A stretch of 64,000 bases of DNA. Source: a virus (Duplodnaviria > Heunggongvirae > Uroviricota > Caudoviricetes). A program made the position numbers and the translations under genes. The notes below the pieces were generated by a model, which was given only the letters and a program-made list of their open reading frames with translations, made no database searches and was not told the origin of the DNA. How positions within the stretch are numbered: position 1 is the stretch's first letter; every line of letters starts with the position of its first letter. The stretch is from IMG/VR virus record IMGVR_UViG_2706795421_000001, positions 22,247 through 86,246 of that record; one strand, written 5' to 3'. This document shows, in pieces, positions 1-64,000 of this stretch.

Positions 1-378
1 AGAAACTTCAGCGGTCGCCTCTTGCTGGGGGCGTTTTTCTTCCGGTACCACAACGCTGTACAGAGCCTGGAGCATCAGGCCTACCTGGTCCTGGAGTTCA
101 GCTTGCACCACGGCGTAGCGGCCATTCACTTCCATGTAGTCCTTGGAACGAAGGAAGGAGTCCACCTTGCGGATTTTCTTCCAATCGGTGCCGTCTGCCG
201 TCATCACTCGGTCGAACTCTTTGGCCAGGGGTTCGAGGTTGACAACCTGTACAGCCTGGTGCAGGCGGTCCAGGGTTTCATCATCCGGCATAATCGGAAT
301 GAGAACACTCATGAGGGCGTCATGTGCCATTTTCTTGAACAGGTCCTGACGGCTCAGTTGGGTTGCTTTCTCGGTCAT
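1..378 (-). CDS. hypothetical protein, N-terminal part only (gene continues past window edge)
   Basis: ATG at 378..376 on the minus strand overlaps the stop of the downstream gene as ATGA. Frame stays open to position 1 (MTEKATQLSRQDLFKKMAHDALMS...). Co-oriented with the 375..912 gene. Confidence 0.45.
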   Translation of the reverse strand, partial: MTEKATQLSRQDLFKKMAHDALMSVLIPIMPDDETLDRLHQAVQVVNLEPLAKEFDRVMTADGTDWKKIRKVDSFLRSKDYMEVNGRYAVVQAELQDQVGLMLQALYSVVVPEEKRPQQEATAEVS

Positions 379-912
379 TCATTCTCTCCTTTTTCAGTTT
401 GTTCTTGCTCAGCTTGCGGCTTAACCTTTGGCTGACGCTTTTTACGGGCCGGTTTCTCAGGTGCCGGGGCCTCCTGTTTAGCCTCGGACTCAGAGGTGCC
501 AAAATCGAACACCACGTTCTCATCTTGACCCTTCTCCAGGACAGCCCAGTGAAGGCTGCTGGACAGCATGGACACTCGGGAGGTGTCCAGGGCGTATCCT
601 GCCATAACCTGGGATTGGAATGCAAGCAGGAAATTCATGAGGTTGTAGTCTTTGACCTCAACGGCGTTCTCAGAGAGACTCTTGACGGCCTCCGGGCTGG
701 CGACTTCAGTCGGGCCACACACTTCCTCGTGGAAGAGGGTGATGGTACGAACACCCGAAGCAGAGCTGACCACTGGGAATCCAGCCATGGTGTTCTCAAC
801 ACGGTAGCCTTCAGCGATGGCATCTTCCACGGCTTGCAGGAAGCTGATGGGGTTTTGTTCAACTACACGGACACGTTTACGGTCCGCAGGGTAAGCGGGT
901 TTGACGGACATT
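375..912 (-). CDS. hypothetical protein (about 179 aa, Lys/Glu-rich C-terminus)
   Basis: AGGAGG sits 8 nt upstream of the ATG at 912..910 (minus strand). A sigma70-like promoter lies just upstream. The longer ORF in the track (to 1028) has no RBS. Confidence 0.55.
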
Positions 913-939
913 TCGGTTCCTCCTTTGGATTGAGAGTTC

Positions 940-968
940 ACTATACCACTGCTTGGGAAAGAAGTCAA
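940..968 (-). promoter_or_regulatory. sigma70-like promoter for the minus-strand operon (TTGACT-N17-TATAGT)
   Basis: Reverse complement reads ttgact-17nt-tatagt, about 25 nt upstream of the RBS of the 912 gene. Confidence 0.5.
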
Positions 969-971
969 CCC

Positions 972-1000
972 TTGACAAACTAAAAAATTTATAGTAATAT
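972..1000 (+). promoter_or_regulatory. sigma70-like promoter (TTGACA-N17-TAATAT) in AT-rich island, divergent from the minus promoter
   Basis: ttgaca at 972-977, 17-nt spacer, taatat at 995-1000. Local GC is about 25%. Confidence 0.4.
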
Positions 1001-1025
1001 TATTAAATATATTATATATAATATA

Positions 1026-1059
1026 CAAGGGAGGGAGTGGGCAAGTGCCCCCTCCCTTG
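1026..1059. other. nested GC-rich hairpin (outer stem AAGGGAGGG/CCCTCCCTT, inner GGGCA-AG-TGCCC); second copy at 63084..63115
   Basis: Perfect inverted repeats. No U-tract follows, so it is unlikely to be a simple terminator. Confidence 0.6.
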
Positions 1060-1102
1060 TACTAAGTATATAATTAATATTAATTACTATAGGTTAATTT
1101 TT

Positions 1103-1279
1103 ATGAGATGTAAAGGATGTAATAGGATAATTAAATATCCTAGTAAGAATTCAGTTTCAGGAAAGCATGAGGACCTATGCTCCCTGTGTCAAGGCCGTGC
1201 CAGGATGGTAGGCCCTCCTGAGGACTATGCATTCCCTCACGTCAAGCAGGGGTTGACACCAGTACGCAAGTGTGACTAG
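1103..1279 (+). CDS. small Cys-rich protein (CxxC...CxxC), questionable
   Basis: ATG at 1103 (MRCKGCNR...SLCQGR...). No clear SD. Lies in the AT-rich island. Confidence 0.25.
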   Translation: MRCKGCNRIIKYPSKNSVSGKHEDLCSLCQGRARMVGPPEDYAFPHVKQGLTPVRKCD

Positions 1280-1389
1280 GTATTGACAAACACACCTTTA
1301 GGGTGCTATAGTGTCTATAGATATACCAGTTTAAGACCTGGGAGGGTTCCTCCTCCTTCCCCTCTCAGGCACCCAACCAAGGAGTAAGT

Positions 1390-1746
1390 ATGAGCAAGTT
1401 CGTAAAGGGCCAGAGTGGCAACCCTCGTGGTCGGCCCACCAAGGAAGCTCAGGCCCTCAAGGCGATGTCTGCCGGAGAGCTTGATCACATCCTCAAGAAG
1501 CTGAAGCCTGCCAGTGCCAAGGCCATTCAGCTCATGATCGACGAAATGACCAATGCGTCCCAGACATCTCCAGTCCGTCTCAAGATGGCTGACAAGGTGT
1601 TCGCTGCCTACCTGGCAGCCCTGAGGGCACAGGCGTCGATTGACGCAGCAAAGAACAAGTCTGACGGTGTTCCTGAGCAGGAGGATGAACCTTCGGCACA
1701 GGTCGTAGAATTCTCGCTCACTATGCCTGCCAAGAAAGGAGCATAG
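1390..1746 (+). CDS. terminase small subunit-like protein (N-terminal KGQSGNPRGRP motif)
   Basis: GGAG RBS. The GNPxGRP N-terminus is recalled from phage TerS-type proteins. A coiled region follows. Confidence 0.45.
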   Translation: MSKFVKGQSGNPRGRPTKEAQALKAMSAGELDHILKKLKPASAKAIQLMIDEMTNASQTSPVRLKMADKVFAAYLAALRAQASIDAAKNKSDGVPEQEDEPSAQVVEFSLTMPAKKGA

Positions 1747-1747
1747 C

Positions 1748-1996
1748 ATGCAAGTCCCAGTAGAAGTAATGGATCGGGTGTTTCCGGAGTCAAGGGTGTA
1801 TGTGGAGTCAGTTCTGGCTGATTGCCAAACTCTGGAAGACCTGGTGAACCACAGGATCAGCCTAATCCGCAAGATGGGACTCAAGGTTCCAGGCTCTCCG
1901 GAGTACCGAGAGCTGTGGCTGGCTGAGCAAAGTATCCACGAGATTGAGGGCTATGTCCTCGGCTCTTGTGGTGCAGGGGACTCCCAGCCCCACTAG
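1748..1996 (+). CDS. hypothetical protein (82 aa)
   Basis: Start shares sequence with the upstream stop. Confidence 0.4.
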   Translation: MQVPVEVMDRVFPESRVYVESVLADCQTLEDLVNHRISLIRKMGLKVPGSPEYRELWLAEQSIHEIEGYVLGSCGAGDSQPH

Positions 1997-2200
1997 GCGT
2001 TCCCGGAGCCGTATGGCGGGAGGGGTTGAAGGTTCACCACACGAACCCCCTATGCCCCGGAGGTTGCCGGGGTAGGTCCTTCAGGCTCTAAAGACCTGGA
2101 GAAGTGTCAGCCGGACCTTTGAGGATGGGAGTCCACCGGCACTCTTGACATAGCGTTCTGAACAAGGTTTAATGGCCTCCACGAAGAAACAGGAGGTATC

Positions 2201-2503
2201 ATGAGAAACATGTTCGTTACGCCCCATGCCAGGAAACGCTTTCGTGAGCGATTCCGGCTCCAGTTCCACCCGTCGGTTTTCGAGGACGGTCGAGACATCT
2301 ACGTCATACGGAAGCTTTTCGCTGAATCGAAATACTGCGACTTCGAGCTTCGTATGCGGGTAGGAAACTATAACGCTCTCTGCGTAAAGCACGGGAGGGT
2401 CGTAAGGGTTTCCAAGGTTCGGAATTTCGTATTCGTTCATGATGACTCGACGATCTACACAATCCTGAAGGAAGGGATGGTTCTGTCAAACGTGAGGTTT
2501 TAG
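2201..2503 (+). CDS. hypothetical protein (100 aa) in a lower-GC segment
   Basis: Perfect AGGAGG 6 nt upstream of the ATG at 2201. The antisense ORF 2081..2440 has no RBS. Confidence 0.45.
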   Translation: MRNMFVTPHARKRFRERFRLQFHPSVFEDGRDIYVIRKLFAESKYCDFELRMRVGNYNALCVKHGRVVRVSKVRNFVFVHDDSTIYTILKEGMVLSNVRF

Positions 2504-2575
2504 GGTAGGGGTCTTGGCGACCAGGTTGGACTCCAAATTCAACCCAGCTCAGTTCGAATCTGAGACTGCCCGCCA
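2503..2575 (+). tRNA. tRNA-like element, possible degenerate tRNA-Trp (anticodon CCA), atypical D-arm
   Basis: T-arm CTCAG-TTCGAAT-CTGAG, acceptor 3' ACTGCCC-G-CCA, anticodon stem-loop TTGGA-CTCCAAA-TTCAA. The acceptor has 6 of 7 pairs and the D-arm is reduced to a mini-hairpin. Confidence 0.3.
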
Positions 2576-2583
2576 AAAATCTC

Positions 2584-2611
2584 TTGACTTTATCGAAAAA
2601 TGTGGTAAAGT
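2584..2611 (+). promoter_or_regulatory. candidate promoter for the tRNA cluster (TTGACT-N16-TGgTAAAGT, extended -10)
   Basis: ttgact at 2584-2589, taaagt at 2606-2611, TG at -15/-14. Confidence 0.35.
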
Positions 2612-2767
2612 GGATTTAAGAGATTCAGATGTGGGACCGACGAAGCTGATGTGCAGAGGAGGTGATCCAGCATCTCCCGGACGGGTCCGGGTTACCAACC
2701 CGCTAATTTCTCAGCCCGACAGCAAGGGTAGTTCCTGCGGGGCCAGGGTCCAAGTGACCCTTCTACA

Positions 2768-2844
2768 TTCCGTTCGGTCCCTCAAGGCGAGGGAGCTTGA
2801 CTGTTAATCAAGACGTGCCTGGATCGATTCCAGGGAGCGGAGCC
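2768..2844 (+). tRNA. tRNA-Asn (anticodon GTT)
   Basis: Acceptor TCCGTTC/GAGCGGA with one G-U pair. D-stem TCCC/GGGA. Anticodon stem CTTGA/TCAAG, loop CTGTTAA. T-arm CCTGG-ATCGATT-CCAGG. Encoded GCCA end. Position 8 is G and position 54 is A, both unusual. Confidence 0.5.
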
Positions 2845-2902
2845 AAAAGAGTAACCTCCACGCATAAGGCCTGGCACTGCGCACCAGGAGGTTAGTTTCA
2901 AT

Positions 2903-2990
2903 GGAGGGGTGGCAGAGCGGTTTAATGCACCGGCCTGTAAATCCGGCGTCCGACCGAGCATCGCTGGTTCAAATCCAGCCCCCTCCACCA
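2903..2990 (+). tRNA. tRNA-Tyr (anticodon GTA), type II with long variable arm
   Basis: Acceptor GGAGGGG/CCCCTCC. D-stem GCA/TGC. Anticodon loop CTGTAAA. T-arm GCTGG-TTCAAAT-CCAGC. Discriminator A and CCA are encoded. Confidence 0.65.
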
Positions 2991-2993
2991 AAT

Positions 2994-3114
2994 GCTGTGT
3001 AAGTTGGACTGTTGCAGTGAAGCGATAGGCTCCCCGGATCGTAAGCCGGTAACGTGGGGATAGAGGGCTCCCACCGCTGAGCAACAGGAGGTTCGATTCC
3101 TCAACACAGCCCCA
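2994..3114 (+). tRNA. elongated 121-nt tRNA-like element (perfect acceptor stem, canonical T-arm, CCA; about 45 nt extra; anticodon unresolved)
   Basis: GCTGTGT at 2994-3000 pairs with ACACAGC at 3104-3110, then C and CCA. T-arm GGAGG-TTCGATT-CCTCA. Internal near-duplication GATAGGCTCC / GATAGAGGGCTCC. Starts 3 nt after tRNA-Tyr. Confidence 0.35.
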
Positions 3115-3191
3115 AAACTGCTCCAGGCAGTTCAGCTAGGCTAGGCTTGAGAGGTAGTAGCCCGTTTTTCCAAACCCTCTCACTTACAATC

Positions 3192-3267
3192 AGGCGTGTG
3201 GCGAAAAGGTTAACGCACTGGACTTTGACTCCAGCATTCGAGGGTTCGAATCCCTCCACGTCTGCCA
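3192..3267 (+). tRNA. tRNA-Gln (anticodon TTG)
   Basis: Acceptor AGGCGTG/CACGTCT with one G-U pair. Anticodon stem CTGGA/TCCAG, loop CTTTGAC. T-arm GAGGG-TTCGAAT-CCCTC. G and CCA are encoded. Length 76 nt. Confidence 0.65.
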
Positions 3268-3324
3268 ATACCCGATGCTAATTGGGTCTTGTCGCTCCGG
3301 GTCAGCGACTCAGAAGTGACCCTT

Positions 3325-3354
3325 AGCCCCGGCGATCTTCGCTGGGGCTTTTTA
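3325..3354 (+). terminator. rho-independent terminator after the tRNA cluster
   Basis: AGCCCCGGCGATCTTCGCTGGGGCTTTTT. Confidence 0.6.
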
Positions 3355-3376
3355 CTTTCTCAACCCGTAATGGAGG

Positions 3377-4201
3377 TTGCAAATGACGTTCCAACCCACT
3401 CACGCACAAGCCAGCGTGATGTCTGACGATAAACACATGATAATTCTCTACGCCTCCCACGCAGGAGGTGGCAAGTCTCACCTCGTGGCTAAGTGGCTCA
3501 CAGAGCCCATGCACTTGGAAGGCTACCGAGGCTTGGCAGCCCGGAAAACGATTCCATTCCTCCTAGGCCCTGGCGGCCTTTCGCAAAAGATAGTAGATGT
3601 TGATCCCTCTCTTCGGTTCTTTCGGAGAGATTTGATGGTAAGGGCTCCAGATCGCAGGTCTTCAATAGTTCTTCGTGGTATCTCAAGCGGGGAATCAGTT
3701 CGGAGCCTGGCAGGATTCGTATTTCAAAGGGCAGCATTTGACGAAGCCAATCAGATCGACAGCAGCGCCATAACGTACCTACTGAGCAGGCTTAGGAGCT
3801 TCCAATGCCCCGAGGTGACTCCCCAGGTTTTGATGGCATTCTCTCACGGCGACTACTCCAACACCTTCATGGACACCTTGGTAAGGCCGTTTATCAAGAG
3901 TAACGACAGTCAGAGAGGCCACGGAGGGGTAGGGCCGATTGATTCCGAGAAGAGCGGTCAGACACGTTGGCTCACCTTTGTACGGGGGCAGCCTATTGTG
4001 GCCTCAAGTCAAGAGTCTTTAATGGACATCCTGGAGTGCTACTCAGGTCGAAAACCTGAACAAGGAGCCTTGATTCCGTACACACTGTATTACCAGCCTG
4101 AAGTCCACCCAGTAGTAAAGGAGCTTCATCCGGAGTACGAATCATTCATTAAGAACCTCCAACCGCCCCTTCGTACCTGTATGAGCGGCTATTGGGGGTA
4201 A
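3377..4201 (+). CDS. terminase large-subunit ATPase-domain paralog (TerL N-domain-like, no nuclease domain), 274 aa
   Basis: GGAGG RBS. Aligns by eye to the N-terminal third of the downstream TerL: HAGGGKSHL vs GAGAGKSYL, RGLAARKTIPFLLGPGG vs RGLITRRTTPQIKGPGG, AFDEANQ vs LVDEGQQ, LLSRLRSFQCPEVTPQ vs LMSRMRGPKCPEVEPH. Confidence 0.65.
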   Translation: MQMTFQPTHAQASVMSDDKHMIILYASHAGGGKSHLVAKWLTEPMHLEGYRGLAARKTIPFLLGPGGLSQKIVDVDPSLRFFRRDLMVRAPDRRSSIVLRGISSGESVRSLAGFVFQRAAFDEANQIDSSAITYLLSRLRSFQCPEVTPQVLMAFSHGDYSNTFMDTLVRPFIKSNDSQRGHGGVGPIDSEKSGQTRWLTFVRGQPIVASSQESLMDILECYSGRKPEQGALIPYTLYYQPEVHPVVKELHPEYESFIKNLQPPLRTCMSGYWG

Positions 4202-4205
4202 CGAA

Positions 4206-4230
4206 TAGCCCCGCCTAGCGGGGCTTTTTT
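4206..4230 (+). terminator. rho-independent terminator
   Basis: TAGCCCCGCCTAGCGGGGCTTTTTT. Confidence 0.65.
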
Positions 4231-4273
4231 GTGCCTGGGGATTGGCCCTGGGCAATGCAACAAGGAGCCTGAC

Positions 4274-4699
4274 ATGGCTTATGAAATGACCCCGGAGGAT
4301 AAAGTCCTCTACGATGCAATTGCCCGAATCGGCATCCTGGGAGCTATCCAGGCTGGCCTGATGAAGGCAGGAGATGGTGGCGAGCCGACCCCTGCACCCA
4401 CCGTAGACACCCTGGAAGGAGCGGGCGCCACTGGCAAGGCAGTGATGAAGGCTGCTGACGCTGCTACTGCACGCACTGCGATTGGTGCAGGCACATCCAA
4501 CCTGGCCATCGGCACCAGCGCAAGCACCGCCAAGGCCGGTAACTGGAAACCTGCTTGGGCAGATGTCACAGGCGGAGATGCAGCCGTTTCTTCTGCTGTT
4601 AAGGCCAAGGTGAACGCTGTCGCAGCAGTCGCTGAAGATGCTGAGCTGGGAGCTGTAGCTGCTAAGCTTAACGAACTGTTGGCTGCTTTAAAAGCATAA
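4274..4699 (+). CDS. hypothetical Ala/Gly-rich protein (141 aa)
   Basis: AAGGAG RBS 6 nt before the ATG at 4274. Low-complexity Ala-rich sequence ending in a coiled-coil-like tail. Confidence 0.5.
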   Translation: MAYEMTPEDKVLYDAIARIGILGAIQAGLMKAGDGGEPTPAPTVDTLEGAGATGKAVMKAADAATARTAIGAGTSNLAIGTSASTAKAGNWKPAWADVTGGDAAVSSAVKAKVNAVAAVAEDAELGAVAAKLNELLAALKA

Positions 4700-4780
4700 A
4701 CAGGGTCTAGGGGCTTGACAAAGTTAAGCCCCTAGCATATACTGACCATATAAGCAAGAGAAACTTTGAGGGCTTGACAA

Positions 4781-6199
4781 ATGACTAAGACAGTCATCGG
4801 TCCTAAGTCTCCGAAGCAGGAAGCGTTTATCAACTCCACTGCGAACATCACCGTGTTCGGTGGAGCTGCCGGGGCTGGTAAATCCTACCTCGGAGTGATG
4901 GACTTTCTAAAGCATGTGAAGCACCCGATGTTCCGGGGCCTGATCACTCGACGGACCACGCCTCAGATCAAAGGTCCTGGCGGCATCTTGGATAACTGCC
5001 TTCAGTTGTACAAGCAGTTTGACAAGAAGGTCAAATGGAAGGACAAGGACGGGAAATTCGTCTTCTCCTCGGGAGCTGAGATTCACCTTCGACACTTTGC
5101 CCACATCGACGATAAGGACAACTACCAGGGTCTGGAAATCAACGAATTCCTCGTTGACGAAGGACAGCAATACACCCTGGACATGTTGCTTTACTTGATG
5201 TCTCGTATGCGTGGTCCGAAGTGCCCCGAGGTTGAACCTCACATGAAGATCACCTGCAACCCTGATTATAACAGTCCGCTGCGTAAGTGGCTGACTTGGT
5301 ACCTGGACCCTGAGACAGGTATCCCGCTCCCCGAGAGGGACGGAATCACTCGGTTCTTCACTATCCAAAACGGAGACATGGAGTTCGCTGACACAGCGGA
5401 AGAGCTGATTGAGAAGTACAACCTGAAGTCTCCTCCCCTGACTTTCAAGTTCATCTCCGCCAACGTATACGACAACCCTGTCGTAATGGAGATTAACCCC
5501 CAGTACGTTGCCTGGCTTGAAGGTTTGAACCGGGTTGAGAAACTTCGACTGCTCCATGGTAGTTGGTTTGCCCGAGAAGAAGCAAGCGGCTACTTCAAGC
5601 GAGAATGGACTCCAATCATTCCGCTTAGGCCTACAGATACCGTGAGACAGGTAAGAGCCTGGGATATCAGCGGTACGCTGCCATCTGACTCCAACAAAGA
5701 GCCAGACTGGACAGCAGGCGTATTGATGAGCAAAGGCCGGAGTACGCTATACACAATCGAGGATGTGGTAAGGGACCGACGCCGGATTGGCGGGGTTTTT
5801 GAACTGATCCTTGAGACAGCAAGACATGACGGAGCTGACACGACGATCCTGATTCCACGTGATCCAGGAGCGGCAGGCCAGCACCTCGCATGGGACTTTG
5901 TTCGCCGACTGGCTGAGCACGGTTTCCATGCCAGGACCCGTCCAACCAACAAATCAAAGGTCACCCGGTTCGGTCCTTTTGCCAGCATGGCAGAGGCTGG
6001 AGGTGTTCAGGTAGTAGAAGGCCCCTGGAACGAGGCTTACCTGACGGAGCTGGAGGTGTTTGACGGAAGCCGAAATGTGAAGGACGACCAGGTGGACGCC
6101 ACCTCGGACGCCTACACTTATCTGGCATCTGACATCCACATTCCCAACTTCATCCCTCCGGACCTAACCCGACCCAACCCGCTGGCCATTGAACGATAG
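4781..6199 (+). CDS. terL: terminase large subunit
   Basis: 472 aa. Walker A GGAAGAGKSY, Walker B LVDEGQQ. C-terminal nuclease-like region with acidic residues (DPGAAG..., DDQVDATSDAY). Confidence 0.9.
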   Translation: MTKTVIGPKSPKQEAFINSTANITVFGGAAGAGKSYLGVMDFLKHVKHPMFRGLITRRTTPQIKGPGGILDNCLQLYKQFDKKVKWKDKDGKFVFSSGAEIHLRHFAHIDDKDNYQGLEINEFLVDEGQQYTLDMLLYLMSRMRGPKCPEVEPHMKITCNPDYNSPLRKWLTWYLDPETGIPLPERDGITRFFTIQNGDMEFADTAEELIEKYNLKSPPLTFKFISANVYDNPVVMEINPQYVAWLEGLNRVEKLRLLHGSWFAREEASGYFKREWTPIIPLRPTDTVRQVRAWDISGTLPSDSNKEPDWTAGVLMSKGRSTLYTIEDVVRDRRRIGGVFELILETARHDGADTTILIPRDPGAAGQHLAWDFVRRLAEHGFHARTRPTNKSKVTRFGPFASMAEAGGVQVVEGPWNEAYLTELEVFDGSRNVKDDQVDATSDAYTYLASDIHIPNFIPPDLTRPNPLAIER

Positions 6200-6208
6200 G
6201 AGGCCCTT

Positions 6209-7702
6209 GTGGCTCGGAGAAAGAGGAACGTCAGAAAGGCGGCAACAGCGCCGGTGCCATCGGCCCCCCGCCTTCGGCTGGGCGAAATCGGACACACGGG
6301 CCTAAAGCAAAGCGGTGGTGCAATCTACGAGGAAACTCGGGCTGAGCTACGGTTCCCTGAGAACCTGAACACCTTCAAGGTGATGGCCCGAGACGCCACC
6401 ATTGCAAGTGCCCTGGCACTGTTCGAGTTGATGGTAAGCCGTGTAGAGTGGAGTGTCAAGGGTGGTACAGAGCCTGACACTGCCATGCAGGAGAAGGTGA
6501 AATTCCTCTCCCAGGTCATGCACGACATGGACCACACGTGGTACGACTTCATCAAAGAGGTGACCAGTTGCTTCACTTACGGCTTCTCGATCCATGAGAA
6601 GGTGTACCGGAAACGGACGTGGGCAAACGGTTCCAAGTACAATGACAACAAGATCGGCCTGAAGCGTCTCCCTGTTCGTTCTCAGGAGACCATCAGGAAG
6701 TGGCGGTTCAGTGACGATGGTCGGGACTTCTTGGGTGCTGTTCAATCTCCCAAGCTGATTAGCGGATGGGAGCAGCGGTACGGCACCTATCTGAAGAATC
6801 TCCCGAATGGCGGGGATGAGATTTTCATTCCGAAAGAGAAGTTCTTGAACTTCCGCATCGACCCGCGACGTGACAACCCTGAGGGTAATAGCCCTCTTAA
6901 AAACGTGTACTTCGCCTGGAGTTACCGGACTGCCCTGGAAGAGCAGGAAGCCGTAGGTATTACCCGAGATATGAACGGTATGCCTACCCTGTACATCCCT
7001 CCTCGGTACATGTCTCCGGACGCTTCGGACGAAGAGAAGGCGATCTACGAGTATTACAAGAACGCCATGCGGAACATCACCATGAATGAGCAAACGTCGC
7101 TCATTCTTCCGCAGCAGTTTGACCCGGAATCCCGCCTACCGCTGTTCAAGTTCGAGTTGACCAGCAGTCAGGGTGGTAAGATGTACGACACCGACGCAAT
7201 CATCAAGCGTTGGGATAACAAGATTCTTCAGGTCCTGTTCGCTGATGTTCTGAAGATGGGCCAGGACAACGTTGGCTCCTACAGCCTGGCAGGTGCTAAA
7301 ACCAACCTGATGGCAATGGCCATTGAAGCACGTTTGCAGATGATTCGGGACGTGCTGAACAACGACCTGGTACCTCAACTGTTCCGGTTAAACGGATATC
7401 GCCCCGATGAAGAGTTCCCCACCTTCGAGTTCGGCGACCTCGACGAGATTGACTTGGATGTTTACTCCAAGGCGATCCAGCGAATGATGTCCGTCGGTGG
7501 CCTAGAGTTTACTCGTGATGTGGCCAACCGAAACCGTAAGGCCATTGGCCTGCCGGAGCTTCCCGCCACTCAAGCTATCGACCGAGAGGCTTTGCCCTTG
7601 GCAAACGACAGCAAGGCGGGAGAGGGGATGAAGACGGCGGGTGAAGGGACTTCTAAGAGCCCCAGCGCCCGCGATGATTCAACCGCAAACCAGGATAACT
7701 GA
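6209..7702 (+). CDS. portal protein
   Basis: 497 aa with a GTG start after GGAGG. Sits immediately downstream of TerL. Size and position fit a DUF935/Mu gp29-type portal. Confidence 0.8.
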   Translation: MARRKRNVRKAATAPVPSAPRLRLGEIGHTGLKQSGGAIYEETRAELRFPENLNTFKVMARDATIASALALFELMVSRVEWSVKGGTEPDTAMQEKVKFLSQVMHDMDHTWYDFIKEVTSCFTYGFSIHEKVYRKRTWANGSKYNDNKIGLKRLPVRSQETIRKWRFSDDGRDFLGAVQSPKLISGWEQRYGTYLKNLPNGGDEIFIPKEKFLNFRIDPRRDNPEGNSPLKNVYFAWSYRTALEEQEAVGITRDMNGMPTLYIPPRYMSPDASDEEKAIYEYYKNAMRNITMNEQTSLILPQQFDPESRLPLFKFELTSSQGGKMYDTDAIIKRWDNKILQVLFADVLKMGQDNVGSYSLAGAKTNLMAMAIEARLQMIRDVLNNDLVPQLFRLNGYRPDEEFPTFEFGDLDEIDLDVYSKAIQRMMSVGGLEFTRDVANRNRKAIGLPELPATQAIDREALPLANDSKAGEGMKTAGEGTSKSPSARDDSTANQDN

Positions 7703-7704
7703 AA

Positions 7705-8120
7705 TGGCTGACGAAAACCAGCCGACTCCCAAAGAGGACGTGGTGAAGAGTGTTGACAAGGCCGAGCGCCGGGCACTCTTCGTCGTCCTGGCTCCGGATG
7801 AGGTGGACCTTCACGGGGACATCTACTCCGCAGTCGAGGTGGAGAAGGCATGTATTCAGTTCAACCGGCACTGCATGAAGGCCAACCTGTTCCACGCCGT
7901 CGAGACCGAGGCCGCCCAGATCGAACAAAGCTTCATCAACCTGGCAGACTTCGAAACCGACGATGGACGGACCATCACCAAAGGAACGTGGTGCGCTTGG
8001 ATGCACTTCCCAGAAGGTGATGCCCTGGCAGATGACGTGTGGGCAGGAGTGCTGGATGGATCGTTCAACGGCGTCAGTATCGGCGCCCGAGCAACTGTAG
8101 AGGACCTCCCCGATGAGTGA
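7705..8120 (+). CDS. XkdF-like protein (putative prohead protease/peptidase S78-like N-domain)
   Basis: LFVVLAPDEVDLHGDIYSAVEVEKACIQF resembles the XkdF-family motif. Lies between portal and scaffold. Confidence 0.4.
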
Positions 8121-9000
8121 TCGAAAAGCCAAACGCCGGCTGACTGACATCTCTTTTGACCATGAAGGCGCTCATCTGGCGCTGGTTCATAAGGGACAAG
8201 GTGGCCCAGCGAATGGGTATACGACCCTGGTAACCAAGGCACTTGATGCGGGTGTCCCGCAAGATGTGCTGAAGGCCACCAAGGTCAAAGTGGAACTGGA
8301 GTTCCCGGAGTTCCTCCGGAAGTTCTTCGGTATGTACTACAGCGAGGCAGAAATGTTGTCTGCTGCCCTGGGGTACGGCACCACTGAAGGAAAAGATTGG
8401 CAGATGGACGGAGAGTCGTACCAAGAGTACATCGAACGCCGCGTAGGTGGCATCGAGATTCTCAAGTCGCTGTACAAGAGCGAGGACCCCGTTGCTGGCT
8501 TGAACAAGCTTGACGACGCGGCAATCGTCAGCATCGCGAAAGCTCGTGACCTGCTGGAACCCCATATGGCCACCGCTTCTGGGGCCGACCACACCAACAA
8601 AGAGGAAAGCCCTGTGAGTCAAGAACTCATCGACAAAGCTGTACAGGCAGCCGAAGCAAAGCTGCAAGATGAACTCAAGAAGCAAGCCGACCTGCTGAAG
8701 GCTGCTACCGAACAGATCGCCGCCATGGAAGCCATTCAAAAGGCTGCCAAGGTAGAAGCCCGCAAGGCCGCTGTAGCTGGTTCCGGTGCTGACGCTGAAG
8801 CTCAAGTTGAGCTGATGAAAGCCATGGAAAGCCTGAGCGACGAAAGCTTCGCTGTCGTTCTCAAGCACATCACCAAAGCAAAAGAAGTTCCGGCTGGTCT
8901 GGACCGTGAAGTCGGTCTGAGCGGTGCATCTGACGCTGAAAACGCTAGCCAGGTAGAGACCCTCAAGGCTCTGATGCTGGCCAAGTACACCAAGCAATAA
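8113..9000 (+). CDS. scaffolding-like protein (coiled-coil, Ala/Glu/Lys-rich)
   Basis: Start overlaps the upstream stop. C-terminal half is predicted coiled coil. Sits upstream of the capsid gene. Confidence 0.45.
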   Translation: MSDRKAKRRLTDISFDHEGAHLALVHKGQGGPANGYTTLVTKALDAGVPQDVLKATKVKVELEFPEFLRKFFGMYYSEAEMLSAALGYGTTEGKDWQMDGESYQEYIERRVGGIEILKSLYKSEDPVAGLNKLDDAAIVSIAKARDLLEPHMATASGADHTNKEESPVSQELIDKAVQAAEAKLQDELKKQADLLKAATEQIAAMEAIQKAAKVEARKAAVAGSGADAEAQVELMKAMESLSDESFAVVLKHITKAKEVPAGLDREVGLSGASDAENASQVETLKALMLAKYTKQ

Positions 9001-9016
9001 GGTATAGGAGCCCATC

Positions 9017-9391
9017 ATGCCCGTTATCGCTACCGACCATCAGCGCCTGAGCAACTGGCTCAAGTACGAATACGACCCGGCCTCCGGCGTAACCCGTGAA
9101 GTCAAGCCGAAAACCTGGCTGGACCCGGCTGTGAAAGAGACCGGCTCGGTTCTGGACGCTGACGGCAAGCTGGTCACCAAGGCCACCGCTGCCAACGCTG
9201 CCTACATCCTGATCGATTGCGAGCACCGCGCCGCCGCTGACCAGTTCACTCAGGTCCTGCTGCTGGCTAGTGGCTTCGCCAAGATCGCAGACGAAGGTGT
9301 CATCTTTGCGGACGACGTAGAAGCCGCCGACAAGACCGCCGCTTTCGAAGAACTGGCGAAGAAGAACATCTTCGCTGTCCACCAGGTATAA
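9017..9391 (+). CDS. hypothetical head protein (124 aa)
   Basis: GGAG RBS. Lies between scaffold and capsid genes. Confidence 0.45.
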   Translation: MPVIATDHQRLSNWLKYEYDPASGVTREVKPKTWLDPAVKETGSVLDADGKLVTKATAANAAYILIDCEHRAAADQFTQVLLLASGFAKIADEGVIFADDVEAADKTAAFEELAKKNIFAVHQV

Positions 9392-9401
9392 GGAAGGAAC
9401 C

Positions 9402-10457
9402 ATGCGACCGATTCCCTCGCTTCAGAACAACTTCGAATACACCGACCTGACCGAACCGATGATCCTGATCCCGAACGTTTGGGGTCTGACTCAACAGCTC
9501 GGCATCTTCGGTGTTGACCGCACCACCCAAGAGTCTGTGACTCTGGAAGAAATCACCAAGTCGTTCGGCCTGATGGAAGACATCCATCGTGGTGCTCGCC
9601 ACCAGGCTGGTCGTGACTATGATCGTCAAATGCGTACCTTCGCGGTCCCGCACTTCACCTACGACGATTATATCACTCCTCGGGACATCCAGGGCAAGCG
9701 TGCCTACGGCAAGCAAGAGCTGGAAACCCTGGACCAGGTTCGTATGCGCAAGCTGGAGCGTCTGCGTGGCACTCACGCCGCTACCATGGAGTTTGCTCGT
9801 ATGCACACCCTGGTTACCGGCAAGCCCTACACCCCCAACAACACCGTTGGCGGCGCTACCGGTTACGACTGGTACCAAGAGTTCGGCAAGACCCGTTTCG
9901 AAGTCAACTTCGAGCTGGATACCCCGACCACCAACATCCTGGAGAAGAGCGAGCTGGTTTACGCTCACATGCAGGACGAGGCCTACACTGGCGGCGTAGT
10001 TGGCGATGTTATCGCTATCTGCTCCCAGGAGTTCTTCGGTAAGCTGATCAGCCACCCGACCGTGGTTGAGGCGTACAAATACTACGCCAGCCAGCCGCAG
10101 ATTCTTCGTGAGCGTCTGCGTGCTCGTGGCTTCGATGCCCGTTACCGTGAATTCTACTTCGGCAACGTGCTGTACATCGAGTACCGTGGTGGCTTCCAAG
10201 GCCGTCCGGGTGGCGATAAGCGCCGTTACGTTCCGGCTGGTGAAGCAGTCTTCATCCCCGGCAGCGGCACCGAAGACCTGTTCAAGACCTTCTTCGCTCC
10301 GGCGAGCAAGTTCGAACACGTCAACACCCCCGGCGAAGAAAGCTACGCGTTCGAGTACGTGGACCCGAAAGGTGAGTTCCTGGAGATTAACTCCGAGACC
10401 AACTTCATCGACGTCCTGATGTACCCGCAACTGGTCGTGAAAGGCAAAGCGGCCTAA
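9402..10457 (+). CDS. major capsid protein
   Basis: 351 aa. AAGGAAGG RBS. A strong terminator follows, as for a highly expressed gene. Position is the typical head-module slot. Confidence 0.75.
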   Translation: MRPIPSLQNNFEYTDLTEPMILIPNVWGLTQQLGIFGVDRTTQESVTLEEITKSFGLMEDIHRGARHQAGRDYDRQMRTFAVPHFTYDDYITPRDIQGKRAYGKQELETLDQVRMRKLERLRGTHAATMEFARMHTLVTGKPYTPNNTVGGATGYDWYQEFGKTRFEVNFELDTPTTNILEKSELVYAHMQDEAYTGGVVGDVIAICSQEFFGKLISHPTVVEAYKYYASQPQILRERLRARGFDARYREFYFGNVLYIEYRGGFQGRPGGDKRRYVPAGEAVFIPGSGTEDLFKTFFAPASKFEHVNTPGEESYAFEYVDPKGEFLEINSETNFIDVLMYPQLVVKGKAA

Positions 10458-10458
10458 G

Positions 10459-10489
10459 AAAACGGGGGCCTTCGGGCCCCCTTTTTTGG
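10459..10489 (+). terminator. rho-independent terminator after capsid gene
   Basis: AAAACGGGGGCCTTCGGGCCCCCTTTTTTGG. Confidence 0.7.
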
Positions 10490-10510
10490 TCCCGAGAAAA
10501 GGAGTAGGAT

Positions 10511-10996
10511 ATGCCCTACACAGGCGATCCGAAGAACAATGTGGTCGATCAGCTCCGCCTGATGGTGGGAGATATCTGGGACGACATTGAAATCTTGACG
10601 GACGAAGATTACCAATACTTTATCGACATGTACAATGGCAACATTCGCCGGGCTTTCCTGGACGTTGTACGGTCAATCCTCTTCAAGCTGGCACGTTACG
10701 TCAGGGAACGGACTGGTGATATCGAGGTCTACGGCAGTGACTGGTGGAAAGCCTACCGGCAGACACTTCAGGACATTCTGAAAGACCCGAACCTGACAAC
10801 CGTGATTGCGCTGCCCTACGTGGGAGGCGTGTCTGCCAAAGACATGGCCATGAACAACGCCAACCCCGACAACGTGGCACGGAAGATTTTCATCGGATTC
10901 AACCGCGATTTGCGACTGTACGAGCAGCAAAACGTGGGGTACAACGATATGCCGAGAATCGGGAAGGCCCTAGATGCCCAGTCGAGTCTCTGCTGA
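10511..10996 (+). CDS. hypothetical head/neck protein (161 aa)
   Basis: AAGGAG RBS. Structural-module position. Confidence 0.5.
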   Translation: MPYTGDPKNNVVDQLRLMVGDIWDDIEILTDEDYQYFIDMYNGNIRRAFLDVVRSILFKLARYVRERTGDIEVYGSDWWKAYRQTLQDILKDPNLTTVIALPYVGGVSAKDMAMNNANPDNVARKIFIGFNRDLRLYEQQNVGYNDMPRIGKALDAQSSLC

Positions 10997-11441
10997 TTTT
11001 CGAAAGCTAGATGCTCTGATTGCCCGGATGGAAGCCTTGGATGGCATGGCACTAGAAGGGGGCTTCTTTCCCGAAGACCGGTATGGCCCAGAGAACGGTA
11101 ACCTACCAGTCGCCCAGGTAGCAGCCTACAACGTTTTCGGAACGGAAACGAACCCGGAACGCGACTTCATGACTCCCAGCTTCAGTGATTGGGCCACGGT
11201 GAACTACTACCGGAAAGCCATGAAGCAGGTGGTTGAAGCTACCATCCGAGATGGGCGGACCCAGAAGGGTCAGCTCAACAAGATGGGCCGCACCATGGTG
11301 GAGATTATCCAGGTCAACATTGACGACTTCCCAGGCCACAACAGCGCTCGTTGGGCCCAGGTGAAAGGCTTTGACGACCCTCTGACCCATACGGGCAAGA
11401 TGCAGGATAGCGTCAAGTACAAGATCGTGAGGAGGAAGTGA
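10974..11441 (+). CDS. hypothetical virion morphogenesis protein (155 aa)
   Basis: Overlaps the upstream gene by 23 nt. Structural-module position. Confidence 0.45.
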   Translation: MPSRVSADFRKLDALIARMEALDGMALEGGFFPEDRYGPENGNLPVAQVAAYNVFGTETNPERDFMTPSFSDWATVNYYRKAMKQVVEATIRDGRTQKGQLNKMGRTMVEIIQVNIDDFPGHNSARWAQVKGFDDPLTHTGKMQDSVKYKIVRRK

Positions 11442-11812
11442 TGCTCACGCCACCCATGCTAAGCACGCACTTCGTCAAGAACGAGGTGATTCGCCGGCCC
11501 AGGAAGCGCCTGGTCCGAGGACGGCCTGTTCAAGACCCTCCGGAGATTTACATTGTTGAGGGAAGCTTCCAGCCCGTACTGAAAAGCACGGACACGATGC
11601 AACTCCCGGAGGGTGAACGGACCAAGAAGGCCTTGAAGGTCTACACCAGGAACCACACCACCCTGCGAGAGGCCAATGAGGCTGAGGACGGTTGGGATGC
11701 TGACCAGTTCTGGTGGAAAGGCGAGTTGTACGAGGTTGTGAAGACAGCTTCCTACGACATGAGGGTCCTGGATCACGTCAAAGCCATGTGCGTTCGTGTG
11801 GAGGGAACCTGA
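11438..11812 (+). CDS. hypothetical neck/tail-completion protein (124 aa)
   Basis: Start overlaps the upstream stop (GTGATG). Confidence 0.5.
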   Translation: MMLTPPMLSTHFVKNEVIRRPRKRLVRGRPVQDPPEIYIVEGSFQPVLKSTDTMQLPEGERTKKALKVYTRNHTTLREANEAEDGWDADQFWWKGELYEVVKTASYDMRVLDHVKAMCVRVEGT

Positions 11813-12432
11813 TGGCCCTGACCATGGACGAGCTGAGGGCGAAGTACCCTGGCATAGAGGACATTTACACTCAGTTGGAAGATGCTCTCTACAACGTAGC
11901 CGAAGCTGCCCTGGGGGATTTCCCTTTGGTGCTCAGCTATTGTGATAACCAACAGACCCAGACGCCTGCATTGTATATCGAACCGATGGATATCAAAGCA
12001 GTATTCACCGAACAGGTTGCAGGCACTCTGGAGATTGACCCAACAGACCCCGAAAGGGCTGTGCAAGAGGTCACCAAGTGGTATACCCTTAAAGCCCGTT
12101 TTACAGGCCTGGGAAGTCCACACAACCACGCCATGGCAGCGGCAGCAGTCCAGCATTTGGAATTCTTCCTCAGCACTGAGGATGGTTACCAGGCTTTGGA
12201 ATCCAACGGGTTCTCAAAGAACGGTGCCAATCCCATTCGCCGGATCAGGGATCAACGTCCCAATGAGTTGTACCAGCACTTCCGGTACGATGTCCATTTG
12301 TCCTACGCCATAACACGGAAAGAAGAGGTGACCTGGATCGAAGCTTTGGAGCTGGACGCGGTTTACACCAACGCCGGACGAGAGCCTGACCACGTTATCA
12401 AGAACCACATCTCACTCAACGAGGGACCCTGA
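11812..12432 (+). CDS. hypothetical structural protein (206 aa)
   Basis: TGATG overlap with the upstream stop. The in-frame 11713 start would overlap the upstream gene. Confidence 0.5.
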   Translation: MALTMDELRAKYPGIEDIYTQLEDALYNVAEAALGDFPLVLSYCDNQQTQTPALYIEPMDIKAVFTEQVAGTLEIDPTDPERAVQEVTKWYTLKARFTGLGSPHNHAMAAAAVQHLEFFLSTEDGYQALESNGFSKNGANPIRRIRDQRPNELYQHFRYDVHLSYAITRKEEVTWIEALELDAVYTNAGREPDHVIKNHISLNEGP

Positions 12433-12434
12433 AG

Positions 12435-13757
12435 ATGACCCGTCTTACCGACATCATCCAGATCACCATTGATCGGCAAACGCAGCCGGTAGCAACTACT
12501 GCGTTCAACGTGCCGATGTTCCTGGCTACCCACTCGAACTTCTCCGAGCGGGCGCGGGAATACGCATCGACGGAAGCTGTCATGGCAGACTTCCCGGACA
12601 ACAGCGCTGTCATGCGGGCCGCCCGTATGGCCTTCTCTCAGAACCCGCGCCCCAACCGCCTGATTGTAGGTCGCCGGAACGTGCCAGGAGCTACCGTCTC
12701 CATCGTAGAAGTGGCGCCTCAGACCACCTACACCATGACCCTGAACGGCATCCCGGTAAGCTACATGTCGAAGCCTGCCCCGGTAAACGAAGACGATGAA
12801 CCAGCAGACACCGCAGTAACCATTTGCGCCGGCCTGGTAGCTACTTTCAACGTCAGCCCGGTTCAAGGTATCACCTTGACCGACAATACCGACGGTACCA
12901 TCACTGTCCGTAGCTCTGAGACTGCCTGGTCGCTGACTACCTCGGCAAACCTGTCGAAGTCGAACATGCCGTCCACCGAAGGCTGGGGCGCTGCTGTTCT
13001 GGCTGTAAGCGCTGCCAACAGCAAGTGGTACGGTGCTACCATCGAATCTCACGTTCCGGCAGATGTTCTGGAAGTGGCTGCTACCATCGAGTCGATGAGC
13101 GCGAAGAAAATCTTCGGTACCTCTACCGACTCCGTAGCAGTGAAGAACGCCACTGCTGGCAACATCCTGGAGACCCTGAACAAGGCTGGTTACCATCGTA
13201 CCTTCCTGCTCTGGAATGCCCGTGCTGACCAGGACTTCCCGGAGCTGGGCTGGATGTCGAGCCAACTGCAAGAGCAGCCGGGCAGCAACACCTGGAGCTT
13301 CAAAGGCATCGCTGGCGCTACCTACGATGAGCTGGACGACCAAGAGTCTGCCAACATCCACGACAACAAGGGTAACACCTACGAGTTCGTTGGGGACGCC
13401 AACAGCACCACGTTCGGCAGCATGGTATCTGGCGAGTGGATCGACACCATGGTAGGCATCGACTGGTTTGAAGCCCGCCTCCGGGAGCGCCTGTGGTTCC
13501 GTCAGCGGAACAGCAAGAAAATCCCGTACACCAAGCAGGGCACCACCATCCTCGAAACGGATGTTCGAGCACAGCTCCAAGAGGGCATTCGAGTCCAACT
13601 GTTCACCGACACCCCGGCCCCTCGGGTCCGTGTACGGGACGCAAACAGCATGTCTCCGAATGATCGGGCTCGCCGGTTCTATGACGGTATCGAGTTCGAA
13701 GCTCAGCTCGCTGGTGCCATCCACATCATCGGTATCCGTGGCGTAGTCACGGCTTAA
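12435..13757 (+). CDS. putative tail sheath protein (440 aa)
   Basis: Immediately upstream of the tube-like paralogs, chaperones and tape measure. Size fits a sheath. Confidence 0.5.
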   Translation: MTRLTDIIQITIDRQTQPVATTAFNVPMFLATHSNFSERAREYASTEAVMADFPDNSAVMRAARMAFSQNPRPNRLIVGRRNVPGATVSIVEVAPQTTYTMTLNGIPVSYMSKPAPVNEDDEPADTAVTICAGLVATFNVSPVQGITLTDNTDGTITVRSSETAWSLTTSANLSKSNMPSTEGWGAAVLAVSAANSKWYGATIESHVPADVLEVAATIESMSAKKIFGTSTDSVAVKNATAGNILETLNKAGYHRTFLLWNARADQDFPELGWMSSQLQEQPGSNTWSFKGIAGATYDELDDQESANIHDNKGNTYEFVGDANSTTFGSMVSGEWIDTMVGIDWFEARLRERLWFRQRNSKKIPYTKQGTTILETDVRAQLQEGIRVQLFTDTPAPRVRVRDANSMSPNDRARRFYDGIEFEAQLAGAIHIIGIRGVVTA

Positions 13758-13767
13758 GGAGTAGACA

Positions 13768-14289
13768 ATGGCAGGCCGTACTTCCACTTACGCCCCTAAC
13801 CAGGTTACTATCGTAATCAACCATGCGGCTTCGGGTATCAGCCACACCCTGACCGGCTTCAGCGAAGACAGCATTGTCTCCGTTGAACGCCTGGTGGACA
13901 CGTTCACCGAGTACGTTGGTGCTGATGACACTCACACCCGAGTGTTCAACGCCAACTCAGGTGCTCGGGCTACCGTCAGCCTGGCTCAGACCTCGGAGTC
14001 GAACGATGTCCTGACCTTCCTTCACGAGTTTGACCGTGAAGCAATGTCCGCAGACGGTATGTTCGAGATGCTGATCAAGGACAACTCGGGCCGCTCCCTG
14101 TACTTCTCGGACGAGGCGTACATCGCAGTGATCCCGCAGGGCGGTTTCAGCAACCAGATGAACACCCGTGATTGGGTCATCTCCATGACCAACACTACGT
14201 TCCAACATGGCGGCAACCAGAAGGTGAGCCCCGCTACCGCAGACACCCTCACGGCTCTTGGTGTAAACCTCGACGCCCGCTGGCTGTAA
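13768..14289 (+). CDS. tail tube-like protein, paralog 1 (173 aa)
   Basis: Shares TYAP..VTIxI and LAQTSESNDVL-type motifs with the next two ORFs. A terminator follows. Confidence 0.5.
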   Translation: MAGRTSTYAPNQVTIVINHAASGISHTLTGFSEDSIVSVERLVDTFTEYVGADDTHTRVFNANSGARATVSLAQTSESNDVLTFLHEFDREAMSADGMFEMLIKDNSGRSLYFSDEAYIAVIPQGGFSNQMNTRDWVISMTNTTFQHGGNQKVSPATADTLTALGVNLDARWL

Positions 14290-14299
14290 GCGACAACCT

Positions 14300-14327
14300 G
14301 GCCGCCCCTCGTGGGCGGCCTTTTTTG
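14300..14327 (+). terminator. rho-independent terminator
   Basis: GGCCGCCCCTCGTGGGCGGCCTTTTTTG. Confidence 0.6.
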
Positions 14328-14341
14328 TACCTGGAGGAAAT

Positions 14342-14845
14342 ATGAACACCTTGACTTACTCTCCAAGAGAGGTTACGATCATCATCGCCGGAGCCCATGA
14401 AGTCACGGGTTACGCGGAGGGGGAGTTCGTTACGATCCAGAAAGAGGTCCAGGCCACACAGACCCAGCGAGCTATGGACGGATCAGTAGCCCGCCTGTAC
14501 ACCAAGGACGATGGTTATCGGATGACCCTCACCCTGGCACAATCCTCCCCAACCAACGACTTCTTGGGTGCCGTCTACAACCTGGACGCAGCAACCCGCA
14601 AAGGCAAGTTCCCTCTGGTGGTGAAAGACACCCTGGGAAACACGAACTTCTTCGCGGGTACGGCTTGGATCGAGACACCCCCTACCGTAGGGTTCGGTGG
14701 CACTCTCCGCGAAAACGTGTGGCGATTCGCCTGCTATGACGCTACCCTCCGGATTGGCGGGAACAGCGATCTTACTGACTTCGAGAACTATCTGAGTCAG
14801 GGCGCCGCCATTCTTCCAATCCTTCGACAGTACGGACTTATCTGA
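14342..14845 (+). CDS. tail tube-like protein, paralog 2 (167 aa)
   Basis: Paralogous to 13768..14289 (LTYSPREVTIIIA, LAQSSPTNDFL). Confidence 0.5.
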   Translation: MNTLTYSPREVTIIIAGAHEVTGYAEGEFVTIQKEVQATQTQRAMDGSVARLYTKDDGYRMTLTLAQSSPTNDFLGAVYNLDAATRKGKFPLVVKDTLGNTNFFAGTAWIETPPTVGFGGTLRENVWRFACYDATLRIGGNSDLTDFENYLSQGAAILPILRQYGLI

Positions 14846-15348
14846 TGACAAAGCGTGTGTTGACTTACGCTCCCGAGGATGTTAGACTGATAATCTCGGA
14901 GTTCGAATGCGTGGGTGTAGTCTCGGTTGAGGTGGTCTGGGACATGGAAATTTACCGTAAAGTGGTAGGTATCCGTGGTCAGGTGACCCGAGTTAGAAAC
15001 CTCAACCAATCTGCACGCATGCGGGTAGAGCTTCTACAGACCTCGGACACAAACGATGTCTTGTTCGACATCCTGACCCAAGACCGCGTGAACCAGTCCG
15101 GCAGGCTAGACCTGGCGTTGGCTGACAACAACGGCGATACCATCATCTACACCAACAACGCCTGGATTTCAGGCCACCCCCCGACTCGGAGGAGCTTAGG
15201 GTTTGACAACCCTGTGTGGACGATTGAGATTGCCCGAGTGACTGACCGCGACCTGTCAGGATCGAACAACCCCCTGGACTTCTTCAGCTTCGACGGGCTG
15301 AAGACAGCAGCAGACAATGCAATCAACTCGGTCTTAGACCAATTCTAA
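14845..15348 (+). CDS. tail tube-like protein, paralog 3 (167 aa)
   Basis: Paralogous (LTYAPEDVRLIIS, LLQTSDTNDVL). ATGA overlap with the upstream stop. Confidence 0.5.
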   Translation: MTKRVLTYAPEDVRLIISEFECVGVVSVEVVWDMEIYRKVVGIRGQVTRVRNLNQSARMRVELLQTSDTNDVLFDILTQDRVNQSGRLDLALADNNGDTIIYTNNAWISGHPPTRRSLGFDNPVWTIEIARVTDRDLSGSNNPLDFFSFDGLKTAADNAINSVLDQF

Positions 15349-15361
15349 AAGGAGAGCCCAA

Positions 15362-15748
15362 ATGGCACGCAAGCAACATTCCATCGAAATCAATGGTGAC
15401 CGTTTCCTGATCACCTCTATGCCGGCTACCACCGGCCTGACTCATCTTAAGATGCTTACCAAACTCCTCGGCCCGGCCCTGGCAGAAGCCGGTGCAGGCT
15501 CGAAAGAGGGGGCTGGTTCCCTTGACATCGCTACCCTGGTGGGCAAGGTGATCACCCGTATCGACGAGGTTGAGGTGGAGAAGATGATCATCGGTATGAT
15601 GACCAGCGTTTCCAAGAACAACATGGAAATCAACTTCAACGAGGAATTCTCGGCTGACTTCGGCAAGCTGTTCCAACTGGTGACTGAGGTGGTCAAGCTG
15701 AACTTCGGCTCGGTTTTTCAGGCACTCGGTTTCGACGGTCAACAGTAA
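15362..15748 (+). CDS. tail assembly chaperone (G-like)
   Basis: 128 aa. Canonical position between tube and tape measure. Confidence 0.5.
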   Translation: MARKQHSIEINGDRFLITSMPATTGLTHLKMLTKLLGPALAEAGAGSKEGAGSLDIATLVGKVITRIDEVEVEKMIIGMMTSVSKNNMEINFNEEFSADFGKLFQLVTEVVKLNFGSVFQALGFDGQQ

Positions 15749-15990
15749 GCGGGGAAGGGGGTGACCAGATGGTTCACCCCCGCCTGAAGCGGCTCATGAA
15801 GGAGTTCCAGAAGGACTACGAGGTCTATCAGGTGCTGACCCACTCTCTGCGCCTGGCCAGTCTTCACGAGCTGCAAACTCTGTACGATACCGAGGATTTG
15901 TATGACCTCCTAGAGTACCAGGCAGCCCACGACGAGGCCGCAGACATCGCCCGAGAAATAGCCAAGCTGAGGCAACAAGATGGCAACTGA
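15688..15990 (+). CDS. possible -1 frameshift extension of the tail chaperone (GT-like product)
   Basis: The -1 frame is open from 15688 to 15990 and overlaps the chaperone's last 60 nt. A U-rich stretch GGTTTTTC lies at 15712-15719. The in-frame ATG at 15769 could instead start an independent 73-aa ORF. Confidence 0.3.
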   Translation, partial: GGQAELRLGFSGTRFRRSTVSGEGGDQMVHPRLKRLMKEFQKDYEVYQVLTHSLRLASLHELQTLYDTEDLYDLLEYQAAHDEAADIAREIAKLRQQDGN

Positions 15991-18316
15991 AGAGATTACA
16001 AAACTCGTCGGGACGATCCAGTGGAGGGCGGATAACCGCCCCCTGCTGACGTTCAAGAAGAACCTGGAGCAGGTCCGGGACCGTCTCAACGAAGTGGCTG
16101 GCCTGGCCAACAAGAAAGTAACGATGAGGGTTGACCTTGATGGTCGTAGCCTGGCAGCCAAGATCAAGATGGCTACCAATGCCCAGATTCGTCTCAAGAA
16201 TGTGGACATCGCCCAGGACACCCTGGGAACGATGGTTAAGAAACTCAGCGAGCGGCTGGCAAACACTCCAGTCACGCTGAGCAATGTCCGTTTCAACATC
16301 AAGGATATCGCCCAACAGAAGCGATTCCTCCGCACGTTTATGCAGGGTTTGGCTCTGGAAATCCCCGTCTCGATCCGAGCGAGGAAGGCAGAACAGGCCC
16401 TGTTGGCATGGAAGCGGCAGACTGAGCAACGCTTCACGCTTCACCTGAATGCCGATATCAGTCAGTCCAAGTTCTACCGAAATGCTCGCCGGACCATCGA
16501 CGCAGTGATTCAAAGGCTGGGCACTATTACTCTCCGAACCCCCAACATCCGGTTGTCGGTTGACCGAGCCCATCTCAGGCAAGAGATTGCGGATGTTCTG
16601 GCGCAGATTCGCCGAGAGGCTCGGATTAGAATTGATTTGCAAGGCCATGTCAACCAGGTAAGGGGCAGGAATGCCCATGCTGTGGGTGGTTTGGCTGGTG
16701 CTGGTGCAGGGGCTGCTGTAGCCCACTGGGGACGAGGCTTCATCCCTGGCCTGGGAGGCGCGTTTGCCATTTCCCAGATGAACCAGATGGGTCAGCAGAT
16801 GATCGCGCAGCAGAACGCCATGGCTGCGGTAGGTGGTAGCCAGGAAGCTGGTCAAGCCACTATGGCACAGTTCAAGCAAATGGCCAACGAGGTAGGCTTC
16901 GATTGGCGGGCTGTTGCACCATCCTACACCAAAATGCTGGCCTCTGGTCAAGGGGCTGGGATGGATAAAGATGTTGTTGACAGCATCTTCCGTTCCATGA
17001 CAGAGTATGGTACTGTGATGGGCTTGGATACCGAGTCCATGAAGGGTTCTTTGCGAGCCGTCGAACAGATGATGAACAAAGAACAGGTGATGTCCGAAGA
17101 ACTGAAGCTCCAGTTGGGTGAACGGTTCCCGGCAGCCATGAGCCTGATGGCCCAGGCAGTCTCTGCGAGAGAAGGCAGAGAGATTAGCACCAGAGAACTC
17201 GGCGATATGATGGCGAAAGGGTTGGTCCGAACGGACGTGCTGCCCGAGTTTGCCCGTATCATTGCCGAGAAGGCCCGAGAAGGCGGTGCTTTGTCCAGGG
17301 CTCAGAACTCCACTGCGGCTCAGCAACAGCGGTTTAACAACGCCTGGTCGGACGCTGTAGGCTTGATCTACAACAACGGCATGGGTCAAGGAATGGCCAA
17401 CTTGTTCAAGGAGATGGCCAAGACGTTGAACGATAACGAGGAGGCCGTAAAAGGCTTGGGCGCTGCAATGGAGTGGCTCCTTTCCCCGTTCGAAGCGGCA
17501 GCTATCCTGATCCGACAGATGTTGCAGCAACTCCCCGACCTGGCCAGTAAGCTTGGCTTGACCTCTGGTCAGTTGATGGCTTTGGCTGGGGCTATTGGTC
17601 TGGCACTGTTCCCATTGGGGCAAATTGCCTTGGCCATTGGCGGCCTGTTCCTCGTGGTCGAAGACTTCGTTGGCTTCCTGCAAGGGAAGGATAGCGTTAT
17701 CGGAGACTTCTTCAACCAGTTGACGCCTGAACAGCAAGCTGTATGGCTGAAGATTGGTGGCGCAGTGGTTCAGACAGCCGAGGCAGTTGGGCGCCTGGCA
17801 GAGGCCATGGGGCAGCTTCTTGGTGGCTTTGCCGAGGGCGGGATGTTCTCCACGGCACTGGATTTCTTCACGTCGAAGATTCTAGCAGTGTTGACGGTGA
17901 TCACCAAGCTGGTTCAGGCCGCCGAGGCCCTTAAGAACCGGGACTTCGGTAAGGCTGCAAAGCTTGCTGGAGACGCCGGGGCCGTAGCACTGTCGAACAG
18001 CCCTGTAAACCTGCTCCTTAGGGAGGACCTCCGAGATAACCTGGAGGCTCGGGCACGCCGTGCTCAGAACGACATGGGCCGGAACATCGACGAAGACGTT
18101 CTACGCCGAGTCCCTGAGTACCTCAAAGCCGAGAACGGGGTTGGGGGTATGCCCAACGTGGGACAGATCACCCTGAACATCCCAATCCAGATCGAGAGTG
18201 CGCCTCAGATTCAGGACGAACGAGAGTTCAGCGAGATGCTGCAAACCCGGATCATGGACAGCTTCCATGACACTCTCCGCCAGGCCATGGTGGATGCGTC
18301 GGAGAACAAGAAATGA
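15980..18316 (+). CDS. tail tape measure protein (778 aa)
   Basis: Long alpha-helical/coiled protein with a Gly-rich hydrophobic segment (LALFPLGQIALAIGGLFLVV). Sits after the chaperones. Confidence 0.8.
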   Translation: MATEEITKLVGTIQWRADNRPLLTFKKNLEQVRDRLNEVAGLANKKVTMRVDLDGRSLAAKIKMATNAQIRLKNVDIAQDTLGTMVKKLSERLANTPVTLSNVRFNIKDIAQQKRFLRTFMQGLALEIPVSIRARKAEQALLAWKRQTEQRFTLHLNADISQSKFYRNARRTIDAVIQRLGTITLRTPNIRLSVDRAHLRQEIADVLAQIRREARIRIDLQGHVNQVRGRNAHAVGGLAGAGAGAAVAHWGRGFIPGLGGAFAISQMNQMGQQMIAQQNAMAAVGGSQEAGQATMAQFKQMANEVGFDWRAVAPSYTKMLASGQGAGMDKDVVDSIFRSMTEYGTVMGLDTESMKGSLRAVEQMMNKEQVMSEELKLQLGERFPAAMSLMAQAVSAREGREISTRELGDMMAKGLVRTDVLPEFARIIAEKAREGGALSRAQNSTAAQQQRFNNAWSDAVGLIYNNGMGQGMANLFKEMAKTLNDNEEAVKGLGAAMEWLLSPFEAAAILIRQMLQQLPDLASKLGLTSGQLMALAGAIGLALFPLGQIALAIGGLFLVVEDFVGFLQGKDSVIGDFFNQLTPEQQAVWLKIGGAVVQTAEAVGRLAEAMGQLLGGFAEGGMFSTALDFFTSKILAVLTVITKLVQAAEALKNRDFGKAAKLAGDAGAVALSNSPVNLLLREDLRDNLEARARRAQNDMGRNIDEDVLRRVPEYLKAENGVGGMPNVGQITLNIPIQIESAPQIQDEREFSEMLQTRIMDSFHDTLRQAMVDASENKK

Positions 18317-19080
18317 CGGTAGCTATTCAAAGAGAGTCTGGAGATATCATCTGGTTCGACGCCATTCTGAACCTCAGTATCTCCAGGGCCAACCAGGTGA
18401 CTCAGCACGTGGTAGAATCGGGAGCTTCGGTTACCGACCACGTGATTGCTCAGAATCAGAAGATGACCCTCTCGGGGGTCGTCTCTGACGCTGACTTCAA
18501 CCTGGACAGGCCGGTTATTACGGCTGCTGATGCTCAGGCTTTTGGGATCACTCCCAAGCCTTTTGTCAACAGTACGCCGGTGACATCGGGACCTATCATC
18601 ACTCCGGGAGCGGACACGGCATGGACCAGCTTCCTCCCGGAGACGGTCAACCAGTTCCTGGACTTGGACAGGCCAACCGTGGTGGTTCCAGCAGCCCCGA
18701 AAGAGAAGGGGGCAAACCTGATCCGAGAAGAATTGGACAGGATCACCAGGGACCGTGAGCGGATTGTTCTGCTGGACTTCGAAGGCTCTGCCGTGAGGAC
18801 CATCTTCCAGAACGTGGTGATCACCTCGATCAACTTCAAGGAAGACCCTCAGAGCGGAGAGTCGTTGTATGTGGACCTGGCATTTGAGGTGATCAGGACA
18901 ACCACCTTCCAGACGGCAGCCATTCCTAAGAAGGTGAGCGACTCGATCAAGAACAAGGCCAGCGAGAAGCAAGCCAAGGGCAAGCAAGCTCCGAAAGATG
19001 AGAAGGTGACGGACGCAGAAGGGAAGAACCCGAAAGGGGAAACCGTCCTGCACAGAATGACCAACCGGGAGGTGCGATAG
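18313..19080 (+). CDS. tail/baseplate assembly protein (255 aa)
   Basis: ATGA overlap with the tape-measure stop. Position matches the DNA-circulation/baseplate slot of Mu-like tails. Confidence 0.5.
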   Translation: MTVAIQRESGDIIWFDAILNLSISRANQVTQHVVESGASVTDHVIAQNQKMTLSGVVSDADFNLDRPVITAADAQAFGITPKPFVNSTPVTSGPIITPGADTAWTSFLPETVNQFLDLDRPTVVVPAAPKEKGANLIREELDRITRDRERIVLLDFEGSAVRTIFQNVVITSINFKEDPQSGESLYVDLAFEVIRTTTFQTAAIPKKVSDSIKNKASEKQAKGKQAPKDEKVTDAEGKNPKGETVLHRMTNREVR

Positions 19081-19445
19081 TGGCTATTCGAGAGCGGGCC
19101 AGGATGGTGGAGCTACCCACTTACCGAGACCCACAATACGCCTACCAAATGAAGCTGGGGGACCAAATCCGGTACCTCAGCTTTTCCTGGTCGGATAGGC
19201 AACGGTATTGGCACATGACCGTAGAAAACATGGACGGTGAGGTTATCATTCGGAACATGAAGTTGGTTCCGAACTACCCGCTAGGCTATGACTACGGATG
19301 GGCCAGTTACGGGTTGAACGGGTATTTCCTGGTTCTCCCGGACAACCACAAGAACGACATCTGTGAAGATATCTCTACTCTCAACGAGTTCTTCGAACTG
19401 TACTACGTGGAGATTGAGGAATACGACGATAGCGAGGAGGTGTAA
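19080..19445 (+). CDS. hypothetical baseplate protein (121 aa, GTG start)
   Basis: TAGTG overlap with the upstream stop. Confidence 0.45.
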   Translation: MAIRERARMVELPTYRDPQYAYQMKLGDQIRYLSFSWSDRQRYWHMTVENMDGEVIIRNMKLVPNYPLGYDYGWASYGLNGYFLVLPDNHKNDICEDISTLNEFFELYYVEIEEYDDSEEV

Positions 19446-20327
19446 ATGGAACAGTTCGAACGGGTGTACTTGCTCACCGTTGGGGATTACCGTACAGGCA
19501 GAGGCGTCTTGATCAAGGATGTACACATGCGGTTCGACATCAGCAAGTCGGCAGACAACAAGAAGAAGTCCAACAGTGCCACGGTCGAACTGTACAACCT
19601 CTCAGCAAGCACCCGAGCAATGCTTGATACGGATTATCTCTCGGTCAAGCTGGAAGTAGGCTATACAGCAGCCGGCACCCGAGTGGTTCTGGAAGGAAAT
19701 GTGGTTGAGCGTCGGACTGCTCAGCAGGGTCCGGACATGGTGACTCAGCTCATCCTGGGCGAGGGGTATACTGACCTCAACCACATCCGGCTCAAGCAGA
19801 CTATTCCTCCGGGACAGACTGCTAAGGATGTCATTGAGGCTGCAATGGGGCAGCTCCCTGGGGTAGTGCGAGGAGTGTTCTCGGGTACCAACATCAACAA
19901 CCCTGTAGTGTTCGGATACCCCATGGACGGAAGTGCCAAGGAAGTGTTGAACGACATTTGCCGGGACAACAACATGGAGTGGAGGTGCGATGCAGGAGCC
20001 CTCTACGTCAACGATATCAACGGTATCCACGACAAGAATATCAGGTCGGCCCCTGTGCTGAACGAGTCTACAGGCCTAATCGGCATCCCCTACCGGACAT
20101 CCTCCGAAGGTAACCGGCAGAAGGGAGACAAGAGACGGACGCAAGGGGTTCAATTCAAAGCCCTGCTGAACGCCGACTTTGCCCCTGGGCAAGTGGTTCG
20201 TATCGAGTCCAAAGAAGTCACAGGCTGGTATCGGATCAACTCAGCCAGGTACTACGGGGGCTACGATGACCAGGAATGGTACGTCGATTGCTTCTGTGGC
20301 ATCATTATCGAGGAAGACTTGAGATGA
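19446..20327 (+). CDS. baseplate hub-like protein (293 aa)
   Basis: Sits upstream of the V-like spike. Size and position fit a Mu gpP / P2 gpD-like hub. Confidence 0.5.
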   Translation: MEQFERVYLLTVGDYRTGRGVLIKDVHMRFDISKSADNKKKSNSATVELYNLSASTRAMLDTDYLSVKLEVGYTAAGTRVVLEGNVVERRTAQQGPDMVTQLILGEGYTDLNHIRLKQTIPPGQTAKDVIEAAMGQLPGVVRGVFSGTNINNPVVFGYPMDGSAKEVLNDICRDNNMEWRCDAGALYVNDINGIHDKNIRSAPVLNESTGLIGIPYRTSSEGNRQKGDKRRTQGVQFKALLNADFAPGQVVRIESKEVTGWYRINSARYYGGYDDQEWYVDCFCGIIIEEDLR

Positions 20328-21082
20328 TTGAACTAAGCTTTAGCAGCGTGGTGAACACGCTGATTGAGCAGCAACTGAACAACGTGAGAACAGCGATTCC
20401 GGGCCGGGTAATCCGAGTCTACAGAGACCTGGAAACGCTGATGATCGATGCCCAGCCTTTGGTCAACAGACTGTACGACGATGGCAGCTCCGAGGAGCAA
20501 CCTACCATCCTTTCCGTCCCTGTGCAAATGCCGGGTACTCGAAGGACCTTGGTAAGCTTCCCCTTGTTCCCTGGGGATGAGGTTCTCCTGATCTTCTGCG
20601 AACGTGGGATTGACAACTTCAAGGCAGGCACCGGAAACCCTACCAAACCTACCGGGTCTCGAACCTTCAGCGGGCGGGATGCTGTAGCGATTCCTGGGGT
20701 ATTCCCGTTTGCAGTGAGCCCCAACAACCCGGCTCACAGGAAGTTTCCTCACAGCACCTACGACCTGGTGGTGGCACACAACCTGGCCACTGCAACGGAG
20801 TGCGAGGTGAGGCTAAAGGAGAATGGGAACATCGAACTCCTGACGGACCTGGATGTGAACGTCAAGGCCCGGAACATCACCTTGGAGGGGTCAGAAGGGA
20901 TCACTCTGAACACCCCGTCCCTGAAAGTGCAGGCACAGACCACCACCTGGACAGGGAACATCACCCACTCTGGGAACTACACCCAGACAGGGGTATCGAC
21001 ATTTAACGGCATTCCGTTCCACACTCACGTGCATGGAGGGGTTATGCCTGGCGGTGGTACTACTGCCGTCCCACAAGCGTGA
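20324..21082 (+). CDS. baseplate spike/assembly protein V-like
   Basis: ATGA overlap. Begins MIELSFSSVVNTLIEQQL..IPGRVI. Gly-rich C-terminus. Confidence 0.7.
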   Translation: MIELSFSSVVNTLIEQQLNNVRTAIPGRVIRVYRDLETLMIDAQPLVNRLYDDGSSEEQPTILSVPVQMPGTRRTLVSFPLFPGDEVLLIFCERGIDNFKAGTGNPTKPTGSRTFSGRDAVAIPGVFPFAVSPNNPAHRKFPHSTYDLVVAHNLATATECEVRLKENGNIELLTDLDVNVKARNITLEGSEGITLNTPSLKVQAQTTTWTGNITHSGNYTQTGVSTFNGIPFHTHVHGGVMPGGGTTAVPQA

Positions 21083-21088
21083 GGTGTT

Positions 21089-21454
21089 ATGGACCTTCTA
21101 CTGGATGAAAATAGTCACGACATCGTGTTCGTGAACGGGAAAACCCCGGTTACCAAGGGGCAAGTACAGATTGTAGCTCAAAGGCTCAAAATCAAGCTCT
21201 GGACGTTCCTGGGAGAATGGTTCCTGAACCTGGATGTAGGGGTTCCCTATCGTCAAAGAATCCTCACCAAGGTGGCCCACAAGGCGACGGTGGACATCAT
21301 CTTTCAGCGCCTCCTAGCCGAGGATGAAGGGGTGAAGGAAATCCTGGAATACCGAAGCGAATACAACGCGCCCGCTCGGCGCTTCACCCTAGAATTCAAA
21401 GTGCGGACATACTCCAACGAAGAAGTAGCCGTGCGACTGCCACTGGAGGTATAA
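21089..21454 (+). CDS. baseplate protein W/gp25-like
   Basis: 121 aa. MDLLLDENSHDIVFVNG... Confidence 0.6.
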   Translation: MDLLLDENSHDIVFVNGKTPVTKGQVQIVAQRLKIKLWTFLGEWFLNLDVGVPYRQRILTKVAHKATVDIIFQRLLAEDEGVKEILEYRSEYNAPARRFTLEFKVRTYSNEEVAVRLPLEV

Positions 21455-22921
21455 ATGGCTGGATTGACTGACAAAGGGCTGGAAATCCGGTACCTTCCTG
21501 AGGTACTGGAGCAGTACCACAACCGTGCTCAAGACATCTTCTCTGACGAAGTTGAGCCTGGCGATGTAGTGGATACCAGTGAGAACTCAGCCCTGGGCCG
21601 AATGATCGGCGTTGTGGCACCAAGCGTAGCTGAACTGTGGGAAGCACTGCAAGAGGTTCATGACAGTTTCAACCCCAACGTGGCAACAGGCTACGCTCTG
21701 GATAACGAAGTCGCCCTGTCCGGTATCATCCGGTATGCCGAAGAGCCCACCAGGGCTCAGGTGGTGTTTGAGGGCAACTACAACATCGTGGTCAGCTCCG
21801 TAGGCTCTGTCTCCTCTAGCGTCACTCTGAGGCAGTTCCGGGTGATTACCCCGGTCCTGATGAACCTCCAACAGGCTTCAGGGGTAGCCTGGAGGGTTAC
21901 GGCAGTAGAAGCGGGTCATGAGTACAAGATTGGCTACTCGACCGATGGTGGCAGTAACTTCGTGTACGCCACTTACACTGCAACCGCCACAGATACAGCA
22001 GCGTCGATTCAGACTATGCTGGGCCAGAGAGTTTCTCAGTCGTGGACCAGCTTCGAAACACAGACTGATGCAAAGAACAACTACAACTGGGCACGTCGCC
22101 GGAATCGTCTCCAGATTGTCCACTTCGACTTGGACCCTCGTATCACTCCGATCAAGGTGGCGAAGCCTGGGGTGGTAGAGGATACCCAGATGGGGCCCTC
22201 GACTCAACTGCCCGGAACGATTGACACAATCTCGGTTCCGATCCTGGGCTGGGATTCGGTGTACAACCCCACCAACGCAGTATCTGGCAGGTTCCGGGAA
22301 ACGGATGTGGAACTCCGGGAACGGTGGAGGAACTCGAAGTTCTATCAGGCAGCGGCGATCTTGGAAGCGATGCTGGATGGTATGCACCAGGTTCCAGGGG
22401 TACGAGACGTAACCATCATCGAGAACGATACCAACAATCATGACTCGGTGCATAACGTCCCGCCCCACGCCTTCACGGTGATCACCCATGGAGGTGATGA
22501 TTCCGACATCGGGAAGATGATTTGGCAGAAGAAACCCACAGGCATCCAAGCCTACGGCGACACGGTGGTGCAGATCGCTGACTCCCAGGGCAAGGTTCAC
22601 TCCATCGGGTTCCGACGAGCCGAGGAATTGGAAGTACAGGTAAACCTGAACATCTCGGCTATTGCAGGGCAGGTTCTGCCAGGCGATGTGAAGGAACAGG
22701 TTACTGCTGCCATTCTGGCGTATCAAGATGGACTGGACAAAATCGGTAAAGAGGTGGTATACTCTAGACTATACACTCCAATTAACAGTGTTCCAGGGTT
22801 CCAGGTTAACAGCCTGACCATTGGAAAGAAAGGGGGCACCCAGGCCATGGCGAACATCCCTGTGGGGTACGACGAAGTGGCTATTTTCGATGCCACCCGT
22901 ATTGCAATTACGGTGACCTGA
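21455..22921 (+). CDS. baseplate J-like protein (488 aa)
   Basis: taaATG overlap. Position after W. Confidence 0.65.
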   Translation: MAGLTDKGLEIRYLPEVLEQYHNRAQDIFSDEVEPGDVVDTSENSALGRMIGVVAPSVAELWEALQEVHDSFNPNVATGYALDNEVALSGIIRYAEEPTRAQVVFEGNYNIVVSSVGSVSSSVTLRQFRVITPVLMNLQQASGVAWRVTAVEAGHEYKIGYSTDGGSNFVYATYTATATDTAASIQTMLGQRVSQSWTSFETQTDAKNNYNWARRRNRLQIVHFDLDPRITPIKVAKPGVVEDTQMGPSTQLPGTIDTISVPILGWDSVYNPTNAVSGRFRETDVELRERWRNSKFYQAAAILEAMLDGMHQVPGVRDVTIIENDTNNHDSVHNVPPHAFTVITHGGDDSDIGKMIWQKKPTGIQAYGDTVVQIADSQGKVHSIGFRRAEELEVQVNLNISAIAGQVLPGDVKEQVTAAILAYQDGLDKIGKEVVYSRLYTPINSVPGFQVNSLTIGKKGGTQAMANIPVGYDEVAIFDATRIAITVT

Positions 22922-22922
22922 C

Positions 22923-23687
22923 ATGTTGGAAAAGAACCAGTTCCGAATGATCGACTTCTTGAAAGTCGCTCAGAGCCGGTACACAGAGCAGTTCAAGAAG
23001 AAGCCGATCTTCGATAAGTTCGTAGAGCTGCTTCTTCAAGCTCAAGTTGAACTGCAAGAGGTTATGCGCCAGGTCCAGCAGGAGCGGACCTTGGACACGG
23101 CAGTAGGGGCTCAATTGGATGTTCTGGGGGAGATTGTAGGGCTTCCCCGGAGCCTCGTTACTGCCGAGATATTCAAGTTCTTCGGCTACAAAGATCGCCC
23201 TGACAATCCTACACCCTTGCCCACCCCGCACAACGCCGGGCCATACGGTTCGCTGAACGATCCTTCAGTCGGGGCTCCGTGGTGGGGTTTGGGACAAGCC
23301 ACAGAGATTTCCAGGGAGGCAACGGACGAAGAGTATCGCCTGATGATCAAGGCGAAGATTCTGAAGAACCGGACGCTATCCACCCCAGAGGATGTGATCG
23401 AGGCCTACAAGTTCCTGTTTGGAGCTAGCCAGATCATCATCGACGAGCTGGGAAATGCTAACTGCCGCATCGGCATCGGGAAGATTCTTTCTACTGTGGA
23501 AAGGGGTTTGCTGTTCGAGCTGGGCAACGTGGCAAGCTTGTTGCCTAAAACTCTAGGTGTGAACTACACCTATTCGGAATTCTCTGCTGACCGCCCGTTT
23601 GCCACTGAAGGCTTTCAGGGCGGGTTTGGCACGGGTGACCTGAACGACCCATCTGTAGGCGGTATTCTGTCGAACCTTCTAACGTAA
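22923..23687 (+). CDS. baseplate/tail protein I-like (254 aa)
   Basis: Immediately after J, before the tail fiber. Confidence 0.55.
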   Translation: MLEKNQFRMIDFLKVAQSRYTEQFKKKPIFDKFVELLLQAQVELQEVMRQVQQERTLDTAVGAQLDVLGEIVGLPRSLVTAEIFKFFGYKDRPDNPTPLPTPHNAGPYGSLNDPSVGAPWWGLGQATEISREATDEEYRLMIKAKILKNRTLSTPEDVIEAYKFLFGASQIIIDELGNANCRIGIGKILSTVERGLLFELGNVASLLPKTLGVNYTYSEFSADRPFATEGFQGGFGTGDLNDPSVGGILSNLLT

Positions 23688-23697
23688 GAGAGCAAAA

Positions 23698-25761
23698 ATG
23701 GCCAACATCAACAAGATCAGTATGAACCTGATTTGGGGAGTTTCCGGTGATATCACCGCCCCAGGTCCGGAAAAGATGAACAAGGGCTGGGAGGTGGAGG
23801 TAGTCCCCCGGCAGTGGTTGAACTACCTGCAAAACCGCCTGGACACTAACGTAGCCTACCTGCTTCAGAAAGGCCTTCCAGAGTGGGACAGTGAGACCGA
23901 GTACCAGGCAAATACCTCCTATGTGCAACGCAACGGTGTAGTGTACAAGGCCTCTCGGACGAACACCAACAGCGAGCCTGGCACGACTGCGGGAAACACC
24001 AACTGGAACCGGGCTTTTCAAGAGTGGTCCCAGGCGTTGGAGTCGTTGACTTCCCTGACACCGGCTGCTTGGCGGTTTCCGTACTACAACGCCTCGGGCG
24101 CGGCCACCCTGGGAGGAATTACCTCCTACACGGTAGGACTCATGGGCCTTAGCTCAGATGTGGCGTGGAGGGCAGAGCTGAAGGCCCAAGCGAGTGCCTC
24201 TCAGCTTACTTGGCTGTCCAACTTGGCGCCTGTGGCAGGAGCTATCCCGTACTTCAATACAGCTACCTCCATGGCCAACCTGGCGACTACTCCTTTTGGA
24301 CGTACCTGGATTGGTGTTGCTGACGCGGCAACAGGTCGGGCTCAACTCCAACTGGGCAATGCCGCAACTATGACGGCTACGGCCATCAACCAGGCCAACA
24401 CGATTGTTGCCCGAGATTCCACAGGAACTGCCGCCATCGGCACGGTGATCGGGAGCTTGACGGGGAACGCAACCTCTGCAACCCGTTTACAGACAGGCCG
24501 AAGGATTAATGGGGTTGTTTTCGATGGCACCCAGGATATCAACCTACCCCCTCTGACTCCAGATTACGCAGGGGTTGTAGCGAGGCTCCATATCAATGGG
24601 GCTAACATGACTGGAACAGATAAGACCACCCAGCTAGCTCTTAGAAATAAATCCGATACAGACTGGATTAGCTTGGTTACTCCTGATGATAGCTCGGTGG
24701 TGTTCCAATTCAGAGGCCCAGAAGCGGCTAATGCCTCTGTGCGGATTAACTCTAATATCGTATTCCACGCTGGGAACCAGTATGGACTAGGAGCTACTCA
24801 AACACAAGCCAGAGAGCGGCTTGGGGTTGACAGACTGGCACAGAACACAACTCAAACTGTGTTGTACAACGCAGATAGGAGCAGGTACTTCTGGTTGCAA
24901 GATAACGGTGTTGCTGGTATCTGGGACGCAGCGACTAACACTCCTTTGTGGCGTTTTTCTGGACTAGGGCAACTCGACTTCGGAACGGTTCCGGTTGCAC
25001 GGATTACAGGACTGGCCAACTCCGCAACAATCCCTGCATCTGTGTCCAATCAGACTAACCAGATTGTTGTAAGGAGCGGCGTAGGCGATATCGCAGTACA
25101 AGGTATCACTGCTTACGGGCCTGTACTAGGCACAGACTCCGTAAGCGTAAGGGCTGGAACTGGTAATGCCCATCTGACGTTCCAAAGGAACAATGGAACC
25201 GAGGTAGCGCTTATTTGGGGAATCCCGTCTGCCAACTCCTTGAACTTCAGGACAGCAGGTGGAGCTACGGGTATGTCTCTCGCAGGCCAAGACCTCACTG
25301 TAGTTGGCAGGGTAAATGCCGCAACACTTAACTCATCTGGTAACGTTAACTCCAGTGGAAACGTGATTGCTGCTGGGAGCGTACAGGCTAGCAACCGTGT
25401 GTACTGCGGTACTGCTTTTATGGGCAGCAACGGCAACATTACTGGCGGAGCTTTCGGCTCTTATGGGACTCTTACCAACTGGGTAGATTCCGTATATGCT
25501 AGAAAGACAGATGTAATGACTGACGCCCAAATCTTGGCTGCCACTTCTAGAGGTAGTGCTCAGGCTGTTGGAACATACGTCTTTGCGATGGCGGCGAGTG
25601 GGAGCGGGGATGTTGGGACTGTAGTAGCTGGTACGTCTCTAAGGTCTTCGTCTCCCATCAACTACCACGGAATTACGCTATCCGGAAGCTACAGGTGCAT
25701 GGGCAGGTTCGGAGCAGGAGCTTCTAACCAGATCACCTTGTTCCAGAAGGTTGCAGTTTAA
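23698..25761 (+). CDS. tail fiber protein (687 aa)
   Basis: Long Gly/Ser/Thr/Asn-rich beta-type sequence. A terminator follows. Confidence 0.6.
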   Translation: MANINKISMNLIWGVSGDITAPGPEKMNKGWEVEVVPRQWLNYLQNRLDTNVAYLLQKGLPEWDSETEYQANTSYVQRNGVVYKASRTNTNSEPGTTAGNTNWNRAFQEWSQALESLTSLTPAAWRFPYYNASGAATLGGITSYTVGLMGLSSDVAWRAELKAQASASQLTWLSNLAPVAGAIPYFNTATSMANLATTPFGRTWIGVADAATGRAQLQLGNAATMTATAINQANTIVARDSTGTAAIGTVIGSLTGNATSATRLQTGRRINGVVFDGTQDINLPPLTPDYAGVVARLHINGANMTGTDKTTQLALRNKSDTDWISLVTPDDSSVVFQFRGPEAANASVRINSNIVFHAGNQYGLGATQTQARERLGVDRLAQNTTQTVLYNADRSRYFWLQDNGVAGIWDAATNTPLWRFSGLGQLDFGTVPVARITGLANSATIPASVSNQTNQIVVRSGVGDIAVQGITAYGPVLGTDSVSVRAGTGNAHLTFQRNNGTEVALIWGIPSANSLNFRTAGGATGMSLAGQDLTVVGRVNAATLNSSGNVNSSGNVIAAGSVQASNRVYCGTAFMGSNGNITGGAFGSYGTLTNWVDSVYARKTDVMTDAQILAATSRGSAQAVGTYVFAMAASGSGDVGTVVAGTSLRSSSPINYHGITLSGSYRCMGRFGAGASNQITLFQKVAV

Positions 25762-25762
25762 C

Positions 25763-25788
25763 AAAAATAGGCCCGTAAGGGCCTTTAT
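25763..25788 (+). terminator. rho-independent terminator
   Basis: AAAAATAGGCCCGTAAGGGCCTTTAT. Confidence 0.6.
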
Positions 25789-25805
25789 AACTGGAGGTGA
25801 TTTTA

Positions 25806-26180
25806 ATGGAATTCAGAAACGTTGTAAAAATTAAAGCTGGGTTTGAGTGCGAAATAAACCATCCAGAATTGGGATGGATTCCTTACGGCGCTGTAAAGGG
25901 ATGTCCTACGTCTCACGCCATGTACGTGAGGATCGCCGCAGCGGTTGAAGATGGCTCTACGGAAGTGGTAGAAAAAGAGGATAAATACGATGTCTTTGAA
26001 GCCAGACTGTGGAGAGATAATGAGCTAACCCATGCAGATCGTCAAGTAGAGGTCGCTATCGACGATGAAGACGAAGTAAGAGAAAAGGCTTGGCGTAAGT
26101 ATCGTTCTGCACTCCGTAAGTGGCCAGAGCACAAGAGCTTCCCTTCCACTAAAAGCCGCCCTCGCCGCCCCAAGAATTGA
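25806..26180 (+). CDS. hypothetical protein, possible tail fiber assembly factor (124 aa)
   Basis: GGAGGTG sits 6 nt before the ATG at 25806. Lies between the two fiber genes. Confidence 0.4.
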   Translation: MEFRNVVKIKAGFECEINHPELGWIPYGAVKGCPTSHAMYVRIAAAVEDGSTEVVEKEDKYDVFEARLWRDNELTHADRQVEVAIDDEDEVREKAWRKYRSALRKWPEHKSFPSTKSRPRRPKN

Positions 26181-26189
26181 GGAAAGACT

Positions 26190-27683
26190 ATGCCGCTTCC
26201 AAAACCTGATGATTTGTCCGTAATCTGGGCATCCATTGGGCAGGCCACCAAACCTGCTCCAAACAAGATCATGACGGGCTGGACCAACGAAATCCCCCCG
26301 TACCAGTGGCACAACTGGTACTTCCAGAGGGTAGACAAGGCTCTAGCACACATTAACCAACAAGGCATTGCCATGTGGGATGCCGCGTCCACCTACGAAG
26401 GCGGTACCAGTCTGGCCAAAGGCTCCGATGGGGTGGTATACAAAGCCAAACGGTCCAGCCGGGGAGTTGATCCTGTAGCTCTGGCAAGCAACCTAGACTG
26501 GGAGCCTGCGTTCGAGCGGTACGGCGAGGCTGAGAAAGTCAACATCCAGCTCCAAGCTTTGAAAAAGGACTACGAAACCCTGGCCAACGTCAGCAACATC
26601 GCCATGGCCAGGCAAAACCTAGCAGTGTACTCGAAGTCTGAAGGGGATGTTCGCTACGCCTACAAAGCTGGTGCAGCCGGGCAGGTGTTTGCAGTTGCCC
26701 CCGCTACCGCAGGTAATCATGCCGTACCGAGGGATCAACTGCCAGCCCTGTACCCCCGCGCAGGGGCAGCTCCTGGTATCATCGCAGTGGCGAGCCAAGC
26801 TGAAGGGTTGGCCGGAACCCCAGAGAACAAGGCTATCCCTCCAAGTGTACTGAAAGCGCTTACCCTGTACAAGAATCAGAACCTGGCAGACCTTCCCGAT
26901 AAGCAAGTTGCTCGGGCGAACCTGGGCCTGGCCAGCTCTGCTGTGTTGCCGGAGAACACCTGGTTGAAGCGTACTGCCAACCTGGCAGACGTTGCGGACA
27001 AAGCAGCAGCTCGGGCCAACCTGGGCATTACGTCTTCGGCTCTTCTCCCGGAGAACACCTGGTTGAAGTCCGCCAGCAATCTGGCGGATGTACCCAACAA
27101 GTCGGCAGCTCGGGCCAACCTTGGTATTACCGACACTGCCACGCTGCCAGTTGGCGATGTGATGCGTAAGAGTCAGAACCTGGCAGGTTTGACCAACGTC
27201 CCTCAAGCTCGGGCCAACCTGGGCCTCGGAACAATGGCAACTGCCAACTCCGGAGACTTCCTCACCTCGGCGAACAACCTGAGTGATGTGAGGGACGCAC
27301 AGGCAGCCCGGAACAACCTGGGCTTGAAAGGATGTGCTACTCTGGACGCTCTGGGTCTACCTAACGGAGCAACTGGCCTAGACTTCCAATCGGAACAGTC
27401 TTCCAGTGCATCTGGCTGGGCAGCTCTACCGAACGGGCTAGTGCTTCAGTGGGGCCAAGGGCCTGCACTGTACGATGATCGGTCTACGATTGTCCGACTG
27501 CCACGCCAGGCTCGAATCCTGAACGTGAGCGTAACTGTGATGGGGACTTTCAACGCCTCTATCGGGCCGGGCGCCTACATGACGGACCAGTGGAGTAACA
27601 CCCAGTTCCGTGTGTCGTGCAACTGGGGCAACTGGGCGTATCCCTTCTGCTGGTTCGCTATCACCACCATCTACGGGATGTAG
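26190..27683 (+). CDS. tail fiber protein with tandem approx 37-aa repeats (ARANLGL...NLADV motif x5)
   Basis: GAGG RBS. Repeated KxxARANLG(L/I)..S..LPENTWLK units. Matching nucleotide direct repeats at about 26880-27330. Confidence 0.6.
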   Translation: MPLPKPDDLSVIWASIGQATKPAPNKIMTGWTNEIPPYQWHNWYFQRVDKALAHINQQGIAMWDAASTYEGGTSLAKGSDGVVYKAKRSSRGVDPVALASNLDWEPAFERYGEAEKVNIQLQALKKDYETLANVSNIAMARQNLAVYSKSEGDVRYAYKAGAAGQVFAVAPATAGNHAVPRDQLPALYPRAGAAPGIIAVASQAEGLAGTPENKAIPPSVLKALTLYKNQNLADLPDKQVARANLGLASSAVLPENTWLKRTANLADVADKAAARANLGITSSALLPENTWLKSASNLADVPNKSAARANLGITDTATLPVGDVMRKSQNLAGLTNVPQARANLGLGTMATANSGDFLTSANNLSDVRDAQAARNNLGLKGCATLDALGLPNGATGLDFQSEQSSSASGWAALPNGLVLQWGQGPALYDDRSTIVRLPRQARILNVSVTVMGTFNASIGPGAYMTDQWSNTQFRVSCNWGNWAYPFCWFAITTIYGM

Positions 27684-27684
27684 T

Positions 27685-28248
27685 ATGATCACCGACCAAG
27701 AGTATCAGCAAGCTGCTGAGATGTTGGGAGTAGATGTCCCAGCGATCAAAGCAGTGACCAAGGTGGAGGCCCCGGTAGGGGGCTTCCAGCCTACGGGAGA
27801 ACCTACCATCCTCTATGAGCGTCATCAGATGTACCGACAGCTCCAGGCCAAAGGACTCCCAACGGAAGGCCATCCCCCAGACCTGGTAAATAAGGTAGCT
27901 GGAGGGTATGGAAAATACAGCGAGCAACACGCTAAACTGGCCCGCGCCGTGAAGATCGACAGGGATAGCGCCCTGGAGTCCTGCTCCTGGGGAATGTTCC
28001 AGATCATGGGCTACCACTGGAAGCTGATGGGGTACCCTACCCTTCAAGCTTTCGTAAACGCCATGTACGCCAGCGAAGGAGCCCAGATGGACGCCTTCTG
28101 CCGGTTCATCAAGGCACAACCCACCACGCATGCTGCCTTGAAAGCCCATGATTGGGCCAAGTTTGCCAGACTGTACAACGGTCCAGGCTACGCCAAGAAC
28201 AAGTATGACGTGAAATTGGAGAAAGCATATGCTGAAGCTAGTGGCTGA
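27685..28248 (+). CDS. endolysin, putative N-acetylmuramidase (DUF3380-like)
   Basis: The SWGMFQIMG and RLYNGPGY motifs are recalled from DUF3380 muramidases. Immediately precedes the holin. Confidence 0.55.
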   Translation: MITDQEYQQAAEMLGVDVPAIKAVTKVEAPVGGFQPTGEPTILYERHQMYRQLQAKGLPTEGHPPDLVNKVAGGYGKYSEQHAKLARAVKIDRDSALESCSWGMFQIMGYHWKLMGYPTLQAFVNAMYASEGAQMDAFCRFIKAQPTTHAALKAHDWAKFARLYNGPGYAKNKYDVKLEKAYAEASG

Positions 28249-28495
28249 GAAGGCCAAGCTGCACCGTAGCAGTACAGTGGTGCTGAGCATCTTCCTCTTC
28301 ATCCTCTCGATGCTGATCATCTTCGAGCCGCTCATCCCCGGCCTTGCCGGTGTTCTCGGTCCCGACCTGTACCCTAAGGTCGTGGCAGGCGTCTCGATGC
28401 TGATTGCAGCAGGCCGGTACATCGTCCAAACCTCTCTCAGAGGTATGGTAGTGCAGGTGTCGGATGAGATTCCCAAGGAGGAAGAGGAAAAATGA
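28229..28495 (+). CDS. holin (88 aa, two TM segments, charged C-tail)
   Basis: Hydrophobic stretches VVLSIFLFILSMLIIF and VVAGVSMLIAAG, then EEEEK at the C-terminus. Confidence 0.5.
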   Translation: MLKLVAEKAKLHRSSTVVLSIFLFILSMLIIFEPLIPGLAGVLGPDLYPKVVAGVSMLIAAGRYIVQTSLRGMVVQVSDEIPKEEEEK

Positions 28496-28908
28496 AACTG
28501 ATGACTGCCATGCGGATAGCGTTGGTAGTCCTCGTTCTGGGGCTCTCCTGGCTTCTCCGGGAGAGTCATCAGAAAATCGACAGGCTAGAGCAGAGCCTGG
28601 CTTCCCTGGAGGCCAGCTACGCCGAGGCATCGGCATCGTACCGATCCTTCCGAAAGCAATGTCTGTCTGTATTCTCGATGAACGAGGAACTGGTGATTCA
28701 AAACAAGACCCTGGAGGCCTCTGTGGGCTCCGTGGTGCAACGTTTGGATCGGACCCCTACACTGACCCTACCCGAGGTGAAAGATGCGCCTACGAGCGTT
28801 CCTGGGCATGTGGCTACTGAGCGTCTCTCTCCTGGGACTATGGAGTTGCTCAACGAAGCCTTCTGTGCCGCAGCCCCCGCAGGTCATCCTGCCTGTACTA
28901 CCAAATGA
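28492..28908 (+). CDS. i-spanin (Rz-like)
   Basis: N-terminal TM segment followed by coiled-coil. ATGA overlap with the holin stop. Confidence 0.55.
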   Translation: MKLMTAMRIALVVLVLGLSWLLRESHQKIDRLEQSLASLEASYAEASASYRSFRKQCLSVFSMNEELVIQNKTLEASVGSVVQRLDRTPTLTLPEVKDAPTSVPGHVATERLSPGTMELLNEAFCAAAPAGHPACTTK

Positions 28909-29077
28909 GTGGACAACCCCCTGTGTAATCTTCCCGGTGGAAGAGGACACTGTAAAAGCCTTGGCCAGGGGGTACGTCCTGAACACTGGTGCAGCCGGCT
29001 GTGCCAACAACAAACTCCACTTCATCCAGCAGTGGTACAAAGACCTGGAGGCCCAGTATGGCAGCCGCACGCAGTAA
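28811..29077 (+). CDS. o-spanin (Rz1-like lipoprotein), overlapped with Rz in +1 frame
   Basis: MWLLSVSLLGLWSC signal/lipobox followed by a Pro-rich mature part. Starts inside Rz and extends past it. Confidence 0.55.
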   Translation, partial: WLLSVSLLGLWSCSTKPSVPQPPQVILPVLPNEWTTPCVIFPVEEDTVKALARGYVLNTGAAGCANNKLHFIQQWYKDLEAQYGSRTQ

Positions 29078-29357
29078 CAACGAAGACTCCCAGTGGAAGT
29101 ATGTACTGGACCTGGCAGCAAAGTTCCTCCTGCCCCTCCTAATGGCCTGGGCCACCTGGCAACAGACTCAGATCGGCAAGGTAGAGGACAGGCTGTATGC
29201 CCTCCAAGCTGTTGCTGTGACCGAGCAAAAACTGGTTGCCACGGAAAGCCGTATCCTGAACTACCTGGATGTTCGGCTAGGGGACCTGGACAAGAAGATG
29301 GAGGTCAATCAGAAATACTCCGAAATGATCATCCAGATGATGAAGCAGGAGCGGTAA
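29058..29357 (+). CDS. small membrane/coiled-coil protein (99 aa)
   Basis: One TM segment (FLLPLLMAWATW) plus coiled-coil. Confidence 0.4.
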   Translation: MAAARSNNEDSQWKYVLDLAAKFLLPLLMAWATWQQTQIGKVEDRLYALQAVAVTEQKLVATESRILNYLDVRLGDLDKKMEVNQKYSEMIIQMMKQER

Positions 29358-29372
29358 ACGAGAGGTGTCCTC

Positions 29373-29660
29373 ATGACGAAGGCCCACGAAATCACCGTCC
29401 TGGGGATGCTCTTCGCTACACTGCTGACTCTGGTGGTCGGTTTGGGAGTTCTGGTCTACTACGCCCAACGAGTGACCAGCACCGAGTACCAGTTCGACAT
29501 CATCCGGAAGGAGTACCGGCTCAGCCTGGAAGAGATGCGGCGAGACTTCGATATCCGAACGAACAGACTGCAAGAGCAAATCAATGCCATGCAGTATACC
29601 ACGTCCAAGCAGATGCGGCTGCTTCAAGAAGAGCAGGACAACCTCAAGCGGAAAAGATGA
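29373..29660 (+). CDS. small membrane/coiled-coil protein (95 aa)
   Basis: GAGAGG RBS. TM segment LGMLFATLLTLVVGLGVLVYY. Confidence 0.45.
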   Translation: MTKAHEITVLGMLFATLLTLVVGLGVLVYYAQRVTSTEYQFDIIRKEYRLSLEEMRRDFDIRTNRLQEQINAMQYTTSKQMRLLQEEQDNLKRKR

Positions 29661-29768
29661 GCCCCACTGGCCACAAGCTGGTGGGGCTTTTTCACGCCTG
29701 GAGAAAAGTAGTTGACATCTCAGACAACACCCTATAAAGTGGCCACATCAACCACTTGAGGAGGTTCC

Positions 29769-30188
29769 ATGGATAAGGTTTCCATCGACGCAACATTTGA
29801 CATTGAATCGGCGATCATCGAGCCGGATGGGATAGTTTACTCGGACTACCACAAAGGAACTCCCTTAGGAGTAACCGCCACTCTCCGCGTGAACATGCCC
29901 AAACGGGACTCCAACAGAGTGTGGAAGACGCTCCTGGCCATGGATTTCTCGGCTCTGGAGCAACGTGTCCTGGCAGCTATGCTGACTACGGGAGGGTTGG
30001 TTATGCTTCTAGAGGATGGTAAGCTGTACGATCAGACCGGTGCCCAGGTAGAGCACCCCCGTGATAAGCTCGTGGTGATCTTCGATGAGTGGGACAAGCT
30101 TTCCAAGAATCAGCGCCATCTTCGAGCCAAGAAGCACCGCACAGCACCCAAGAACCCTCAACTGAGAAAGAATCACTGGAACCGTTGA
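29769..30188 (+). CDS. hypothetical protein (139 aa)
   Basis: GAGGAGG RBS. Confidence 0.45.
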   Translation: MDKVSIDATFDIESAIIEPDGIVYSDYHKGTPLGVTATLRVNMPKRDSNRVWKTLLAMDFSALEQRVLAAMLTTGGLVMLLEDGKLYDQTGAQVEHPRDKLVVIFDEWDKLSKNQRHLRAKKHRTAPKNPQLRKNHWNR

Positions 30189-30211
30189 CACAGGAATAGA
30201 AAGGAGGAACA

Positions 30212-30424
30212 ATGAAGAACAGTACAGCAGCCCTCGGACTGGCATGTGCTCTGGCAACAATGATCACCTTGCCATCCACATACCCTGCTACGCTGAACAG
30301 TCGGGAGTGGGAGGTTGAAGTCCCGGCCCAGGAGGAATCGACCGACAAGAAGAAGGCTAAGAAAAAGAAACTGAAGGCCCTTCAAGCTGAAGCCGTTAAG
30401 TCGCGTAAGGGAGGTAAGAAGTGA
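30212..30424 (+). CDS. small secreted/lipoprotein-like Lys-rich protein (70 aa)
   Basis: AAGGAGG RBS. Signal-like N-terminus. Confidence 0.4.
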   Translation: MKNSTAALGLACALATMITLPSTYPATLNSREWEVEVPAQEESTDKKKAKKKKLKALQAEAVKSRKGGKK

Positions 30425-30798
30425 CTAAACCGCTCGATCCGCCTCCGACAGTGGAGTATGTTCGAACGACTCGGAAGGCCCCTCCCCCGCCTCCTCCAGG
30501 CCCTGCTGTGAGGTGGGTGAAAGAAGGGATAACTTTGGACGAACTATCGAGGGATTTGAGATTGCAATATATGAAAGCATGGGTTGTCGTGGTTTTAGTA
30601 GCTACCTTGGCGCTCGGCGTGACGTTCTTCTTCCTGGGCATGGCGCATCGCCTGGAAGAGGGCCAAGTGAAGCGTGAGTCTGAGAAGGTGCAAGCCGTAA
30701 AAGAAGCAATCGCCAAATGTGAGACGGGGGCTGGAGTGTTGGAAGTGACTCTGAAAGGAGACCGACTGACTTCCTACACTTGCAAGTTCTCGAAGTAG
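30421..30798 (+). CDS. membrane protein (125 aa, GTG start, Pro-rich N-terminus)
   Basis: GGAGG RBS. TM segment VVVVLVATLALGVTFFFLGM. Confidence 0.4.
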   Translation: MTKPLDPPPTVEYVRTTRKAPPPPPPGPAVRWVKEGITLDELSRDLRLQYMKAWVVVVLVATLALGVTFFFLGMAHRLEEGQVKRESEKVQAVKEAIAKCETGAGVLEVTLKGDRLTSYTCKFSK

Positions 30799-31025
30799 CT
30801 GCTATGATTCCAGACCTCAAGGAGGCTTACCAGAAAGCCTCCAAGAGGACTAAGCTGTTGATACTGGCTGCCCTGGTTAGCCAAGCAGCGATAGCCCTCT
30901 ACGAACAAGACCGAAGGTCTTTAAAAGACCCCTACCTGTCTAGGATGTGTTTCGAACAGCAGGGGGTTTTTGAAGTTACCCGGACAGGCCCTATCACCAA
31001 CATCTATTGCAAGAAAGGAGAGTAA
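30780..31025 (+). CDS. hypothetical protein (81 aa)
   Basis: ORF only. Start is uncertain (alternative ATG at 30804). Confidence 0.35.
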   Translation: MQVLEVAAMIPDLKEAYQKASKRTKLLILAALVSQAAIALYEQDRRSLKDPYLSRMCFEQQGVFEVTRTGPITNIYCKKGE

Positions 31026-31027
31026 AG

Positions 31028-31228
31028 ATGGTAGTTTTCACCAAAGAACGAAACAACTTGGCCAATAGCGCAATGATCGCTATCAACCCCAAACACGTCA
31101 CCGGGCTGGAAATCCCTGCGTCAAAGGAAGAAGTCCGAGTAGGACTCACAAGCGGGGTTATTATCCTGGACTTCCTCACCGCCCAGGATGCCAAACAAGC
31201 CTTCGAAACTCTAACTTTCGCCTGCTAA
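31028..31228 (+). CDS. hypothetical protein (66 aa)
   Basis: AAAGGAG RBS before the ATG at 31028. Confidence 0.4.
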   Translation: MVVFTKERNNLANSAMIAINPKHVTGLEIPASKEEVRVGLTSGVIILDFLTAQDAKQAFETLTFAC

Positions 31229-31238
31229 GGAGGTACAA

Positions 31239-31505
31239 GTGGAACTCGACATTCGCAACCCTGGCCCGCCCTTCGATACCATTCGGATCGCTGATATCCA
31301 CGAAGACCTGGCAAATGTCTGCCTGGTAACGTGCCAAGAGGCCCCTCACGGCGCTGTTCGTCTGGTTTACCCTGACGAAGGCCAGGGATCGTTCGGCATG
31401 CCTGGGGACACAGTGCATCAAGAGCTTCTGGTGGATGGCAAGGAACATGCGCTATTCCTTATCATGGCGCTGGAGAAGTCCATCGAGCTGGGGTGGCTGA
31501 AATGA
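31239..31505 (+). CDS. hypothetical protein (88 aa, GTG start)
   Basis: AAGGAGG RBS. Confidence 0.4.
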   Translation: MELDIRNPGPPFDTIRIADIHEDLANVCLVTCQEAPHGAVRLVYPDEGQGSFGMPGDTVHQELLVDGKEHALFLIMALEKSIELGWLK

Positions 31506-31870
31506 TGGGACTTCCGATTTACCTTAGCGTCAGCGCCTACCACCTCGCAGGCCTTATCGCAGTCGCCTGCCTGGTCTACTGGGGTATCATCAAGATGACC
31601 CGGAGCGAGGTGGAACGAGGGAACATGACCAAGAAGCAAGCCTCCTGGTGGAGGAAGTCGTACCCTGCATGGGCTGTCATCTGCATCTCGGTCTCGTGCC
31701 TGGGCTTCGGCTACAAGGTGGAAGAGATTCGCCCGGTGGGCACGTTCCAATCCCATCCCACAACTGTTGACACGGGGGAGAAGGAAGAGTATCGTGCATA
31801 CCGTGAAGAGGCAGAAGAGCGGTTCAACAAGACCCTCGAAGCCCTCGAAACGAAAAACAACCTGAAGTAA
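31493..31870 (+). CDS. two-TM membrane protein, possible NfeD-like partner of the downstream SPFH protein
   Basis: Two hydrophobic helices followed by a soluble tail. Directly upstream of the SPFH-like gene, as in NfeD-stomatin operons. Confidence 0.4.
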   Translation: MAEMMGLPIYLSVSAYHLAGLIAVACLVYWGIIKMTRSEVERGNMTKKQASWWRKSYPAWAVICISVSCLGFGYKVEEIRPVGTFQSHPTTVDTGEKEEYRAYREEAEERFNKTLEALETKNNLK

Positions 31871-31879
31871 GGAGGAAAT

Positions 31880-32731
31880 ATGTTCAAGAACCTGATGCGC
31901 GGCGTCGCCATTGTCCTGACCCTGGCCTTGGTTGCAGGCTGCTCTGATGTGGTACCACCCGCCATGAAAGGCAAGCACCTCAGCGGCAGTGGCTACAGCA
32001 CCAACGTCCTCGAACCTGGCCGTCACTGGCGCGCCCCGTGGACTCGCATCGTGATGCTGGATGTCTCCACCCAGACCGTTGCCGAGCCCCTGAAAGTGAA
32101 GATGGCAGACAATCTGGACCTGTCGTTCGTGGTACGCTTCCGTACTCGAATCGCCGGCACCGAGCGGACCATCAACGCCATGTTCAACGACATCCGAGTG
32201 GAGAATGACCGAGTAACCCTCCAGCAGGTGTATGGCGTCTACGGGAAGGATGTGGTACAACGTGTCAGCCGCTCTGTCCTGGGCAAGTACCGCACCCAAG
32301 ACGTGGCAGCCAACTTCGACAAGATCAACCAGGCCCTGCACTCCCAACTGGTAGCAGCAATGGAAGGTAGCCCTCTGGAGGTGAGCAACATCACCCTGGC
32401 TGATCTGCAATACCCGAAAGTTATCACCAAGGCTATCGAAGCTCAGAACGAGCGAGAACTGGCTATCAAGACCGCCGAAAACGAACAGGCTATCGAGATG
32501 GTCAAGCGTGAGAACGCCCTGAAGCTGGCCGAGGCTGATCGTGAAATCGAACTGACCAAGGCACGTACCCTGGCCGACCAGAACGAAATCACCAACCGAG
32601 GCCTATCGGAGCGACTGCTCCAGTACAAGGCGCTGGAAGTCCAGATGGAAATGACCAAGAACTCCTCTGCGGTGTTCGTACCCTACGAGGCTCTGACCAG
32701 CCCCGGCTTCCAGAACCGCGTCTACAAGTGA
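31880..32731 (+). CDS. SPFH/band-7 (stomatin/HflC-like) domain lipoprotein
   Basis: AAGGAGG RBS. Signal peptide with lipobox LVAGC. A band-7-like core followed by a long Ala/Glu/Lys coiled coil. Confidence 0.45.
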   Translation: MFKNLMRGVAIVLTLALVAGCSDVVPPAMKGKHLSGSGYSTNVLEPGRHWRAPWTRIVMLDVSTQTVAEPLKVKMADNLDLSFVVRFRTRIAGTERTINAMFNDIRVENDRVTLQQVYGVYGKDVVQRVSRSVLGKYRTQDVAANFDKINQALHSQLVAAMEGSPLEVSNITLADLQYPKVITKAIEAQNERELAIKTAENEQAIEMVKRENALKLAEADREIELTKARTLADQNEITNRGLSERLLQYKALEVQMEMTKNSSAVFVPYEALTSPGFQNRVYK

Positions 32732-32737
32732 CCGACA

Positions 32738-32766
32738 GGGGTCAGCCATGCTGACCCCATTCTTTT
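32738..32766 (+). terminator. rho-independent terminator
   Basis: GGGGTCAGCCATGCTGACCCCATTCTTTT. Confidence 0.6.
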
Positions 32767-32778
32767 GAAGGAGGATGT

Positions 32779-33075
32779 ATGGAACATAAAGCGTGGGAAG
32801 TAGTGGATAGTGAGTTTGACGGGGTTTATATTCGAGAAGCTCTCCCTAAAGTGAAGGGTGGGTACCTGGTCGAGTACGTGATTGCCTCGGATGTTAAGGA
32901 AGAGCATGCTGCTACCCTGTGTGCTGCTCGGGAGCTTAAAGCGGCGCTGGAGCGCCTGTGCCGGCTGAGTGAGTCCAGCTTTATCCTCTTGGGCTGGGAA
33001 GAAAAGGACATTGAGAGTGTCCTCGCTCCCGCAAAAGCAGCCCTGGCCCTGGCCAACCAAAACTGGGAGAAGTGA
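32779..33075 (+). CDS. hypothetical protein (98 aa)
   Basis: GAAGGAGG RBS. Confidence 0.45.
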   Translation: MEHKAWEVVDSEFDGVYIREALPKVKGGYLVEYVIASDVKEEHAATLCAARELKAALERLCRLSESSFILLGWEEKDIESVLAPAKAALALANQNWEK

Positions 33076-33448
33076 GATGGACGTGATGGATGACGATTTT
33101 GAGTTCCCTGATATCCTGCCGGAGTGGGCTGAAGAGTTTCACCCCTCGGAAGGTAAGCACCAGATAGGGGCCCAGTTGGCGACTAAGGATGGACGGGTCA
33201 CGGGGAATGGGGTGATCTTCTGTGCTGTGCCGTGGAAATTCTGCCCTGAGCTTTACCTGTTCCTTGTGGTGACGGACGCAGGAAACGTTCTCACGTTGAC
33301 CGAGGCGGAGCTGCACAGTCTGTTCCACTGGCCACAATATATCGCTGACCTCAACCAGAAGACGCCGGCTGAGGTGATGTACACTGTTATGACGGGTCCA
33401 ATCGGGGACCTTATTCAAGATTTCAAGGAGGCAAACGGACATGCGTAA
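33076..33448 (+). CDS. hypothetical acidic protein (124 aa)
   Basis: Begins MDVMDDDFEF... GGAG RBS upstream. Confidence 0.45.
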
Positions 33449-34661
33449 ACTGGCTTCAATTCGTCAAGTGTCGGGGATCGAGCCCATCGATGGTGCAGAC
33501 CGGATCGAGAAGGCCTTCTTCGGAGGCTGGACCACCATCGTCCCGAAAGGCGTGCTGTCGCCCGGCGACCTGGCAGTCTACTTCGAGATTGACAGCCTTC
33601 TGCCGGTGGCAGACCCGGCGTTCTCCCACCTCACCAAGAACCTGGTGAAGATTACCCGGAAGAAAGAGGCCTGTTCCCTGGGACTGGGTTGTGAGATATC
33701 AGGAGTGTGCTATGCTATGACGCAAGGCTGCCCCCAAGAGTGCGGCGGCGAAGAGGAGGTGGTATACTCTCGTCTGCGGACCATGAAAATGCGAGGTGTC
33801 ACCTCACAAGGTCTGGCCCTGCCTCTACGAGCCTTCCCAGAACGCCTGGCCCCGTTGGAAGCTGGCATCCTCCGCCGGCTACAGAAGGCACCTGTTCAAG
33901 AGGTGTTGGACGATCTGAATGAGAAGATGCCACTGGATGAAATGCTCGGCGTGCTGAAGTACGAGAAACCTGAAGAGGTGGAGGCAGGGAACAGTAATGT
34001 CTCCCGTATCAGCACGTTCCCCCGCTACATCCCGAAGACGGACCAGGAACGGGTTCAGAACATCCCTCTGGAGAAGATCATCACAGATGGGCCGTACCAG
34101 GTGACCATCAAGATGGACGGCTCCAGTTGCACTGTGTGGGTGCATGAGGACGGTGTTGGCATGGCAAGCCGGAATCAGACTCTGGTGGAGCCTACCTGGA
34201 CTGATTTCCCCAGTTTCGAGAATTGCAACCACTTTGGCCAGGCTGTTCTGGATCAGGACATTCCTCGCAAGCTGGCAGAGTTTTACGAACTGAGCAAGCA
34301 GCCCTTTGCCATCCAAGGAGAGGTGTGTGGTCCGTCTATCCAGGGTAATAAGGAGAAACTGGAGAAGCCTACCTTCTTCTTGTTCAGCGTCTTCAACATC
34401 AAGGAGGGTGCTTACGAGTCTCCAGAGTATTGCAGGATGCTGGCAGAAACTCTCGGTATTAAGCATGTGCCTGTACTCTCGACTCGACATGTGTTTGAAG
34501 ATGTCACTTATGCCGACATCCTTGCCATGGCTGAAGGTAAGAGCTATAATCCTAACACCAACAGGGAAGGCCTTGTTTTCACAGCGGTAGACAAGAACCG
34601 CTATGGTCACTACCCTCATTTCAAAGCTATCAGTCAATCTTGGCTGGCGAAACACGAGTAA
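33441..34661 (+). CDS. ATP-dependent RNA ligase-like nucleotidyltransferase (DraRnl-type: N-terminal OB-like domain + KxDG adenylyltransferase)
   Basis: AAGGAGG RBS. Motif I IKMDGSS. EG-motif QGEVCGPSIQGNKE. Motif V-like NREGLVFT...FKAIS. N-terminus SIRQVSGIEPIDGADRIEKAFFGGWTTIVPKG. Confidence 0.55.
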   Translation: MRKLASIRQVSGIEPIDGADRIEKAFFGGWTTIVPKGVLSPGDLAVYFEIDSLLPVADPAFSHLTKNLVKITRKKEACSLGLGCEISGVCYAMTQGCPQECGGEEEVVYSRLRTMKMRGVTSQGLALPLRAFPERLAPLEAGILRRLQKAPVQEVLDDLNEKMPLDEMLGVLKYEKPEEVEAGNSNVSRISTFPRYIPKTDQERVQNIPLEKIITDGPYQVTIKMDGSSCTVWVHEDGVGMASRNQTLVEPTWTDFPSFENCNHFGQAVLDQDIPRKLAEFYELSKQPFAIQGEVCGPSIQGNKEKLEKPTFFLFSVFNIKEGAYESPEYCRMLAETLGIKHVPVLSTRHVFEDVTYADILAMAEGKSYNPNTNREGLVFTAVDKNRYGHYPHFKAISQSWLAKHE

Positions 34662-34670
34662 GGAGAGTCC

Positions 34671-34856
34671 ATGCAGTCCCAGTTCCAAAACATCCTGAAA
34701 TCCCTGGAAATCGCTCGCCAGATTCGAGACGATGAAGAGTTCGCCCGATTGGTCGAGCTGGGCATGGTACAGGCCGACATCATGAATGAATCGTTCTACT
34801 GGGTTGACATGCAGGGGCGTTTCAGGCAGTATACTCCTCACGGCTTCGAACACTGA
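34671..34856 (+). CDS. hypothetical protein (61 aa)
   Basis: AAGGAGAG RBS. A hairpin follows. Confidence 0.35.
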   Translation: MQSQFQNILKSLEIARQIRDDEEFARLVELGMVQADIMNESFYWVDMQGRFRQYTPHGFEH

Positions 34857-34897
34857 CCAACATGGCCCGGATCATCCGGGCCTTACAGGAGGAAACA

Positions 34898-35292
34898 TGA
34901 GCGAAATCAACGTTTATCCCAGCATTGCTGAGAATATTTACCCTGGACTGACCCAGGCGGCCAAGATCGTCCTGCTGATGACCGTTCCGGAGCTTCGAGG
35001 AGTCATCTGCCCTGACACAGGTGAACGTCTGCGAGAAGGCCTGGGGATGCATGGTATTCTGGAGTGCGTATGGGAAAGCCGCCACAAGGTCCATGCCATG
35101 GACCAATGGGCCAACTTCATGCAAGGCTACAAGTCCGAAATGCCCGGCTCCAGCGACATGTATGACCAGATTCAAAGTGTACTCCCAGCCCGGAACTCTC
35201 TGAAACACCTGCTGATGCCGTACCTGGAAGCTTGCAAGCGCATTACCCGCGAAGAACGCATTGCGCAGGAGAAGTACCGTGAGCAAATTTGA
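34898..35292 (+). CDS. hypothetical protein (131 aa)
   Basis: GGAGG RBS before the ATG at 34898. Confidence 0.45.
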
Positions 35293-35293
35293 A

Positions 35294-35815
35294 ATGCTTG
35301 ACCTGGTGTGCATTCATCCGGACCCGGAAGTGTCTGGGAGCAAGGGCACGCTATTCGGGGAATTCCGGGAGAAAGGTGCCATCGGTATCGTGTTCTACAT
35401 CCCTCACGGGATCAGCACAACAGGTAAGGTTAAGAACCTCTGCAATGAAAAAGGCTACGGGATAGTCTGGCATGTTGATGGGCGCCTTCGCGTTATGTAC
35501 GGCGTACCCGAAACTGACCTGGTACCCTACAAAGGCCTTCGCCAGGAGGATGATTTCCCGTGGTCTGAACTCCCTCTTCCTGGGGAAGTCATCCTCTTCC
35601 GCGAAGAGGGGTATGTGAATGGGGTAGACGGCAATGCCAAGAAAGCCCAGTATGACACCGTTTCAACTGGGGCGGTGTACGGCTACTCCTCAGACATGAA
35701 ACTTCTGCTGGTGTCGGTACTCCCCCACGGAGATGAAGAGGAGGTACCTGTAGAAAACGTGATCGGACTGAGGATGTCCATCACAGACCGGATGCCGGAG
35801 GAGGGATATCAATAA
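35294..35815 (+). CDS. hypothetical protein (173 aa)
   Basis: ORF only. The in-frame 35261 start would overlap the upstream gene. Confidence 0.4.
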   Translation: MLDLVCIHPDPEVSGSKGTLFGEFREKGAIGIVFYIPHGISTTGKVKNLCNEKGYGIVWHVDGRLRVMYGVPETDLVPYKGLRQEDDFPWSELPLPGEVILFREEGYVNGVDGNAKKAQYDTVSTGAVYGYSSDMKLLLVSVLPHGDEEEVPVENVIGLRMSITDRMPEEGYQ

Positions 35816-36081
35816 TGGCAAAGCTGAAGCTGGATGGTAATATCCTCACCGTAATGGACCTCACGGCAGGCCAGGCCGTCGAGAAGGTGAAGCAACGTAT
35901 CCGAACGGATGTTGACTTTACCCAGGTAACTGTGGTACAGTCTGGTCCTGGAGTCTTCCAAGTCTCTTACCCTCTGAACAAGGGTGAGCGTGGAAGCTAC
36001 AAGCACCTCTATGACAAGCAGGAGAAGGAGCGAAAGGCGAACAACCCGCCTCCCGAGCCACCACCCCTCCTGCTGGCGTAA
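35815..36081 (+). CDS. hypothetical protein (88 aa)
   Basis: ATAATG overlap with the upstream stop. A terminator follows. Confidence 0.45.
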   Translation: MAKLKLDGNILTVMDLTAGQAVEKVKQRIRTDVDFTQVTVVQSGPGVFQVSYPLNKGERGSYKHLYDKQEKERKANNPPPEPPPLLLA

Positions 36082-36085
36082 CCCT

Positions 36086-36113
36086 AAGGGGCCCTGATTG
36101 GGCCCTTTTTATT
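36086..36113 (+). terminator. rho-independent terminator
   Basis: AAGGGGCCCTGATTGGGCCCTTTTTATT. Confidence 0.65.
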
Positions 36114-36129
36114 GCAGAAGGAGTAGGAA

Positions 36130-38082
36130 GTGCTGATTGGGAAGTTCGCCTGTGTCCTGCCAGGATGTAATAGCAGCGACGCTATGGCGGTCTACGAGGA
36201 TGAGCCTGGGGTCTTCGGCGGACGCTGTTTCAGTTGTGATCGGATGGTTTCGAACAACACCCTGGCAAGGTCTCCCCTGGGGGAAGAGTTGGGAGCGGTG
36301 ATCATCAAAGGTGATCGACGTGCCCAGGCCCAGCGGAGGAAAGAGGAGAAAGAAGTGAGAGAGATTCAACGTAAGCCCGTCATCACTGCCGAAGACCGGG
36401 AGAAAATCCAGGGCAACGGTGGGGCTGACACGACGCTGTTCCGTGGCATAGCCCGGCAGACCAACGAGAAGTACGGGTGTATCACACACTACGCAGACAA
36501 CGAGCCTGTGGTGCGATACTACCCGATTCACGACCACGGTGAGCTGGTAGGATATAAGGTCCGTCAGGTTCCCAAGTCCTTCTACGCCATCGGTCGGAAC
36601 GACAAGCACTGTGAGCTTTATGGTCAACACCTGTTCCCTGCTGGAGGCAAATACCTCCTCATTGTAGGCGGCGAGGAAGATGCTCATGCAGCTTATCAGA
36701 TGCTTCGGGTTGACCAGCTCCAACGCTGGAAGAAGAAGAACCCTTACGCGGACATCGCAGATGCACCCCTACCGTACCCGGTAGTAAGTCCGACTGTAGG
36801 TGAAACCTCGGCAGCTAGCCAGTTGGCAGCCAACTATGAGTACATCAACTCTTTCGACGAAATCATCCTCATGTTCGACGCGGATGAAAAGGGAGAGCAG
36901 GGTGCTCAGGCGGCGCTGGAAGTGTTGCCCATGGGGAAGGTACGGATTGCCAACCTCCCAGGGAAAGACCCCAACAAGATGTTGGAGGACAAGCAGTCCA
37001 AGGCGTTCATCAATGCCTTCTTCGACGCCCGTAAGGCATCCCCGGCAGGTATCGTGGGGTCGGGGCAGATTCGAGAGGCCATGCTGAACAAGGCAATGGC
37101 ACCCAAGCTGCCTCTGCCTTCGTTCCTGTACGAGTTGTCCCGGAAGACCGCTGGAGGTTTCCCGCTGAACTCCATCGTCAACCTGATCGCCGGCTCCGGC
37201 ATCGGTAAGACCACCTGGGTCAACGAACTGGTGTACCATTGGATTTTCAACAGTCCGTACAAGATGGGCATCGTGACCCTGGAGGCAGACATCGCAGAGT
37301 ACGGGGGTTACCTGCTGTCCCGACACTTGGGCCAGAAGCTGGCCTTGATTGAAGACCCTCAGGAGTACCTGGCTACAATCGAATCCGACCGCGTGGAGCA
37401 GGCCAGCAACGAGCTGTTCCTTAACGCAGATGGTTCTGACCGATTCCTGTTGGTGGATGATCGAGGTGACCACGACGCGATCAAGCAGAAGATCGAACAG
37501 ATGATCATTTCGGGGGGCATCCAGGTGATCGTACTGGACCCGATGTCGGACTTGATCGACGGGATGGACACAGGTGAACAAGCGCTGTTCATGAAGTGGC
37601 AGAAGCAGATGGTGAAGGCCTACGATGTAATCTTCATCAACGTCAACCACACCCGTAAGGGCAAGGACAACAAGACCGCTGCCAGCCGTGGCGCAGAGTT
37701 GAGCGAGGAAGACATCATTGGCTCCTCGACCATCTACAAGTCGGGCAACATCAACATCACCTTGGTGCGAAACAAGCACGCGGAGGATGATTTGGAACGG
37801 AACACCACCCTGGTGACCCTTACCAAATGCCGCCACACAGGGTACACGGGACCAGCGGGACGGGTCCTGTACAACATCAAGACACACACCTTGATTTCCC
37901 TGACGGACTTCCTCAACCAGCAGGTGGAGGAGTACAACCAGGAACACGGAGAGTCTGAGGGGTTAGAGCAATACCCTGAAGCAGAGTGTGTCGAGCAAGT
38001 CCATTCGCCGGAAGATGAGGCTCCCGTCTACCCTCAGTTGGACGGCCCGCCGCCGACCGGGGACGATGATATTCCGTTCTAA
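36130..38082 (+). CDS. primase-helicase (T7 gp4-like: Zn-ribbon + Toprim primase + DnaB-family helicase)
   Basis: Cys4 element CVLPGCN...CFSCD. Toprim acidic motifs VGGEEDAH and MFDADEKGE. Walker A GSGIGKTTW, Walker B VIVLDPMSD. C-terminus ends DDDIPF. Confidence 0.85.
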   Translation: MLIGKFACVLPGCNSSDAMAVYEDEPGVFGGRCFSCDRMVSNNTLARSPLGEELGAVIIKGDRRAQAQRRKEEKEVREIQRKPVITAEDREKIQGNGGADTTLFRGIARQTNEKYGCITHYADNEPVVRYYPIHDHGELVGYKVRQVPKSFYAIGRNDKHCELYGQHLFPAGGKYLLIVGGEEDAHAAYQMLRVDQLQRWKKKNPYADIADAPLPYPVVSPTVGETSAASQLAANYEYINSFDEIILMFDADEKGEQGAQAALEVLPMGKVRIANLPGKDPNKMLEDKQSKAFINAFFDARKASPAGIVGSGQIREAMLNKAMAPKLPLPSFLYELSRKTAGGFPLNSIVNLIAGSGIGKTTWVNELVYHWIFNSPYKMGIVTLEADIAEYGGYLLSRHLGQKLALIEDPQEYLATIESDRVEQASNELFLNADGSDRFLLVDDRGDHDAIKQKIEQMIISGGIQVIVLDPMSDLIDGMDTGEQALFMKWQKQMVKAYDVIFINVNHTRKGKDNKTAASRGAELSEEDIIGSSTIYKSGNINITLVRNKHAEDDLERNTTLVTLTKCRHTGYTGPAGRVLYNIKTHTLISLTDFLNQQVEEYNQEHGESEGLEQYPEAECVEQVHSPEDEAPVYPQLDGPPPTGDDDIPF

Positions 38083-38102
38083 CGGAGGAAAGGAGGAGTA
38101 AC

Positions 38103-40760
38103 GTGGAAGAGGTACAGAAACGCCGGGTAGTATTCGATATCGAGGGTACCGGGCTGATCGGGGAGGGGACGGTGGATTACACCGCCTCACCCTGGCGCCT
38201 GAAAGAGGATTTCAAGCTGCACTGCGCTGTGGCCCGAGACATTGACACCAACGAGGTGTTCAAGTGGGGCCCTGACGAGGTGATGGACTTCGCCAAGTGG
38301 CTGGGAGAAGAGTGCTCGGTCGTAATTGGCCACAACATCATCAACTACGACTTGCTGGCCCTGAAGTTGACCTGTGGGCTGGAGTACACTATTGGTTGGG
38401 GAGAGACCAAGGACACCATCAACGGCAACCCCGTAAAGATCGTGGATACCCTGGTAATCTCCAAAACCCTTAACCCGGACCGACGCCCTGGCCACGGTAT
38501 CGGGGCGTGGGGTGACAAGCTGGGCCTGGCCAAGATTGATTGGCGTGCGAAGGCTGTTGAACTGGGACTGATTACCGAGAACGCCCCCCGTGGTGCAGAG
38601 TTCAAGACGTATCACCCGGAGATGCTGGAGTACAACGTCCGAGACGTGGATGTCAACCTGCTGGTCTACAAAGCCCTGATGGCAGAGTGGGGTGCCTGGA
38701 ACTGGGCCCCGGCAGTCCAGACCGAAAGCTACGTGGCTTGGGTGGTAACCCGTCAAAGTCACCGAGGGTTCTTCTTCGACGAGCGACTGGCCCAGGCCAA
38801 CGTTCGGGAGTTGGACAAGCTGATGGAGGAGTGTCGTGCCATTGTTGAGCCGATCCTTCCCCCGAAGAAGCCGACCAAGACGGAAGCAGCCAAGTATTGC
38901 TTCCCGAAGACCCAGGAGAAGAAGATCAAGGGTGGCCTTGGACTCTCCAGCAACATGGAGAAGTTCCTGGAGAAGATGGGTGGTAAGCACCTTCCACGCT
39001 CGGGTCCGGACGCTCCCAACTACGTGGAAATCAACGGCAGGACGTATGGCCTACCGTTCGACCATACGGTAAGCTTGCTCACCGAGGTGCCAGCCAAGAT
39101 CAGCGATACAACCCACATCAAGGGTTGGCTGGTGGACATGGGCTGGGACCCGACTTCGTGGAAGGAACGCGATCTTTCGTCGGATCAGAAGACGAAGGCC
39201 CAGCTTCCCTTCGAGAAGTTCGAGAAGGTGGTTACCTCGTACATCGAGCAAACCTATGCAAGCCCGTTCAAGAAGTACCGCTTGGAGCAACTGAAAGAGA
39301 AGCTTCGAGCTAAGTGGTCGCTGCCCTTCATGATGGACAACCCAGATATCGTTCTGGAGTACATCCTGGAGCGAGGCAATGATCGGCAGTTGAAGGTGTG
39401 GACCAACCCGGAGTTCACCGTAGGCCAGGACAAGGACCTGTGTCCGGCCCTGGAACGAATCTCCGAGAAGTTCCCCCACGTCCGTCACGTGACCAACTAC
39501 CTGACGTACCGCCATCGTCGTAACTCGATCCTTGGCGGGGGGTATGACCCGGATGACTTGGACGAAGACGGTATGCCTGTCAAGGGGTACATGGCCTACC
39601 AGCGTGAAGATGGTCGGATTGCAACCCCGGCAGACAGTTGTGGTGCCGGTACCAGCCGGTTCAAGCACAAGCAGGTGGCCAACATTCCTCGTGTGACCTC
39701 GCTGTACGGGGTACCTATGAGAAACCTGTTCGGTGTTGACACCAACAAGTGCTGGCAGATCGGCTACGACTTTGACTCCCTGGAGGCGAAGATTGAAGCC
39801 CACTACTGCCTGAGCACGGCTATGCGTCTGAGTCCTGCGGCTGCACAGAAGCTCAAGATCAAGTTTGGGTCCAACTTCGCCAAGTACCGGGAAGCGTGCA
39901 TCCAGGCTGCGAAGGAGTATGCAGTAGCACTCGTGGCTGAGAAGCCGAACGACATCCATACGGTGACGGCGGCCAAGATTTCCACCATCATCGGTGGCGA
40001 CTTCAGCCGTACCAACGCCAAGTCGGTTAAGTATGGCTGCTCCTACGGCGCCCAGGTGGCCCGTGTAGCGAAGATCGTCGGTTGCTCGATGCAGGAAGCC
40101 CAGGCCATCTTTGACGCGTTCTGGGAGGCTGCTAGCCCCCTTGCACTGCTTAAGACGGTGCTTACCGACTTCTGGAAAGAGAAGGGCAACAAGAAGTACA
40201 TCGTAGGTATCGATGGCCGTCAGATTCCGACGCGTTCTGAACATGCTCTGGTTAACAGCCTGTTCCAGTCGGCTGGTGTTATCTGTGCCAAGGTGGCGAT
40301 GATCATGCACGACCAGAAGCTGATGGCTGAAGGTCTGTTGGTAGACTTCTGGAAGGATGACTGGAAGAATAAGTCGTACTGCCAGCAACTCATTGCGTAC
40401 CACGATGAGAGCCAGTTGGAAGTGACCAAGGATTTGGTCAAGTTCAAGATGTTCTCCAAGGAAGCCCTGGGCTGGCAAGAGATGCAGCACGAGGACCCAG
40501 AGGAGCAGAAGAAGCTTCAGAAGAAGGAAGACGCTCGATGCAAGGCCTTGGTCCAGCAGTGGAAGGACGAGATGGAAGAGTCCTCGGGTCAAATCTGGAG
40601 CGATATTGGAGAGTCCCCGAAGGGCGGTTGGTTCGTAGGCTACAGTCGGGCAGGGGAGACGGCTATCGAGGCTGTCAAAGCTGCTGGTGAGCACTTCAAT
40701 CTGCGAGTAGACCTGTCCGCAGGGTACATGTTGGGAACCACGTGGGGCACCTGCCACTAA
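38103..40760 (+). CDS. DNA polymerase, family A, with 3'-5' exonuclease domain
   Basis: GTG start after GGAGGAAAGGAGG. Exo I VVFDIEGTGL, Exo II IGHNIINYDL, Exo III YNVRDVD. Pol motif A DFDSLEAKIEAHY, motif B RTNAKSVKYGCSYGA, motif C YHDESQLEV. Confidence 0.85.
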   Translation: MEEVQKRRVVFDIEGTGLIGEGTVDYTASPWRLKEDFKLHCAVARDIDTNEVFKWGPDEVMDFAKWLGEECSVVIGHNIINYDLLALKLTCGLEYTIGWGETKDTINGNPVKIVDTLVISKTLNPDRRPGHGIGAWGDKLGLAKIDWRAKAVELGLITENAPRGAEFKTYHPEMLEYNVRDVDVNLLVYKALMAEWGAWNWAPAVQTESYVAWVVTRQSHRGFFFDERLAQANVRELDKLMEECRAIVEPILPPKKPTKTEAAKYCFPKTQEKKIKGGLGLSSNMEKFLEKMGGKHLPRSGPDAPNYVEINGRTYGLPFDHTVSLLTEVPAKISDTTHIKGWLVDMGWDPTSWKERDLSSDQKTKAQLPFEKFEKVVTSYIEQTYASPFKKYRLEQLKEKLRAKWSLPFMMDNPDIVLEYILERGNDRQLKVWTNPEFTVGQDKDLCPALERISEKFPHVRHVTNYLTYRHRRNSILGGGYDPDDLDEDGMPVKGYMAYQREDGRIATPADSCGAGTSRFKHKQVANIPRVTSLYGVPMRNLFGVDTNKCWQIGYDFDSLEAKIEAHYCLSTAMRLSPAAAQKLKIKFGSNFAKYREACIQAAKEYAVALVAEKPNDIHTVTAAKISTIIGGDFSRTNAKSVKYGCSYGAQVARVAKIVGCSMQEAQAIFDAFWEAASPLALLKTVLTDFWKEKGNKKYIVGIDGRQIPTRSEHALVNSLFQSAGVICAKVAMIMHDQKLMAEGLLVDFWKDDWKNKSYCQQLIAYHDESQLEVTKDLVKFKMFSKEALGWQEMQHEDPEEQKKLQKKEDARCKALVQQWKDEMEESSGQIWSDIGESPKGGWFVGYSRAGETAIEAVKAAGEHFNLRVDLSAGYMLGTTWGTCH

Positions 40761-40776
40761 GGTGCCTGGAGGAAAT

Positions 40777-40983
40777 ATGAGCAAGAAAGGCAATACCGAA
40801 CCCACAGGAATGGCGGTCCTGGATTACGTGAACATGCGTCACCAGGAATTGGAGGACTTCCTACTGTACTGGGTAGAGAACCACGCCAAGGGGAAGAACT
40901 TCCCTCTGGAGATGCCCAACGACGCGGAGTGGTTTGAACATGAGCTGGCCTACCTGACGGTGGAAGGCATCCGAGAGGCTTGA
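40777..40983 (+). CDS. hypothetical protein (68 aa)
   Basis: GGAGGAAAT RBS before the ATG at 40777. Confidence 0.4.
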   Translation: MSKKGNTEPTGMAVLDYVNMRHQELEDFLLYWVENHAKGKNFPLEMPNDAEWFEHELAYLTVEGIREA

Positions 40984-41001
40984 CATTGCCAGCGGATTGT
41001 G

Positions 41002-41106
41002 CTTCAATAGGCTCCTCGCTGCGATAATGCGCGGGGAGCTATCAACCCGAAGTATGCAAGTTTTTGATAAAAGTCCTTGACTTTCAATAGCTTATATGCT
41101 TCAATA
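41002..41106. repeat. three direct copies of (C)TT(T)CAATAG in the promoter-like intergenic region upstream of the 41130 and SSB-like genes
   Basis: GCTTCAATAGG at 41001-41011, CTTTCAATAGC at 41081-41091, GCTTCAATAGC at 41097-41107. TTGACT at 41077 lies between copies. Confidence 0.4.
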
Positions 41107-41129
41107 GCGTTCCAAATGAGGAGGACATC

Positions 41130-41315
41130 ATGTCTATTCAGGTAGAGGAGACCACGGAATATGTGGTCTGCAACAAGTACGATCTGACCAGCCGGTCCTA
41201 TGCCTTCAGCCTTCGGGAAGACGCCCGGAAGATGAAAGCTCAACTGGGTGGCAAACAGCTAGGGTGGATCATCGAGCGAATCACTCGCAAGATTGTCACC
41301 GAAGAAGTTCGCTAA
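41130..41315 (+). CDS. hypothetical protein (61 aa)
   Basis: GAGGAGG RBS. Confidence 0.4.
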   Translation: MSIQVEETTEYVVCNKYDLTSRSYAFSLREDARKMKAQLGGKQLGWIIERITRKIVTEEVR

Positions 41316-41382
41316 CAAGCGACAAACCCCCCGACTAGGGGCAACTACCGCCCGATAGGGTAATTGATAGGAGAAGTAAAAC

Positions 41383-42276
41383 ATGGCACTGCGTCCCAAA
41401 AGCACTGGCAACACTGGTACCCCTCGTGAGTTCGTCAACCTGCCCGAGCCGACTCCGGGCAACCACGAAGCCCGCGTCTCGCTGATCGTCTACCTCGGCG
41501 AGCAAAACCGGGAAGACTTCGTTGACGAGAACGGAGAGAGCAAAGCTCAAAAGCCTGTGGATCAGGTGGCAGTATTCGCCGACCTGGTGGAAGAAGTAGT
41601 GGACTACGGTGGCGACATCGGTGAGCAACAGTACCGACTGATGCTGAACAAGTCCTTCCGTGGTGAAGTGAGCGGTATCACCCTCCAGGCCACCCCGCCC
41701 CGTGATGGTGAAGGCCGTATCGTTGAAGGTGGTATCTGGACCTACCACCCGAACAGCCCGCTGACCAAGCTGGCGAAAGCGATGCAACCGGGTGCAGCGA
41801 CCGCGATCCTGGACGGCACCGACCTGGATATCGAGCCGCTGCTGAACCAGCCGTTCATGTGTACTGTGAACGTCAAGAAGACCCCGGCGAAGAACGACAA
41901 GAAGGACAAAGACGGAAACCCGCTCATCTACACCAACGTCAGCTTCGGTGGCGCCACCCAGGTACCGGCCAAGATGATGCGTGCAGGTGTCGCGGAGCTG
42001 CGTCAGAAGCCGCTTCTAATCGACTTCGACAACGTGACTATCGAATCTGCCCGACTGCTCCGTCGAGACGTGATTCGTAAGATTCAGCAGGCCAACAACC
42101 TGGCTGGCACCCGCATGGAAGCAGTTCTCCGTGAACTGGCCAAGGAACGCGGCGACAAGGCACCGGAAGCCAGAGAAGCCCCCGCCCCGCGTCCCGTAGC
42201 AACCCAGCAGAGCGCTCCTCCGGCTCAGGGTCCCGCCTCGGACGTGGACAGCTTCGACGACGATATTCCGTTCTAA
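41383..42276 (+). CDS. ssDNA-binding protein-like (SSB-type acidic C-terminal tail ending DDDIPF)
   Basis: 297 aa. GGAG RBS. The C-terminus ...SDVDSFDDDIPF is identical to the canonical bacterial SSB tail and to the primase-helicase C-terminus. A strong terminator follows. Confidence 0.5.
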   Translation: MALRPKSTGNTGTPREFVNLPEPTPGNHEARVSLIVYLGEQNREDFVDENGESKAQKPVDQVAVFADLVEEVVDYGGDIGEQQYRLMLNKSFRGEVSGITLQATPPRDGEGRIVEGGIWTYHPNSPLTKLAKAMQPGAATAILDGTDLDIEPLLNQPFMCTVNVKKTPAKNDKKDKDGNPLIYTNVSFGGATQVPAKMMRAGVAELRQKPLLIDFDNVTIESARLLRRDVIRKIQQANNLAGTRMEAVLRELAKERGDKAPEAREAPAPRPVATQQSAPPAQGPASDVDSFDDDIPF

Positions 42277-42287
42277 GACGGAACCCT

Positions 42288-42315
42288 CAGGGCCCTTCGG
42301 GGCCCTTTCTTTTAC
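42288..42315 (+). terminator. rho-independent terminator
   Basis: CAGGGCCCTTCGGGGCCCTTTCTTTTAC. Confidence 0.65.
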
Positions 42316-42328
42316 TCCAAAAGAGGAG

Positions 42329-42529
42329 ATGAGGATGAAAGATTACGTGGTGATCAAATGCCGCGTTGACACTGGTTTCGCAGGAGGTGTTCATGAAGAT
42401 GAAGAACACCTGCCACGGGGCGAGTGGGAAGAGATGTCAGAGGAAAAGAGGGAGAAGTTCCTGGCGGAGTTAGCCCAGGACATGGTAAGCAACTACATTG
42501 ATGCCTACGCGTGGGTGGAGGAAGAGTAA
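42329..42529 (+). CDS. hypothetical acidic protein (66 aa)
   Basis: AGAGGAG RBS. Confidence 0.4.
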   Translation: MRMKDYVVIKCRVDTGFAGGVHEDEEHLPRGEWEEMSEEKREKFLAELAQDMVSNYIDAYAWVEEE

Positions 42530-42805
42530 ATGGCACAGAACAACACTATCATCGTGAACGACCAGCACAACGTCTACGTCCTTCGACTGCCGAACGCCTA
42601 CTTTGGCAAGGACATCCCGGTAGAACTGAAAGAGGACTTCCAGTATTGGAAAGAGCAGCTACATGCTGTTGCTCAGGGATACAAGAACACGCTGATGCTT
42701 CCCAGCGTAACTGACTATGAGTCCCGTCAGCCGCTGTACGACTTCCAAATTCTGCCTCGGAAAACCGAGCAGGTTTCCCCCAGCACCATCACCATCCAAA
42801 ACTGA
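42530..42805 (+). CDS. hypothetical protein (91 aa)
   Basis: TAAATG overlap with the upstream stop. Confidence 0.45.
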   Translation: MAQNNTIIVNDQHNVYVLRLPNAYFGKDIPVELKEDFQYWKEQLHAVAQGYKNTLMLPSVTDYESRQPLYDFQILPRKTEQVSPSTITIQN

Positions 42806-42816
42806 AGGAGAGAAAC

Positions 42817-43083
42817 ATGGAAAACTACAACGACGAGCGTGAAGGCCAGATGACTGAGAAGGAACTGTTCGACCGCCTGGTGACCCTGCACCGTGAAAAG
42901 CTGACCAACGCCGACGACCGTTCTCAGCTCAAGAAGGATGCCAAGGAGCACGGCCTGGACAAGGACCGCATCAAGCTGATCGACAAGGCAGCGGCCCACG
43001 ACGCAAAGCGTGACTTCGAAGAGAAGGACTACGAGTTCTCCCAACTTCGTCAAGTCTATGAGGAACTCTCGGAGGACGCATAA
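42817..43083 (+). CDS. hypothetical charged helical protein (88 aa)
   Basis: AAGGAGAG RBS. Confidence 0.45.
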   Translation: MENYNDEREGQMTEKELFDRLVTLHREKLTNADDRSQLKKDAKEHGLDKDRIKLIDKAAAHDAKRDFEEKDYEFSQLRQVYEELSEDA

Positions 43084-44171
43084 TGTCCCAACCGGCAAAT
43101 ACTATTGCCGTAATCGACGGTGATGAGTGGGCCTTCAAGGCCTGCTCCGCCGCTGAAGGGCGTGCTATCATAGCGAAGCACATCCCAAGCGGCAGGGAGA
43201 AGGAATTCAACCATCGCACGGAATTCCGAGACTTCCTGAAGACCCAGCACGATGGGAAGTTCACAGAAGACCAGTTCGAAATTAGGGATGTCCAGTACCC
43301 TGAGCCCATTGAGAACGTCCTTTTCACCCTCAAGCAAATGATTGTTGGGGTGTGTGCTGAGGTGAATGCCTCAGGGTATCAGGTTCTGATTTCAGGTCCG
43401 GACAACTTCCGACTCGACATCGACCTACCTAAGCGCTACCGTACACCGCCAAGCAAGCGGGCGCCTAACGGTACTGAGAAGGCAGGCCGGTACAAGGAGT
43501 CCCGAGGGGATTCTCTGCGTCCGGTACACTTGTCCGACGCCAAGAAGTACCTGATCAAAAAGCACGGGGCCCTGACCACTTACCGCTGCGAGGCAGACGA
43601 TGCTCTGGCAACCCGAGGGTACGCCGGACGCATTGCCGAGCTGAAGGGTGCTGCTCAATGGATTATCCCTTGCACGCAGGACAAGGATGCGATGGGCGTG
43701 GAGAGCCGTCTCTACAACCCCAACAAACCTGGCCTGGGCATTATGGATAACCGAGGGTTTGGTCAGCTCGTCGAGATGGGGAAGGATATCAAGGGTCATG
43801 GTCGGATGTGGCTGTACTTCCAGATTCTCCTAGGAGACAGTACGGACAACTACAACCCTCGTGACATCCTTGAGTGGGCCACCTACCAGGCTGGAGGAAT
43901 TCCAAAGCCATTCGGGGAGAAGAAGGTCTACTCTGTCCTGAAGGACTGCCAGGATGACCGGGACGCCTGGAAGGCAATGTACGACCAATACAAGCTCTGG
44001 TACCCGGAGGAAGTGGAGTACGTGAGCTGGACCGACGAGGTGATGCGAAAGGACGCCATCGACATCATGCAGATGTACGTGGACTGTGCTCACATGCAGC
44101 GTTGGGAAAACGACCGAATCAATGTCCGGCAGACGCTGGAGAAAATGGGAGTGATAGAATGCAGCAAGTAA
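43083..44171 (+). CDS. 5'-3' exonuclease (T7 gp6-like, FEN/PIN-like fold)
   Basis: ATAATG overlap with the upstream stop. IAVIDGDEWAFKACSAAEG matches the gp6 N-terminal VMDGDWLVFQAMSAAEF. Confidence 0.65.
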   Translation: MSQPANTIAVIDGDEWAFKACSAAEGRAIIAKHIPSGREKEFNHRTEFRDFLKTQHDGKFTEDQFEIRDVQYPEPIENVLFTLKQMIVGVCAEVNASGYQVLISGPDNFRLDIDLPKRYRTPPSKRAPNGTEKAGRYKESRGDSLRPVHLSDAKKYLIKKHGALTTYRCEADDALATRGYAGRIAELKGAAQWIIPCTQDKDAMGVESRLYNPNKPGLGIMDNRGFGQLVEMGKDIKGHGRMWLYFQILLGDSTDNYNPRDILEWATYQAGGIPKPFGEKKVYSVLKDCQDDRDAWKAMYDQYKLWYPEEVEYVSWTDEVMRKDAIDIMQMYVDCAHMQRWENDRINVRQTLEKMGVIECSK

Positions 44172-44320
44172 GCCTGACGGATTGGCTGGAAGAGTTGGAC
44201 CTGGTTCTCGAAAGTCGTGGTCTGCCCTCCGCCCATGAGTATTTCCTGGAAGGCCTCTACGGGGACTACTACGACCAAGGCCTGACTCCCGAGGAGGCGG
44301 TAGAAGAGGAGTTCGGCTGA
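44159..44320 (+). CDS. small acidic ORF (53 aa) overlapping exonuclease 3' end
   Basis: ATG at 44159 (MQQVSLTDWLEELDLV...). No strong RBS. Confidence 0.3.
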   Translation: MQQVSLTDWLEELDLVLESRGLPSAHEYFLEGLYGDYYDQGLTPEEAVEEEFG

Positions 44321-44493
44321 TGGAGTCGGTCACCGAGAAAGGTAAGCTGTGGGGGTGGTTCCCTCACACCTACTTCATGCGGGCTGGTCGCATCTGTGTG
44401 ATCCAAGTTGGACCTCTGAAGTTGTCCAAGGTCGGGGATATCTACGGTGTGGGCCTGTTCAATCGGCTACTGCTTCAGTGGGGTGGGAAATGA
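44320..44493 (+). CDS. small ORF (57 aa)
   Basis: ATG at 44320. ATGA junctions link it to both neighbours. Confidence 0.3.
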   Translation: MESVTEKGKLWGWFPHTYFMRAGRICVIQVGPLKLSKVGDIYGVGLFNRLLLQWGGK

Positions 44494-45053
44494 GCGTCCG
44501 GCGACGTCCCTGGGAAGAACTCCCAGAGGTGTGGAAGACCGAGGCCTCATTCCTATCCTGGCTGCGAGGAGGTATCCGGCGAGCCATGTGGATGAGGCAC
44601 CCTGTCAAGCTGGAGTTCATCAAGAACAACTCTGTGGAGATGGTGAACACCAACCCTAGAAGCATGAAGCGGTTTCCAACCGTAAAAGGCGCCCAGTGCT
44701 CCAAGTGTGGAGAGGTGAAGCGTGCAGCGGACATGGAAGTCGATCACCGGACAGGGGAATACAGCCTACGCTCTATCGAGGACCTGCAACGGTTCATCGA
44801 AGGAGTGGTGCTGGTAGGTATGGACGACCTTGCCTGGCTGTGCAAGCCGTGCCATGAAATCAAAACTCACATGGAGAGGCAGGGCTTCCAGTCCTGGGGA
44901 GAGGCCCAAGCTGACAAGGAAGCTATCGCCATTGGCAAGAAGGGTGTCAACGTTGTCAAGGCGTGGCTGAAAGATCACGGGGTAGAGCCAGACACCACAG
45001 CAGCTAAACGGAGGGATCAAATCTTCACGGTCCTGAAGGAGAAGTACAAATGA
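44490..45053 (+). CDS. HNH endonuclease
   Basis: ATGA overlap start (MSVRRRP...). Motifs CSKCGE...DHRTGEY...CKPCHEIKTH, i.e. H-N-H with Cys4 zinc ligands. Confidence 0.6.
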   Translation: MSVRRRPWEELPEVWKTEASFLSWLRGGIRRAMWMRHPVKLEFIKNNSVEMVNTNPRSMKRFPTVKGAQCSKCGEVKRAADMEVDHRTGEYSLRSIEDLQRFIEGVVLVGMDDLAWLCKPCHEIKTHMERQGFQSWGEAQADKEAIAIGKKGVNVVKAWLKDHGVEPDTTAAKRRDQIFTVLKEKYK

Positions 45054-45265
45054 CCAAGCGGTGTATGTTCAGGCAGGATGATTCCTGCCACTGGTACCTG
45101 GTCCCGGAAGAAGAGTGCAAGCGGTTCGATGAGCTGTGTGCCTTGATTACCGGGGAATTAGAGCAGGACTCGGAAGAGTGGTTCGACACCATCTGCGAGT
45201 TCGACAACAGCTATGGCCACCTCCGCTGTGGTCACCCGTCCAATTACGTCATCACGGCGCACTAA
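45050..45265 (+). CDS. small Cys/His-rich protein (71 aa)
   Basis: ATGA overlap with the upstream stop. Confidence 0.4.
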   Translation: MTKRCMFRQDDSCHWYLVPEEECKRFDELCALITGELEQDSEEWFDTICEFDNSYGHLRCGHPSNYVITAH

Positions 45266-45274
45266 GGAGATTTC

Positions 45275-46192
45275 ATGAAACCGTGGCACAATACCGCTCT
45301 AGAACTGGCAGCAGCCGGGAAGTCCTGGCGTCAGATTGCCGTGGAGCTGGGCATGGCCAAGTCCACTGTGAGCGACTTCCTTCGAACTCAAAATATCACC
45401 TGCAACAAACCGATGCCCAAAGTGCTGATCCTCGATATTGAGACGGCCCCAGCTATCGGCTACTACTGGAGCCGCTGGAAGACCACAGTGGGCCAGAACC
45501 AGGTTCTGCAAGAGGGTTACTTGCTCACCTTCTCGGCCAAGTGGCTGGGCAGTGATGATATTCTGGAGTGTAAGCTCCCTGACTTCGACCTGTACAACAC
45601 CGAGCCGAAGAACGACCGAGAGCTTCTCAAGGTCCTAGTGGGCCTGCTGGAGGAAGCAGACTTCGTAGTGGCCCACAACGGGCGGAAGTTCGACCTGCCG
45701 ACGATCAATGCTCACCTGGTGAAGCACGACATCATGCCTCCCAGCCCGTACAAGATCATCGACACGTGCGACATCGCCAAGAAGGTGTTCAAGTTCCCGA
45801 GCAACTCCTTGAAGTCCCTGGCGATTTTCCTGAAGTGCCAGCACGACAAACTCGACACTGGTGGTTTCGAATTGTGGGCGAGGGTTATGGATGGTGACCC
45901 CGAGGCTTGGGATCACATGATGGAGTACAACGTCTTCGACGTGATTGTCCTGGAAGAGGTTTACTTGAAGCTGCGTGCGTGGTATAATACCCACCCATCG
46001 CTCTCTGCGTTGATCCCTCAGAAGGTCACTCCTCTTTGCCCTGTGTGCTGTTCGGACGATCTTCGTCCCACTGGCAAGCTGTACTATACCGCAGTGTCGG
46101 CCTTCGAGGTTCTCCGCTGCCATAGCTGTGGGAAGCACTCCCGCACACGTCAGAACGTCCTGGACCGGGAACACCTGGTAGTCGGCATCTGA
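45275..46192 (+). CDS. HTH-domain + DEDD(h/y) 3'-5' exonuclease (DnaQ/RNase T-like) + C-terminal Zn-ribbon fusion protein
   Basis: HTH GKSWRQIAVELGMAKSTVSDFL. Exo I VLILDIETAP, Exo II VVAHNGRKFDLP, Exo III EYNVFDVIVLEEVY. CPVCC...CHSCGKH zinc ribbon. A terminator follows. Confidence 0.55.
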   Translation: MKPWHNTALELAAAGKSWRQIAVELGMAKSTVSDFLRTQNITCNKPMPKVLILDIETAPAIGYYWSRWKTTVGQNQVLQEGYLLTFSAKWLGSDDILECKLPDFDLYNTEPKNDRELLKVLVGLLEEADFVVAHNGRKFDLPTINAHLVKHDIMPPSPYKIIDTCDIAKKVFKFPSNSLKSLAIFLKCQHDKLDTGGFELWARVMDGDPEAWDHMMEYNVFDVIVLEEVYLKLRAWYNTHPSLSALIPQKVTPLCPVCCSDDLRPTGKLYYTAVSAFEVLRCHSCGKHSRTRQNVLDREHLVVGI

Positions 46193-46195
46193 CAC

Positions 46196-46224
46196 AAAGC
46201 CCACCTTCGGGTGGGCTCTTTCAT
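46196..46224 (+). terminator. rho-independent terminator
   Basis: AAAGCCCACCTTCGGGTGGGCTCTTTCAT. Confidence 0.65.
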
Positions 46225-46245
46225 ATCTACAAGGAGAATTCACGC

Positions 46246-46470
46246 ATGATCATGAGCGACCTGCTCGACGCCCCAGAGAAGCCTGAGACCACTGAGATGG
46301 AAGTGTCCATCGATCAGGAGTTGGGCGCTGACCTGCTGATGTGGTTGGAAAAGAACTACCCTGACACCCCGATGATCACTGTGTACGTGACCCTGCTGGC
46401 TGCCACGCAGATGATTGCCGAGACTATGAAGGTGGCTTCCACCTCCCTGGACGAAGGAGTGAAACTGTGA
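46246..46470 (+). CDS. hypothetical protein (74 aa)
   Basis: AAGGAG RBS. Confidence 0.4.
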   Translation: MIMSDLLDAPEKPETTEMEVSIDQELGADLLMWLEKNYPDTPMITVYVTLLAATQMIAETMKVASTSLDEGVKL

Positions 46471-46880
46471 AACTGGGACCATCTGTAATGATCACTGCCA
46501 GCGAGTACGTCGCTTCCAAGGAGGCGGCAGAGATGTTCAAAACCATTGGGAGTCCGACTGGATGGGTAAACCCTGTAGCTCCCGCCGAAGATGAAGGGGA
46601 ACACACAGGAGGTTCTTCCAGCTACTACCAGGTGGAGGTGCGTAATCCCACCTCTGGCGGGGAACCGTACATCGGCGAGTGCAACGATTTTATCGAAGCA
46701 CTGGACATGACCTTCGCCGAGGCGAACGTGTTCAAGGCAATCTGGCGAAAAGCAGCCGAGCGTACCCTGGGCAAGAAAAAGAAAGGCAACAACGCTGTCT
46801 ATGACGCAGAGAAGATGGTATTCTTCTCTCAACGGGAGCTGATCCAGACCCGTGCCAAAGCAGCTATGAAGAAGGAGTAA
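46467..46880 (+). CDS. DUF3310-like phage protein
   Basis: GTGA overlap with the upstream stop. The SSYYQVEV...GECNDFIEAL...FAEANVFKAIWR pattern is recalled from the DUF3310 family. Confidence 0.4.
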   Translation: MKLGPSVMITASEYVASKEAAEMFKTIGSPTGWVNPVAPAEDEGEHTGGSSSYYQVEVRNPTSGGEPYIGECNDFIEALDMTFAEANVFKAIWRKAAERTLGKKKKGNNAVYDAEKMVFFSQRELIQTRAKAAMKKE

Positions 46881-46883
46881 CCA

Positions 46884-47783
46884 ATGAAAGCGAGCGTGAT
46901 CGCCAAAAGCATTTCCTACCCAGGTACGTCCCCGTTCCCGGTAACAATCACCACCTTCGAGCTGGAGTATCCCCGGTTCATCCACGCCGAGCTGATGACG
47001 CACCACGCTCTCTTCAAGAACTGTGCTTCCAGTCGGGCTATCCCCACCAAGAAGCTTATCGAGCAGGTGAGGAATAACCCGGCAATGCCAGTCCACTGGG
47101 GTGCTAACCAGGCTGGTATGCAGGCTCACAAGGAGCTTTCCAAACCTCTTCAAGTGGCAGCCAAGTACCTCTGGATCAAAGCTGCCAAGGCAGCCGCTGG
47201 GATGGCCCTGGCTATGCACAAGGTTGGCCTGCACAAGCAGATTGTCAACCGGGTGCTAGAACCCTTCCAGATGATGAAAACGGTAGTGACTGCCACCGAG
47301 TGGGAAAACTTCTACTGGCTCCGTGACCATGAAGACGCTCAGCCGGAGTTTCAGCACCTGGCTCGAATGATGAAGGAAGCCACTGCCAAGGTGGCCCCTG
47401 AGTTACTGGTCCCTGGACAATGGCACGTTCCCTACGTGAAAACGGAGTTCATCCCCGGCCTGGGCCGGCAATACTACGATGAAAACGGGAACAGCATCTC
47501 GGTAGAACAGGCCTTGAAGCTCTCTGCAAGTTGCTGTGCTCAGACCAGCTATCGGGCGACCGATAAGAGCCAAGACAAGGCTGAAGTGATCTTCGACAAG
47601 CTGATCAACAGCGAGCCAGTACATGCCAGTCCTACCGAGCACCAGGCCACCCCCATGCGCCCAGGCGGTGGCTGGGAGAAGGGTGTGACCCACCAGGATC
47701 GTGCTGGCTTCTTCTGGTCCTCCGGCCTGAAAGGTTGGATTCAACATCGTCAACTAATTCCGAACAACTGCAAGAAGGGGTAA
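46884..47783 (+). CDS. ThyX-like (flavin-dependent thymidylate synthase-like) protein with non-canonical THH in place of the RHR motif
   Basis: AAGGAG RBS. LMTHHALFKNCASSRAIP aligns with the ThyX RHRxxxxxxxSxR signature. VVTATEWENFYWLRDHEDA aligns with the ThyX VVTGNYRAWRHF region. Sits in the nucleotide-metabolism block. Confidence 0.45.
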   Translation: MKASVIAKSISYPGTSPFPVTITTFELEYPRFIHAELMTHHALFKNCASSRAIPTKKLIEQVRNNPAMPVHWGANQAGMQAHKELSKPLQVAAKYLWIKAAKAAAGMALAMHKVGLHKQIVNRVLEPFQMMKTVVTATEWENFYWLRDHEDAQPEFQHLARMMKEATAKVAPELLVPGQWHVPYVKTEFIPGLGRQYYDENGNSISVEQALKLSASCCAQTSYRATDKSQDKAEVIFDKLINSEPVHASPTEHQATPMRPGGGWEKGVTHQDRAGFFWSSGLKGWIQHRQLIPNNCKKG

Positions 47784-47786
47784 GCT

Positions 47787-48161
47787 GTGAGTCAAGGTAA
47801 GGTCGAGTTTTCGCTGTCCGTGTCGGACCTGCGACTGGTAACTGGTTTCAAGGAAGCGTTCGCCGCCTACCAGGCAGGTAACTCCAAGGTATTGGCAGCC
47901 CTGCTGTACAGGAACGGCATGGACACCACACAACCCTACGAAGTGGTTCACCGGGAACACCGGAACCTCCGTGGGCAACACATCTCCGGCGAACGTTTCG
48001 AAGGCTATGAGCGCCTGGACGAGAGCTGGATCAAAAAGGGGGCGCCGAGTGAAGAGGCAATCATCGCCTCTGCCAAGGACGGTAGCCTCCGTGACGAGCT
48101 GATCCATATGGGTCGGCGACTAAACCCTGCACAGGCTATGGTGGATTTCCTGAATGAGTGA
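47787..48161 (+). CDS. hypothetical protein (124 aa, GTG start)
   Basis: Lies between the ThyX-like gene and nrdA. Confidence 0.4.
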   Translation: MSQGKVEFSLSVSDLRLVTGFKEAFAAYQAGNSKVLAALLYRNGMDTTQPYEVVHREHRNLRGQHISGERFEGYERLDESWIKKGAPSEEAIIASAKDGSLRDELIHMGRRLNPAQAMVDFLNE

Positions 48162-50010
48162 GAGTGTTCAGCCGTACAACGGCATTCTGATTGATTATTC
48201 CCTGGACCGGACGATCCCGGAACAAGGATTGGCGATGCTCACCTCGGACGGCTTCTACAAGAAGGAACACGAGACTTCGCCTCAACAAACGCTGTCACGA
48301 GCAGCGGTAAGCTATTGCTTCGGTGACTACGATTTTGCTCAGCGGATGTATGGCTACTTCAGCCGGCAGTGGGCAGTACCCGCAAGCCCGGTACAGACCA
48401 ACGCCCTGGACATTGAGTGGCCCAATTTCACCGAAGAACAGTTCGACGAAGCAGGGGATTGGCTGCAAGAGAGCATCGACACCAACGGGATGCCCATCAG
48501 TTGCTTCCTGTCGATGATCGCGGACAGCCGTAAAGGCCTCACAACGGCCTCTGGTGAGGCGAAAGAGTTGAGCATGGCTGGTGGTGGGGTCGGCGTCTAC
48601 GCAGGCATCAGGGCCCCGGACGAGCTGTCTACGGGCGTCATTGAGCATGCTGGGGACTACGATGTCATGTGCCGTGCTTACCGTCAGACCCGTACTCGTC
48701 GTGGCAGCATGGCCATGTACCTGGACGTGGCTCACCCCGAGTTCCCTGTGTTCCTTCAGATGCGGAACCCGGTAGGCGGTGACCCGAAGCTGAAGCGCTT
48801 CAACCTGAACAACGGTGCTAACATCCCGGACGCCTTCATGGAGGCTGTCATCAAGGGTGAGGATTGGGAGTTCGTTGATCCCAAGCATGGTAAGACTGGG
48901 CGTAAGGTTCCGGCACGTGAGTTGTGGGAAGAGATGCTACAGGTCCGAAAGGATACCGGGGAACCGTTCATGTTGTTCGTGGACACGGTAAACCGTAACC
49001 TGCCGGAGTGCATCACTCATCCCCTGTACCGGGTACGCCAGAGCAACCTGTGCTCTGAAATCACCCTGTACACCAGCTTCAAGCGTACTGCGGTGTGCTG
49101 CCTGTCGAGTGTGAACCTGGGCACCTACGATGAGTGGAAGGACGATCCCCTGTTCATCGCAGATATGGTCCGGTTCCTGGACAACGTGTTGGAGTTCTTC
49201 ATCCGGCTGGCACCTCCGAGCATGCACCGAGCAGTACACTCTGCTTCGAAGGAGCGTGCCATCGGTTTGGGTACCATGGGCTTCCATACTCTGCTCCAAC
49301 AGCGTATGATCCCGTTCGAGTCTGGCGGTATGGGCGGCATGCAGCAGCTCAACTACCAGGTCTACAAGCAAATCAAGGAGCAGGCCGTACAGGCCAGCCT
49401 GGAGCTGGGACGCTCCCGAGGAGAGGCCCCCGACTGTCAAGGTAGCGGGCGTCGGAACAGCCACTTGCTGGCGATTGCTCCTAATGCCAACAGCTCCAGT
49501 TTGGTCAACGTGTCTCCGTCCACTGAGCCATGGGCTGGTAACTGCTTCAACGCTCAAGGTCGGGCAGGTAGCTTCCTGATCAAAAACGAATACCTCCGGC
49601 GAGAGCTGGAAAAAGTCGGCCTGGACACCAAGGAAACCTGGCGTTCGATCAACGATGCTGAAGGCTCTTGCCAGCACATCGAAGGGTTGAGCGATGAGGT
49701 GAAAGCGGTGTTCAAGACGATCCGGGAGATTAGCCCAATGTGGCTGATTGAGGCAGCAGCAGGGCGTCAACCCTTCATCTGCCAGTCTCAGTCGGTCAAC
49801 TTGTACGTTCACCCGGACATCACGCTGCAAGAGATGTCGGACATCCACATCTACGCGTGGCACAAGGGGCTGAAGAGCCTCTACTACTGCCGCTCCAAGG
49901 CGGCGAAGAGCATGAAGGTTGGTACCGGGGGCGCTGAGCCTCTGAATGCCCTCCCAGTGCGATACACAATCTCCCTGGACGAGGACACTTGCCTGTCCTG
50001 CCAAGGGTAA
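48154..50010 (+). CDS. nrdA: ribonucleotide reductase large subunit (class I-like, no ATP cone)
   Basis: 618 aa. Active-site NLCSEITL. C-terminal Cys pair CLSCQG. Paired with the R2 subunit downstream. Confidence 0.75.
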   Translation: MSESVQPYNGILIDYSLDRTIPEQGLAMLTSDGFYKKEHETSPQQTLSRAAVSYCFGDYDFAQRMYGYFSRQWAVPASPVQTNALDIEWPNFTEEQFDEAGDWLQESIDTNGMPISCFLSMIADSRKGLTTASGEAKELSMAGGGVGVYAGIRAPDELSTGVIEHAGDYDVMCRAYRQTRTRRGSMAMYLDVAHPEFPVFLQMRNPVGGDPKLKRFNLNNGANIPDAFMEAVIKGEDWEFVDPKHGKTGRKVPARELWEEMLQVRKDTGEPFMLFVDTVNRNLPECITHPLYRVRQSNLCSEITLYTSFKRTAVCCLSSVNLGTYDEWKDDPLFIADMVRFLDNVLEFFIRLAPPSMHRAVHSASKERAIGLGTMGFHTLLQQRMIPFESGGMGGMQQLNYQVYKQIKEQAVQASLELGRSRGEAPDCQGSGRRNSHLLAIAPNANSSSLVNVSPSTEPWAGNCFNAQGRAGSFLIKNEYLRRELEKVGLDTKETWRSINDAEGSCQHIEGLSDEVKAVFKTIREISPMWLIEAAAGRQPFICQSQSVNLYVHPDITLQEMSDIHIYAWHKGLKSLYYCRSKAAKSMKVGTGGAEPLNALPVRYTISLDEDTCLSCQG

Positions 50011-50019
50011 GGAGCACAC

Positions 50020-50385
50020 ATGGCGTTAACCGTGGAAAGCTGTCTGGCGTTGCAATACAAGTACGTCAACTTCAGTTATCCGATCACGATGAACGAAGAC
50101 ATGATGTTCGTGGTGCCAATTCCACCATACAACACCTACTTCCTCATCGACGCAATGGACCATTCCTCCACTCACGGAGGGTCCCAACTCAAGCTGCTGA
50201 TCGCTGGTTGGTTCCTCTTCCCTCCGTCGAACACCTATGAGTGGAACATCATGGGCGTTGCCGAGGCTGAAAAGAACGAACTGTTCATCCCCCACGAGGT
50301 GGAAGAGGCAGACATCATCCTCAACCCGATGCAACCCCCGCCAGAAGGCCAGCTATGGCCGCATGAAATCTGGACCGGGCAGTAA
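50020..50385 (+). CDS. hypothetical protein (121 aa)
   Basis: AAGGAG RBS. A terminator follows. Confidence 0.4.
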   Translation: MALTVESCLALQYKYVNFSYPITMNEDMMFVVPIPPYNTYFLIDAMDHSSTHGGSQLKLLIAGWFLFPPSNTYEWNIMGVAEAEKNELFIPHEVEEADIILNPMQPPPEGQLWPHEIWTGQ

Positions 50386-50389
50386 AATA

Positions 50390-50417
50390 GAGGGGCCTTC
50401 GGGCCCCTTCTTTAAAA
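50390..50417 (+). terminator. rho-independent terminator
   Basis: GAGGGGCCTTCGGGCCCCTTCTTTAAAA. Confidence 0.65.
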
Positions 50418-50426
50418 GGAGAGATT

Positions 50427-51446
50427 GTGAGCGTATTTGTTGAAAGCACCAGTTACCGTCCCTTTGTGTACCCCTGGGCAGTCGAGGCAGCTCGTGTCCA
50501 CGCCATCGATATGCACTGGGATGTTCACCAGGCAGACCTGACAGACGACAAACAGCAGTATTTCAGCACCTCTGGTCTGGGCACCAACCAGGTCCCCCAC
50601 GAGAACCATAAGTGGCTGCTGGACAAAACTCTGTCCATGTTCACCGAGATGGACCGGACAGTCGGCGAGGGTTATACCAAGCTCCTCCCGTACATCAAGA
50701 ACAACGAGATTCGAAACTGGCTCATCACTGCGGCTTCTCGTGAGGTGGTTCACCAGCGAGCCTATGCCCTGGCAGCCGAGGAGTTCGGGTTCACCGATGG
50801 CGATTGGAAAGCTTTTGCCTCCTATAAGGAGATGCGAGACAAGCTGGAGGTGATGGGAGAGAACCGTATCGATACAAGTTGGTCCGAGCCCCTTCAAGCT
50901 GCCTGTATCCTGGCCCAGCTTCTGACAGGTGAAGGTGTCGGCCTGTTCGGTGCCTTTACCGTGCTGCTGAACATGAAGCGCTGTGGCAAGCTGATCGGGT
51001 TCAACGACATCAACCAGTGGAGCCTGGCGGATGAGACCGACCACGTGGAGAAGAACATCCGCGTCCTGAAGGCCATGCGTAAGGACCTGACCCCAGAAGA
51101 GAACGCCATCCTGGACCAGGAAATCCGATACCTGATCGAGGACTATCGAGAGGCCGAGGTCAAGTATCTGGTCCTGGCCTTCGAGAAGGGCCCCCAGCAC
51201 GATCTGACCTTCGAGCAGACTGTTGAGTACATCGACTACCTGTGCCGCCTCCGACTGTTCGAATGCGAGCTTCTCAAGGAGCACCAGGTAGGAGAGAACC
51301 CGTTGCCCTGGATGGAGTGGATGATCAACGCTGCCCGGCACGACAACTTCTTCGAGAAGAAGGTGACGGACTACAGCCACTCCAAGCTGAGCGGTGACGT
51401 GGATTACTCCAAGTACAATTTCATGTTGACTAGCCGATCTGGTTGA
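50427..51446 (+). CDS. nrdB: ribonucleotide reductase small subunit (ferritin-like di-iron R2)
   Basis: GTG start after AAGGAGAG. Motifs EVVHQRAY and ADETDHVEKN, the E/H iron ligands. Confidence 0.75.
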   Translation: MSVFVESTSYRPFVYPWAVEAARVHAIDMHWDVHQADLTDDKQQYFSTSGLGTNQVPHENHKWLLDKTLSMFTEMDRTVGEGYTKLLPYIKNNEIRNWLITAASREVVHQRAYALAAEEFGFTDGDWKAFASYKEMRDKLEVMGENRIDTSWSEPLQAACILAQLLTGEGVGLFGAFTVLLNMKRCGKLIGFNDINQWSLADETDHVEKNIRVLKAMRKDLTPEENAILDQEIRYLIEDYREAEVKYLVLAFEKGPQHDLTFEQTVEYIDYLCRLRLFECELLKEHQVGENPLPWMEWMINAARHDNFFEKKVTDYSHSKLSGDVDYSKYNFMLTSRSG

Positions 51447-51454
51447 CCTATCAT

Positions 51455-51491
51455 AGCCCCCACGAGCTGAAGAGCCGTGGGGGCTTTTTCG
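51455..51491 (+). terminator. rho-independent terminator
   Basis: AGCCCCCACGAGCTGAAGAGCCGTGGGGGCTTTTTCG. Confidence 0.65.
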
Positions 51492-51506
51492 TACCTGGAG
51501 GATTTT

Positions 51507-51989
51507 ATGGCATCTCTTTTCATTCTTCGAATTGAAACCGTGTGTGGTAAGGGTATGTATGCCGACGCACTAAGCAGCAGGGTGCAATCCAAGGTTCTCC
51601 AGGCACTGGGATACCCCCGATGGCAGGCTACCGGCCTCTATATCGATCTTTGCATGTGCTTGGATAAGGAAAAGGAGCTACACCCCATCCCGGAGGAAGA
51701 CATCCCTGGGTGGACAGACCTTGCCAAGAATGAAAAAGAGATGCTCACTTATTATTTCGGCTTCAGTTCGTGGGAGCAAGCGCGGGAGTGGGTAGGCTTG
51801 CGTGCTTTCAACGAGATGGGTATGATAGGGGCCAACCTTTGCATTTACGAGATGAAAGAGGAAGATGTCCTGCTGGGAGGGAAACAGGCCGCCTTCAAAA
51901 TGGACAACGCTCTCCGGGTATTGAAGATGCCCATTAACAAGCGTATGCAAGATTTGATATGGGAGGAGATTGAAGGGTATGACGACTAA
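51507..51989 (+). CDS. hypothetical protein (160 aa)
   Basis: GGAGG RBS before the ATG at 51507. Confidence 0.45.
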   Translation: MASLFILRIETVCGKGMYADALSSRVQSKVLQALGYPRWQATGLYIDLCMCLDKEKELHPIPEEDIPGWTDLAKNEKEMLTYYFGFSSWEQAREWVGLRAFNEMGMIGANLCIYEMKEEDVLLGGKQAAFKMDNALRVLKMPINKRMQDLIWEEIEGYDD

Positions 51990-52242
51990 GCTGCTACGTT
52001 TCCAGGCAGAGAGCCCGAAAGGGGAGAAGATCACATTTTCCTTGAACTGGTGGTCAGATGGAAGTACAATCTGGTACCGTATCCAGGCAGATCGGGGAGC
52101 CTCCAGGGCTTTCACCGACATCCCATGCCAACGTGAAGCCATGAAGGACCTGATGGAGGCGAGAGATGTCTGGGTCCGGGAAGGGTTCTTAGACAAGTTC
52201 ACCATGTTTACCACGAAAGGAGGAGTTGGATTCCATGAGTAA
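51970..52242 (+). CDS. hypothetical protein (about 88 aa; alternative ATG at 51979)
   Basis: GGAGG upstream. Overlaps the upstream 3' end. Confidence 0.4.
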   Translation: MKGMTTKLLRFQAESPKGEKITFSLNWWSDGSTIWYRIQADRGASRAFTDIPCQREAMKDLMEARDVWVREGFLDKFTMFTTKGGVGFHE

Positions 52243-52465
52243 AGAAATCGAAGCGTTTGACGTAGCAGGCCGCCGGCTGCATGTGGGCGACCAGGTTGCC
52301 ATCGCCAGCACCGCAGGGAAAGCAACCGAAATGGTGGTCACCACTGTGGAAGCTGTCCGGGCGAAGACCGTGATCCTGAAACATCCAACTGCCTGGGGTG
52401 CTCAAACCTCTCGGCGTCACGCGGCTGTGTGCAAGATTCCCGAACTGGCTGGAAAGGAGGTATAA
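52226..52465 (+). CDS. hypothetical protein (79 aa)
   Basis: AGGAGTTGGA RBS. Confidence 0.4.
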   Translation: MDSMSKEIEAFDVAGRRLHVGDQVAIASTAGKATEMVVTTVEAVRAKTVILKHPTAWGAQTSRRHAAVCKIPELAGKEV

Positions 52466-52466
52466 A

Positions 52467-52700
52467 GTGAACAAGACTATTCGTAAGCAGCTCAACGACC
52501 ACTACGACCGTCAAGGGCTGACGGGCAATCATCGCCGTCTGGCAATGAAGGCTGACCTCCGCCTGGTGGAGAAATACACGGACCCTGACATGGCAGCCTG
52601 GCTGAAGGCTTACCCTGTCGGCCTGGACGGTGCCTTCGTATGGTCGAACACTCCGGAGGGTCATAACTCCTGGTTGGATAAAAAGGTTCCCAACCGTTGA
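52467..52700 (+). CDS. hypothetical protein (77 aa, GTG start)
   Basis: GGAAAGGAGG RBS before the GTG at 52467. Confidence 0.4.
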   Translation: MNKTIRKQLNDHYDRQGLTGNHRRLAMKADLRLVEKYTDPDMAAWLKAYPVGLDGAFVWSNTPEGHNSWLDKKVPNR

Positions 52701-52751
52701 CAGGCTGTACGGGGCCGGGTAAACTGGCCCTATTTCAACCGGGAGGTAAAG

Positions 52752-53306
52752 ATGAACGATCAAAACTACGATTTTCATGCAGAGGGGAAATTCCCCGCCC
52801 ACTGTGACGAACGGGCTGACCGCTTCTTCTCTCGGGTTTTCGTAGGGAAGAGTGTCAAGGGTGCGGATAAGTACGGCTACACCTACAGTTGGAACTCCCG
52901 TCACGCCGACCTTCAACCTACTTCCACCCTTCAACAGCGAGGGTCCCACTCCTGCTCCTTCTGTGGTCGTGCTGCTCTCCCTATCCAGAACAGCGGGGAT
53001 CGGTTTGCCGGGTACGACTACTCCGTCGAGGGGTACACCTGCATCTGCTCCGGCGCCATGGACGAGCTTGACTGGATTGTTCAGGCCCAGAGGATGAAGA
53101 AACGTCACCAGGAGGAAGCGGAAGAGATGTTGCTTCAACGTCCGGTACCTCCAAAAGATGTCCGCCAGGAGCTGACAAAAAATCGTCTGATGAGGTTGCT
53201 TTCTGACGTGGAGAATAGTAACCTTGTCTCCGCAATGAGGCTCCTGGAGATAACCTCCAACCGCCCCTCAGTATGGAACGAAAGCTATGAACACTTGGGC
53301 AGCTAA
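52752..53306 (+). CDS. hypothetical Cys-rich protein (184 aa)
   Basis: GGGAGG RBS. Contains CDER...CSFCGR...CICSG. Confidence 0.45.
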   Translation: MNDQNYDFHAEGKFPAHCDERADRFFSRVFVGKSVKGADKYGYTYSWNSRHADLQPTSTLQQRGSHSCSFCGRAALPIQNSGDRFAGYDYSVEGYTCICSGAMDELDWIVQAQRMKKRHQEEAEEMLLQRPVPPKDVRQELTKNRLMRLLSDVENSNLVSAMRLLEITSNRPSVWNESYEHLGS

Positions 53307-53469
53307 ACGCCAGGAAGAGATGGTCGAGTGCGGGTACTCTTTCAAAAAGCATGACGACGGGTACTGGGAGTGCCGAGACGAAGAAGGCGTCCTGATCGAG
53401 ACTCATCGTCAACTAGGTAAACTGATTTCACTAATGGCCAACTCCCTGGGCATTGATTAGGAGGATTCC

Positions 53470-53790
53470 ATGCAAGACCTTTATCGCCAACACCGTGCCG
53501 CTGTCAAGTCCCTCATCGAAGAGGGGCGAAAGCTGAAGGCCACCTACGTAATGACCCTCTACATGGAGGGTTCCAGCCCGAAGGATGAAGACCCTGCGGT
53601 AGCCCACCTCACGTTGGGTAAAACCTACGATGTTATCACAGACGGCCTGTACAAGGACGGTTCCTTCTACGTGGTGGACGATGAGGGCTGGGATCACCTG
53701 TTTCCCCTGGATATCCTGCCCGAAGAAGATGGATGCCCACGGTTCGATGTGTTCGATCACTTTGTGTTTAATGTGGAGGGTCCTCTCTGA
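53470..53790 (+). CDS. hypothetical protein (106 aa)
   Basis: AGGAGG RBS. Confidence 0.4.
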   Translation: MQDLYRQHRAAVKSLIEEGRKLKATYVMTLYMEGSSPKDEDPAVAHLTLGKTYDVITDGLYKDGSFYVVDDEGWDHLFPLDILPEEDGCPRFDVFDHFVFNVEGPL

Positions 53791-53958
53791 TGTACGAGAT
53801 TCAGTTGATCAACGACTGCAACGGTTGCACTGCTACTCTACAGGTGGCCGATGAAGAGGCCGCTCTGGATTTAATGGAGGAGATGGAGTATGCCTGGACC
53901 CGCTATGGCAGTGATTGGATGCCGTCTTGGTTAGGGTTTAATCCGAAACTCTCTTGAC
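53790..53958 (+). CDS. small ORF (55 aa, CNGC motif)
   Basis: TGATG overlap with the upstream stop. Confidence 0.35.
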
Positions 53959-53980
53959 AACACCGGAGGGCTCTTATACA
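53954..53980 (+). promoter_or_regulatory. sigma70-like promoter (TTGACA-N15/16-TATACA)
   Basis: ttgaca at 53954 and tataca at 53975, upstream of the 54010 gene. Confidence 0.35.
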
Positions 53981-54009
53981 CTGAGCCCTCAACCACCTTT
54001 GGAGGATTT

Positions 54010-54507
54010 ATGAACACTGCTCAAACCGTCGCAGACATCCTGATTCACCTCGCTGACCGTCTGTACACTCAGAAGGGTCGATGCCTCATCGACGGGCGCT
54101 GCAACTATGTAGATGGCCAGGGAAATCACTGTGCTGTTGGGCACCTCCTAAGCTCCCAGTCGTGGGAGTTCGCTTCCAAGTGCCACGGCGGCGTGCCATC
54201 CCTGGAGAACGACTGGGCGCGGCGTAAAGATGGAAGTGTGGAGACTCTCTATGACGAGAAGTTCTTCATCGCAGACATCGGTGTTCGCCGCCGTCTGTTG
54301 GACTCTTTGCAGTTCTACCATGATGAGCCGTCTATGTACTGGACAGTGGCTAAAAGCCCGTCATTCTCAAAGGTAAGCCTCCTGTTGTCTATGGTGGATT
54401 TCCTGAACACTCAAGGCCTGGACTTTGTTGAGCGCCCCCAATCTAGTGTTAAGGGCTTCTGGTCGGAAGCTAAAGGAATTCTTCGCAATCGGGGGTACCA
54501 CGTATGA
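54010..54507 (+). CDS. hypothetical protein (165 aa)
   Basis: GGAGG RBS. Confidence 0.45.
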   Translation: MNTAQTVADILIHLADRLYTQKGRCLIDGRCNYVDGQGNHCAVGHLLSSQSWEFASKCHGGVPSLENDWARRKDGSVETLYDEKFFIADIGVRRRLLDSLQFYHDEPSMYWTVAKSPSFSKVSLLLSMVDFLNTQGLDFVERPQSSVKGFWSEAKGILRNRGYHV

Positions 54508-54983
54508 ACAAGGCTCTCCTTCTGAAAGACCAGTTGGCAGCAGCCCTACGATGTGAAGACCATACCCTGCAAGGTGTTGTCAGTTCTATCGTGTTCGGCC
54601 CTGCCCAGGGGCTTGATCATAACGGTATTGCGATCCGTGGGCCGGGGCTTCTAAGTGATCACCGGGAACTGGTACAGCGAGCCGACAGGGTATGGATGAA
54701 CATCGCCTACCGTCGAGCAGGTTTGCTAGTCAACATGAACGGCTTTACCCGGTCTGTGGTAGATGTGTTTATTCTCAAAGACAGGTATCACGGGCTGACA
54801 GGGTTGAGGTCCGTGGGTGTGGGGGAGGGATGGGCAAATGCCCTGGCCATCGACTGTGCCCTGCTGAAGAAGCAGTTCGAAGTTATTGTCGAAATCCCTT
54901 ACCAGTACGAGGGGTGGGCAACCGACCTGGTACGGGCAGGTGAGATTCCTGAAGGTGTGACCATCATGTCCTCGGGGGTGTAG
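54504..54983 (+). CDS. hypothetical protein (159 aa)
   Basis: ATGA overlap with the upstream stop. Confidence 0.45.
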   Translation: MNKALLLKDQLAAALRCEDHTLQGVVSSIVFGPAQGLDHNGIAIRGPGLLSDHRELVQRADRVWMNIAYRRAGLLVNMNGFTRSVVDVFILKDRYHGLTGLRSVGVGEGWANALAIDCALLKKQFEVIVEIPYQYEGWATDLVRAGEIPEGVTIMSSGV

Positions 54984-55051
54984 ATATTTGAGGGGCTGGG
55001 GATATTTGCTCTAGATATTTGGGTGGCCCCCTATTTCGAGCTAGATATTTG
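54981..55051. repeat. iteron-like array A: three copies of TAGATATTTG(R)GGG at about 30-31 bp spacing, plus a fourth GATATTTG
   Basis: Copies at 54981, 55012 and 55042, with GATATTTG at 55001. Noncoding. Confidence 0.55.
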
Positions 55052-55154
55052 AAGGGGCCTCCCAGCCTCGCTATCACATTTTTAAGCCGGCCCCTGACTC
55101 ACGGCCTAGGTTAGGGGAAAAATCGTCTCCTAGGCCCCTCAGAGGAGCTTACAA

Positions 55155-55367
55155 GTGCATATCAACATCACGCTTACAGTCGGTCCTGAGATTCGTTGTA
55201 AGAAGTGCGACTGCCCCACCCCTGCCCGGGATATCGTAGAAGGCCTCTGCCCTTCCTGCCGGACACTCAAGGCCTGGGAGGCGCTCGGGCAGGCTGCTCA
55301 AGAGCTGTGGGCTTCCACTTTCAAGAGCGTCAAGATCGATTCCGTTCGGCTTGAGCAAGGTACCTGA
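55155..55367 (+). CDS. small Zn-finger-like protein (70 aa, CxxC-x16-CxxC), GTG start, flanked by two iteron arrays
   Basis: GAGGAG upstream. Contains CKKCDC...CPSC. Confidence 0.45.
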   Translation: MHINITLTVGPEIRCKKCDCPTPARDIVEGLCPSCRTLKAWEALGQAAQELWASTFKSVKIDSVRLEQGT

Positions 55368-55443
55368 CAGATTTTCACAGCCGGGCGTAAGGTACTCGAC
55401 AGATTTTCACCGAGCGCCCAAGGTACTCGACAGATTTTTACAG
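55359..55443. repeat. iteron-like array B: three 22-bp direct repeats GGTACYYGACAGATTTT(C/T)AC at 31-32 bp spacing
   Basis: Copies at 55359, 55391 and 55422. The first overlaps the stop codon of the 55155 ORF. Confidence 0.6.
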
Positions 55444-55504
55444 AGACAGGTATCAAAAGAACTGTCAAGTTTCCCTCCCCAGGCGGCCCGACCCCTCGGC
55501 CTCT

Positions 55505-55544
55505 TGTAGCACGTCAACTTCCCGCTGTAGCACGTCACTCCCCC
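55505..55544. repeat. two direct repeats TGTAGCACGTCA(A/C)T(T/C)CCC
   Basis: Copies at 55505 and 55526. Confidence 0.4.
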
Positions 55545-55812
55545 GGTAAGTAGCTCCCTATCTATCCCTCCCTCACCGAAACTACCTTTCACATGCAATC
55601 ACCATGCCAACCTTGAAAAGCGCGCAGGGGCGGTGTTTGTCTCCGGCGCCCGGCCCCTCCGGCCTGCTTTCCCGCATGCCTACAGAATGCCAGGATGAGC
55701 CTGGAGTGTCAAGCCTTGGGCCAGGATTTTTCATCGCCGACCTGGCATGCTCTTTGCTACGCTTGCGCGTTCCTCTACCTGGCGTTGCCGGAGCAATTTC
55801 TTAAAAAAGGGG

Positions 55813-55840
55813 GTTGACTTCTAACCGTGCCACCGTAGAA
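55813..55840 (+). promoter_or_regulatory. sigma70-like early promoter TTGACT-N16-TAGAAT
   Basis: Consensus elements at 55813 and 55835. Confidence 0.6.
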
Positions 55841-55880
55841 TGACCCTCAAGCAAGGCAAACAACCTGTAGGAAGGTAACC

Positions 55881-56180
55881 ATGCAAAAAGCTCTCTGCAA
55901 TCAACGTGACCTGTACGCTGCCTATAACCGTGGCGAGTATGACCGCGTGGCCGTAGACCTGAATCGGTACTTCCCTATCGAACGGGACAACCAATGGGAA
56001 GACGGAGATGCTAACCTTCGTCGCCGCACCTATCTGGTGAAGCACTCGAAGGGCGTGGCCAGGTGGCACACTCTCTATCGTAATGGCCAGGTTCACGGCG
56101 TCGGCGTTATCTTCGACGTGAAACCAGATGAACCCTGGCAGTATCTCCAACGTAAAGCCGGGTCGAGTCCTTCCGCATAG
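55881..56180 (+). CDS. hypothetical early protein (99 aa)
   Basis: GGAAGG RBS. Sits downstream of the promoter. Confidence 0.5.
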   Translation: MQKALCNQRDLYAAYNRGEYDRVAVDLNRYFPIERDNQWEDGDANLRRRTYLVKHSKGVARWHTLYRNGQVHGVGVIFDVKPDEPWQYLQRKAGSSPSA

Positions 56181-56196
56181 CTTGAGGAGATGCAAG

Positions 56197-56340
56197 ATGC
56201 AAGCCTGGAACGTATTCCTTAACGGCCAATTGATCGATACTGTTTTCTTCGACGTGATGGCGGATACCGAAGAGGTTCGGAAATCGTTGATCAATCACGA
56301 CGGGTACCACTCTGACATTGTTGTAAAGGAGGCACAGTGA
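56197..56340 (+). CDS. small early ORF (47 aa)
   Basis: GAGGAG sits 7 nt before the ATG at 56197. Confidence 0.4.
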   Translation: MQAWNVFLNGQLIDTVFFDVMADTEEVRKSLINHDGYHSDIVVKEAQ

Positions 56341-56573
56341 TGCCCATCAAGGTAGGGGATATCGTAGCCATCCGGGGCGACCTTCGGAAAAAGCTCGACG
56401 GAACGTGCCAGTATCTGCCTGAACAGCTAGTGGACGGTAAATTCCTCAAGCATACCGGCACGGGAGAAATGTGGACTGGCCAGGTGGAACGTGTCCAGGG
56501 TGATATGGCCAAGGTAGGCGGGGGCTGGCGCGGAATTGAATCCTATGTGCCAGTCAGTGAAATAAACGCTTGA
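56337..56573 (+). CDS. hypothetical early protein (78 aa)
   Basis: GTGATG overlap with the upstream stop. Confidence 0.45.
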   Translation: MMPIKVGDIVAIRGDLRKKLDGTCQYLPEQLVDGKFLKHTGTGEMWTGQVERVQGDMAKVGGGWRGIESYVPVSEINA

Positions 56574-56598
56574 CAACCTGGCTAACCGTCCGCACAAT
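56570..56598 (+). promoter_or_regulatory. sigma70-like promoter TTGACA-N17-CACAAT
   Basis: Elements at 56570 and 56593. Confidence 0.45.
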
Positions 56599-56631
56599 AG
56601 CACTCACTAACACCAACAGAGGTAACACACA

Positions 56632-56835
56632 ATGCAAATTCATTTCTCCTCCCGCCCCGCAGCCCGTGCTTTCGTGAAGGGTTCTGCCGTACCTCGCCAG
56701 GTTGCTGATAACGGCGCTGAAGCCTCTCGCCGCTGGGGCGTCAAGCTGAGTATCTCGCCGTGCGTTCGCGTGTTGGGTTGTGATCACTTCGCCACTGGCA
56801 AGACTGGCAACATGGTGCCGGTTTACATCAAGTAA
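56632..56835 (+). CDS. hypothetical early protein (67 aa)
   Basis: ORF lies downstream of the promoter. Confidence 0.4.
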   Translation: MQIHFSSRPAARAFVKGSAVPRQVADNGAEASRRWGVKLSISPCVRVLGCDHFATGKTGNMVPVYIK

Positions 56836-56910
56836 CGTCAGAGTGCTTTTAGGGTTGCCCCTGGACGCCGGGGGCAGCTTGCCTAAATCCACTCCTGAGG
56901 AGAACACACG

Positions 56911-57459
56911 ATGAACATTGCTCAAAAAACCCTCCTGGCTTTCGCTCTGGTCACTCCCCTGGCCGTGGCAACCGGCGCAATGATCGGCAAGGCCGTTGCC
57001 CTGCCCCCTGCCCTGGAAGCTCAAGCTATGAGCCTGAAGGCTGAACACGCCAAGGATGTGGCAGACAACTATGTCCCCAAAATGAACATCATCCATACCG
57101 CTACAGGCGCCATCGAGTTGGGCCAAGTGTTCGGTGATCGCTTGGCGGGGAAGGTTGAAATGATCGTCAGGGGCAAGGTGCTGGCCAGCACTCATATCAA
57201 CGGTCGTAGTGTTCAGCAAGCCCTGGAAGAGGCGGCGGGCGGGACTATCGAAGACCGCGTACTGAATAAAGATGTCACTTTCCGAATCACCATGGATCGC
57301 CTGTACCAGTCCGAAAACTTCCCTCAGTTTACGGTGGTGATGCTCAATTCCTACGTCTATGGCAAGGACGGGGACAGCATGACAGCCCTGGCCGCCCGCC
57401 TGGAAAAACAGCGCCTGGCAACTGTGAAGATGTTCGAAGAAACTCGAATCCTGAAATAA
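56911..57459 (+). CDS. secreted/periplasmic early protein (182 aa, signal peptide)
   Basis: GAGGAG RBS. Signal peptide MNIAQKTLLAFALVTPLAVATGAMIG. Confidence 0.5.
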   Translation: MNIAQKTLLAFALVTPLAVATGAMIGKAVALPPALEAQAMSLKAEHAKDVADNYVPKMNIIHTATGAIELGQVFGDRLAGKVEMIVRGKVLASTHINGRSVQQALEEAAGGTIEDRVLNKDVTFRITMDRLYQSENFPQFTVVMLNSYVYGKDGDSMTALAARLEKQRLATVKMFEETRILK

Positions 57460-57463
57460 AGTG

Positions 57464-57491
57464 TTGACACGGAATCTCGTGTCTGTAGAAT
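57464..57491 (+). promoter_or_regulatory. sigma70-like early promoter TTGACA-N16-TAGAAT (with AATAAAGTG upstream box)
   Basis: aataaagtgttgacac...tgtagaat. The same upstream box recurs at 60052. Confidence 0.6.
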
Positions 57492-57540
57492 AGGCATCAC
57501 AGAGGGGGACGGTCCCCCTCCTCCTAAAAGGAAAGCTTGC

Positions 57541-57942
57541 ATGACCACTCTCGATCCTAAAGTTCTGGCACGTCAAGGCATGATCAAGGAAGCTGTTCAA
57601 GCTTTCAAAGATATGGGCGTAGACTCCCCCCCCTGGAATGCTGAGAATGTGGCAACATTCCGAAACTACGATGTCACCTTGGGCGAGGTAGACTTGTCTG
57701 AAGAGGAGTTTGTGGAAGAGTTGGATTCTATCCACGAAGCGATTAAGATCGGAAACATCTCCTTCTCTGCCGGTCAAGTGCTGCTCAAACTGGACCCTGT
57801 AGCCTTCCGTTGTGCATGCGGGGAGTATGAGTCTCAGTTGGACGCAGAGCTTGAGGAGGCACTGCAACACGAAGATGACGATTGTATCGAATTCTTCGTC
57901 GATCCTGCCGATTGGGGAGAGGTGGAAGAAGAGGAAGAATAA
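57541..57942 (+). CDS. hypothetical acidic early protein (133 aa)
   Basis: AAAGGAAAG RBS. C-terminus is EEVEEEEE. Confidence 0.5.
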   Translation: MTTLDPKVLARQGMIKEAVQAFKDMGVDSPPWNAENVATFRNYDVTLGEVDLSEEEFVEELDSIHEAIKIGNISFSAGQVLLKLDPVAFRCACGEYESQLDAELEEALQHEDDDCIEFFVDPADWGEVEEEEE

Positions 57943-57945
57943 GGG

Positions 57946-57974
57946 TTGACAAGGGGCCAGGAAACTCCTAAACT
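57946..57974 (+). promoter_or_regulatory. sigma70-like promoter TTGACA-N17-TAAACT
   Basis: Elements at 57946 and 57969. Confidence 0.4.
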
Positions 57975-58008
57975 GGCCCCAACACCAACGAACTGAGGGT
58001 AACACAAC

Positions 58009-58398
58009 ATGGTCAAGTTCGAAGAGATTGCACAGCGTTTCAAGAATTCCCAACGCCGCTGGGACAAGCCAGGCGTCATGGCTGCCATGCAAGAGGCGGT
58101 CAATAACGCCCCCGTCAAGGTGGTGGTAGAGTCCACCAGCAAGGCGCTCAAGCCGGACACTCCTACCGTTCGGATCATCGTCCGGAAGTGGATCAAAGCT
58201 CGGCTCGGCGAGGAGTTCACCGTGTACGATATCATCCCCTACGTCCACCACCTGGCCACCCCCAGTGACGTGAACAACGCCCTCAAGCATTGGAAATTGC
58301 AAGGCGTGCAAATCCCCACCATTCGCCAGCAGCAGCGGGAAGCGGGGAAAGCTGGCCGTCCTATCAACGTGTATCGTTGCGATGAGTTCGCAGCCTGA
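58009..58398 (+). CDS. hypothetical early protein (129 aa)
   Basis: GAGGG RBS. Confidence 0.5.
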   Translation: MVKFEEIAQRFKNSQRRWDKPGVMAAMQEAVNNAPVKVVVESTSKALKPDTPTVRIIVRKWIKARLGEEFTVYDIIPYVHHLATPSDVNNALKHWKLQGVQIPTIRQQQREAGKAGRPINVYRCDEFAA

Positions 58399-58422
58399 CC
58401 TTTCACTCTGAGGAGATATATC

Positions 58423-58536
58423 ATGCGTACTGACAAATCCGGCGCCCGTTCCGAACGTAAAGAAGCCATCAAGGCGAGCCGTGAGCTTCTTTACGTTCGG
58501 AAGAACAAGCGGAAACAATGGGTCAGTAAGGATTGA
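58423..58536 (+). CDS. small basic ORF (37 aa)
   Basis: GAGGAG sits 8 nt before the ATG. A terminator-like hairpin follows. Confidence 0.3.
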   Translation: MRTDKSGARSERKEAIKASRELLYVRKNKRKQWVSKD

Positions 58537-58560
58537 CCTGGCGCCGGGGGCGCCTTCCCT

Positions 58561-58585
58561 AAACCCTGGACATTCTCCAGGGTTT
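58561..58585 (+). terminator. hairpin terminator candidate
   Basis: AAACCCTGGACATTCTCCAGGGTTT. Confidence 0.45.
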
Positions 58586-58756
58586 ACGAAAGATGCTCTA
58601 AATGATACACTGCAACCCCACATTTGAGGTTTAATCATGGTCATTGAATGTTGTCCTGGACCCGTAGAGTATTGCTTTTCCCTGGCGCTGTGCCTGGCTA
58701 AGGCTGGGGTTAAAGTGAAACTGTTCCGAACCGGTAAAGAGTGGGGAGTGATTCCG

Positions 58757-59148
58757 TGCCGAGACGTTTAAGAGCCATTCCGACCTGGGTATCTGGGGGA
58801 GATGAAGAAGACACCCCGCGCAAGCCTGTCCTTTCAGTGATAGACCGGGCTTGCCCTATTCAACGGAAGTTAAATGCCCTGGACCGAGATTGCGAGGAGT
58901 TACGGCGCAAGCAAGATACCCTAGAGCCTGCCACTTTTGACCAACTGGCCAATAGCCTGGAAGAGCGGCGGCAAGCCTTGTGGAAGGCCTTTGAATCCAA
59001 GTACGGCGCAGAGCCTGAAGAGGACAGCCACGACACCATCAAGGCCCTGGCTGACGCCAGTATTCAGCCCGCGCAACATGTGGACAGCGGGGCATTGCTG
59101 TTGTTGGGCTTAGCGGCGGTACTCTTCGCCGCCTGGCTGTTCAAATAA
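58757..59148 (+). CDS. hypothetical protein with C-terminal TM anchor (about 130 aa, GTG start; alternative GTG at 58741)
   Basis: GGGGAG sits 8 nt before the GTG at 58757. C-terminal LLLLGLAAVLFAAWLFK. Confidence 0.35.
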
Positions 59149-59163
59149 AAGATCAAAAAGGGC

Positions 59164-59192
59164 TTGACGTGCGCAACGGATGGCCCTAGCAT
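59164..59192 (+). promoter_or_regulatory. sigma70-like promoter TTGACG-N17-TAGCAT
   Basis: Elements at 59164 and 59187. Confidence 0.5.
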
Positions 59193-59236
59193 CTCTCTCA
59201 TAAACACAAACCCTTACTTACAAGGTAGATCGAAAC

Positions 59237-59500
59237 ATGAATACCAATGCAAACCCCGCGCAAACCCTTACTCCCGCCGACGCTTTGGAAGCGGTGGAAC
59301 TTCTGATGATCCTGGGAATCGAGGCGTACCAATCCGGTGCATGGTTGAATGAAAGTGATTCAACTGTTCAGGTTACTGACAGCGCTATTGCGTTGTGGAG
59401 CAGCACTCTTAACCGCTACAAGCTGCTGGACCTGGCACGGACGTTTGCTGAAGAAGCCAGCTTGTTAGAACTTCAAATCAAAGCCCGGGAGGTTTGCTAA
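59237..59500 (+). CDS. hypothetical early protein (87 aa)
   Basis: ORF lies downstream of the promoter. Confidence 0.45.
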   Translation: MNTNANPAQTLTPADALEAVELLMILGIEAYQSGAWLNESDSTVQVTDSAIALWSSTLNRYKLLDLARTFAEEASLLELQIKAREVC

Positions 59501-59736
59501 TGATCAGTCTCGTTCTCACTCTCTGCACTGCCCTGGCATGTGATGATTATGTGATCGCGCAAGACAGCGATGCTGACATCATCAATCACACCCTGTACGT
59601 TGAATCTGAAGAGTTAGGCGATGCCTGGGTGGCCCCTAACGCCAACGACCGCATTGGCCGCTACCTGGCACGGTTCAACATCTCCACTCCCCCGGCTATG
59701 GTAGTGGACTACGACTACACTGTGGAGGGTAACTGA
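59494..59736 (+). CDS. hypothetical early protein (80 aa)
   Basis: Overlaps the upstream gene by 7 nt. Confidence 0.45.
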   Translation: MLMISLVLTLCTALACDDYVIAQDSDADIINHTLYVESEELGDAWVAPNANDRIGRYLARFNISTPPAMVVDYDYTVEGN

Positions 59737-59737
59737 A

Positions 59738-60016
59738 ATGCATTGGAACATTCTCGACGATGTACGCGCCAGCCTGGCAATGGTTTTCCTGTTCGAAGCG
59801 GTCCATGATGTGGCTGCCTGGACCCTGCTAGGCCATAAGCATGGCTTTGCCATTGAAGACGTGGCCGCCCTGTCCGCCGAGTTCTACCTACCTCTGACGG
59901 AAGTATTCCAAGCCCTGGAGGAAGCATCTGGCGATGTGGAAGAGGTAAGGGAAACCCTGCAACAGGCCGCCGCAAGTCGATTAGTCGATGACTCCCTGGA
60001 CTACTACAGTCGCTAA
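59738..60016 (+). CDS. hypothetical early protein (92 aa)
   Basis: TGAAATG junction. A terminator follows. Confidence 0.45.
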   Translation: MHWNILDDVRASLAMVFLFEAVHDVAAWTLLGHKHGFAIEDVAALSAEFYLPLTEVFQALEEASGDVEEVRETLQQAAASRLVDDSLDYYSR

Positions 60017-60019
60017 CAC

Positions 60020-60048
60020 CAGCCCCGCTCATGCGGGGCTTTTGTTTG
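60020..60048 (+). terminator. rho-independent terminator
   Basis: CAGCCCCGCTCATGCGGGGCTTTTGTTTG. Confidence 0.65.
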
Positions 60049-60060
60049 CCTGAAATAAAG

Positions 60061-60088
60061 TGTTGACACTATAGGCCCTTCCTGTAGA
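60061..60088 (+). promoter_or_regulatory. sigma70-like early promoter TTGACA-N16-TAGAAT
   Basis: aataaagtgttgacac...ctgtagaat. Confidence 0.6.
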
Positions 60089-60139
60089 ATGGCCGCCATA
60101 CACAAGGAAAATGTTCCACAACATCCTCTGGAGATAATC

Positions 60140-60271
60140 ATGCGTTCGATCAAATCCCTCGCACGAGAAGCCTACAAAAACCGCTATGCGTTTGCACGTG
60201 TAACCGTTGCCCGTGATGGAAATATGCTCGGGCATTGGGCCGGAGTTCGAACCCCTTCTTTTCACGTCTAA
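60140..60271 (+). CDS. small ORF (43 aa); may be the 5' part of a gene completed in the +1 frame
   Basis: GGAG RBS before the ATG at 60140. The frame closes at 60271 while the +1 frame continues to 60413. Confidence 0.3.
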   Translation: MRSIKSLAREAYKNRYAFARVTVARDGNMLGHWAGVRTPSFHV

Positions 60272-60413
60272 GAGTCTTGCTGTTCAATACGCCAAGCAAA
60301 TCATCAAGCACGGAAAAGCGCACGACGTTTTCCCACCCTTTACGCCTGTTATCGAGACCCGTCACAAGGCGGATATGCACCGGTTCACCGTCCACGACAA
60401 AATCCCTGAATAA
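60207..60413 (+). CDS. ORF (68 aa) overlapping the previous one in +1 frame; possible frameshift partner
   Basis: No RBS of its own. Fills the space up to the next promoter. Confidence 0.3.
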   Translation: MPVMEICSGIGPEFEPLLFTSKSLAVQYAKQIIKHGKAHDVFPPFTPVIETRHKADMHRFTVHDKIPE

Positions 60414-60425
60414 AAGCTTGACTTC

Positions 60426-60453
60426 CCTCCCGCTTCCCGTAGAATAGGCTTCA
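60426..60453 (+). promoter_or_regulatory. sigma70-like early promoter TTGACT-N16-TAGAAT
   Basis: Elements at 60426 and 60448. Confidence 0.6.
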
Positions 60454-60488
60454 AAGGGCAAGGGCCCTCTTTCATAAAGGTGACACAA

Positions 60489-61034
60489 ATGAAAAATATC
60501 GAACTGAACATCGGCGGCAAAGACTTCACTTTCAAGGTGGAGGTGGTGAGAGATGATGAGCATGGGGCGCCTTGGGAAGAGCAAGATGGGCATGGCCCTG
60601 TGAGCGATTGGACCTGTCGAGATAAGCGCCCTGGCGAGTTAGTCTTGAACAGTGACGGAGCCAGGAAGCGTTTCTATGACTTCTCCGAGGCCTGCCGGAT
60701 TGCCCTCCGTGATGGTTGGGATTCTTATCCTCACAACCTCTTTGGCGAGCAATCCAAACGCCAGCAAGCTGCAAAGGCAGCCCGTGCCGACTTCGAATAT
60801 CTTCGCGCATGGTGCCAGGATGAATGGTATTGGGTAGGGATTATCGTCACTTTGCTGGACGAAGATGGGAATAAAACGGACATCCGCGACTCTTTGTGGG
60901 GACTGTCCAGTAACGATGAAGACGGCATAGCTTATGAGGCTGGAATCATCGCCGATGACCTGGCAAGGGGTTATGACGTCCGTTGGGGCGAGGTCGTAAA
61001 AAAAATACGTATGAATTCTTCTAAAATCGCTTGA
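60489..61034 (+). CDS. hypothetical early protein (181 aa)
   Basis: AAAGG sits 8 nt before the ATG at 60489. The track starts at the GTG at 60480. Confidence 0.5.
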   Translation: MKNIELNIGGKDFTFKVEVVRDDEHGAPWEEQDGHGPVSDWTCRDKRPGELVLNSDGARKRFYDFSEACRIALRDGWDSYPHNLFGEQSKRQQAAKAARADFEYLRAWCQDEWYWVGIIVTLLDEDGNKTDIRDSLWGLSSNDEDGIAYEAGIIADDLARGYDVRWGEVVKKIRMNSSKIA

Positions 61035-61058
61035 CAGTCTAGGCCATTCGCGTAGAAT
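61031..61058 (+). promoter_or_regulatory. sigma70-like early promoter TTGACA-N16-TAGAAT
   Basis: Elements at 61031 and 61053. Confidence 0.6.
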
Positions 61059-61110
61059 GGCCCTCAAGCAAGACAAACCGCCGACAGGCAAAACCTCAAG
61101 GAACTAAGCC

Positions 61111-61626
61111 ATGACTACCGAAAACCTTTCCTCTCAAGAAATTGAAACCGCCGTTGACGAATTCCTGAAGTCAATCGACGTTACCCTGGCCACCGTGTGC
61201 CGAGGTGAGCGCAACAGTGAAGGTTGGGTGCATGACCTGTGGGATGTAAGCCTCATCCGTGGTGATGGACGCCCTGGAGTTCTCGACACTGAATTCCGCA
61301 CTGGCGTGGGGCATCGCAGAACTACAGTCCCCATGCCGTTTGAGATACGTCGTCTGGCTCCGAACATTCTGGCACGGGTGGAGTGGGAAAAACGTTACCT
61401 CAAACCTGTAGCGCCTAAGGCTGCCTGTATCCTGTCCAACCTTATCCTCGACTGCGATGTCGGTGGTCACACCTTCGAAGAGTTCTGCTGCGACTTAGGT
61501 TATGACACAGATAGCCGGAAGGCCTTGGACACTTACATGGCGTGTCAAGAGACTACATCCAAGCTTCGCCGATTCTTCTCTCAGGAAGAGATCGAAACCC
61601 TCCGCCGACTGGTCGAGCATTACTGA
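61111..61626 (+). CDS. hypothetical early protein (171 aa)
   Basis: Sits downstream of the promoter and is followed by a terminator. Contains the 29-bp repeat copy 1. Confidence 0.5.
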   Translation: MTTENLSSQEIETAVDEFLKSIDVTLATVCRGERNSEGWVHDLWDVSLIRGDGRPGVLDTEFRTGVGHRRTTVPMPFEIRRLAPNILARVEWEKRYLKPVAPKAACILSNLILDCDVGGHTFEEFCCDLGYDTDSRKALDTYMACQETTSKLRRFFSQEEIETLRRLVEHY

Positions 61627-61660
61627 AAACCGAGCCCCCGTAATGGGGGCTTTCTTTTTC
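61626..61660 (+). terminator. rho-independent terminator
   Basis: AAAACCGAGCCCCCGTAATGGGGGCTTTCTTTTTCC. Confidence 0.65.
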
Positions 61661-61669
61661 CTAAAAGGC

Positions 61670-61697
61670 TTGACCTGGCTACCGCTTCCTGTAGAAT
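61670..61697 (+). promoter_or_regulatory. sigma70-like early promoter TTGACC-N16-TAGAAT
   Basis: Elements at 61670 and 61692. A leader of about 180 nt without ORF follows. Confidence 0.6.
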
Positions 61698-61890
61698 GCG
61701 CATCAAAGGGAAGCACAAAGCTCCCCAAGCATGAGAAATGCACTCGCAAAATCACCTTGCTAGCGCCTTCTGGAATTTCTGCCATCGACGCCAAGGAGCG
61801 TGCTGAAGTCGCCGCAATGATTGGTTAGTATATTCTAGCAGGATTCGAAGTTTCGATTCAGCACTAACACCTTAAACCCGGAGTACCGAC

Positions 61891-62061
61891 AATGAAACGT
61901 CAATATACTGATTCCTACTATTGCAAAGCAATCACCGGCATGATCTCTGTCCTCGGCAGCAAGAAAGTTACCACTCAAGCGCCGCCGTCGATGAAAGCCT
62001 CTCGAAATAAACTGCTGAAAAAGATGATAAAATACGTCGCACGGGCAGGATGGAAACCGTA
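61891..62061 (+). CDS. small basic protein (56 aa)
   Basis: GGAG RBS. MKRQYTDSYYCKAITG... Confidence 0.4.
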
Positions 62062-62113
62062 ATCGACTAATTATCACAGCCCCGGCTTGCCGGGGCCTCT
62101 CACAGGAAAGGCC

Positions 62114-62250
62114 ATGAAAAACGTTCAAATCTGCTGTCCGAAGTGTGGAGCCATCAACGGCGGCAACAGTAAACACAAGTGGTCAGTCGCATTAGGTAAG
62201 AAGTGGTGCGGCCATTGTGGGTCTAACCTCTCAAGCAAGGAAAGAACATG
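62114..62250 (+). CDS. small Zn-ribbon protein (45 aa; CPKC...CGHC)
   Basis: GGAAAGG RBS. A hairpin lies upstream. Confidence 0.4.
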
Positions 62251-62359
62251 AACGCCACCCTGGCACGCCTACAGAACGAACGCTGTGCAACCCTTCGCCT
62301 GATGCTTCTGCCGGAGCATCGTGGATACCAGTTCACTGGCCACCGTGTGCCGAGGTGAG
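62249..62359 (+). CDS. small ORF (36 aa) ending inside 29-bp repeat copy 2
   Basis: GGAAAG upstream. ATGA junction with the upstream ORF. Confidence 0.25.
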
Positions 62360-62414
62360 CGCAATCTCCACGATGAAGCCAGGTCCATCCGCAGCCATCA
62401 CAGCTAACCCTTAC

Positions 62415-62440
62415 CAGCCCGGCACAGCCGGGCTTTCTCT
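62415..62440 (+). terminator. hairpin with short U-tract, shares motif with the hairpin at 62078
   Basis: CAGCCCGGCACAGCCGGGCTTTCTCT, then CACAGGAGGAAACATG. Confidence 0.45.
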
Positions 62441-62454
62441 CACAGGAGGAAACA

Positions 62455-62673
62455 TGAAAATTCAGATTGGCCAGCATACCCTGGAAATTACAGCCCCGAT
62501 CCGCAACAACCACCTAGCTACAGAGTATTGCAGTGTGTCCTTGAACGGGAAACGTATCTACGGAGGTTTCAACCCTTTTGAAGCCTGGGGACTGTTCGAA
62601 GCCCTGGAGAAAGCCCTACTCACTGTCGAAGCTCAGGCAGCGCCCCTAGAGGAAAGCTTGCATGACTGGTGAT
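62455..62673 (+). CDS. hypothetical protein (72 aa)
   Basis: CAGGAGG sits 6 nt before the ATG at 62455. Confidence 0.45.
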
Positions 62674-62880
62674 CTGAGCAGCCCCTTCGTCCCCTATGCC
62701 TCAGTGCCAGAGCCTATGTTTGAATTCGAATGGTTCGACGTAGGGAATGCCGTCATCGAGCTAGAGCCAGGATGGCTAGTAGGGGTCGGGTTTGGAGTGG
62801 ATAGCTTATTTGTGCTCACCTACGTCGAAAAGGAACCATTCGCCGAGTGGCTGCCCTGGACCCCCAACCTGAGGTCATAG
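62662..62880 (+). CDS. hypothetical protein (72 aa)
   Basis: Overlaps the upstream gene by 12 nt. Last gene before the repeat-dense noncoding region. Confidence 0.45.
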   Translation: MTGDLSSPFVPYASVPEPMFEFEWFDVGNAVIELEPGWLVGVGFGVDSLFVLTYVEKEPFAEWLPWTPNLRS

Positions 62881-64000
62881 ACTCCTATTCGGTGTGACTA
62901 GGTTTCTATTCGGTCGCCATAATAATGACCCTGGGGAGGGTCCTACGGACCGTCACGATAACAGGGGAATTATGGCCATGTTAACAGGGCCTAGAGGCTT
63001 CTACGAAGCCAGTTTAGCCTAGGCAGTACCCTAGGATGGGAATGGCCTTGAAAAGGCCGTATGCGCGCCCCCAGGGGGCCTATCGGGGAGGGAGTGGGCA
63101 AGTGCCCCCTCCCCGTGTCTAAGCCTTACCAACTGGACTCTACGAGTCTATTTCAACAGGCTTCTACGAAGCCATATGATCACCAGGCATAACACCAATC
63201 ATGCGCAGAGCATCCGGGTAGGATGTTCAAGCCATTGGTCCCTCCTCTCTGTCAAGAATTCTGTAACATTCACTAGGTCACGTCGTGACCCATTGTGTAA
63301 CAGTCAGCAGACTGTCATTCGGGCAGGGGCATTTGCCCCCTTCCTGCCCTCCTAAACTGACTGGCTTCGTCGAAGCCTTCCCATGCCACCAGCCCGATTA
63401 TGTAACAGCCTGGCCATGACCATGGCCCATTGTGTAACGGCATTGCATGCCAGGATCACCAGACAGCCTCAGCCAGGGCAATTGTGTAACCATTCCCCAT
63501 CCCAGCAGCAGAATATCCCCAGCCAGGAAGCCCATGACCACCCCCATTGCATCTCAGGTGATCAGCCCCTGGAATACGGCCATTGTGTAACGGAACACAG
63601 GGACACCAATGCCTACCCATGCCCTAGTAGGCTTCTTCGAAGCGAGCTAATGCCGGCGTCTCTCTACCCTAACGGGAAGAGTTCCCCCTTTATTATGGCG
63701 ACCGAATAGAGAATGCCCGGTTCATGCGGCCTGTAGGCCATTACAATGGCCAGCCATGGGAAGGATTGCATTACACAATAGGCTTGCCCTCACCCATGAA
63801 TTGACAGGCCTCTACGAGGCTAGCCAGGCTCAGCTAGTGAGCTTGAGTTACACAATTCATCCTCACATATTGCCCCACTCCCCATGCCACACCCCTGACA
63901 TTCAACCCCATGCCCCAGCTTCAGCAGATACATTTGCTTCGACGAAGCCTGGATATTTCCAGATCATGACGGCGCCTCATGGCCACCCTAGGGTCTTGTT
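62881..64000. repeat. 1.1-kb noncoding region dense in short repeats and palindromes (candidate ori/pac/regulatory hub)
   Basis: No ORF with an RBS. CATTGTGTAAC occurs 4 times forward (63291, 63428, 63480, 63581) and twice reversed (63769, 63848). Six or more GGCTTCnnnGAAGCC palindromes. 14-16 bp palindromes GGTCACGtCGTGACC, GGCCATGacCATGGCC and GGCCATTacAATGGCC. A 20-bp inverted repeat CTATTCGGTCGCCATAATAA (62911) pairs with TTATTATGGCGACCGAATAG (63683). Confidence 0.6.
63084..63115. other. second copy of the nested hairpin (CGGGGAGGG-AGT-GGGCA-AG-TGCCC-C-CCTCCCCG)
   Basis: The 28-nt core is identical to 1029..1056. Outer stem ends differ in a base-pair-preserving way. Confidence 0.6.

Follow-up and report, generated by a model that had tools for sequence, protein, structure and literature searches.

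What function is served by short direct repeats clustered close to the right end of a Nankokuvirus genome? The question is raised by the last 64 kb of Pseudomonas phage vB_PaeM_PAO1_Ab03 (full genome 86,246 bp), a stretch of 64,000 nt that we call the window. The original prediction saw there two iteron arrays on either side of a small zinc-finger gene and saw in the locus a strong candidate for a replication origin or a master regulatory switch at the start of the early region, with the small protein as a candidate iteron-binding factor. PAK_P3-type phages are leading therapeutic candidates. RNA-level work has charted their early programme well; early genome folding has so far not been linked to any cis-element or factor. 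The repeats and their associated motifs, hereafter the module, divide an upstream early operon that ends with ORF134-136 from a promoter-dense terminal early block that extends from ORF137 to the right direct terminal repeat (DTR). The reading we tentatively favour is that the module is a transcription boundary and a loop anchor bound by one or more putative factors. All transcript and Hi-C data considered below come from PAK_P3 and not from Ab03, the two phages being 92.5% identical at the module.

Architecture of the repeat module

All predicted repeat units were found in place, namely the three units of array A with an additional core copy, the three units of array B with 30-32 bp spacing and the further pair after array B, named motif C here (Table 1). 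Units of array A are 31 and 30 bp apart and the additional GATATTTG is at 55001. This core occurs four times in the 64-kb window, always at array A, against 0.94 copies expected, and the whole genome holds one stray copy elsewhere. Array B, with core CTCGACAGATTTTYAC, shows spacings of 32 and 31 bp (TRF period 31, 2.9 copies, score 115). Motifs B and C are confined to the module in the whole 86,246-bp genome, TGTAGCACGTCA having no copies in the window beyond the two of motif C. The 250-bp stretch after array B that had been called GC-rich deserves the name in its later part, where a 68-70% GC tract is found; its first part (55460-55610) is instead C-rich and G-poor, with GC skew of -0.35 to -0.67.

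The module consists, in this order, of array A with a weak hairpin, ORF136, array B with its own hairpin, the C-rich tract with both copies of TGTAGCACGTCA, a silent stretch and a sigma-70 promoter. The silent stretch comprises about 250 bp of transcription-free DNA and harbors two sigma-54-type elements along with a conserved 20-mer, element E, all newly described here. No tRNA was found at the module.

Table 1. Positions of module features and of the right terminal repeat in the window.
Feature	Position	Strand	Remarks
Array A, three 16-nt direct repeats TAGATATTTG(R)GGGGC	54981..55057		copies at 54981, 55012, 55042
Weak GC hairpin (GGGGC-CTCCCA-GCCTC) followed by T run	55052..55080	+	PAK_P3 T021 equivalent ~55075
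ORF136, 70-aa zinc-ribbon-like protein (C15, C18, C32, C35)	55155..55367	+	GTG start
Array B, three 26-nt direct repeats AAGGTACTCGACAGATTTTYACnG	55357..55445		copies at 55357, 55389, 55420
RNA hairpin from spacers around B copy 2 (CCGGGCG...CGCCCAAGG)	55380..55423	+	-17 kcal/mol
C-rich, G-poor tract, rut-like composition	55460..55610	+	holds motif C pair
Motif C, TGTAGCACGTCA twice, 21 bp apart	55505..55537		copies at 55505, 55526
Sigma-54-type -24/-12 element TGGCATGGTGATTGCA	55594..55609	-	1 mismatch, position 6
Element E, conserved 20-mer GCAGGGGCGGTGTTTGTCTC	55624..55643		kept in metagenome contigs
Second sigma-54-type -24/-12 element TGGCATGCTCTTTGCT	55743..55758	+	1 mismatch, position 6
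A-tract and sigma-70 promoter TTGACT-N16-TAGAAT	55806..55848	+	start site near 55848; annotated promoter_06
Right copy of DTR	63230..64000		771 bp

Conservation across Pseudomonas phage genera

Among six Nankokuviruses, variable sites make up 3-4% of arrays A and B and motif C (3.8%, 3.4% and 3.0%, respectively, array A presenting three variable sites and being otherwise invariant) against 10-16% in the flanks and ORF136, which makes the repeats 3-4 times less variable than neighbouring sequence. Beyond the genus, the motifs recur with their order kept in Pakpunavirus, Otagovirus, Flaumdravirus, Boevelstad-type phages and metagenomic contigs; the motifs stay while spacers, spacing and the intervening ORF differ between genera. 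The core of array B is kept in Boevelstad, phage 254, Otagovirus, Flaumdravirus, PAK_P1 (as a variant) and metagenome contigs, and units related to array A (ATATTTGGnnGGCaCCC / AAGGTTTGGnGGCaCCC) occupy the equivalent position in Boevelstad and metagenome contig L256. Element E is present with 0-2 mismatches in contigs L308, L310, L342 and L256, its position relative to array B being kept. The 12-mer of motif C appears with 0-1 mismatch after array B in psageK4e, KIL2, UNO-G1W1 and PPSC2. Because its orientation changes between genera, we regard motif C as a putative protein site and not as an RNA hairpin. The roughly 31-bp phasing did not survive the comparison, since repeats are spaced 22/28 in Otagovirus and 18/34/19 in PAK_P1. 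Their low variation and the recurrence of their motifs across genera mark the arrays as non-random cis-elements under selection, most plausibly sites of protein binding.

The array A pattern used on IMG/VR and the array B patterns used on genome and metagenome collections lacked stringency and gave mainly chance matches; filtering of the metagenome matches recovered several genuine relatives. With the strict array B pattern, KPP10 was the sole match in IMG/VR.

Fur boxes (GATAATGATAATCATTATC, at least 13 of 19 positions) were absent from the Ab03, PAK_P3, PAK_P1 and Boevelstad modules. At the same threshold, several are seen in the Otagovirus, Flaumdravirus and L308 modules.

The small gene between the arrays

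ORF136 is a real gene: among six relatives, 24 of its 33 variable sites fall in codon position 3, all four cysteines are invariant and the PAK_P3 equivalent is transcribed, in TU050. Its TGA lies within the first copy of array B, as predicted, and we describe it as a weakly expressed read-through gene. The proposed role as iteron binder found no such backing. Homologues outside the genus were not found, and in other lineages the arrays flank unrelated ORFs of different PHROGs, or none. The structural model combines a helix with a zinc ribbon of generic type and found no fold match in the PDB at E 0.001 or better, and ORF134-136 belong to no Pfam family. A small CxxC protein of Otagovirus was rejected as homologue (E 0.038 over 11 residues, different PHROGs).

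Transcript ends and a silent gap in PAK_P3

ONT-cappable-seq of PAK_P3 places no transcription start site (TSS) on either strand between 48439 and 51049, by which tandem phage promoters at the arrays are ruled out. Transcription units from P031/P032 stop at two 3′-ends, T021 at 50279, just past array A, and T022 at 50625, inside array B (equivalent to ~55422 in the window), with the longest read-through reads ending at 50872, that is, window ~55669. Early RNA-seq counts drop stepwise across the arrays (gp78 125,969; gp79 37,572; gp80 4,958) and stand at 115,448 for gp81, which is preceded by the sigma-70 promoter P035 with its TSS at 51049. Five strong early promoters serve the terminal early block, and the Ab03 promoter at 55806..55848 heads the series; all five A-tract/TTGAC-N17-TAGAAT promoters of the window lie between the module and the right DTR. 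Of the original prediction, a regulatory position is supported insofar as the arrays sit at a boundary immediately upstream of the first of these promoters. Its placement at the start of the early region is not: RNA-seq puts that start, for the genus, about 3 kb upstream of the module, at gp74.

Neither 3′-end looks like an intrinsic terminator. A scan of 54000-57000 returned no intrinsic terminator, and T021 and T022 are classed as not intrinsic in the PAK_P3 paper; hairpins are present at the arrays, but the U run is displaced or absent. As regards Rho-dependent termination, what is seen is the C-rich, G-poor tract at 55460-55610, with PAK_P3 read-through ending by window ~55669. The ISME J 2017 paper on PAK_P3/PAK_P4 is silent on the module region.

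Sigma-54-type elements in the silent stretch

Both 16-mers of the silent stretch match the pattern TGGCAC-N5-TTGCW, with invariant GG and GC 10 bp apart, and two matches in 900 bp compare with 0.02 expected (P 0.001). The minus-strand element is perfect in PAK_P3 (TGGCAC-N5-TTGCA); relatives show four variable sites in it, all in the spacer or at position 6, and variation of the plus-strand element is found in the spacer alone, so that all six variable sites of the two 16-mers lie in spacers or at position 6. Syntenic matches occur in PAK_P1, with three perfect copies, in Boevelstad, with one that is perfect, and in phage 254, where one copy differs by a single mismatch, those of the minus-strand element being present in all three. 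The Otagovirus and Flaumdravirus modules contain no such motif, though arrays B and C are kept.

A candidate loop anchor

Hi-C of PAK_P3 revealed an early loop that joins the terminus to another sequence, some 14 kb distant, that likewise has no genes and is not transcribed; this chromosome contact is seen at 3 min, and replication at 7-13 min (Bignaud et al., Sci Adv 2026, PMC13510664). The DTR of PAK_P3 is itself gene-free and untranscribed, and we presume the right DTR to be the partner anchor of the loop. Between 45 and 75 kb of PAK_P3, just two gene-free gaps exceed 300 bp, gp80-gp81 (the module) and gp112-gp114 (the DTR), 12.5 kb apart. As no other region is gene-free, untranscribed and about 14 kb from the terminus, the module probably matches the internal anchor, a placement made by gene-free gaps given that the Hi-C text carries no coordinates and that 12.5 kb is not exactly 14 kb.

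In the tentatively favoured boundary and anchor model, the repeat units would be candidate sites for one or more sequence-specific DNA-binding factors other than ORF136. A nucleoprotein complex on them would insulate the two transcription units from each other and would also act as the internal anchor touching the DNA terminus in the first minutes, thereby looping the terminal early genes. The two 3′-ends could, however, be explained by RNA hairpins alone, and a highly transcribed unit with silent flanks can by itself give rise to Hi-C domain borders there, passively and with no dedicated anchor protein.

The DTR copies of Ab03 occupy 1-771 and 85476-86246 of the record, the right one, which carries eight copies of ATTGTGTAAC, lying 7.4-8.2 kb from the module. 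With the DTR 7.4 kb away, the module was ruled out as genome terminus or pac site. Comparison of the module with the Nankokuvirus DTR gave no clear common motif; the sharing amounts to weak k-mer matches, one 13-mer in PAK_P3 (P about 0.03), and a motif common to both was rejected.

A bolder version of the model, which we consider doubtful, allows us to speculate that module and DTR may form a matched pair of cis-acting anchors: a virion-borne or host factor on A/B/C would tether the DNA end within 3 min, folding the terminal early-gene block or staging its entry; sigma-54 holoenzyme might at the same time occupy the -24/-12 elements. If true, this would be the first sequence-defined loop anchor/insulator in a virulent phage genome, and one that at least five genera of Pseudomonas myophages have kept. 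Four short conserved motif families and the two sigma-54-type elements, all with exact coordinates, offer handles on early folding that can be used in DNA pull-downs, ChIP, footprinting and scrambling mutants.

Alternative readings

A replication origin, in which the arrays are iterons for a phage initiator or the silent stretch with its promoter-like elements primes the leading strand in T7/T4 style (promoter plus downstream unwinding element), would account for the three-copy direct repeats with their phasing of about 31 bp in Ab03 and for a conserved non-coding region with several repeat families. Boevelstad and phage 254 even have an AT-rich TATATATAGA directly after array B, and the replisome is T7-like, of a kind that can start from transcripts. 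We nonetheless find an origin unlikely. There is no AT-rich DNA unwinding element (DUE), the lowest GC being 45% in 60-nt windows over 54500-56300, and the interval 54981-55880 holds neither a DnaA box (TTATCCACA, up to 1 mismatch) nor an IHF site (WATCAANNNNTTR). No initiator-like gene was found in the genome, whose primase-helicase is T7 gp4-like (Toprim plus DnaB/RecA-like, no origin-binding domain detected) and whose polymerase is PolA. The phasing is not kept between genera, no transcript starts at the module in PAK_P3 and the 3-min contact precedes replication, so that most features by which iterons would mark an origin are missing. Cumulative GC skew follows gene orientation in Ab03 and does not single out the module by any extremum; the minimum falls at an AT-rich divergent region near window position 1000, and the highly AT-rich stretch at ~985-1130 is a better DUE-like candidate. 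The Hi-C coverage skew of PAK_P3 does imply a single replication start site (PMC13510664), but the wording would suit an origin close to the ends of the record just as well. We give very little credence to a T5-type injection stop, by which the terminal early block of 7.4-12.5 kb would enter first and transfer would pause at the module, the segment seen as 'isolated' in 3-min Hi-C then reflecting staged DNA entry. Like the module, the T5 injection stop signal (iss) is an untranslated region dense in direct and inverted repeats that borders a terminal pre-early block on its inner side; it is conserved while its neighbouring ORFs are not, and the distance of the Ab03 module from the right DTR would suit such a block. 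Against this, gp74-gp79, upstream of the module, are strongly transcribed by 3.5 min, the module has no DnaA boxes and hence no pair of them, and A1/A2-like genes were not identified; we know of no two-step DNA transfer in Nankokuvirus-type phages.

The module might instead be a sigma-54 control region with two RpoN promoters, of which one would fire leftward and the other would form a rightward tandem with the sigma-70 promoter, and with the arrays as upstream activating sequences (UAS); binding of a bacterial enhancer-binding protein to them would tie early phage expression to host physiology. Motif enrichment, the syntenic matches in PAK_P1, Boevelstad and phage 254 and the Nankokuvirus variation limited to spacers all point this way, and in PAK_P1 GTTAGCAnnCTA repeats lie 66-111 bp upstream of the predicted sigma-54 start. 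Distances of about three helical turns are common between sites of enhancer-binding proteins. PAK_P3 infection also strongly induces one host RNA-processing operon, which we take to be the RpoN/RtcR-dependent rtc operon and count in favour of this reading. It is nevertheless improbable: ONT-cappable-seq, on infections of LB-grown cells, places no TSS at either element in PAK_P3; in Ab03 the arrays precede the plus-strand element by 240-400 bp and are found on the downstream side of the minus-strand element, where enhancer sites are expected about 80-200 bp upstream; and Otagovirus and Flaumdravirus keep arrays B and C with no sigma-54 motif. To our knowledge, no enhancer-binding-protein consensus matches motif B or C. 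A purely RNA-level role, in which the arrays would serve the upstream operon solely as terminator or 3′-end-protecting structures or as 3′-UTR motifs and would need no DNA-binding factor, agrees with the position of both PAK_P3 3′-ends a few nt past array-overlapping hairpins, with a B copy 2 hairpin better than shuffles (z -2.66; 3 of 200 shuffles equally good) and with the C-rich, G-poor, rut-like tract that comes next. It too has a slim chance of being right, since conservation resides in the repeat cores and not in the stems, which are made of spacer sequence that varies from genus to genus. Of the three B copies, just one takes part in a hairpin, the array A fold in Ab03 does not surpass shuffled sequence (z 0.52), motif C persists in either orientation and Rfam gave no match in 54500-56500 at E up to 1.

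Comparison with known systems

Iteron origins such as P1 oriR, lambda ori and those of pPS10/RK2 type share with the module direct repeats of 16-26 bp that are present in three or four copies and spaced at helical multiples, in non-coding DNA beside a small gene. The module differs from them in the absence of an AT-rich element, DnaA/IHF sites and a Rep-like initiator, in a replisome of T7 type, in a small gene that is not co-conserved with the repeats and in a spacing not kept in related genera. Compared with sigma-54 promoters with enhancers (Pu/XylR, glnAp2/NtrC), the likeness lies in the exact spacing of -24 GG and -12 GC with consensus flanks, in elements that are conserved with variable spacers and in arrays at about three helical turns nearby; the module, however, shows no transcript start, an atypical distance and orientation between arrays and promoters and no recognisable enhancer-binding-protein site. 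Sigma-54-like promoters have been reported in Pseudomonas phage YuA.

The T5 injection stop signal, or Repeat Region 3 (Davison, bioRxiv 10.1101/866236), is like the module a long untranslated region with several direct and inverted repeat families, whose order is conserved while flanking ORFs are not, at the inner border of the earliest-gene block. Here, in contrast, paired DnaA boxes are absent, the module lies outside the terminal repeat and the upstream genes are expressed by 3.5 min.

At the level of single motifs, the box YYNASNNYTTTTTSAC of ColR, an OmpR-family regulator of Pseudomonas (PMC2689224), has a central T tract between AC...AC, as does motif B (ACAGATTTTCAC). In the latter the T tract is one base shorter, the AC-AC period is 10 bp and not 11 bp, and 4 of 13 defined positions mismatch; motif B was not accepted as a ColR box.

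A likeness to the boundary and anchor model is offered by Hi-C domain borders and the PAK_P3 loop, where gene-free, untranscribed DNA also flanks a very highly transcribed unit at an anchor or border of the contact map. Most of the borders known in bacteria follow passively from transcription, whereas the module carries specific, deeply conserved repeats, which suggests a dedicated factor.

Repeat module and genomic setting

The Nankokuvirus Pseudomonas phage vB_PaeM_PAO1_Ab03 (LN610573; 86,246 bp) matches the window at 100% identity, and adding 22,246 to a window coordinate gives the record coordinate. The Ab03 record is in physical orientation and its 771-bp direct terminal repeat (DTR) recurs at the right end, so that the right copy forms the final 771 bases of the window. 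This copy holds no genes and carries ATTGTGTAAC eight times (six direct, two inverted), the same motif set being found in the DTR of the close relative PAK_P3.

Repeat search and TRF confirmed the presence of arrays A and B and of the TGTAGCACGTCA pair (motif C) at the locus. Within the window all three motifs occur here only, with chance expectations of 0.94, 0.70 and 0.19 for A, B and C, respectively. Across the complete Ab03 genome B and C stay confined to the locus and the array A core has one stray copy. In the literature searched we found neither the arrays, nor their cross-genus conservation, nor the sigma-54 elements described below. Overall, the observation behind the original prediction is confirmed and its interpretation is supported in part.

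Features of the module, its surroundings and its counterparts (window positions unless a record or contig is named)
Feature	Position	Strand	Description
AT-rich region	985-1130		between divergent gene blocks
Tandem repeat	26949-27130		99 bp, 1.8 copies, 78% matches; within ORF 26190-27683 (long, plus strand)
ORF135	54504-54983		left neighbour
Array A	54981, 55012, 55042		16-nt units, plus GATATTTG at 55001
ORF136	55155-55367		middle
Array B	55357, 55389, 55420		26-nt units, period 31
Motif C	55505, 55526		TGTAGCACGTCA pair
Sigma-54-type element 1	55594-55609	minus	-24/-12
Metagenomic 20-mer	55624-55643		GCAGGGGCGGTGaTTGTCTC, one mismatch
Sigma-54-type element 2	55743-55758	plus	-24/-12
P035 promoter	55814-55841		sigma-70; PAK_P3 start at 51,049
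ORF137	55881-56180		right neighbour
Early promoters	55806, 57456, 60055, 61023, 61662		near-identical
DTR, Ab03	record 1-771 and 85,476-86,246		771 bp, direct; right copy at window 63230-64000
gp80-gp81 gap, PAK_P3			510 bp; this locus
gp112-gp114 gap, PAK_P3			921 bp; DTR
Sigma-54-type matches, PAK_P1	L133 11437, 11589, 11607		perfect
Pakpunavirus DTR region	L133 23903-24837 (PAK_P1 67,902-68,836)	both	six TGGCAC-N5-TTGCW
Fur-box-like palindromes	L128 1878-1977; L129 1716-1792; L132 1455-1479; L131 1378-1442; L308 (reverse complement) 2883-3311		GAGAATCATTCTC / GATAATCATTCTC
tRNA-like 3′ portion, PHB09	L132 1740-1835		GGTTCGAATCC...CACCA
Endonuclease genes	L127 1553-2098 (phage 254); L129 930-1355 (KIL2)		AP2/HNH type

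Conservation of the repeats and the ORF between them

At 92.5-100% identity, the 1-kb region is shared by 41 Nankokuvirus records. When six Nankokuvirus representatives are aligned, 3.8%, 3.4% and 3.0% of sites vary in array A, array B and motif C, respectively, compared with 10-16% in ORF136, in the spacers and in the last part of ORF135. The motifs, with order and genomic position kept, are also found in phages without other detectable DNA similarity to this region. In Boevelstad (P. poae), three ATATTTGGnnGGCaCCC units precede an unrelated ORF of 81 aa; three TACTCGACAGnTTTTCA units spaced at 33/31 bp follow, then ~350 bp of non-coding DNA and a TTGACA-N17-TAGAAT promoter. Similarly, the Otagoviruses psageK4e, UNO-G1W1 and PPSC2 carry CTTACTTTTG in five or six copies and, past a small CxxC ORF of another kind, CTCGAYAGATTTTYAC in three copies spaced at 22/28 bp, together with an inverted or reversed TGTAGCACGTCA box and a strong promoter. 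Pakpunavirus PAK_P1 carries four or five ACTGGAYAGATTTTYA and three GTTAGCAnnCTA, metagenome contigs L256, L308, L310 and L342 carry three or four AAGGTCTCGACAGATTTTYA, GATAGgtAGCTAA repeats and the 20-mer GCAGGGGCGGTGaTTGTCTC, also present in Ab03, and Flaumdravirus KIL2 and phage 254 have the module in partial form. The ~31-bp phasing is limited to Nankokuvirus and Boevelstad. Four further metagenome contigs (L260, L279, L307, L343; Ga0268261 and others) carry long 30-bp-period satellites with units at most two mismatches from the 16-nt core of array B, probably because the search pattern selects for them.

The inter-array ORF belongs to an unrelated family in each lineage (phrog_11927, phrog_18044, phrog_8175 or none). 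That the arrays persist regardless argues, on sequence comparison, that the repeats are old, selected cis-elements independent of ORF136. ORF136 itself is a real gene: 24 of its 33 variable sites in the six Nankokuviruses fall at third codon positions, its four cysteines are invariant and its PAK_P3 homologue, gp80, is transcribed. The protein falls in no Pfam family and has no homologues outside the genus. In a single-sequence AlphaFold model, residues 11-40 form a zinc-ribbon core with good confidence (pLDDT ~89) and lead into a helix, with no significant neighbour in the PDB. Its proposed role as iteron binder found no tie to the repeats, and the unrelated ORFs occupying its place elsewhere speak against it.

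Transcription across the locus

Published PAK_P3 data place the early region at gp74-gp112 and the genome termini at 62,771-63,516, away from the locus; the terminus is the sole untranscribed 'gene'. From 48,439 up to P035 at 51,049, ONT-cappable-seq lists no transcription start on the plus or the minus strand. Two 3′ ends, both classed non-intrinsic, lie at the locus. T021 (50,279) corresponds to window ~55075, a few nucleotides 3′ of a weak hairpin following array A copy 3; T022 (50,625) corresponds to ~55422, at the base of the 3′ arm of a hairpin (-17 kcal/mol, z -2.66) formed by the spacers flanking B copy 2. Transcription units starting at P031 and P032 end here, with the longest read-through to 50,872 (window ~55669), and early RNA-seq counts fall from 125,969 (gp78) to 37,572 (gp79) and 4,958 (gp80), then reach 115,448 at gp81. 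The tract 3′ of array B is C-rich and G-poor, a rut-like composition, and all five A-tract/TTGAC-N17-TAGAAT promoters of the window lie within 55806-61697, between the module and the right DTR. Together, these data show that the locus is a layered transcription stop followed by a silent gap of ~420 bp and a restart. The five promoters (0.01 expected by chance) are confined to the 6 kb downstream of the module. In PHB09, a candidate tRNA-like 3′ portion separates the early promoter from the first module gene.

The silent stretch holds two sigma-54-type elements, the only matches in 900 bp, where 0.02 would be expected. Among Nankokuviruses these 16-mers vary at six sites, each of them in the spacer or at position 6, and the minus-strand copy of PAK_P3 is a perfect TGGCAC-N5-TTGCA. 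Syntenic matches are perfect in Boevelstad, one mismatch away in phage 254 and perfect three times over in PAK_P1, where two form a palindrome; they are absent from Otagovirus and Flaumdravirus modules. The six matches of the Pakpunavirus DTR region compare with 0.08 expected. PAK_P3 ONT-cappable-seq has no start site at the elements, which may be conditional promoters or holoenzyme parking sites. Several Fur-box-like palindromes per module (13-16/19 to the Fur consensus) occur in Otagovirus, Flaumdravirus and a metagenomic relative and none in P. aeruginosa phage modules, which suggests iron-dependent control in the former lineages.

Boundary, anchor or origin

Bignaud et al. (Sci Adv 2026) reported that, 3 min post-infection, a 14-kb early-gene region folds into a loose loop or hairpin and 'isolates itself', and proposed an unidentified NAP-like factor, possibly virion-carried. 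The PAK_P3 annotation has only two gene-free gaps >300 bp within 45-75 kb, gp80-gp81 and the DTR, 12.5 kb apart. The Hi-C text describes the loop without coordinates; from the two gaps we infer that the module would be the internal anchor of the early loop. A conserved, putatively protein-bound boundary and anchor module is, tentatively, the most likely reading.

The arrays had been predicted to mark a replication origin or master switch. As an origin, the module should be regarded as unlikely: GC falls no lower than 45% in 60-nt windows, leaving no AT-rich unwinding element, no DnaA or IHF sites were found in it, no initiator was found (the replisome is T7 gp4-like with PolA), repeat phasing differs among genera and the GC-skew extremum lies elsewhere. 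We keep this reading at that level because the published PAK_P3 coverage skew points to one initiation site without giving its position. The genome's cumulative GC-skew minimum falls in the extremely AT-rich region near the left end of the window, where short tandem repeats surround a GC hairpin, GGGAGGGAGTGGGCAAGTGCCCCCTCCC, and which coincides with the low-coverage AT-rich region of Essoh et al. Judged from these features, that region is a better candidate than the module for a DUE-like origin. A sigma-54 enhancer region, despite the -24/-12 elements, and RNA-only terminator elements, despite the hairpins at the 3′ ends, are each improbable, and a T5-like injection stop is slightly more so.

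Phage 254 and KIL2 carry an endonuclease gene between the array A and B positions, and in phage 254 the annotated ORF extends across array-A-like units. In T5, too, an HNH gene interrupts the series of repeat regions.

Follow-up and report, generated by a model that had tools for sequence, protein, structure and literature searches.

Motif anatomy of the genome end and 771-bp direct terminal repeat of Pseudomonas phage vB_PaeM_PAO1_Ab03

The window analysed, a 64,000-nt stretch of viral DNA, originated from Pseudomonas phage vB_PaeM_PAO1_Ab03 (Nankokuvirus) and covers positions 22247-86246 of that record. Its final part, downstream of the early gene ORF155, had been described in the original prediction as one 1.1-kb region lacking any credible ORF and saturated with repeats and palindromes. 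This region matched the end of LN610573 at 100%, where a repeat_region is annotated at both 1-771 and 85476-86246. The two copies are identical, one at each genome end, with the match ending at both boundaries. Window position 64000 is the final base of the linear Ab03 record and the physical right end of the genome; the suggestion that the region forms the physical or functional end of the genome was therefore correct. The region is gene-free as predicted, but it is not a single entity: 349 bp of unique lead-in, with no repeat of its sequence at the left genome end, are followed by the 771 bp found at both ends as a direct terminal repeat (DTR; Table 1).

The 771-bp DTR of Ab03 was delimited from read peaks (Essoh 2015), and the same AGCCATT...CTTGTT boundaries were obtained independently from read coverage for CHA_P1, PAK_P3 and PAK_P5 (Henry 2015 Table S1). 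For the PAK_P3 termini, PhageTerm reports a T7-like DTR at ~63 kb, the homologous position, and the published evidence for fixed PAK_P3 ends also includes Hi-C. In the CHA_P1 record the repeat stands twice in tandem, while the records of the Ab-series, G1 and PS24 begin or stop at the same bases as the DTR boundaries, that of PS24 stopping exactly at the left one. It is thus virtually certain that the region is the right end of a linear, non-permuted Nankokuvirus genome, including the DTR. As this terminal repeat was already annotated and published, its finding is no discovery; in the literature searched, however, its motif anatomy appears not to have been described earlier.

ORFs of up to 108 aa exist mechanically in the region, none with third-position bias and several with frameshifting indels in relatives. 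All ORFs of 49 aa or longer in the region were put through PHROG, Pfam and codon-position tests, and no coding signal emerged. The sole family match was that of the annotated ORF156 to a 49-aa PHROG profile of unknown function. ORF156 was judged not to be a gene: its variable sites are split 5/9/6 over codon positions 1/2/3 and it consequently lacks third-position bias, and two relatives carry a 1-nt indel in it. The ORFs annotated here also differ between records, in choice of frame and in strand. In PAK_P3, the homologous region has been reported to be untranscribed, and gp113, located at the predicted genome terminus, to be the only untranscribed annotated gene. This gp113, missing from the PAK_P3 RefSeq record, was assumed to be the counterpart of ORF156. 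An Rfam search (E <= 1) returned nothing in the region, the sole match lying upstream at 62079-62111 (E = 0.94, far below threshold).

Table 1. Features at the right genome end of Ab03, in window coordinates. A caret marks the inferred cut.
Feature	Position	Strand	Remarks
ORF155, last early gene	62662-62880		Ab03 annotation
Lead-in, single-copy, gene-free	62881-63229		between ORF155 stop codon and DTR
21-nt inverted repeat (perfect), left arm, TCTATTCGGTCGCCATAATAA	62905-62925	+	in unique DNA
Lead-in hairpin GACCCTggggAGGGTC	62927-62942
Palindrome 1, GGCTTC-TAC-GAAGCC	62996-63010		arms invariant; spacer TAC in 2 phages
CCTAGG-N6-CCTAGG	63018-63035		not conserved in relatives
Lead-in hairpin GGCCTTgaaAAGGCC	63044-63058
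Lead-in hairpin GCCCCCaGGGGGC	63067-63079
Nested GC-rich hairpin, C-GGGGAGGG-AGTGGGCAAGTGCC-CCCTCCCC-G	63084-63115
Palindrome 2, GGACTC-TAC-GAGTCT	63135-63149		variant arms
Palindrome 3, GGCTTC-TAC-GAAGCC	63159-63173		invariant in 12/12 sequences
Left DTR boundary, GGATGTTCA^AGCCATTGG	63218-63237		inferred cut
DTR, right copy	63230-64000		771 bp; annotated, published; = record 1-771
ATTGTGTAAC-type forward array	63259-63591	+	six sites
Forward site TTCTGTAAC	63259-63267	+	degenerate
DTR palindrome GGTCACGtCGTGACC	63276-63290
Forward site CATTGTGTAAC	63291-63301	+	exact
DTR palindrome ACAGTCagcaGACTGT	63300-63315
DTR palindrome GGGGCAttTGCCCC	63326-63339
Palindrome 4, GGCTTC-GTC-GAAGCC	63363-63377		arms invariant; spacer GTC, GAC or GAA
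CCCATGCC, four copies	63380, 63616, 63881, 63907 (span 63380-63914)	+	missed by the original prediction
Forward site GATTATGTAAC	63396-63406	+	degenerate
ORF156/ORF01, 49 aa	63398-63547	-	annotated; judged not a gene
DTR palindrome GGCCATGacCATGGCC	63412-63427		spacer AC in some phages, reverse complement GT in others
Forward site CATTGTGTAAC	63428-63438	+	exact
Forward site AATTGTGTAAC	63480-63490	+	one mismatch to CATTGTGTAAC
Forward site CATTGTGTAAC	63581-63591	+	exact
Palindrome 5, GGCTTC-TTC-GAAGCG	63630-63644		one mismatch
21-nt inverted repeat, right arm	63690-63710	-	inside DTR, DTR positions 461-481
DTR palindrome GGCCATTacAATGGCC	63736-63751
Inverted site TATTGTGTAAT	63769-63779	-	two mismatches to CATTGTGTAAC
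Palindrome 6, GGCCTC-TAC-GAGGCT	63807-63821		arms invariant
Inverted site AATTGTGTAAC	63847-63857	-	one mismatch to CATTGTGTAAC
Palindrome 7, TGCTTC-GAC-GAAGCC	63935-63949		one mismatch
Right DTR boundary, CCTAGGGTCTTGTT^	63987-64000		genome end

Conservation was measured on 11 relatives, with the surrounding non-coding DNA as background (144 of 736 columns variable, 19.6%). All Nankokuvirus relatives are at least 91% identical, and the conservation tests therefore rest on few substitutions and few independent lineages. A search of IMG/VR for more distant relatives, using the ORF02 protein, returned KPP10 only; Pakpunavirus was taken as the distant comparator. Palindrome arms and ATTGTGTAAC cores were 4-7 times less variable than the surrounding non-coding DNA. 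The comparison across related phages proposed with the original prediction thus found the arms, the cores and the long inverted repeat to be kept and the CCTAGG pair not to be. From this pattern of substitutions, the motifs appear to be under purifying selection. Chance as the source of the repeats was ruled out by shuffles and genome-wide counts.

Seven palindromes of the GGCTTC-N3-GAAGCC type were counted where at least six had been predicted, provided that mismatched and variant arms are included: three are exact, two have one mismatch and two are covarying variants. The rest of the window contained only two one-mismatch matches; shuffles yielded 0.22. The shorter GCTTC-N3-GAAGC is restricted to this locus in the 86-kb genome. 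Across the 11 relatives, the family arms were variable in 4/84 columns against 144/736 for the background (p = 3e-4), while the 3-nt spacers were variable in 10/21. Palindrome 2 is perfect in 10 relatives (GGACTC-TTC-GAGTCC), and palindrome 5 reads GGCCTC-TTC-GAGGCG or a near variant in nine, a compensatory change of T:A to C:G by which dyad symmetry is kept. The spacer of palindrome 1 is GTA in 9 phages, the reverse complement of TAC, and palindrome 6 has five spacer variants, including the reverse-complement pair GAA/TTC. Altogether, the palindromes showed a single compensatory change in the arms and three spacers flipped to the reverse complement. The constraint would appear to be on symmetry, with none on spacer sequence, although any palindrome might show such flips for purely mutational reasons. 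Palindrome 3 ends 56 bp before the left DTR boundary and palindrome 7 ends 51 bp before the right one.

An inverted repeat of 20 bp at 62911 and 63683, bracketing about 770 bp, had also been predicted. The repeat is present, but it is a perfect 21-nt repeat with positions about 6 bp off and 764 bp between the arms. The left arm starts 325 bp and ends 304 bp upstream of the DTR; the right arm lies inside the DTR and is therefore present at the left genome end too. The left arm is 100% identical in ten relatives, the Epa17 record not covering it, and none of the 42 columns of the two arms is variable (p = 3e-4, 11 relatives). No other copy of the 21-mer was found in the window, and among IMG/VR contigs it occurs in KPP10 only. 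A perfect inverted repeat around 764 bp is what would be expected of a MITE-like insertion or an invertible segment, as had been proposed. However, the bracketed segment straddles the DTR boundary, so that the left genome end has one arm only, and the flanks of the arms are unlike (AGGTT vs GAATG), which leaves no target-site duplication. The segment is present in the same orientation in all 11 relatives and absent from none, the locus is single with the 21-mer in none of 185,579 bacterial genomes, and there is no recombinase or transposase gene in the vicinity. The insertion or inversion reading is accordingly extremely unlikely and effectively refuted.

Palindromes with 6-bp arms reach their highest density in the genome here (15.2 per kb vs 3.0 per kb). 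The perfect 14-16 bp palindromes of the original prediction were confirmed at 63276, 63412 and 63736, and the arms of the DTR palindromes outside the family were variable in 8% of columns against the 19.6% background (p = 0.002). In the lead-in, the paired CCTAGG sites and the GGCCTTgaaAAGGCC and GCCCCCaGGGGGC hairpins are all present, as is the nested hairpin at 63084. The latter has an exact 28-bp twin at window 1029-1056, in an AT-rich divergent intergenic region. Concerted evolution of the two twins was not seen, the terminus copy of Epa17 having diverged alone. The 28-bp element is absent from the 185,579 bacterial genomes. A host-derived or mobile repeat was rejected on the basis of the 21-mer and the 28-mer, both found in 0/185,579 bacterial genomes and in KPP10 only in IMG/VR.

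As single-stranded DNA, the lead-in folds better than shuffles (z = -3.2). Its dense hairpin cluster, beginning 47 bp past the ORF155 stop codon, could be viewed as a transcription insulator, in which RNA hairpins serve as terminators or processing sites that, on circular or concatemeric templates, keep transcription of the right-arm early operon from running across the junction into the left-arm one. The silence of the downstream region in PAK_P3 fits such a role, and the arms of the 21-nt inverted repeat supply the T-rich tails of two weak terminator-like hairpins, one per arm. None of the lead-in hairpins at 62927-63079 and no family palindrome has the T-tract typical of an intrinsic terminator, and terminator-like sites are not in excess (3 found vs 1.9 expected from shuffles). 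The family palindromes, with 6-bp stems, 3-nt loops and no U-tract, extend 900 bp into untranscribed DNA. Furthermore, Pakpunavirus retains a dyad family even though its last gene is followed by a canonical terminator, and the direct ATTGTGTAAC array is left unexplained. An insulator is thus very unlikely as the explanation of the region.

Eight ATTGTGTAAC-type sites, six forward and two inverted, were located within 600 bp. The four forward and two inverted copies originally predicted are present but not all exact: three forward copies are exact and the others have one or two mismatches. The 9-mer cores were variable in 2/72 columns against 19.6% for the background (p = 8e-5, 11 relatives), and TTGTGTAAC was found nowhere else in the 86-kb genome. 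The word TGTAAC occurs 7 times per DTR and only 2 times in the remaining 84 kb, where ~23 are expected. It ranks as the 7th most depleted of 2016 non-palindromic hexamers. Like most other depleted words it contains TAA and rare codons, and its avoidance outside the DTR is therefore weak evidence. The 64-kb window as a whole contains 8 copies of CCCATGCC, as against an expectation of 3.0, and 4 of them fall in the DTR.

A conserved 9-11-mer present six times forward and two times inverted within 600 bp is also reminiscent of the iterons of a replication origin, with the forward array bound by a phage initiator and the palindromes as auxiliary elements. Four of the forward sites share one helical face; this subset was picked after the fact, and the phasing of all six was not significant (R = 0.60, p = 0.12). 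The PaP1 authors placed a putative origin at the genome end on the basis of GC skew, and the GC skew of the DTR is strongly negative (-0.16). Lambda ori likewise has four to six direct copies of a ~10-bp word with dyad symmetries nearby; the Ab03 region, in contrast, lacks an adjacent AT-rich region, an initiator gene and host-factor sites, the AT-rich candidate being elsewhere in the genome. Specifically, no AT-rich unwinding element was found (the lowest GC in any 40 bp is 37.5%), neither a DnaA box (up to one mismatch) nor an IHF consensus occurs in the region, and no replication gene lies in the vicinity. Cumulative GC skew tracks gene orientation and has its minimum at record 21-23 kb; beside this minimum, the 35%-GC divergent intergenic region at window ~960-1150 is far more origin-like. 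In PAK_P3, published Hi-C coverage is skewed from the extremities of the record towards its centre, with termini at neither, and GC skew is confounded by gene orientation. The origin put forward in the original prediction is quite unlikely. The partition centromere also put forward there does not suit a virulent phage with no par genes nearby. Both of these, like the MITE, are poorly supported.

For a wider comparison, the sister genus Pakpunavirus (PaP1, PAK_P1, Ab02, C11) was considered, which has terminal repeats of 1165-1190 bp and for which the genome ends of PaP1 have been shown experimentally. Its genome is colinear, and the repeat sits in the equivalent place, with an early-gene arm on either side. 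A family of dyads with 6-bp arms and a free spacer of 3-4 nt is again found upstream of and inside the repeat, in Ab02 as GA(A/T)AGC-N3-4-GCT(A/T)TC around its 1165-bp DTR, and the arms are kept across six phages that are 77-100% identical. ATTGTGT and TGTAAC words are also present. The arms themselves differ, however, from the GGCTTC/GAAGCC of Nankokuvirus, and the DNA is not alignable between the genera. The Pakpunavirus repeat holds an HNH-endonuclease ORF, whereas that of Nankokuvirus holds no gene, and it has no counterpart of the 21-nt long-range inverted repeat. The distances from palindrome to cut are also different, about 148 and 169 bp in Pakpunavirus compared to 56 and 51 bp in Nankokuvirus.

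The DTR boundaries were compared in the same way. In Nankokuvirus, the left boundary was variable in 1/20 columns (11 relatives) and the right-boundary CTTGTT is kept; the next bases, in the concatemer or at the left end, are AAATACC. The corresponding Pakpunavirus boundaries are GATTGTGTTA^AGCGAC (left, ...TGTTA^AGC) and GGGTTCGTGGTT^AAGTAGC (right, ...GTT^AAGTA). All four boundaries share TGTT(N0-2)^A; the left cuts of both genera read ..A^AGC and the right cuts GTT^AARTA. ATTGTGTTA lies at the Pakpunavirus left cut, with TGTAAC words clustered upstream.

The direct terminal repeats of phages T7 and T3 are short and exact, and the pac signals at their concatemer junctions consist of a pacB binding site and pacC cut sites, the T7 repeat being flanked by the repeat arrays SRL and SRR. 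Similarly, the Ab03 genome is linear and non-permuted and carries the same few-hundred-bp repeat at either end, its PAK_P3 homologue is classed as a T7-like DTR by PhageTerm, and the Nankokuvirus cuts appear to be sequence-specific and conserved. Short repeated words cluster in and beside the Ab03 repeat, and a strong host-type promoter lies just inside the left copy. Unlike T7 and T3, Ab03 is a myovirus whose large terminase is of the T4 type (Terminase_6N/6C) and which lacks a phage RNA polymerase, its repeat is 771 bp rather than 160-230 bp, and its motifs have no sequence in common with theirs. In lambda cosB (R-sites) and SPP1 (pacL/pacR boxes), short repeats beside the cleavage site probably serve in the assembly of a small-terminase oligomer. 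Several short repeats, tens of bp apart, likewise stand next to the putative cleavage sites of Ab03. The ends of lambda and SPP1, however, are cohesive or headful rather than exact repeats, and the sites are in or next to terS, whereas the Ab03 terminase genes are 25 kb from the region.

In Nankokuvirus, repeated and dyad elements adjoin the inferred cuts, and their conservation exceeds the neutral expectation. As a whole, the region is probably best explained as the genome end together with a packaging junction. It is roughly an even call whether the motifs themselves serve as signals for terminus generation and packaging in this short-DTR phage. The proposal of a multi-site protein-binding locus or pac site is the best-supported functional reading, since the motifs seem to be under purifying selection and have counterparts at the sister-genus DTR, and the assignment is putative. 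For Bacillus DTR phages, shared terminal sequences have been interpreted as terminase recognition or cleavage sites (PMC5418689).

According to this packaging model, the region would be joined in replicating DNA, either a concatemer or a circle with one DTR copy, to the 282 bp following the left DTR. The product would be a silent junction of ~1.4 kb carrying the cis signals for genome-end formation. The terminase would cut or nick sequence-specifically after ...GGATGTTCA on the left and ...GGGTCTTGTT on the right, and strand-displacement synthesis would duplicate the 771 bp in between, following the T7/T3 model. The forward ATTGTGTAAC array in the left half of the DTR is a likely multi-site landing pad for a small-terminase-like packaging protein. 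ORF52 (DUF5681) is the candidate small terminase by position only, and neither a named family nor a solved homologue was found for it. The seven dyads, one of which ends 51-56 bp upstream of each cut, may be bound by a symmetric (dimeric) factor or may extrude as short hairpins, in either case marking and organising the junction. The two arms of the 21-nt inverted repeat, one on each side of the left cut and oppositely oriented, are probably bound by that same factor. The lead-in hairpins could have their function in RNA instead, on transcripts that read through from the early operon.

Alternatively, the sites may be bound by an architectural or nucleoid-type phage protein, possibly present in the virion, that does not direct the terminase; it would tether or loop the genome ends, assist DTR-mediated circularisation and prevent transcription of the junction. 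A dimeric binder would suit the dyad symmetry and the freely varying spacers. In the PAK_P3 Hi-C data, a loose loop of 14 kb covers the early genes at 3 min, the text of that paper giving no anchor coordinates, and its authors propose an encapsidated NAP-like factor, Gp160. This is a 58-aa CxxC...CxxC protein encoded beside the exact twin of the 28-bp hairpin. Gp160 has no Pfam match, however, the hairpin twins are 23 kb apart rather than 14 kb, and no family motif occurs at any second locus of the 86-kb genome that could be the partner anchor. The similarity of cut sites across genera is also left unexplained. This architectural role is rather unlikely; it is nevertheless compatible with the packaging explanation, and both could coexist.

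More speculatively, and with a rather low likelihood, the dyads and the ATTGTGTAAC array could be the cis sites of an "end-organising" system, with co-evolved specificity in Nankokuvirus and Pakpunavirus, that combines a binder, nick measuring and a loop. The binder would be a small phage protein, possibly the small terminase or a virion-packaged factor such as the Gp160 zinc-ribbon protein. Its binding would measure the terminase nicks ~50-56 bp downstream of the dyad at each boundary, and the same binding would hold the genome ends in the early PAK_P3 Hi-C loop. If true, packaging signals would be linked to the 3D organisation of the infecting genome.

The motif map identifies the short elements that appear to be selected at this genome end, with a parallel set and similar cut sites in the sister genus. 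It provides mutagenesis and EMSA targets for how the terminase of these phages, and of most short-DTR myoviruses, finds and duplicates the ends, and it suggests which sequences might underlie one of the anchors of the early PAK_P3 genome loop. Ab03 is a sequenced therapeutic-type phage, and the exact ends and cis signals may be useful for engineering or rebooting Nankokuvirus genomes in phage therapy.

The final 1.4 kb of the window matched the end of the linear genome of Pseudomonas phage vB_PaeM_PAO1_Ab03 (Ab03; LN610573, Nankokuvirus, 86,246 bp) at 100%, and overlap with the fetched locus confirmed that the window corresponds to LN610573 positions 22247-86246. A further 39 Nankokuvirus records matched these final 1.4 kb at 91-98%. 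The two copies of the direct terminal repeat (DTR) annotated in LN610573 as repeat_region were identical, and the identity ended exactly at either boundary. The region of interest (window 62881-64000) therefore comprises two different entities, a unique lead-in and the repeated DTR. The original prediction of a genome end was right, and the feature was known already, being both annotated and published as the Ab03 DTR. A 771-bp DTR was reported for Ab03, Ab04, Ab11 and Ab17 from two fixed-end read peaks, and one of 756 bp for Ab06 owing to a 15-bp internal deletion (Essoh et al. 2015). For CHA_P1, PAK_P3 and PAK_P5, a double-coverage region of ~750 bp was described that starts with AGCCATT and ends with CTTGTT (Henry et al. 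2015); the same words were found at window 63230 and 64000, and the CHA_P1 record contains the DTR twice, in tandem. In the 2026 Hi-C study, the PAK_P3 virion genome was linear and non-permuted, with termini at ~63 kb of PhageTerm class 'DTR (T7-like)'. Chevallereau et al. also provide published support.

Coordinates of the region and of related loci (window positions unless another record is named)
Feature	Position	Strand	Remarks
Unique non-coding lead-in	62881-63229		After ORF155, the last small early gene
Right DTR copy	63230-64000		Ends at physical genome end
Annotated DTR copies	LN610573 1-771; 85476-86246
Region homologue	PAK_P3 62443-63516
Inverted repeat	62905-62925; 63690-63710		21 nt, perfect
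Nested GC hairpin	63084-63115		28-bp twinned part 63086-63113
Hairpin twin	1029-1056		Exact, 28 bp
AT-rich intergenic region	~912-1390		Origin-like locus ~960-1150
gp160 homologue	1103-1279	+	58 aa, MRCKGCN...CSLCQ...; unannotated in Ab03
ORF52	1390-1743	+	118-aa DUF5681 protein, N-terminal KGQSGNPRGRP
274-aa ORF	3377-4198	+	TTG start; Ab03 annotates only last 59 aa (ORF55)
Large terminase	4781-6196
CCTAGG pair	55105; 55129
Gene-free region, early arm	55368-55880		0.5 kb
Other half of junction	Ab03 record 772-1053		Just after left DTR, outside window
Gap	Ab03 record 7186-7638
Duplication	PAP-JP fetched locus ~1886-2012		127 bp
ORF in Pakpunavirus DTR	Ab02 fetched locus 2227-2820 and homologues		~200 aa

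All of the repeats and palindromes originally listed were found in the region. With up to one mismatch, CATTGTGTAAC had five matches in the window, all within the DTR (0.72 in shuffles), and five of the seven window matches to GGCTTCNNNGAAGCC fell in the region (0.22 in shuffles). Within the reconstructed 86-kb genome, TTGTGTAAC and GCTTC-N3-GAAGC were restricted to the region. A third repeated word, CCCATGCC, had been overlooked and has four forward copies in the DTR. The bracketing inverted repeat was present, but with perfect 21-nt arms and not as 20 bp at 62911 and 63683. Each DTR contained seven copies of TGTAAC, and the other 84 kb had two, with ~23 expected; this depletion was given little weight since it is common to other words containing TAA or TAG.

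Palindromes with 6-bp arms reached 15.2 per kb in the region compared to 3.0 per kb elsewhere, the highest density among all 1.1-kb windows of the genome. Six-base palindromes were found at 8.8 per kb genome-wide against 16 expected, and at 21.4 per kb in the region, which showed no depletion. Thirteen of them (including CTGCAG, GAGCTC, CTCGAG, GTCGAC and GGATCC) had no copies in 84 kb, with 3-44 expected. This strong genome-wide avoidance is consistent with restriction-site avoidance, and its two exceptions were the terminus and the AT-rich region. Single-stranded DNA folding was stronger than in shuffles in both parts of the region (z = -3.2 and -2.6), as expected from the local palindromes.

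The region is neither coding nor a known RNA. Mechanical ORF calling produced region ORFs of up to 108 aa, none of which matched Pfam, and the sole PHROG match was a 49-aa profile, function unknown, to the annotated ORF156. In the alignment with 11 relatives, variable sites in the control gene ORF155 numbered 3, 3 and 14 for the first, second and third codon positions, whereas four candidate region ORFs exhibited no third-position excess; the candidate ORFs also contained indels of 1, 15 and 25 nt. The annotation of the region varied among GenBank records in both ORFs and strands. No Rfam match was found within the region, and promoter-like and terminator-like matches did not exceed the shuffle level. 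The first hairpins after ORF155 may act as RNA-level terminators, a reading that does not fit U-less dyads spread over 900 bp of silent DNA.

To classify the columns of the region, Ab03 and the 11 relatives were aligned across the junction between ORF155 and ORF02, including both genes and the DTR. Background non-coding columns were variable at 144 of 736 positions (19.6%). Compared to this background, variation was low in the arms of the seven GGCTTC-type dyads (4/84, p = 3e-4), the nine-base cores of eight ATTGTGTAAC-type sites (2/72, p = 8e-5), the two 21-nt inverted-repeat arms (0/42, p = 3e-4) and the arms of other palindromes (9/112, p = 0.002). The 3-nt spacers of the same seven dyads were elevated (10/21, p = 0.004; arms versus spacers, p = 8e-6). 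All these tests are valid because the classes were compared on the same tree, but they draw on few substitutions among relatives at least 91% identical from a few lineages. A compensatory arm change was observed at 63630, where GGCTTC...GAAGCG became GGCCTC...GAGGCG in nine phages, and the dyad copy at 63135 was perfect in ten relatives. Among phages, spacers occurred as exact reverse complements, namely TAC/GTA (62996), AC/GT (63412) and GAA/TTC (63807), meaning that the small palindromes were flipped as units. Such flipping is the signature of hairpin-mediated template switching. It also shows the dyad symmetry to be constrained, with orientation and spacer sequence free. The CCTAGG pair was not kept across the aligned Nankokuvirus relatives. 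A MITE-like insertion or invertible element, as earlier proposed, was rejected, and a partition centromere found no support in this virulent phage.

The sister genus Pakpunavirus has only ~1/4 of its proteins in common with Nankokuvirus (Henry et al. 2015, Table S3), and the DNA of the region cannot be aligned between the two. Its DTR lies at the same place in the colinear genome, and for PaP1 run-off sequencing proved where the genome ends. The dyad family of Pakpunavirus Ab02, GA(A/T)AGC-N3-4-GCT(A/T)TC, is unlike that of Nankokuvirus; two of its dyads precede the DTR and at least four fall within it. Paralogous Ab02 dyads also showed reverse-complement spacers (TTC/GAA), and arms of this type were preserved in six phages only 77-100% identical. 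TGTAAC words were clustered upstream of the Ab02 DTR. The left boundary (slash) was GGATGTTCA/AGCC in Ab03 and GATTGTGTTA/AGCG in Ab02, and the right boundary was GGGTCTTGTT/AAATAC and GGGTTCGTGGTT/AAGTAG, respectively. ATTGTGTTA, which contains the Pakpunavirus left cut, is almost identical to the word of which the Nankokuvirus DTR has six to eight copies. The conserved architecture, the co-diverged sequences and the similar cut sites together make the main case for a role of the motifs in end formation. The same inference was made from shared terminal words in a Bacillus DTR phage study (PMC5418689).

The PAP-JP duplication extends from the GCTTCTACGAAGCC dyad to GGTCACGTCGT and thus doubles the left cut site. 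This doubling may be genuine or may reflect misassembly at the genome end. In PAK_P1 and PaoP5, the Pakpunavirus left cut-site word CCGATTGTGTTAA was duplicated in tandem (20 bp) just upstream of the DTR. Unlike the Nankokuvirus DTR, which is without a gene, the Pakpunavirus DTR carries an ORF given in several records as an HNH (homing) endonuclease. In Ab03, the other half of the junction contained repeated CCCCAGG words and a 46-bp tandem duplication with CTGGAATTTGAAA (also in VL12 and PAK_P5; single in others). Its TTGACA-17-CACAAT promoter, located ~40 bp upstream of ORF02, was fully conserved.

A replication origin in the region, as had been suggested, is disfavoured. No AT-rich element, no DnaA box and no IHF site were found in the region. 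The cumulative GC skew followed gene orientation and reached its minimum at record 21-23 kb, where the 35%-GC divergent intergenic region was the better origin-like locus, located 3.5 kb from the PAK_P3 record end. The grading goes no further because the published text does not give the direction of the PAK_P3 Hi-C coverage skew. The AT-rich region coincides with the GC-skew minimum, ranks second in the genome for palindrome density and could plausibly be a replication origin or a regulatory hub; the hairpin twin is central in its divergent promoter region. The 28-mer was present in none of 185,579 bacterial genomes searched, and in Epa17 the terminus copy had diverged and the other had not.

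An architectural binding site or loop anchor is an attractive reading that can coexist with packaging. In the 2026 Hi-C paper, two loop anchors are described as sequences free of genes and of transcription, one of them on the termini side, and Gp160 is proposed as a virion-associated NAP-like candidate. The Ab03 homologue of PAK_P3 gp160, with a zinc-ribbon-like CxxC...CxxC pattern and no Pfam match, adjoins the hairpin twin, ~50 bp downstream. However, the published Hi-C text is without anchor coordinates, the dyads and the ATTGTGTAAC-type array occur at no second locus of the genome, and the hairpin twins are 23 kb apart, not 14 kb. In the gene-free region of the early arm, GGTAC(T/C)(C/T)GACAGATTTT was found as three direct copies and TTGTAGCACGTCA as two, along with a strong TTGACT-17-TAGAAT promoter that corresponds to the 41-nt promoter repeat in Henry et al. 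2015; a CCTAGG pair lies about 240-260 bp upstream of the region. Together with the gap at Ab03 record 7186-7638, this gene-free region brackets ~15 kb around the termini, so that it may be one Hi-C loop anchor; it had no motif in common with the terminus.

With regard to end formation, the genome ends are exact and the junction is transcriptionally silent. In replicative DNA, circular or concatemeric, each unit has a single DTR copy; the circular Hi-C signal of PAK_P3 increases between 3 and 10 min (2026 study). The terminase would nick or cut at both conserved boundaries, and strand displacement would copy the intervening 771 bp, as in the T7/T3 model. An oligomeric packaging protein may assemble on the multiple sites of the forward ATTGTGTAAC array, and a symmetric factor may recognise the dyads, or these may form extruded hairpins. 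Ab03 has a dyad that ends 56 bp short of the left cut and another that ends 51 bp short of the right, but the corresponding Ab02 distances of about 148 and 169 bp differ, and a fixed 'ruler' therefore cannot be claimed. The invariant inverted repeat has one arm in unique DNA and the other within the DTR. An end-organising system that links packaging signals to the early 3D loop is a rather doubtful extension.

These phages have no annotated small terminase. ORF52, the first late-operon gene, is a candidate by position only, with no named family and no solved homologue. The 274-aa ORF was a paralogue of the large-terminase ATPase domain (26% identity over 254 aa, E = 2e-15), with a Walker A GGGKS and without a nuclease domain, and matched PHROG 15848 'terminase large subunit'. 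This second, nuclease-less terminase ATPase could be relevant to end processing.

The motifs appear to be unmentioned in published descriptions of these phages' termini. The present analysis adds the selective pattern on the motifs, the flipping spacers in Nankokuvirus palindromes, and, for Pakpunavirus, an architecture in parallel and similar cut sites. Rather than a new kind of element, these additions are useful leads for packaging studies.
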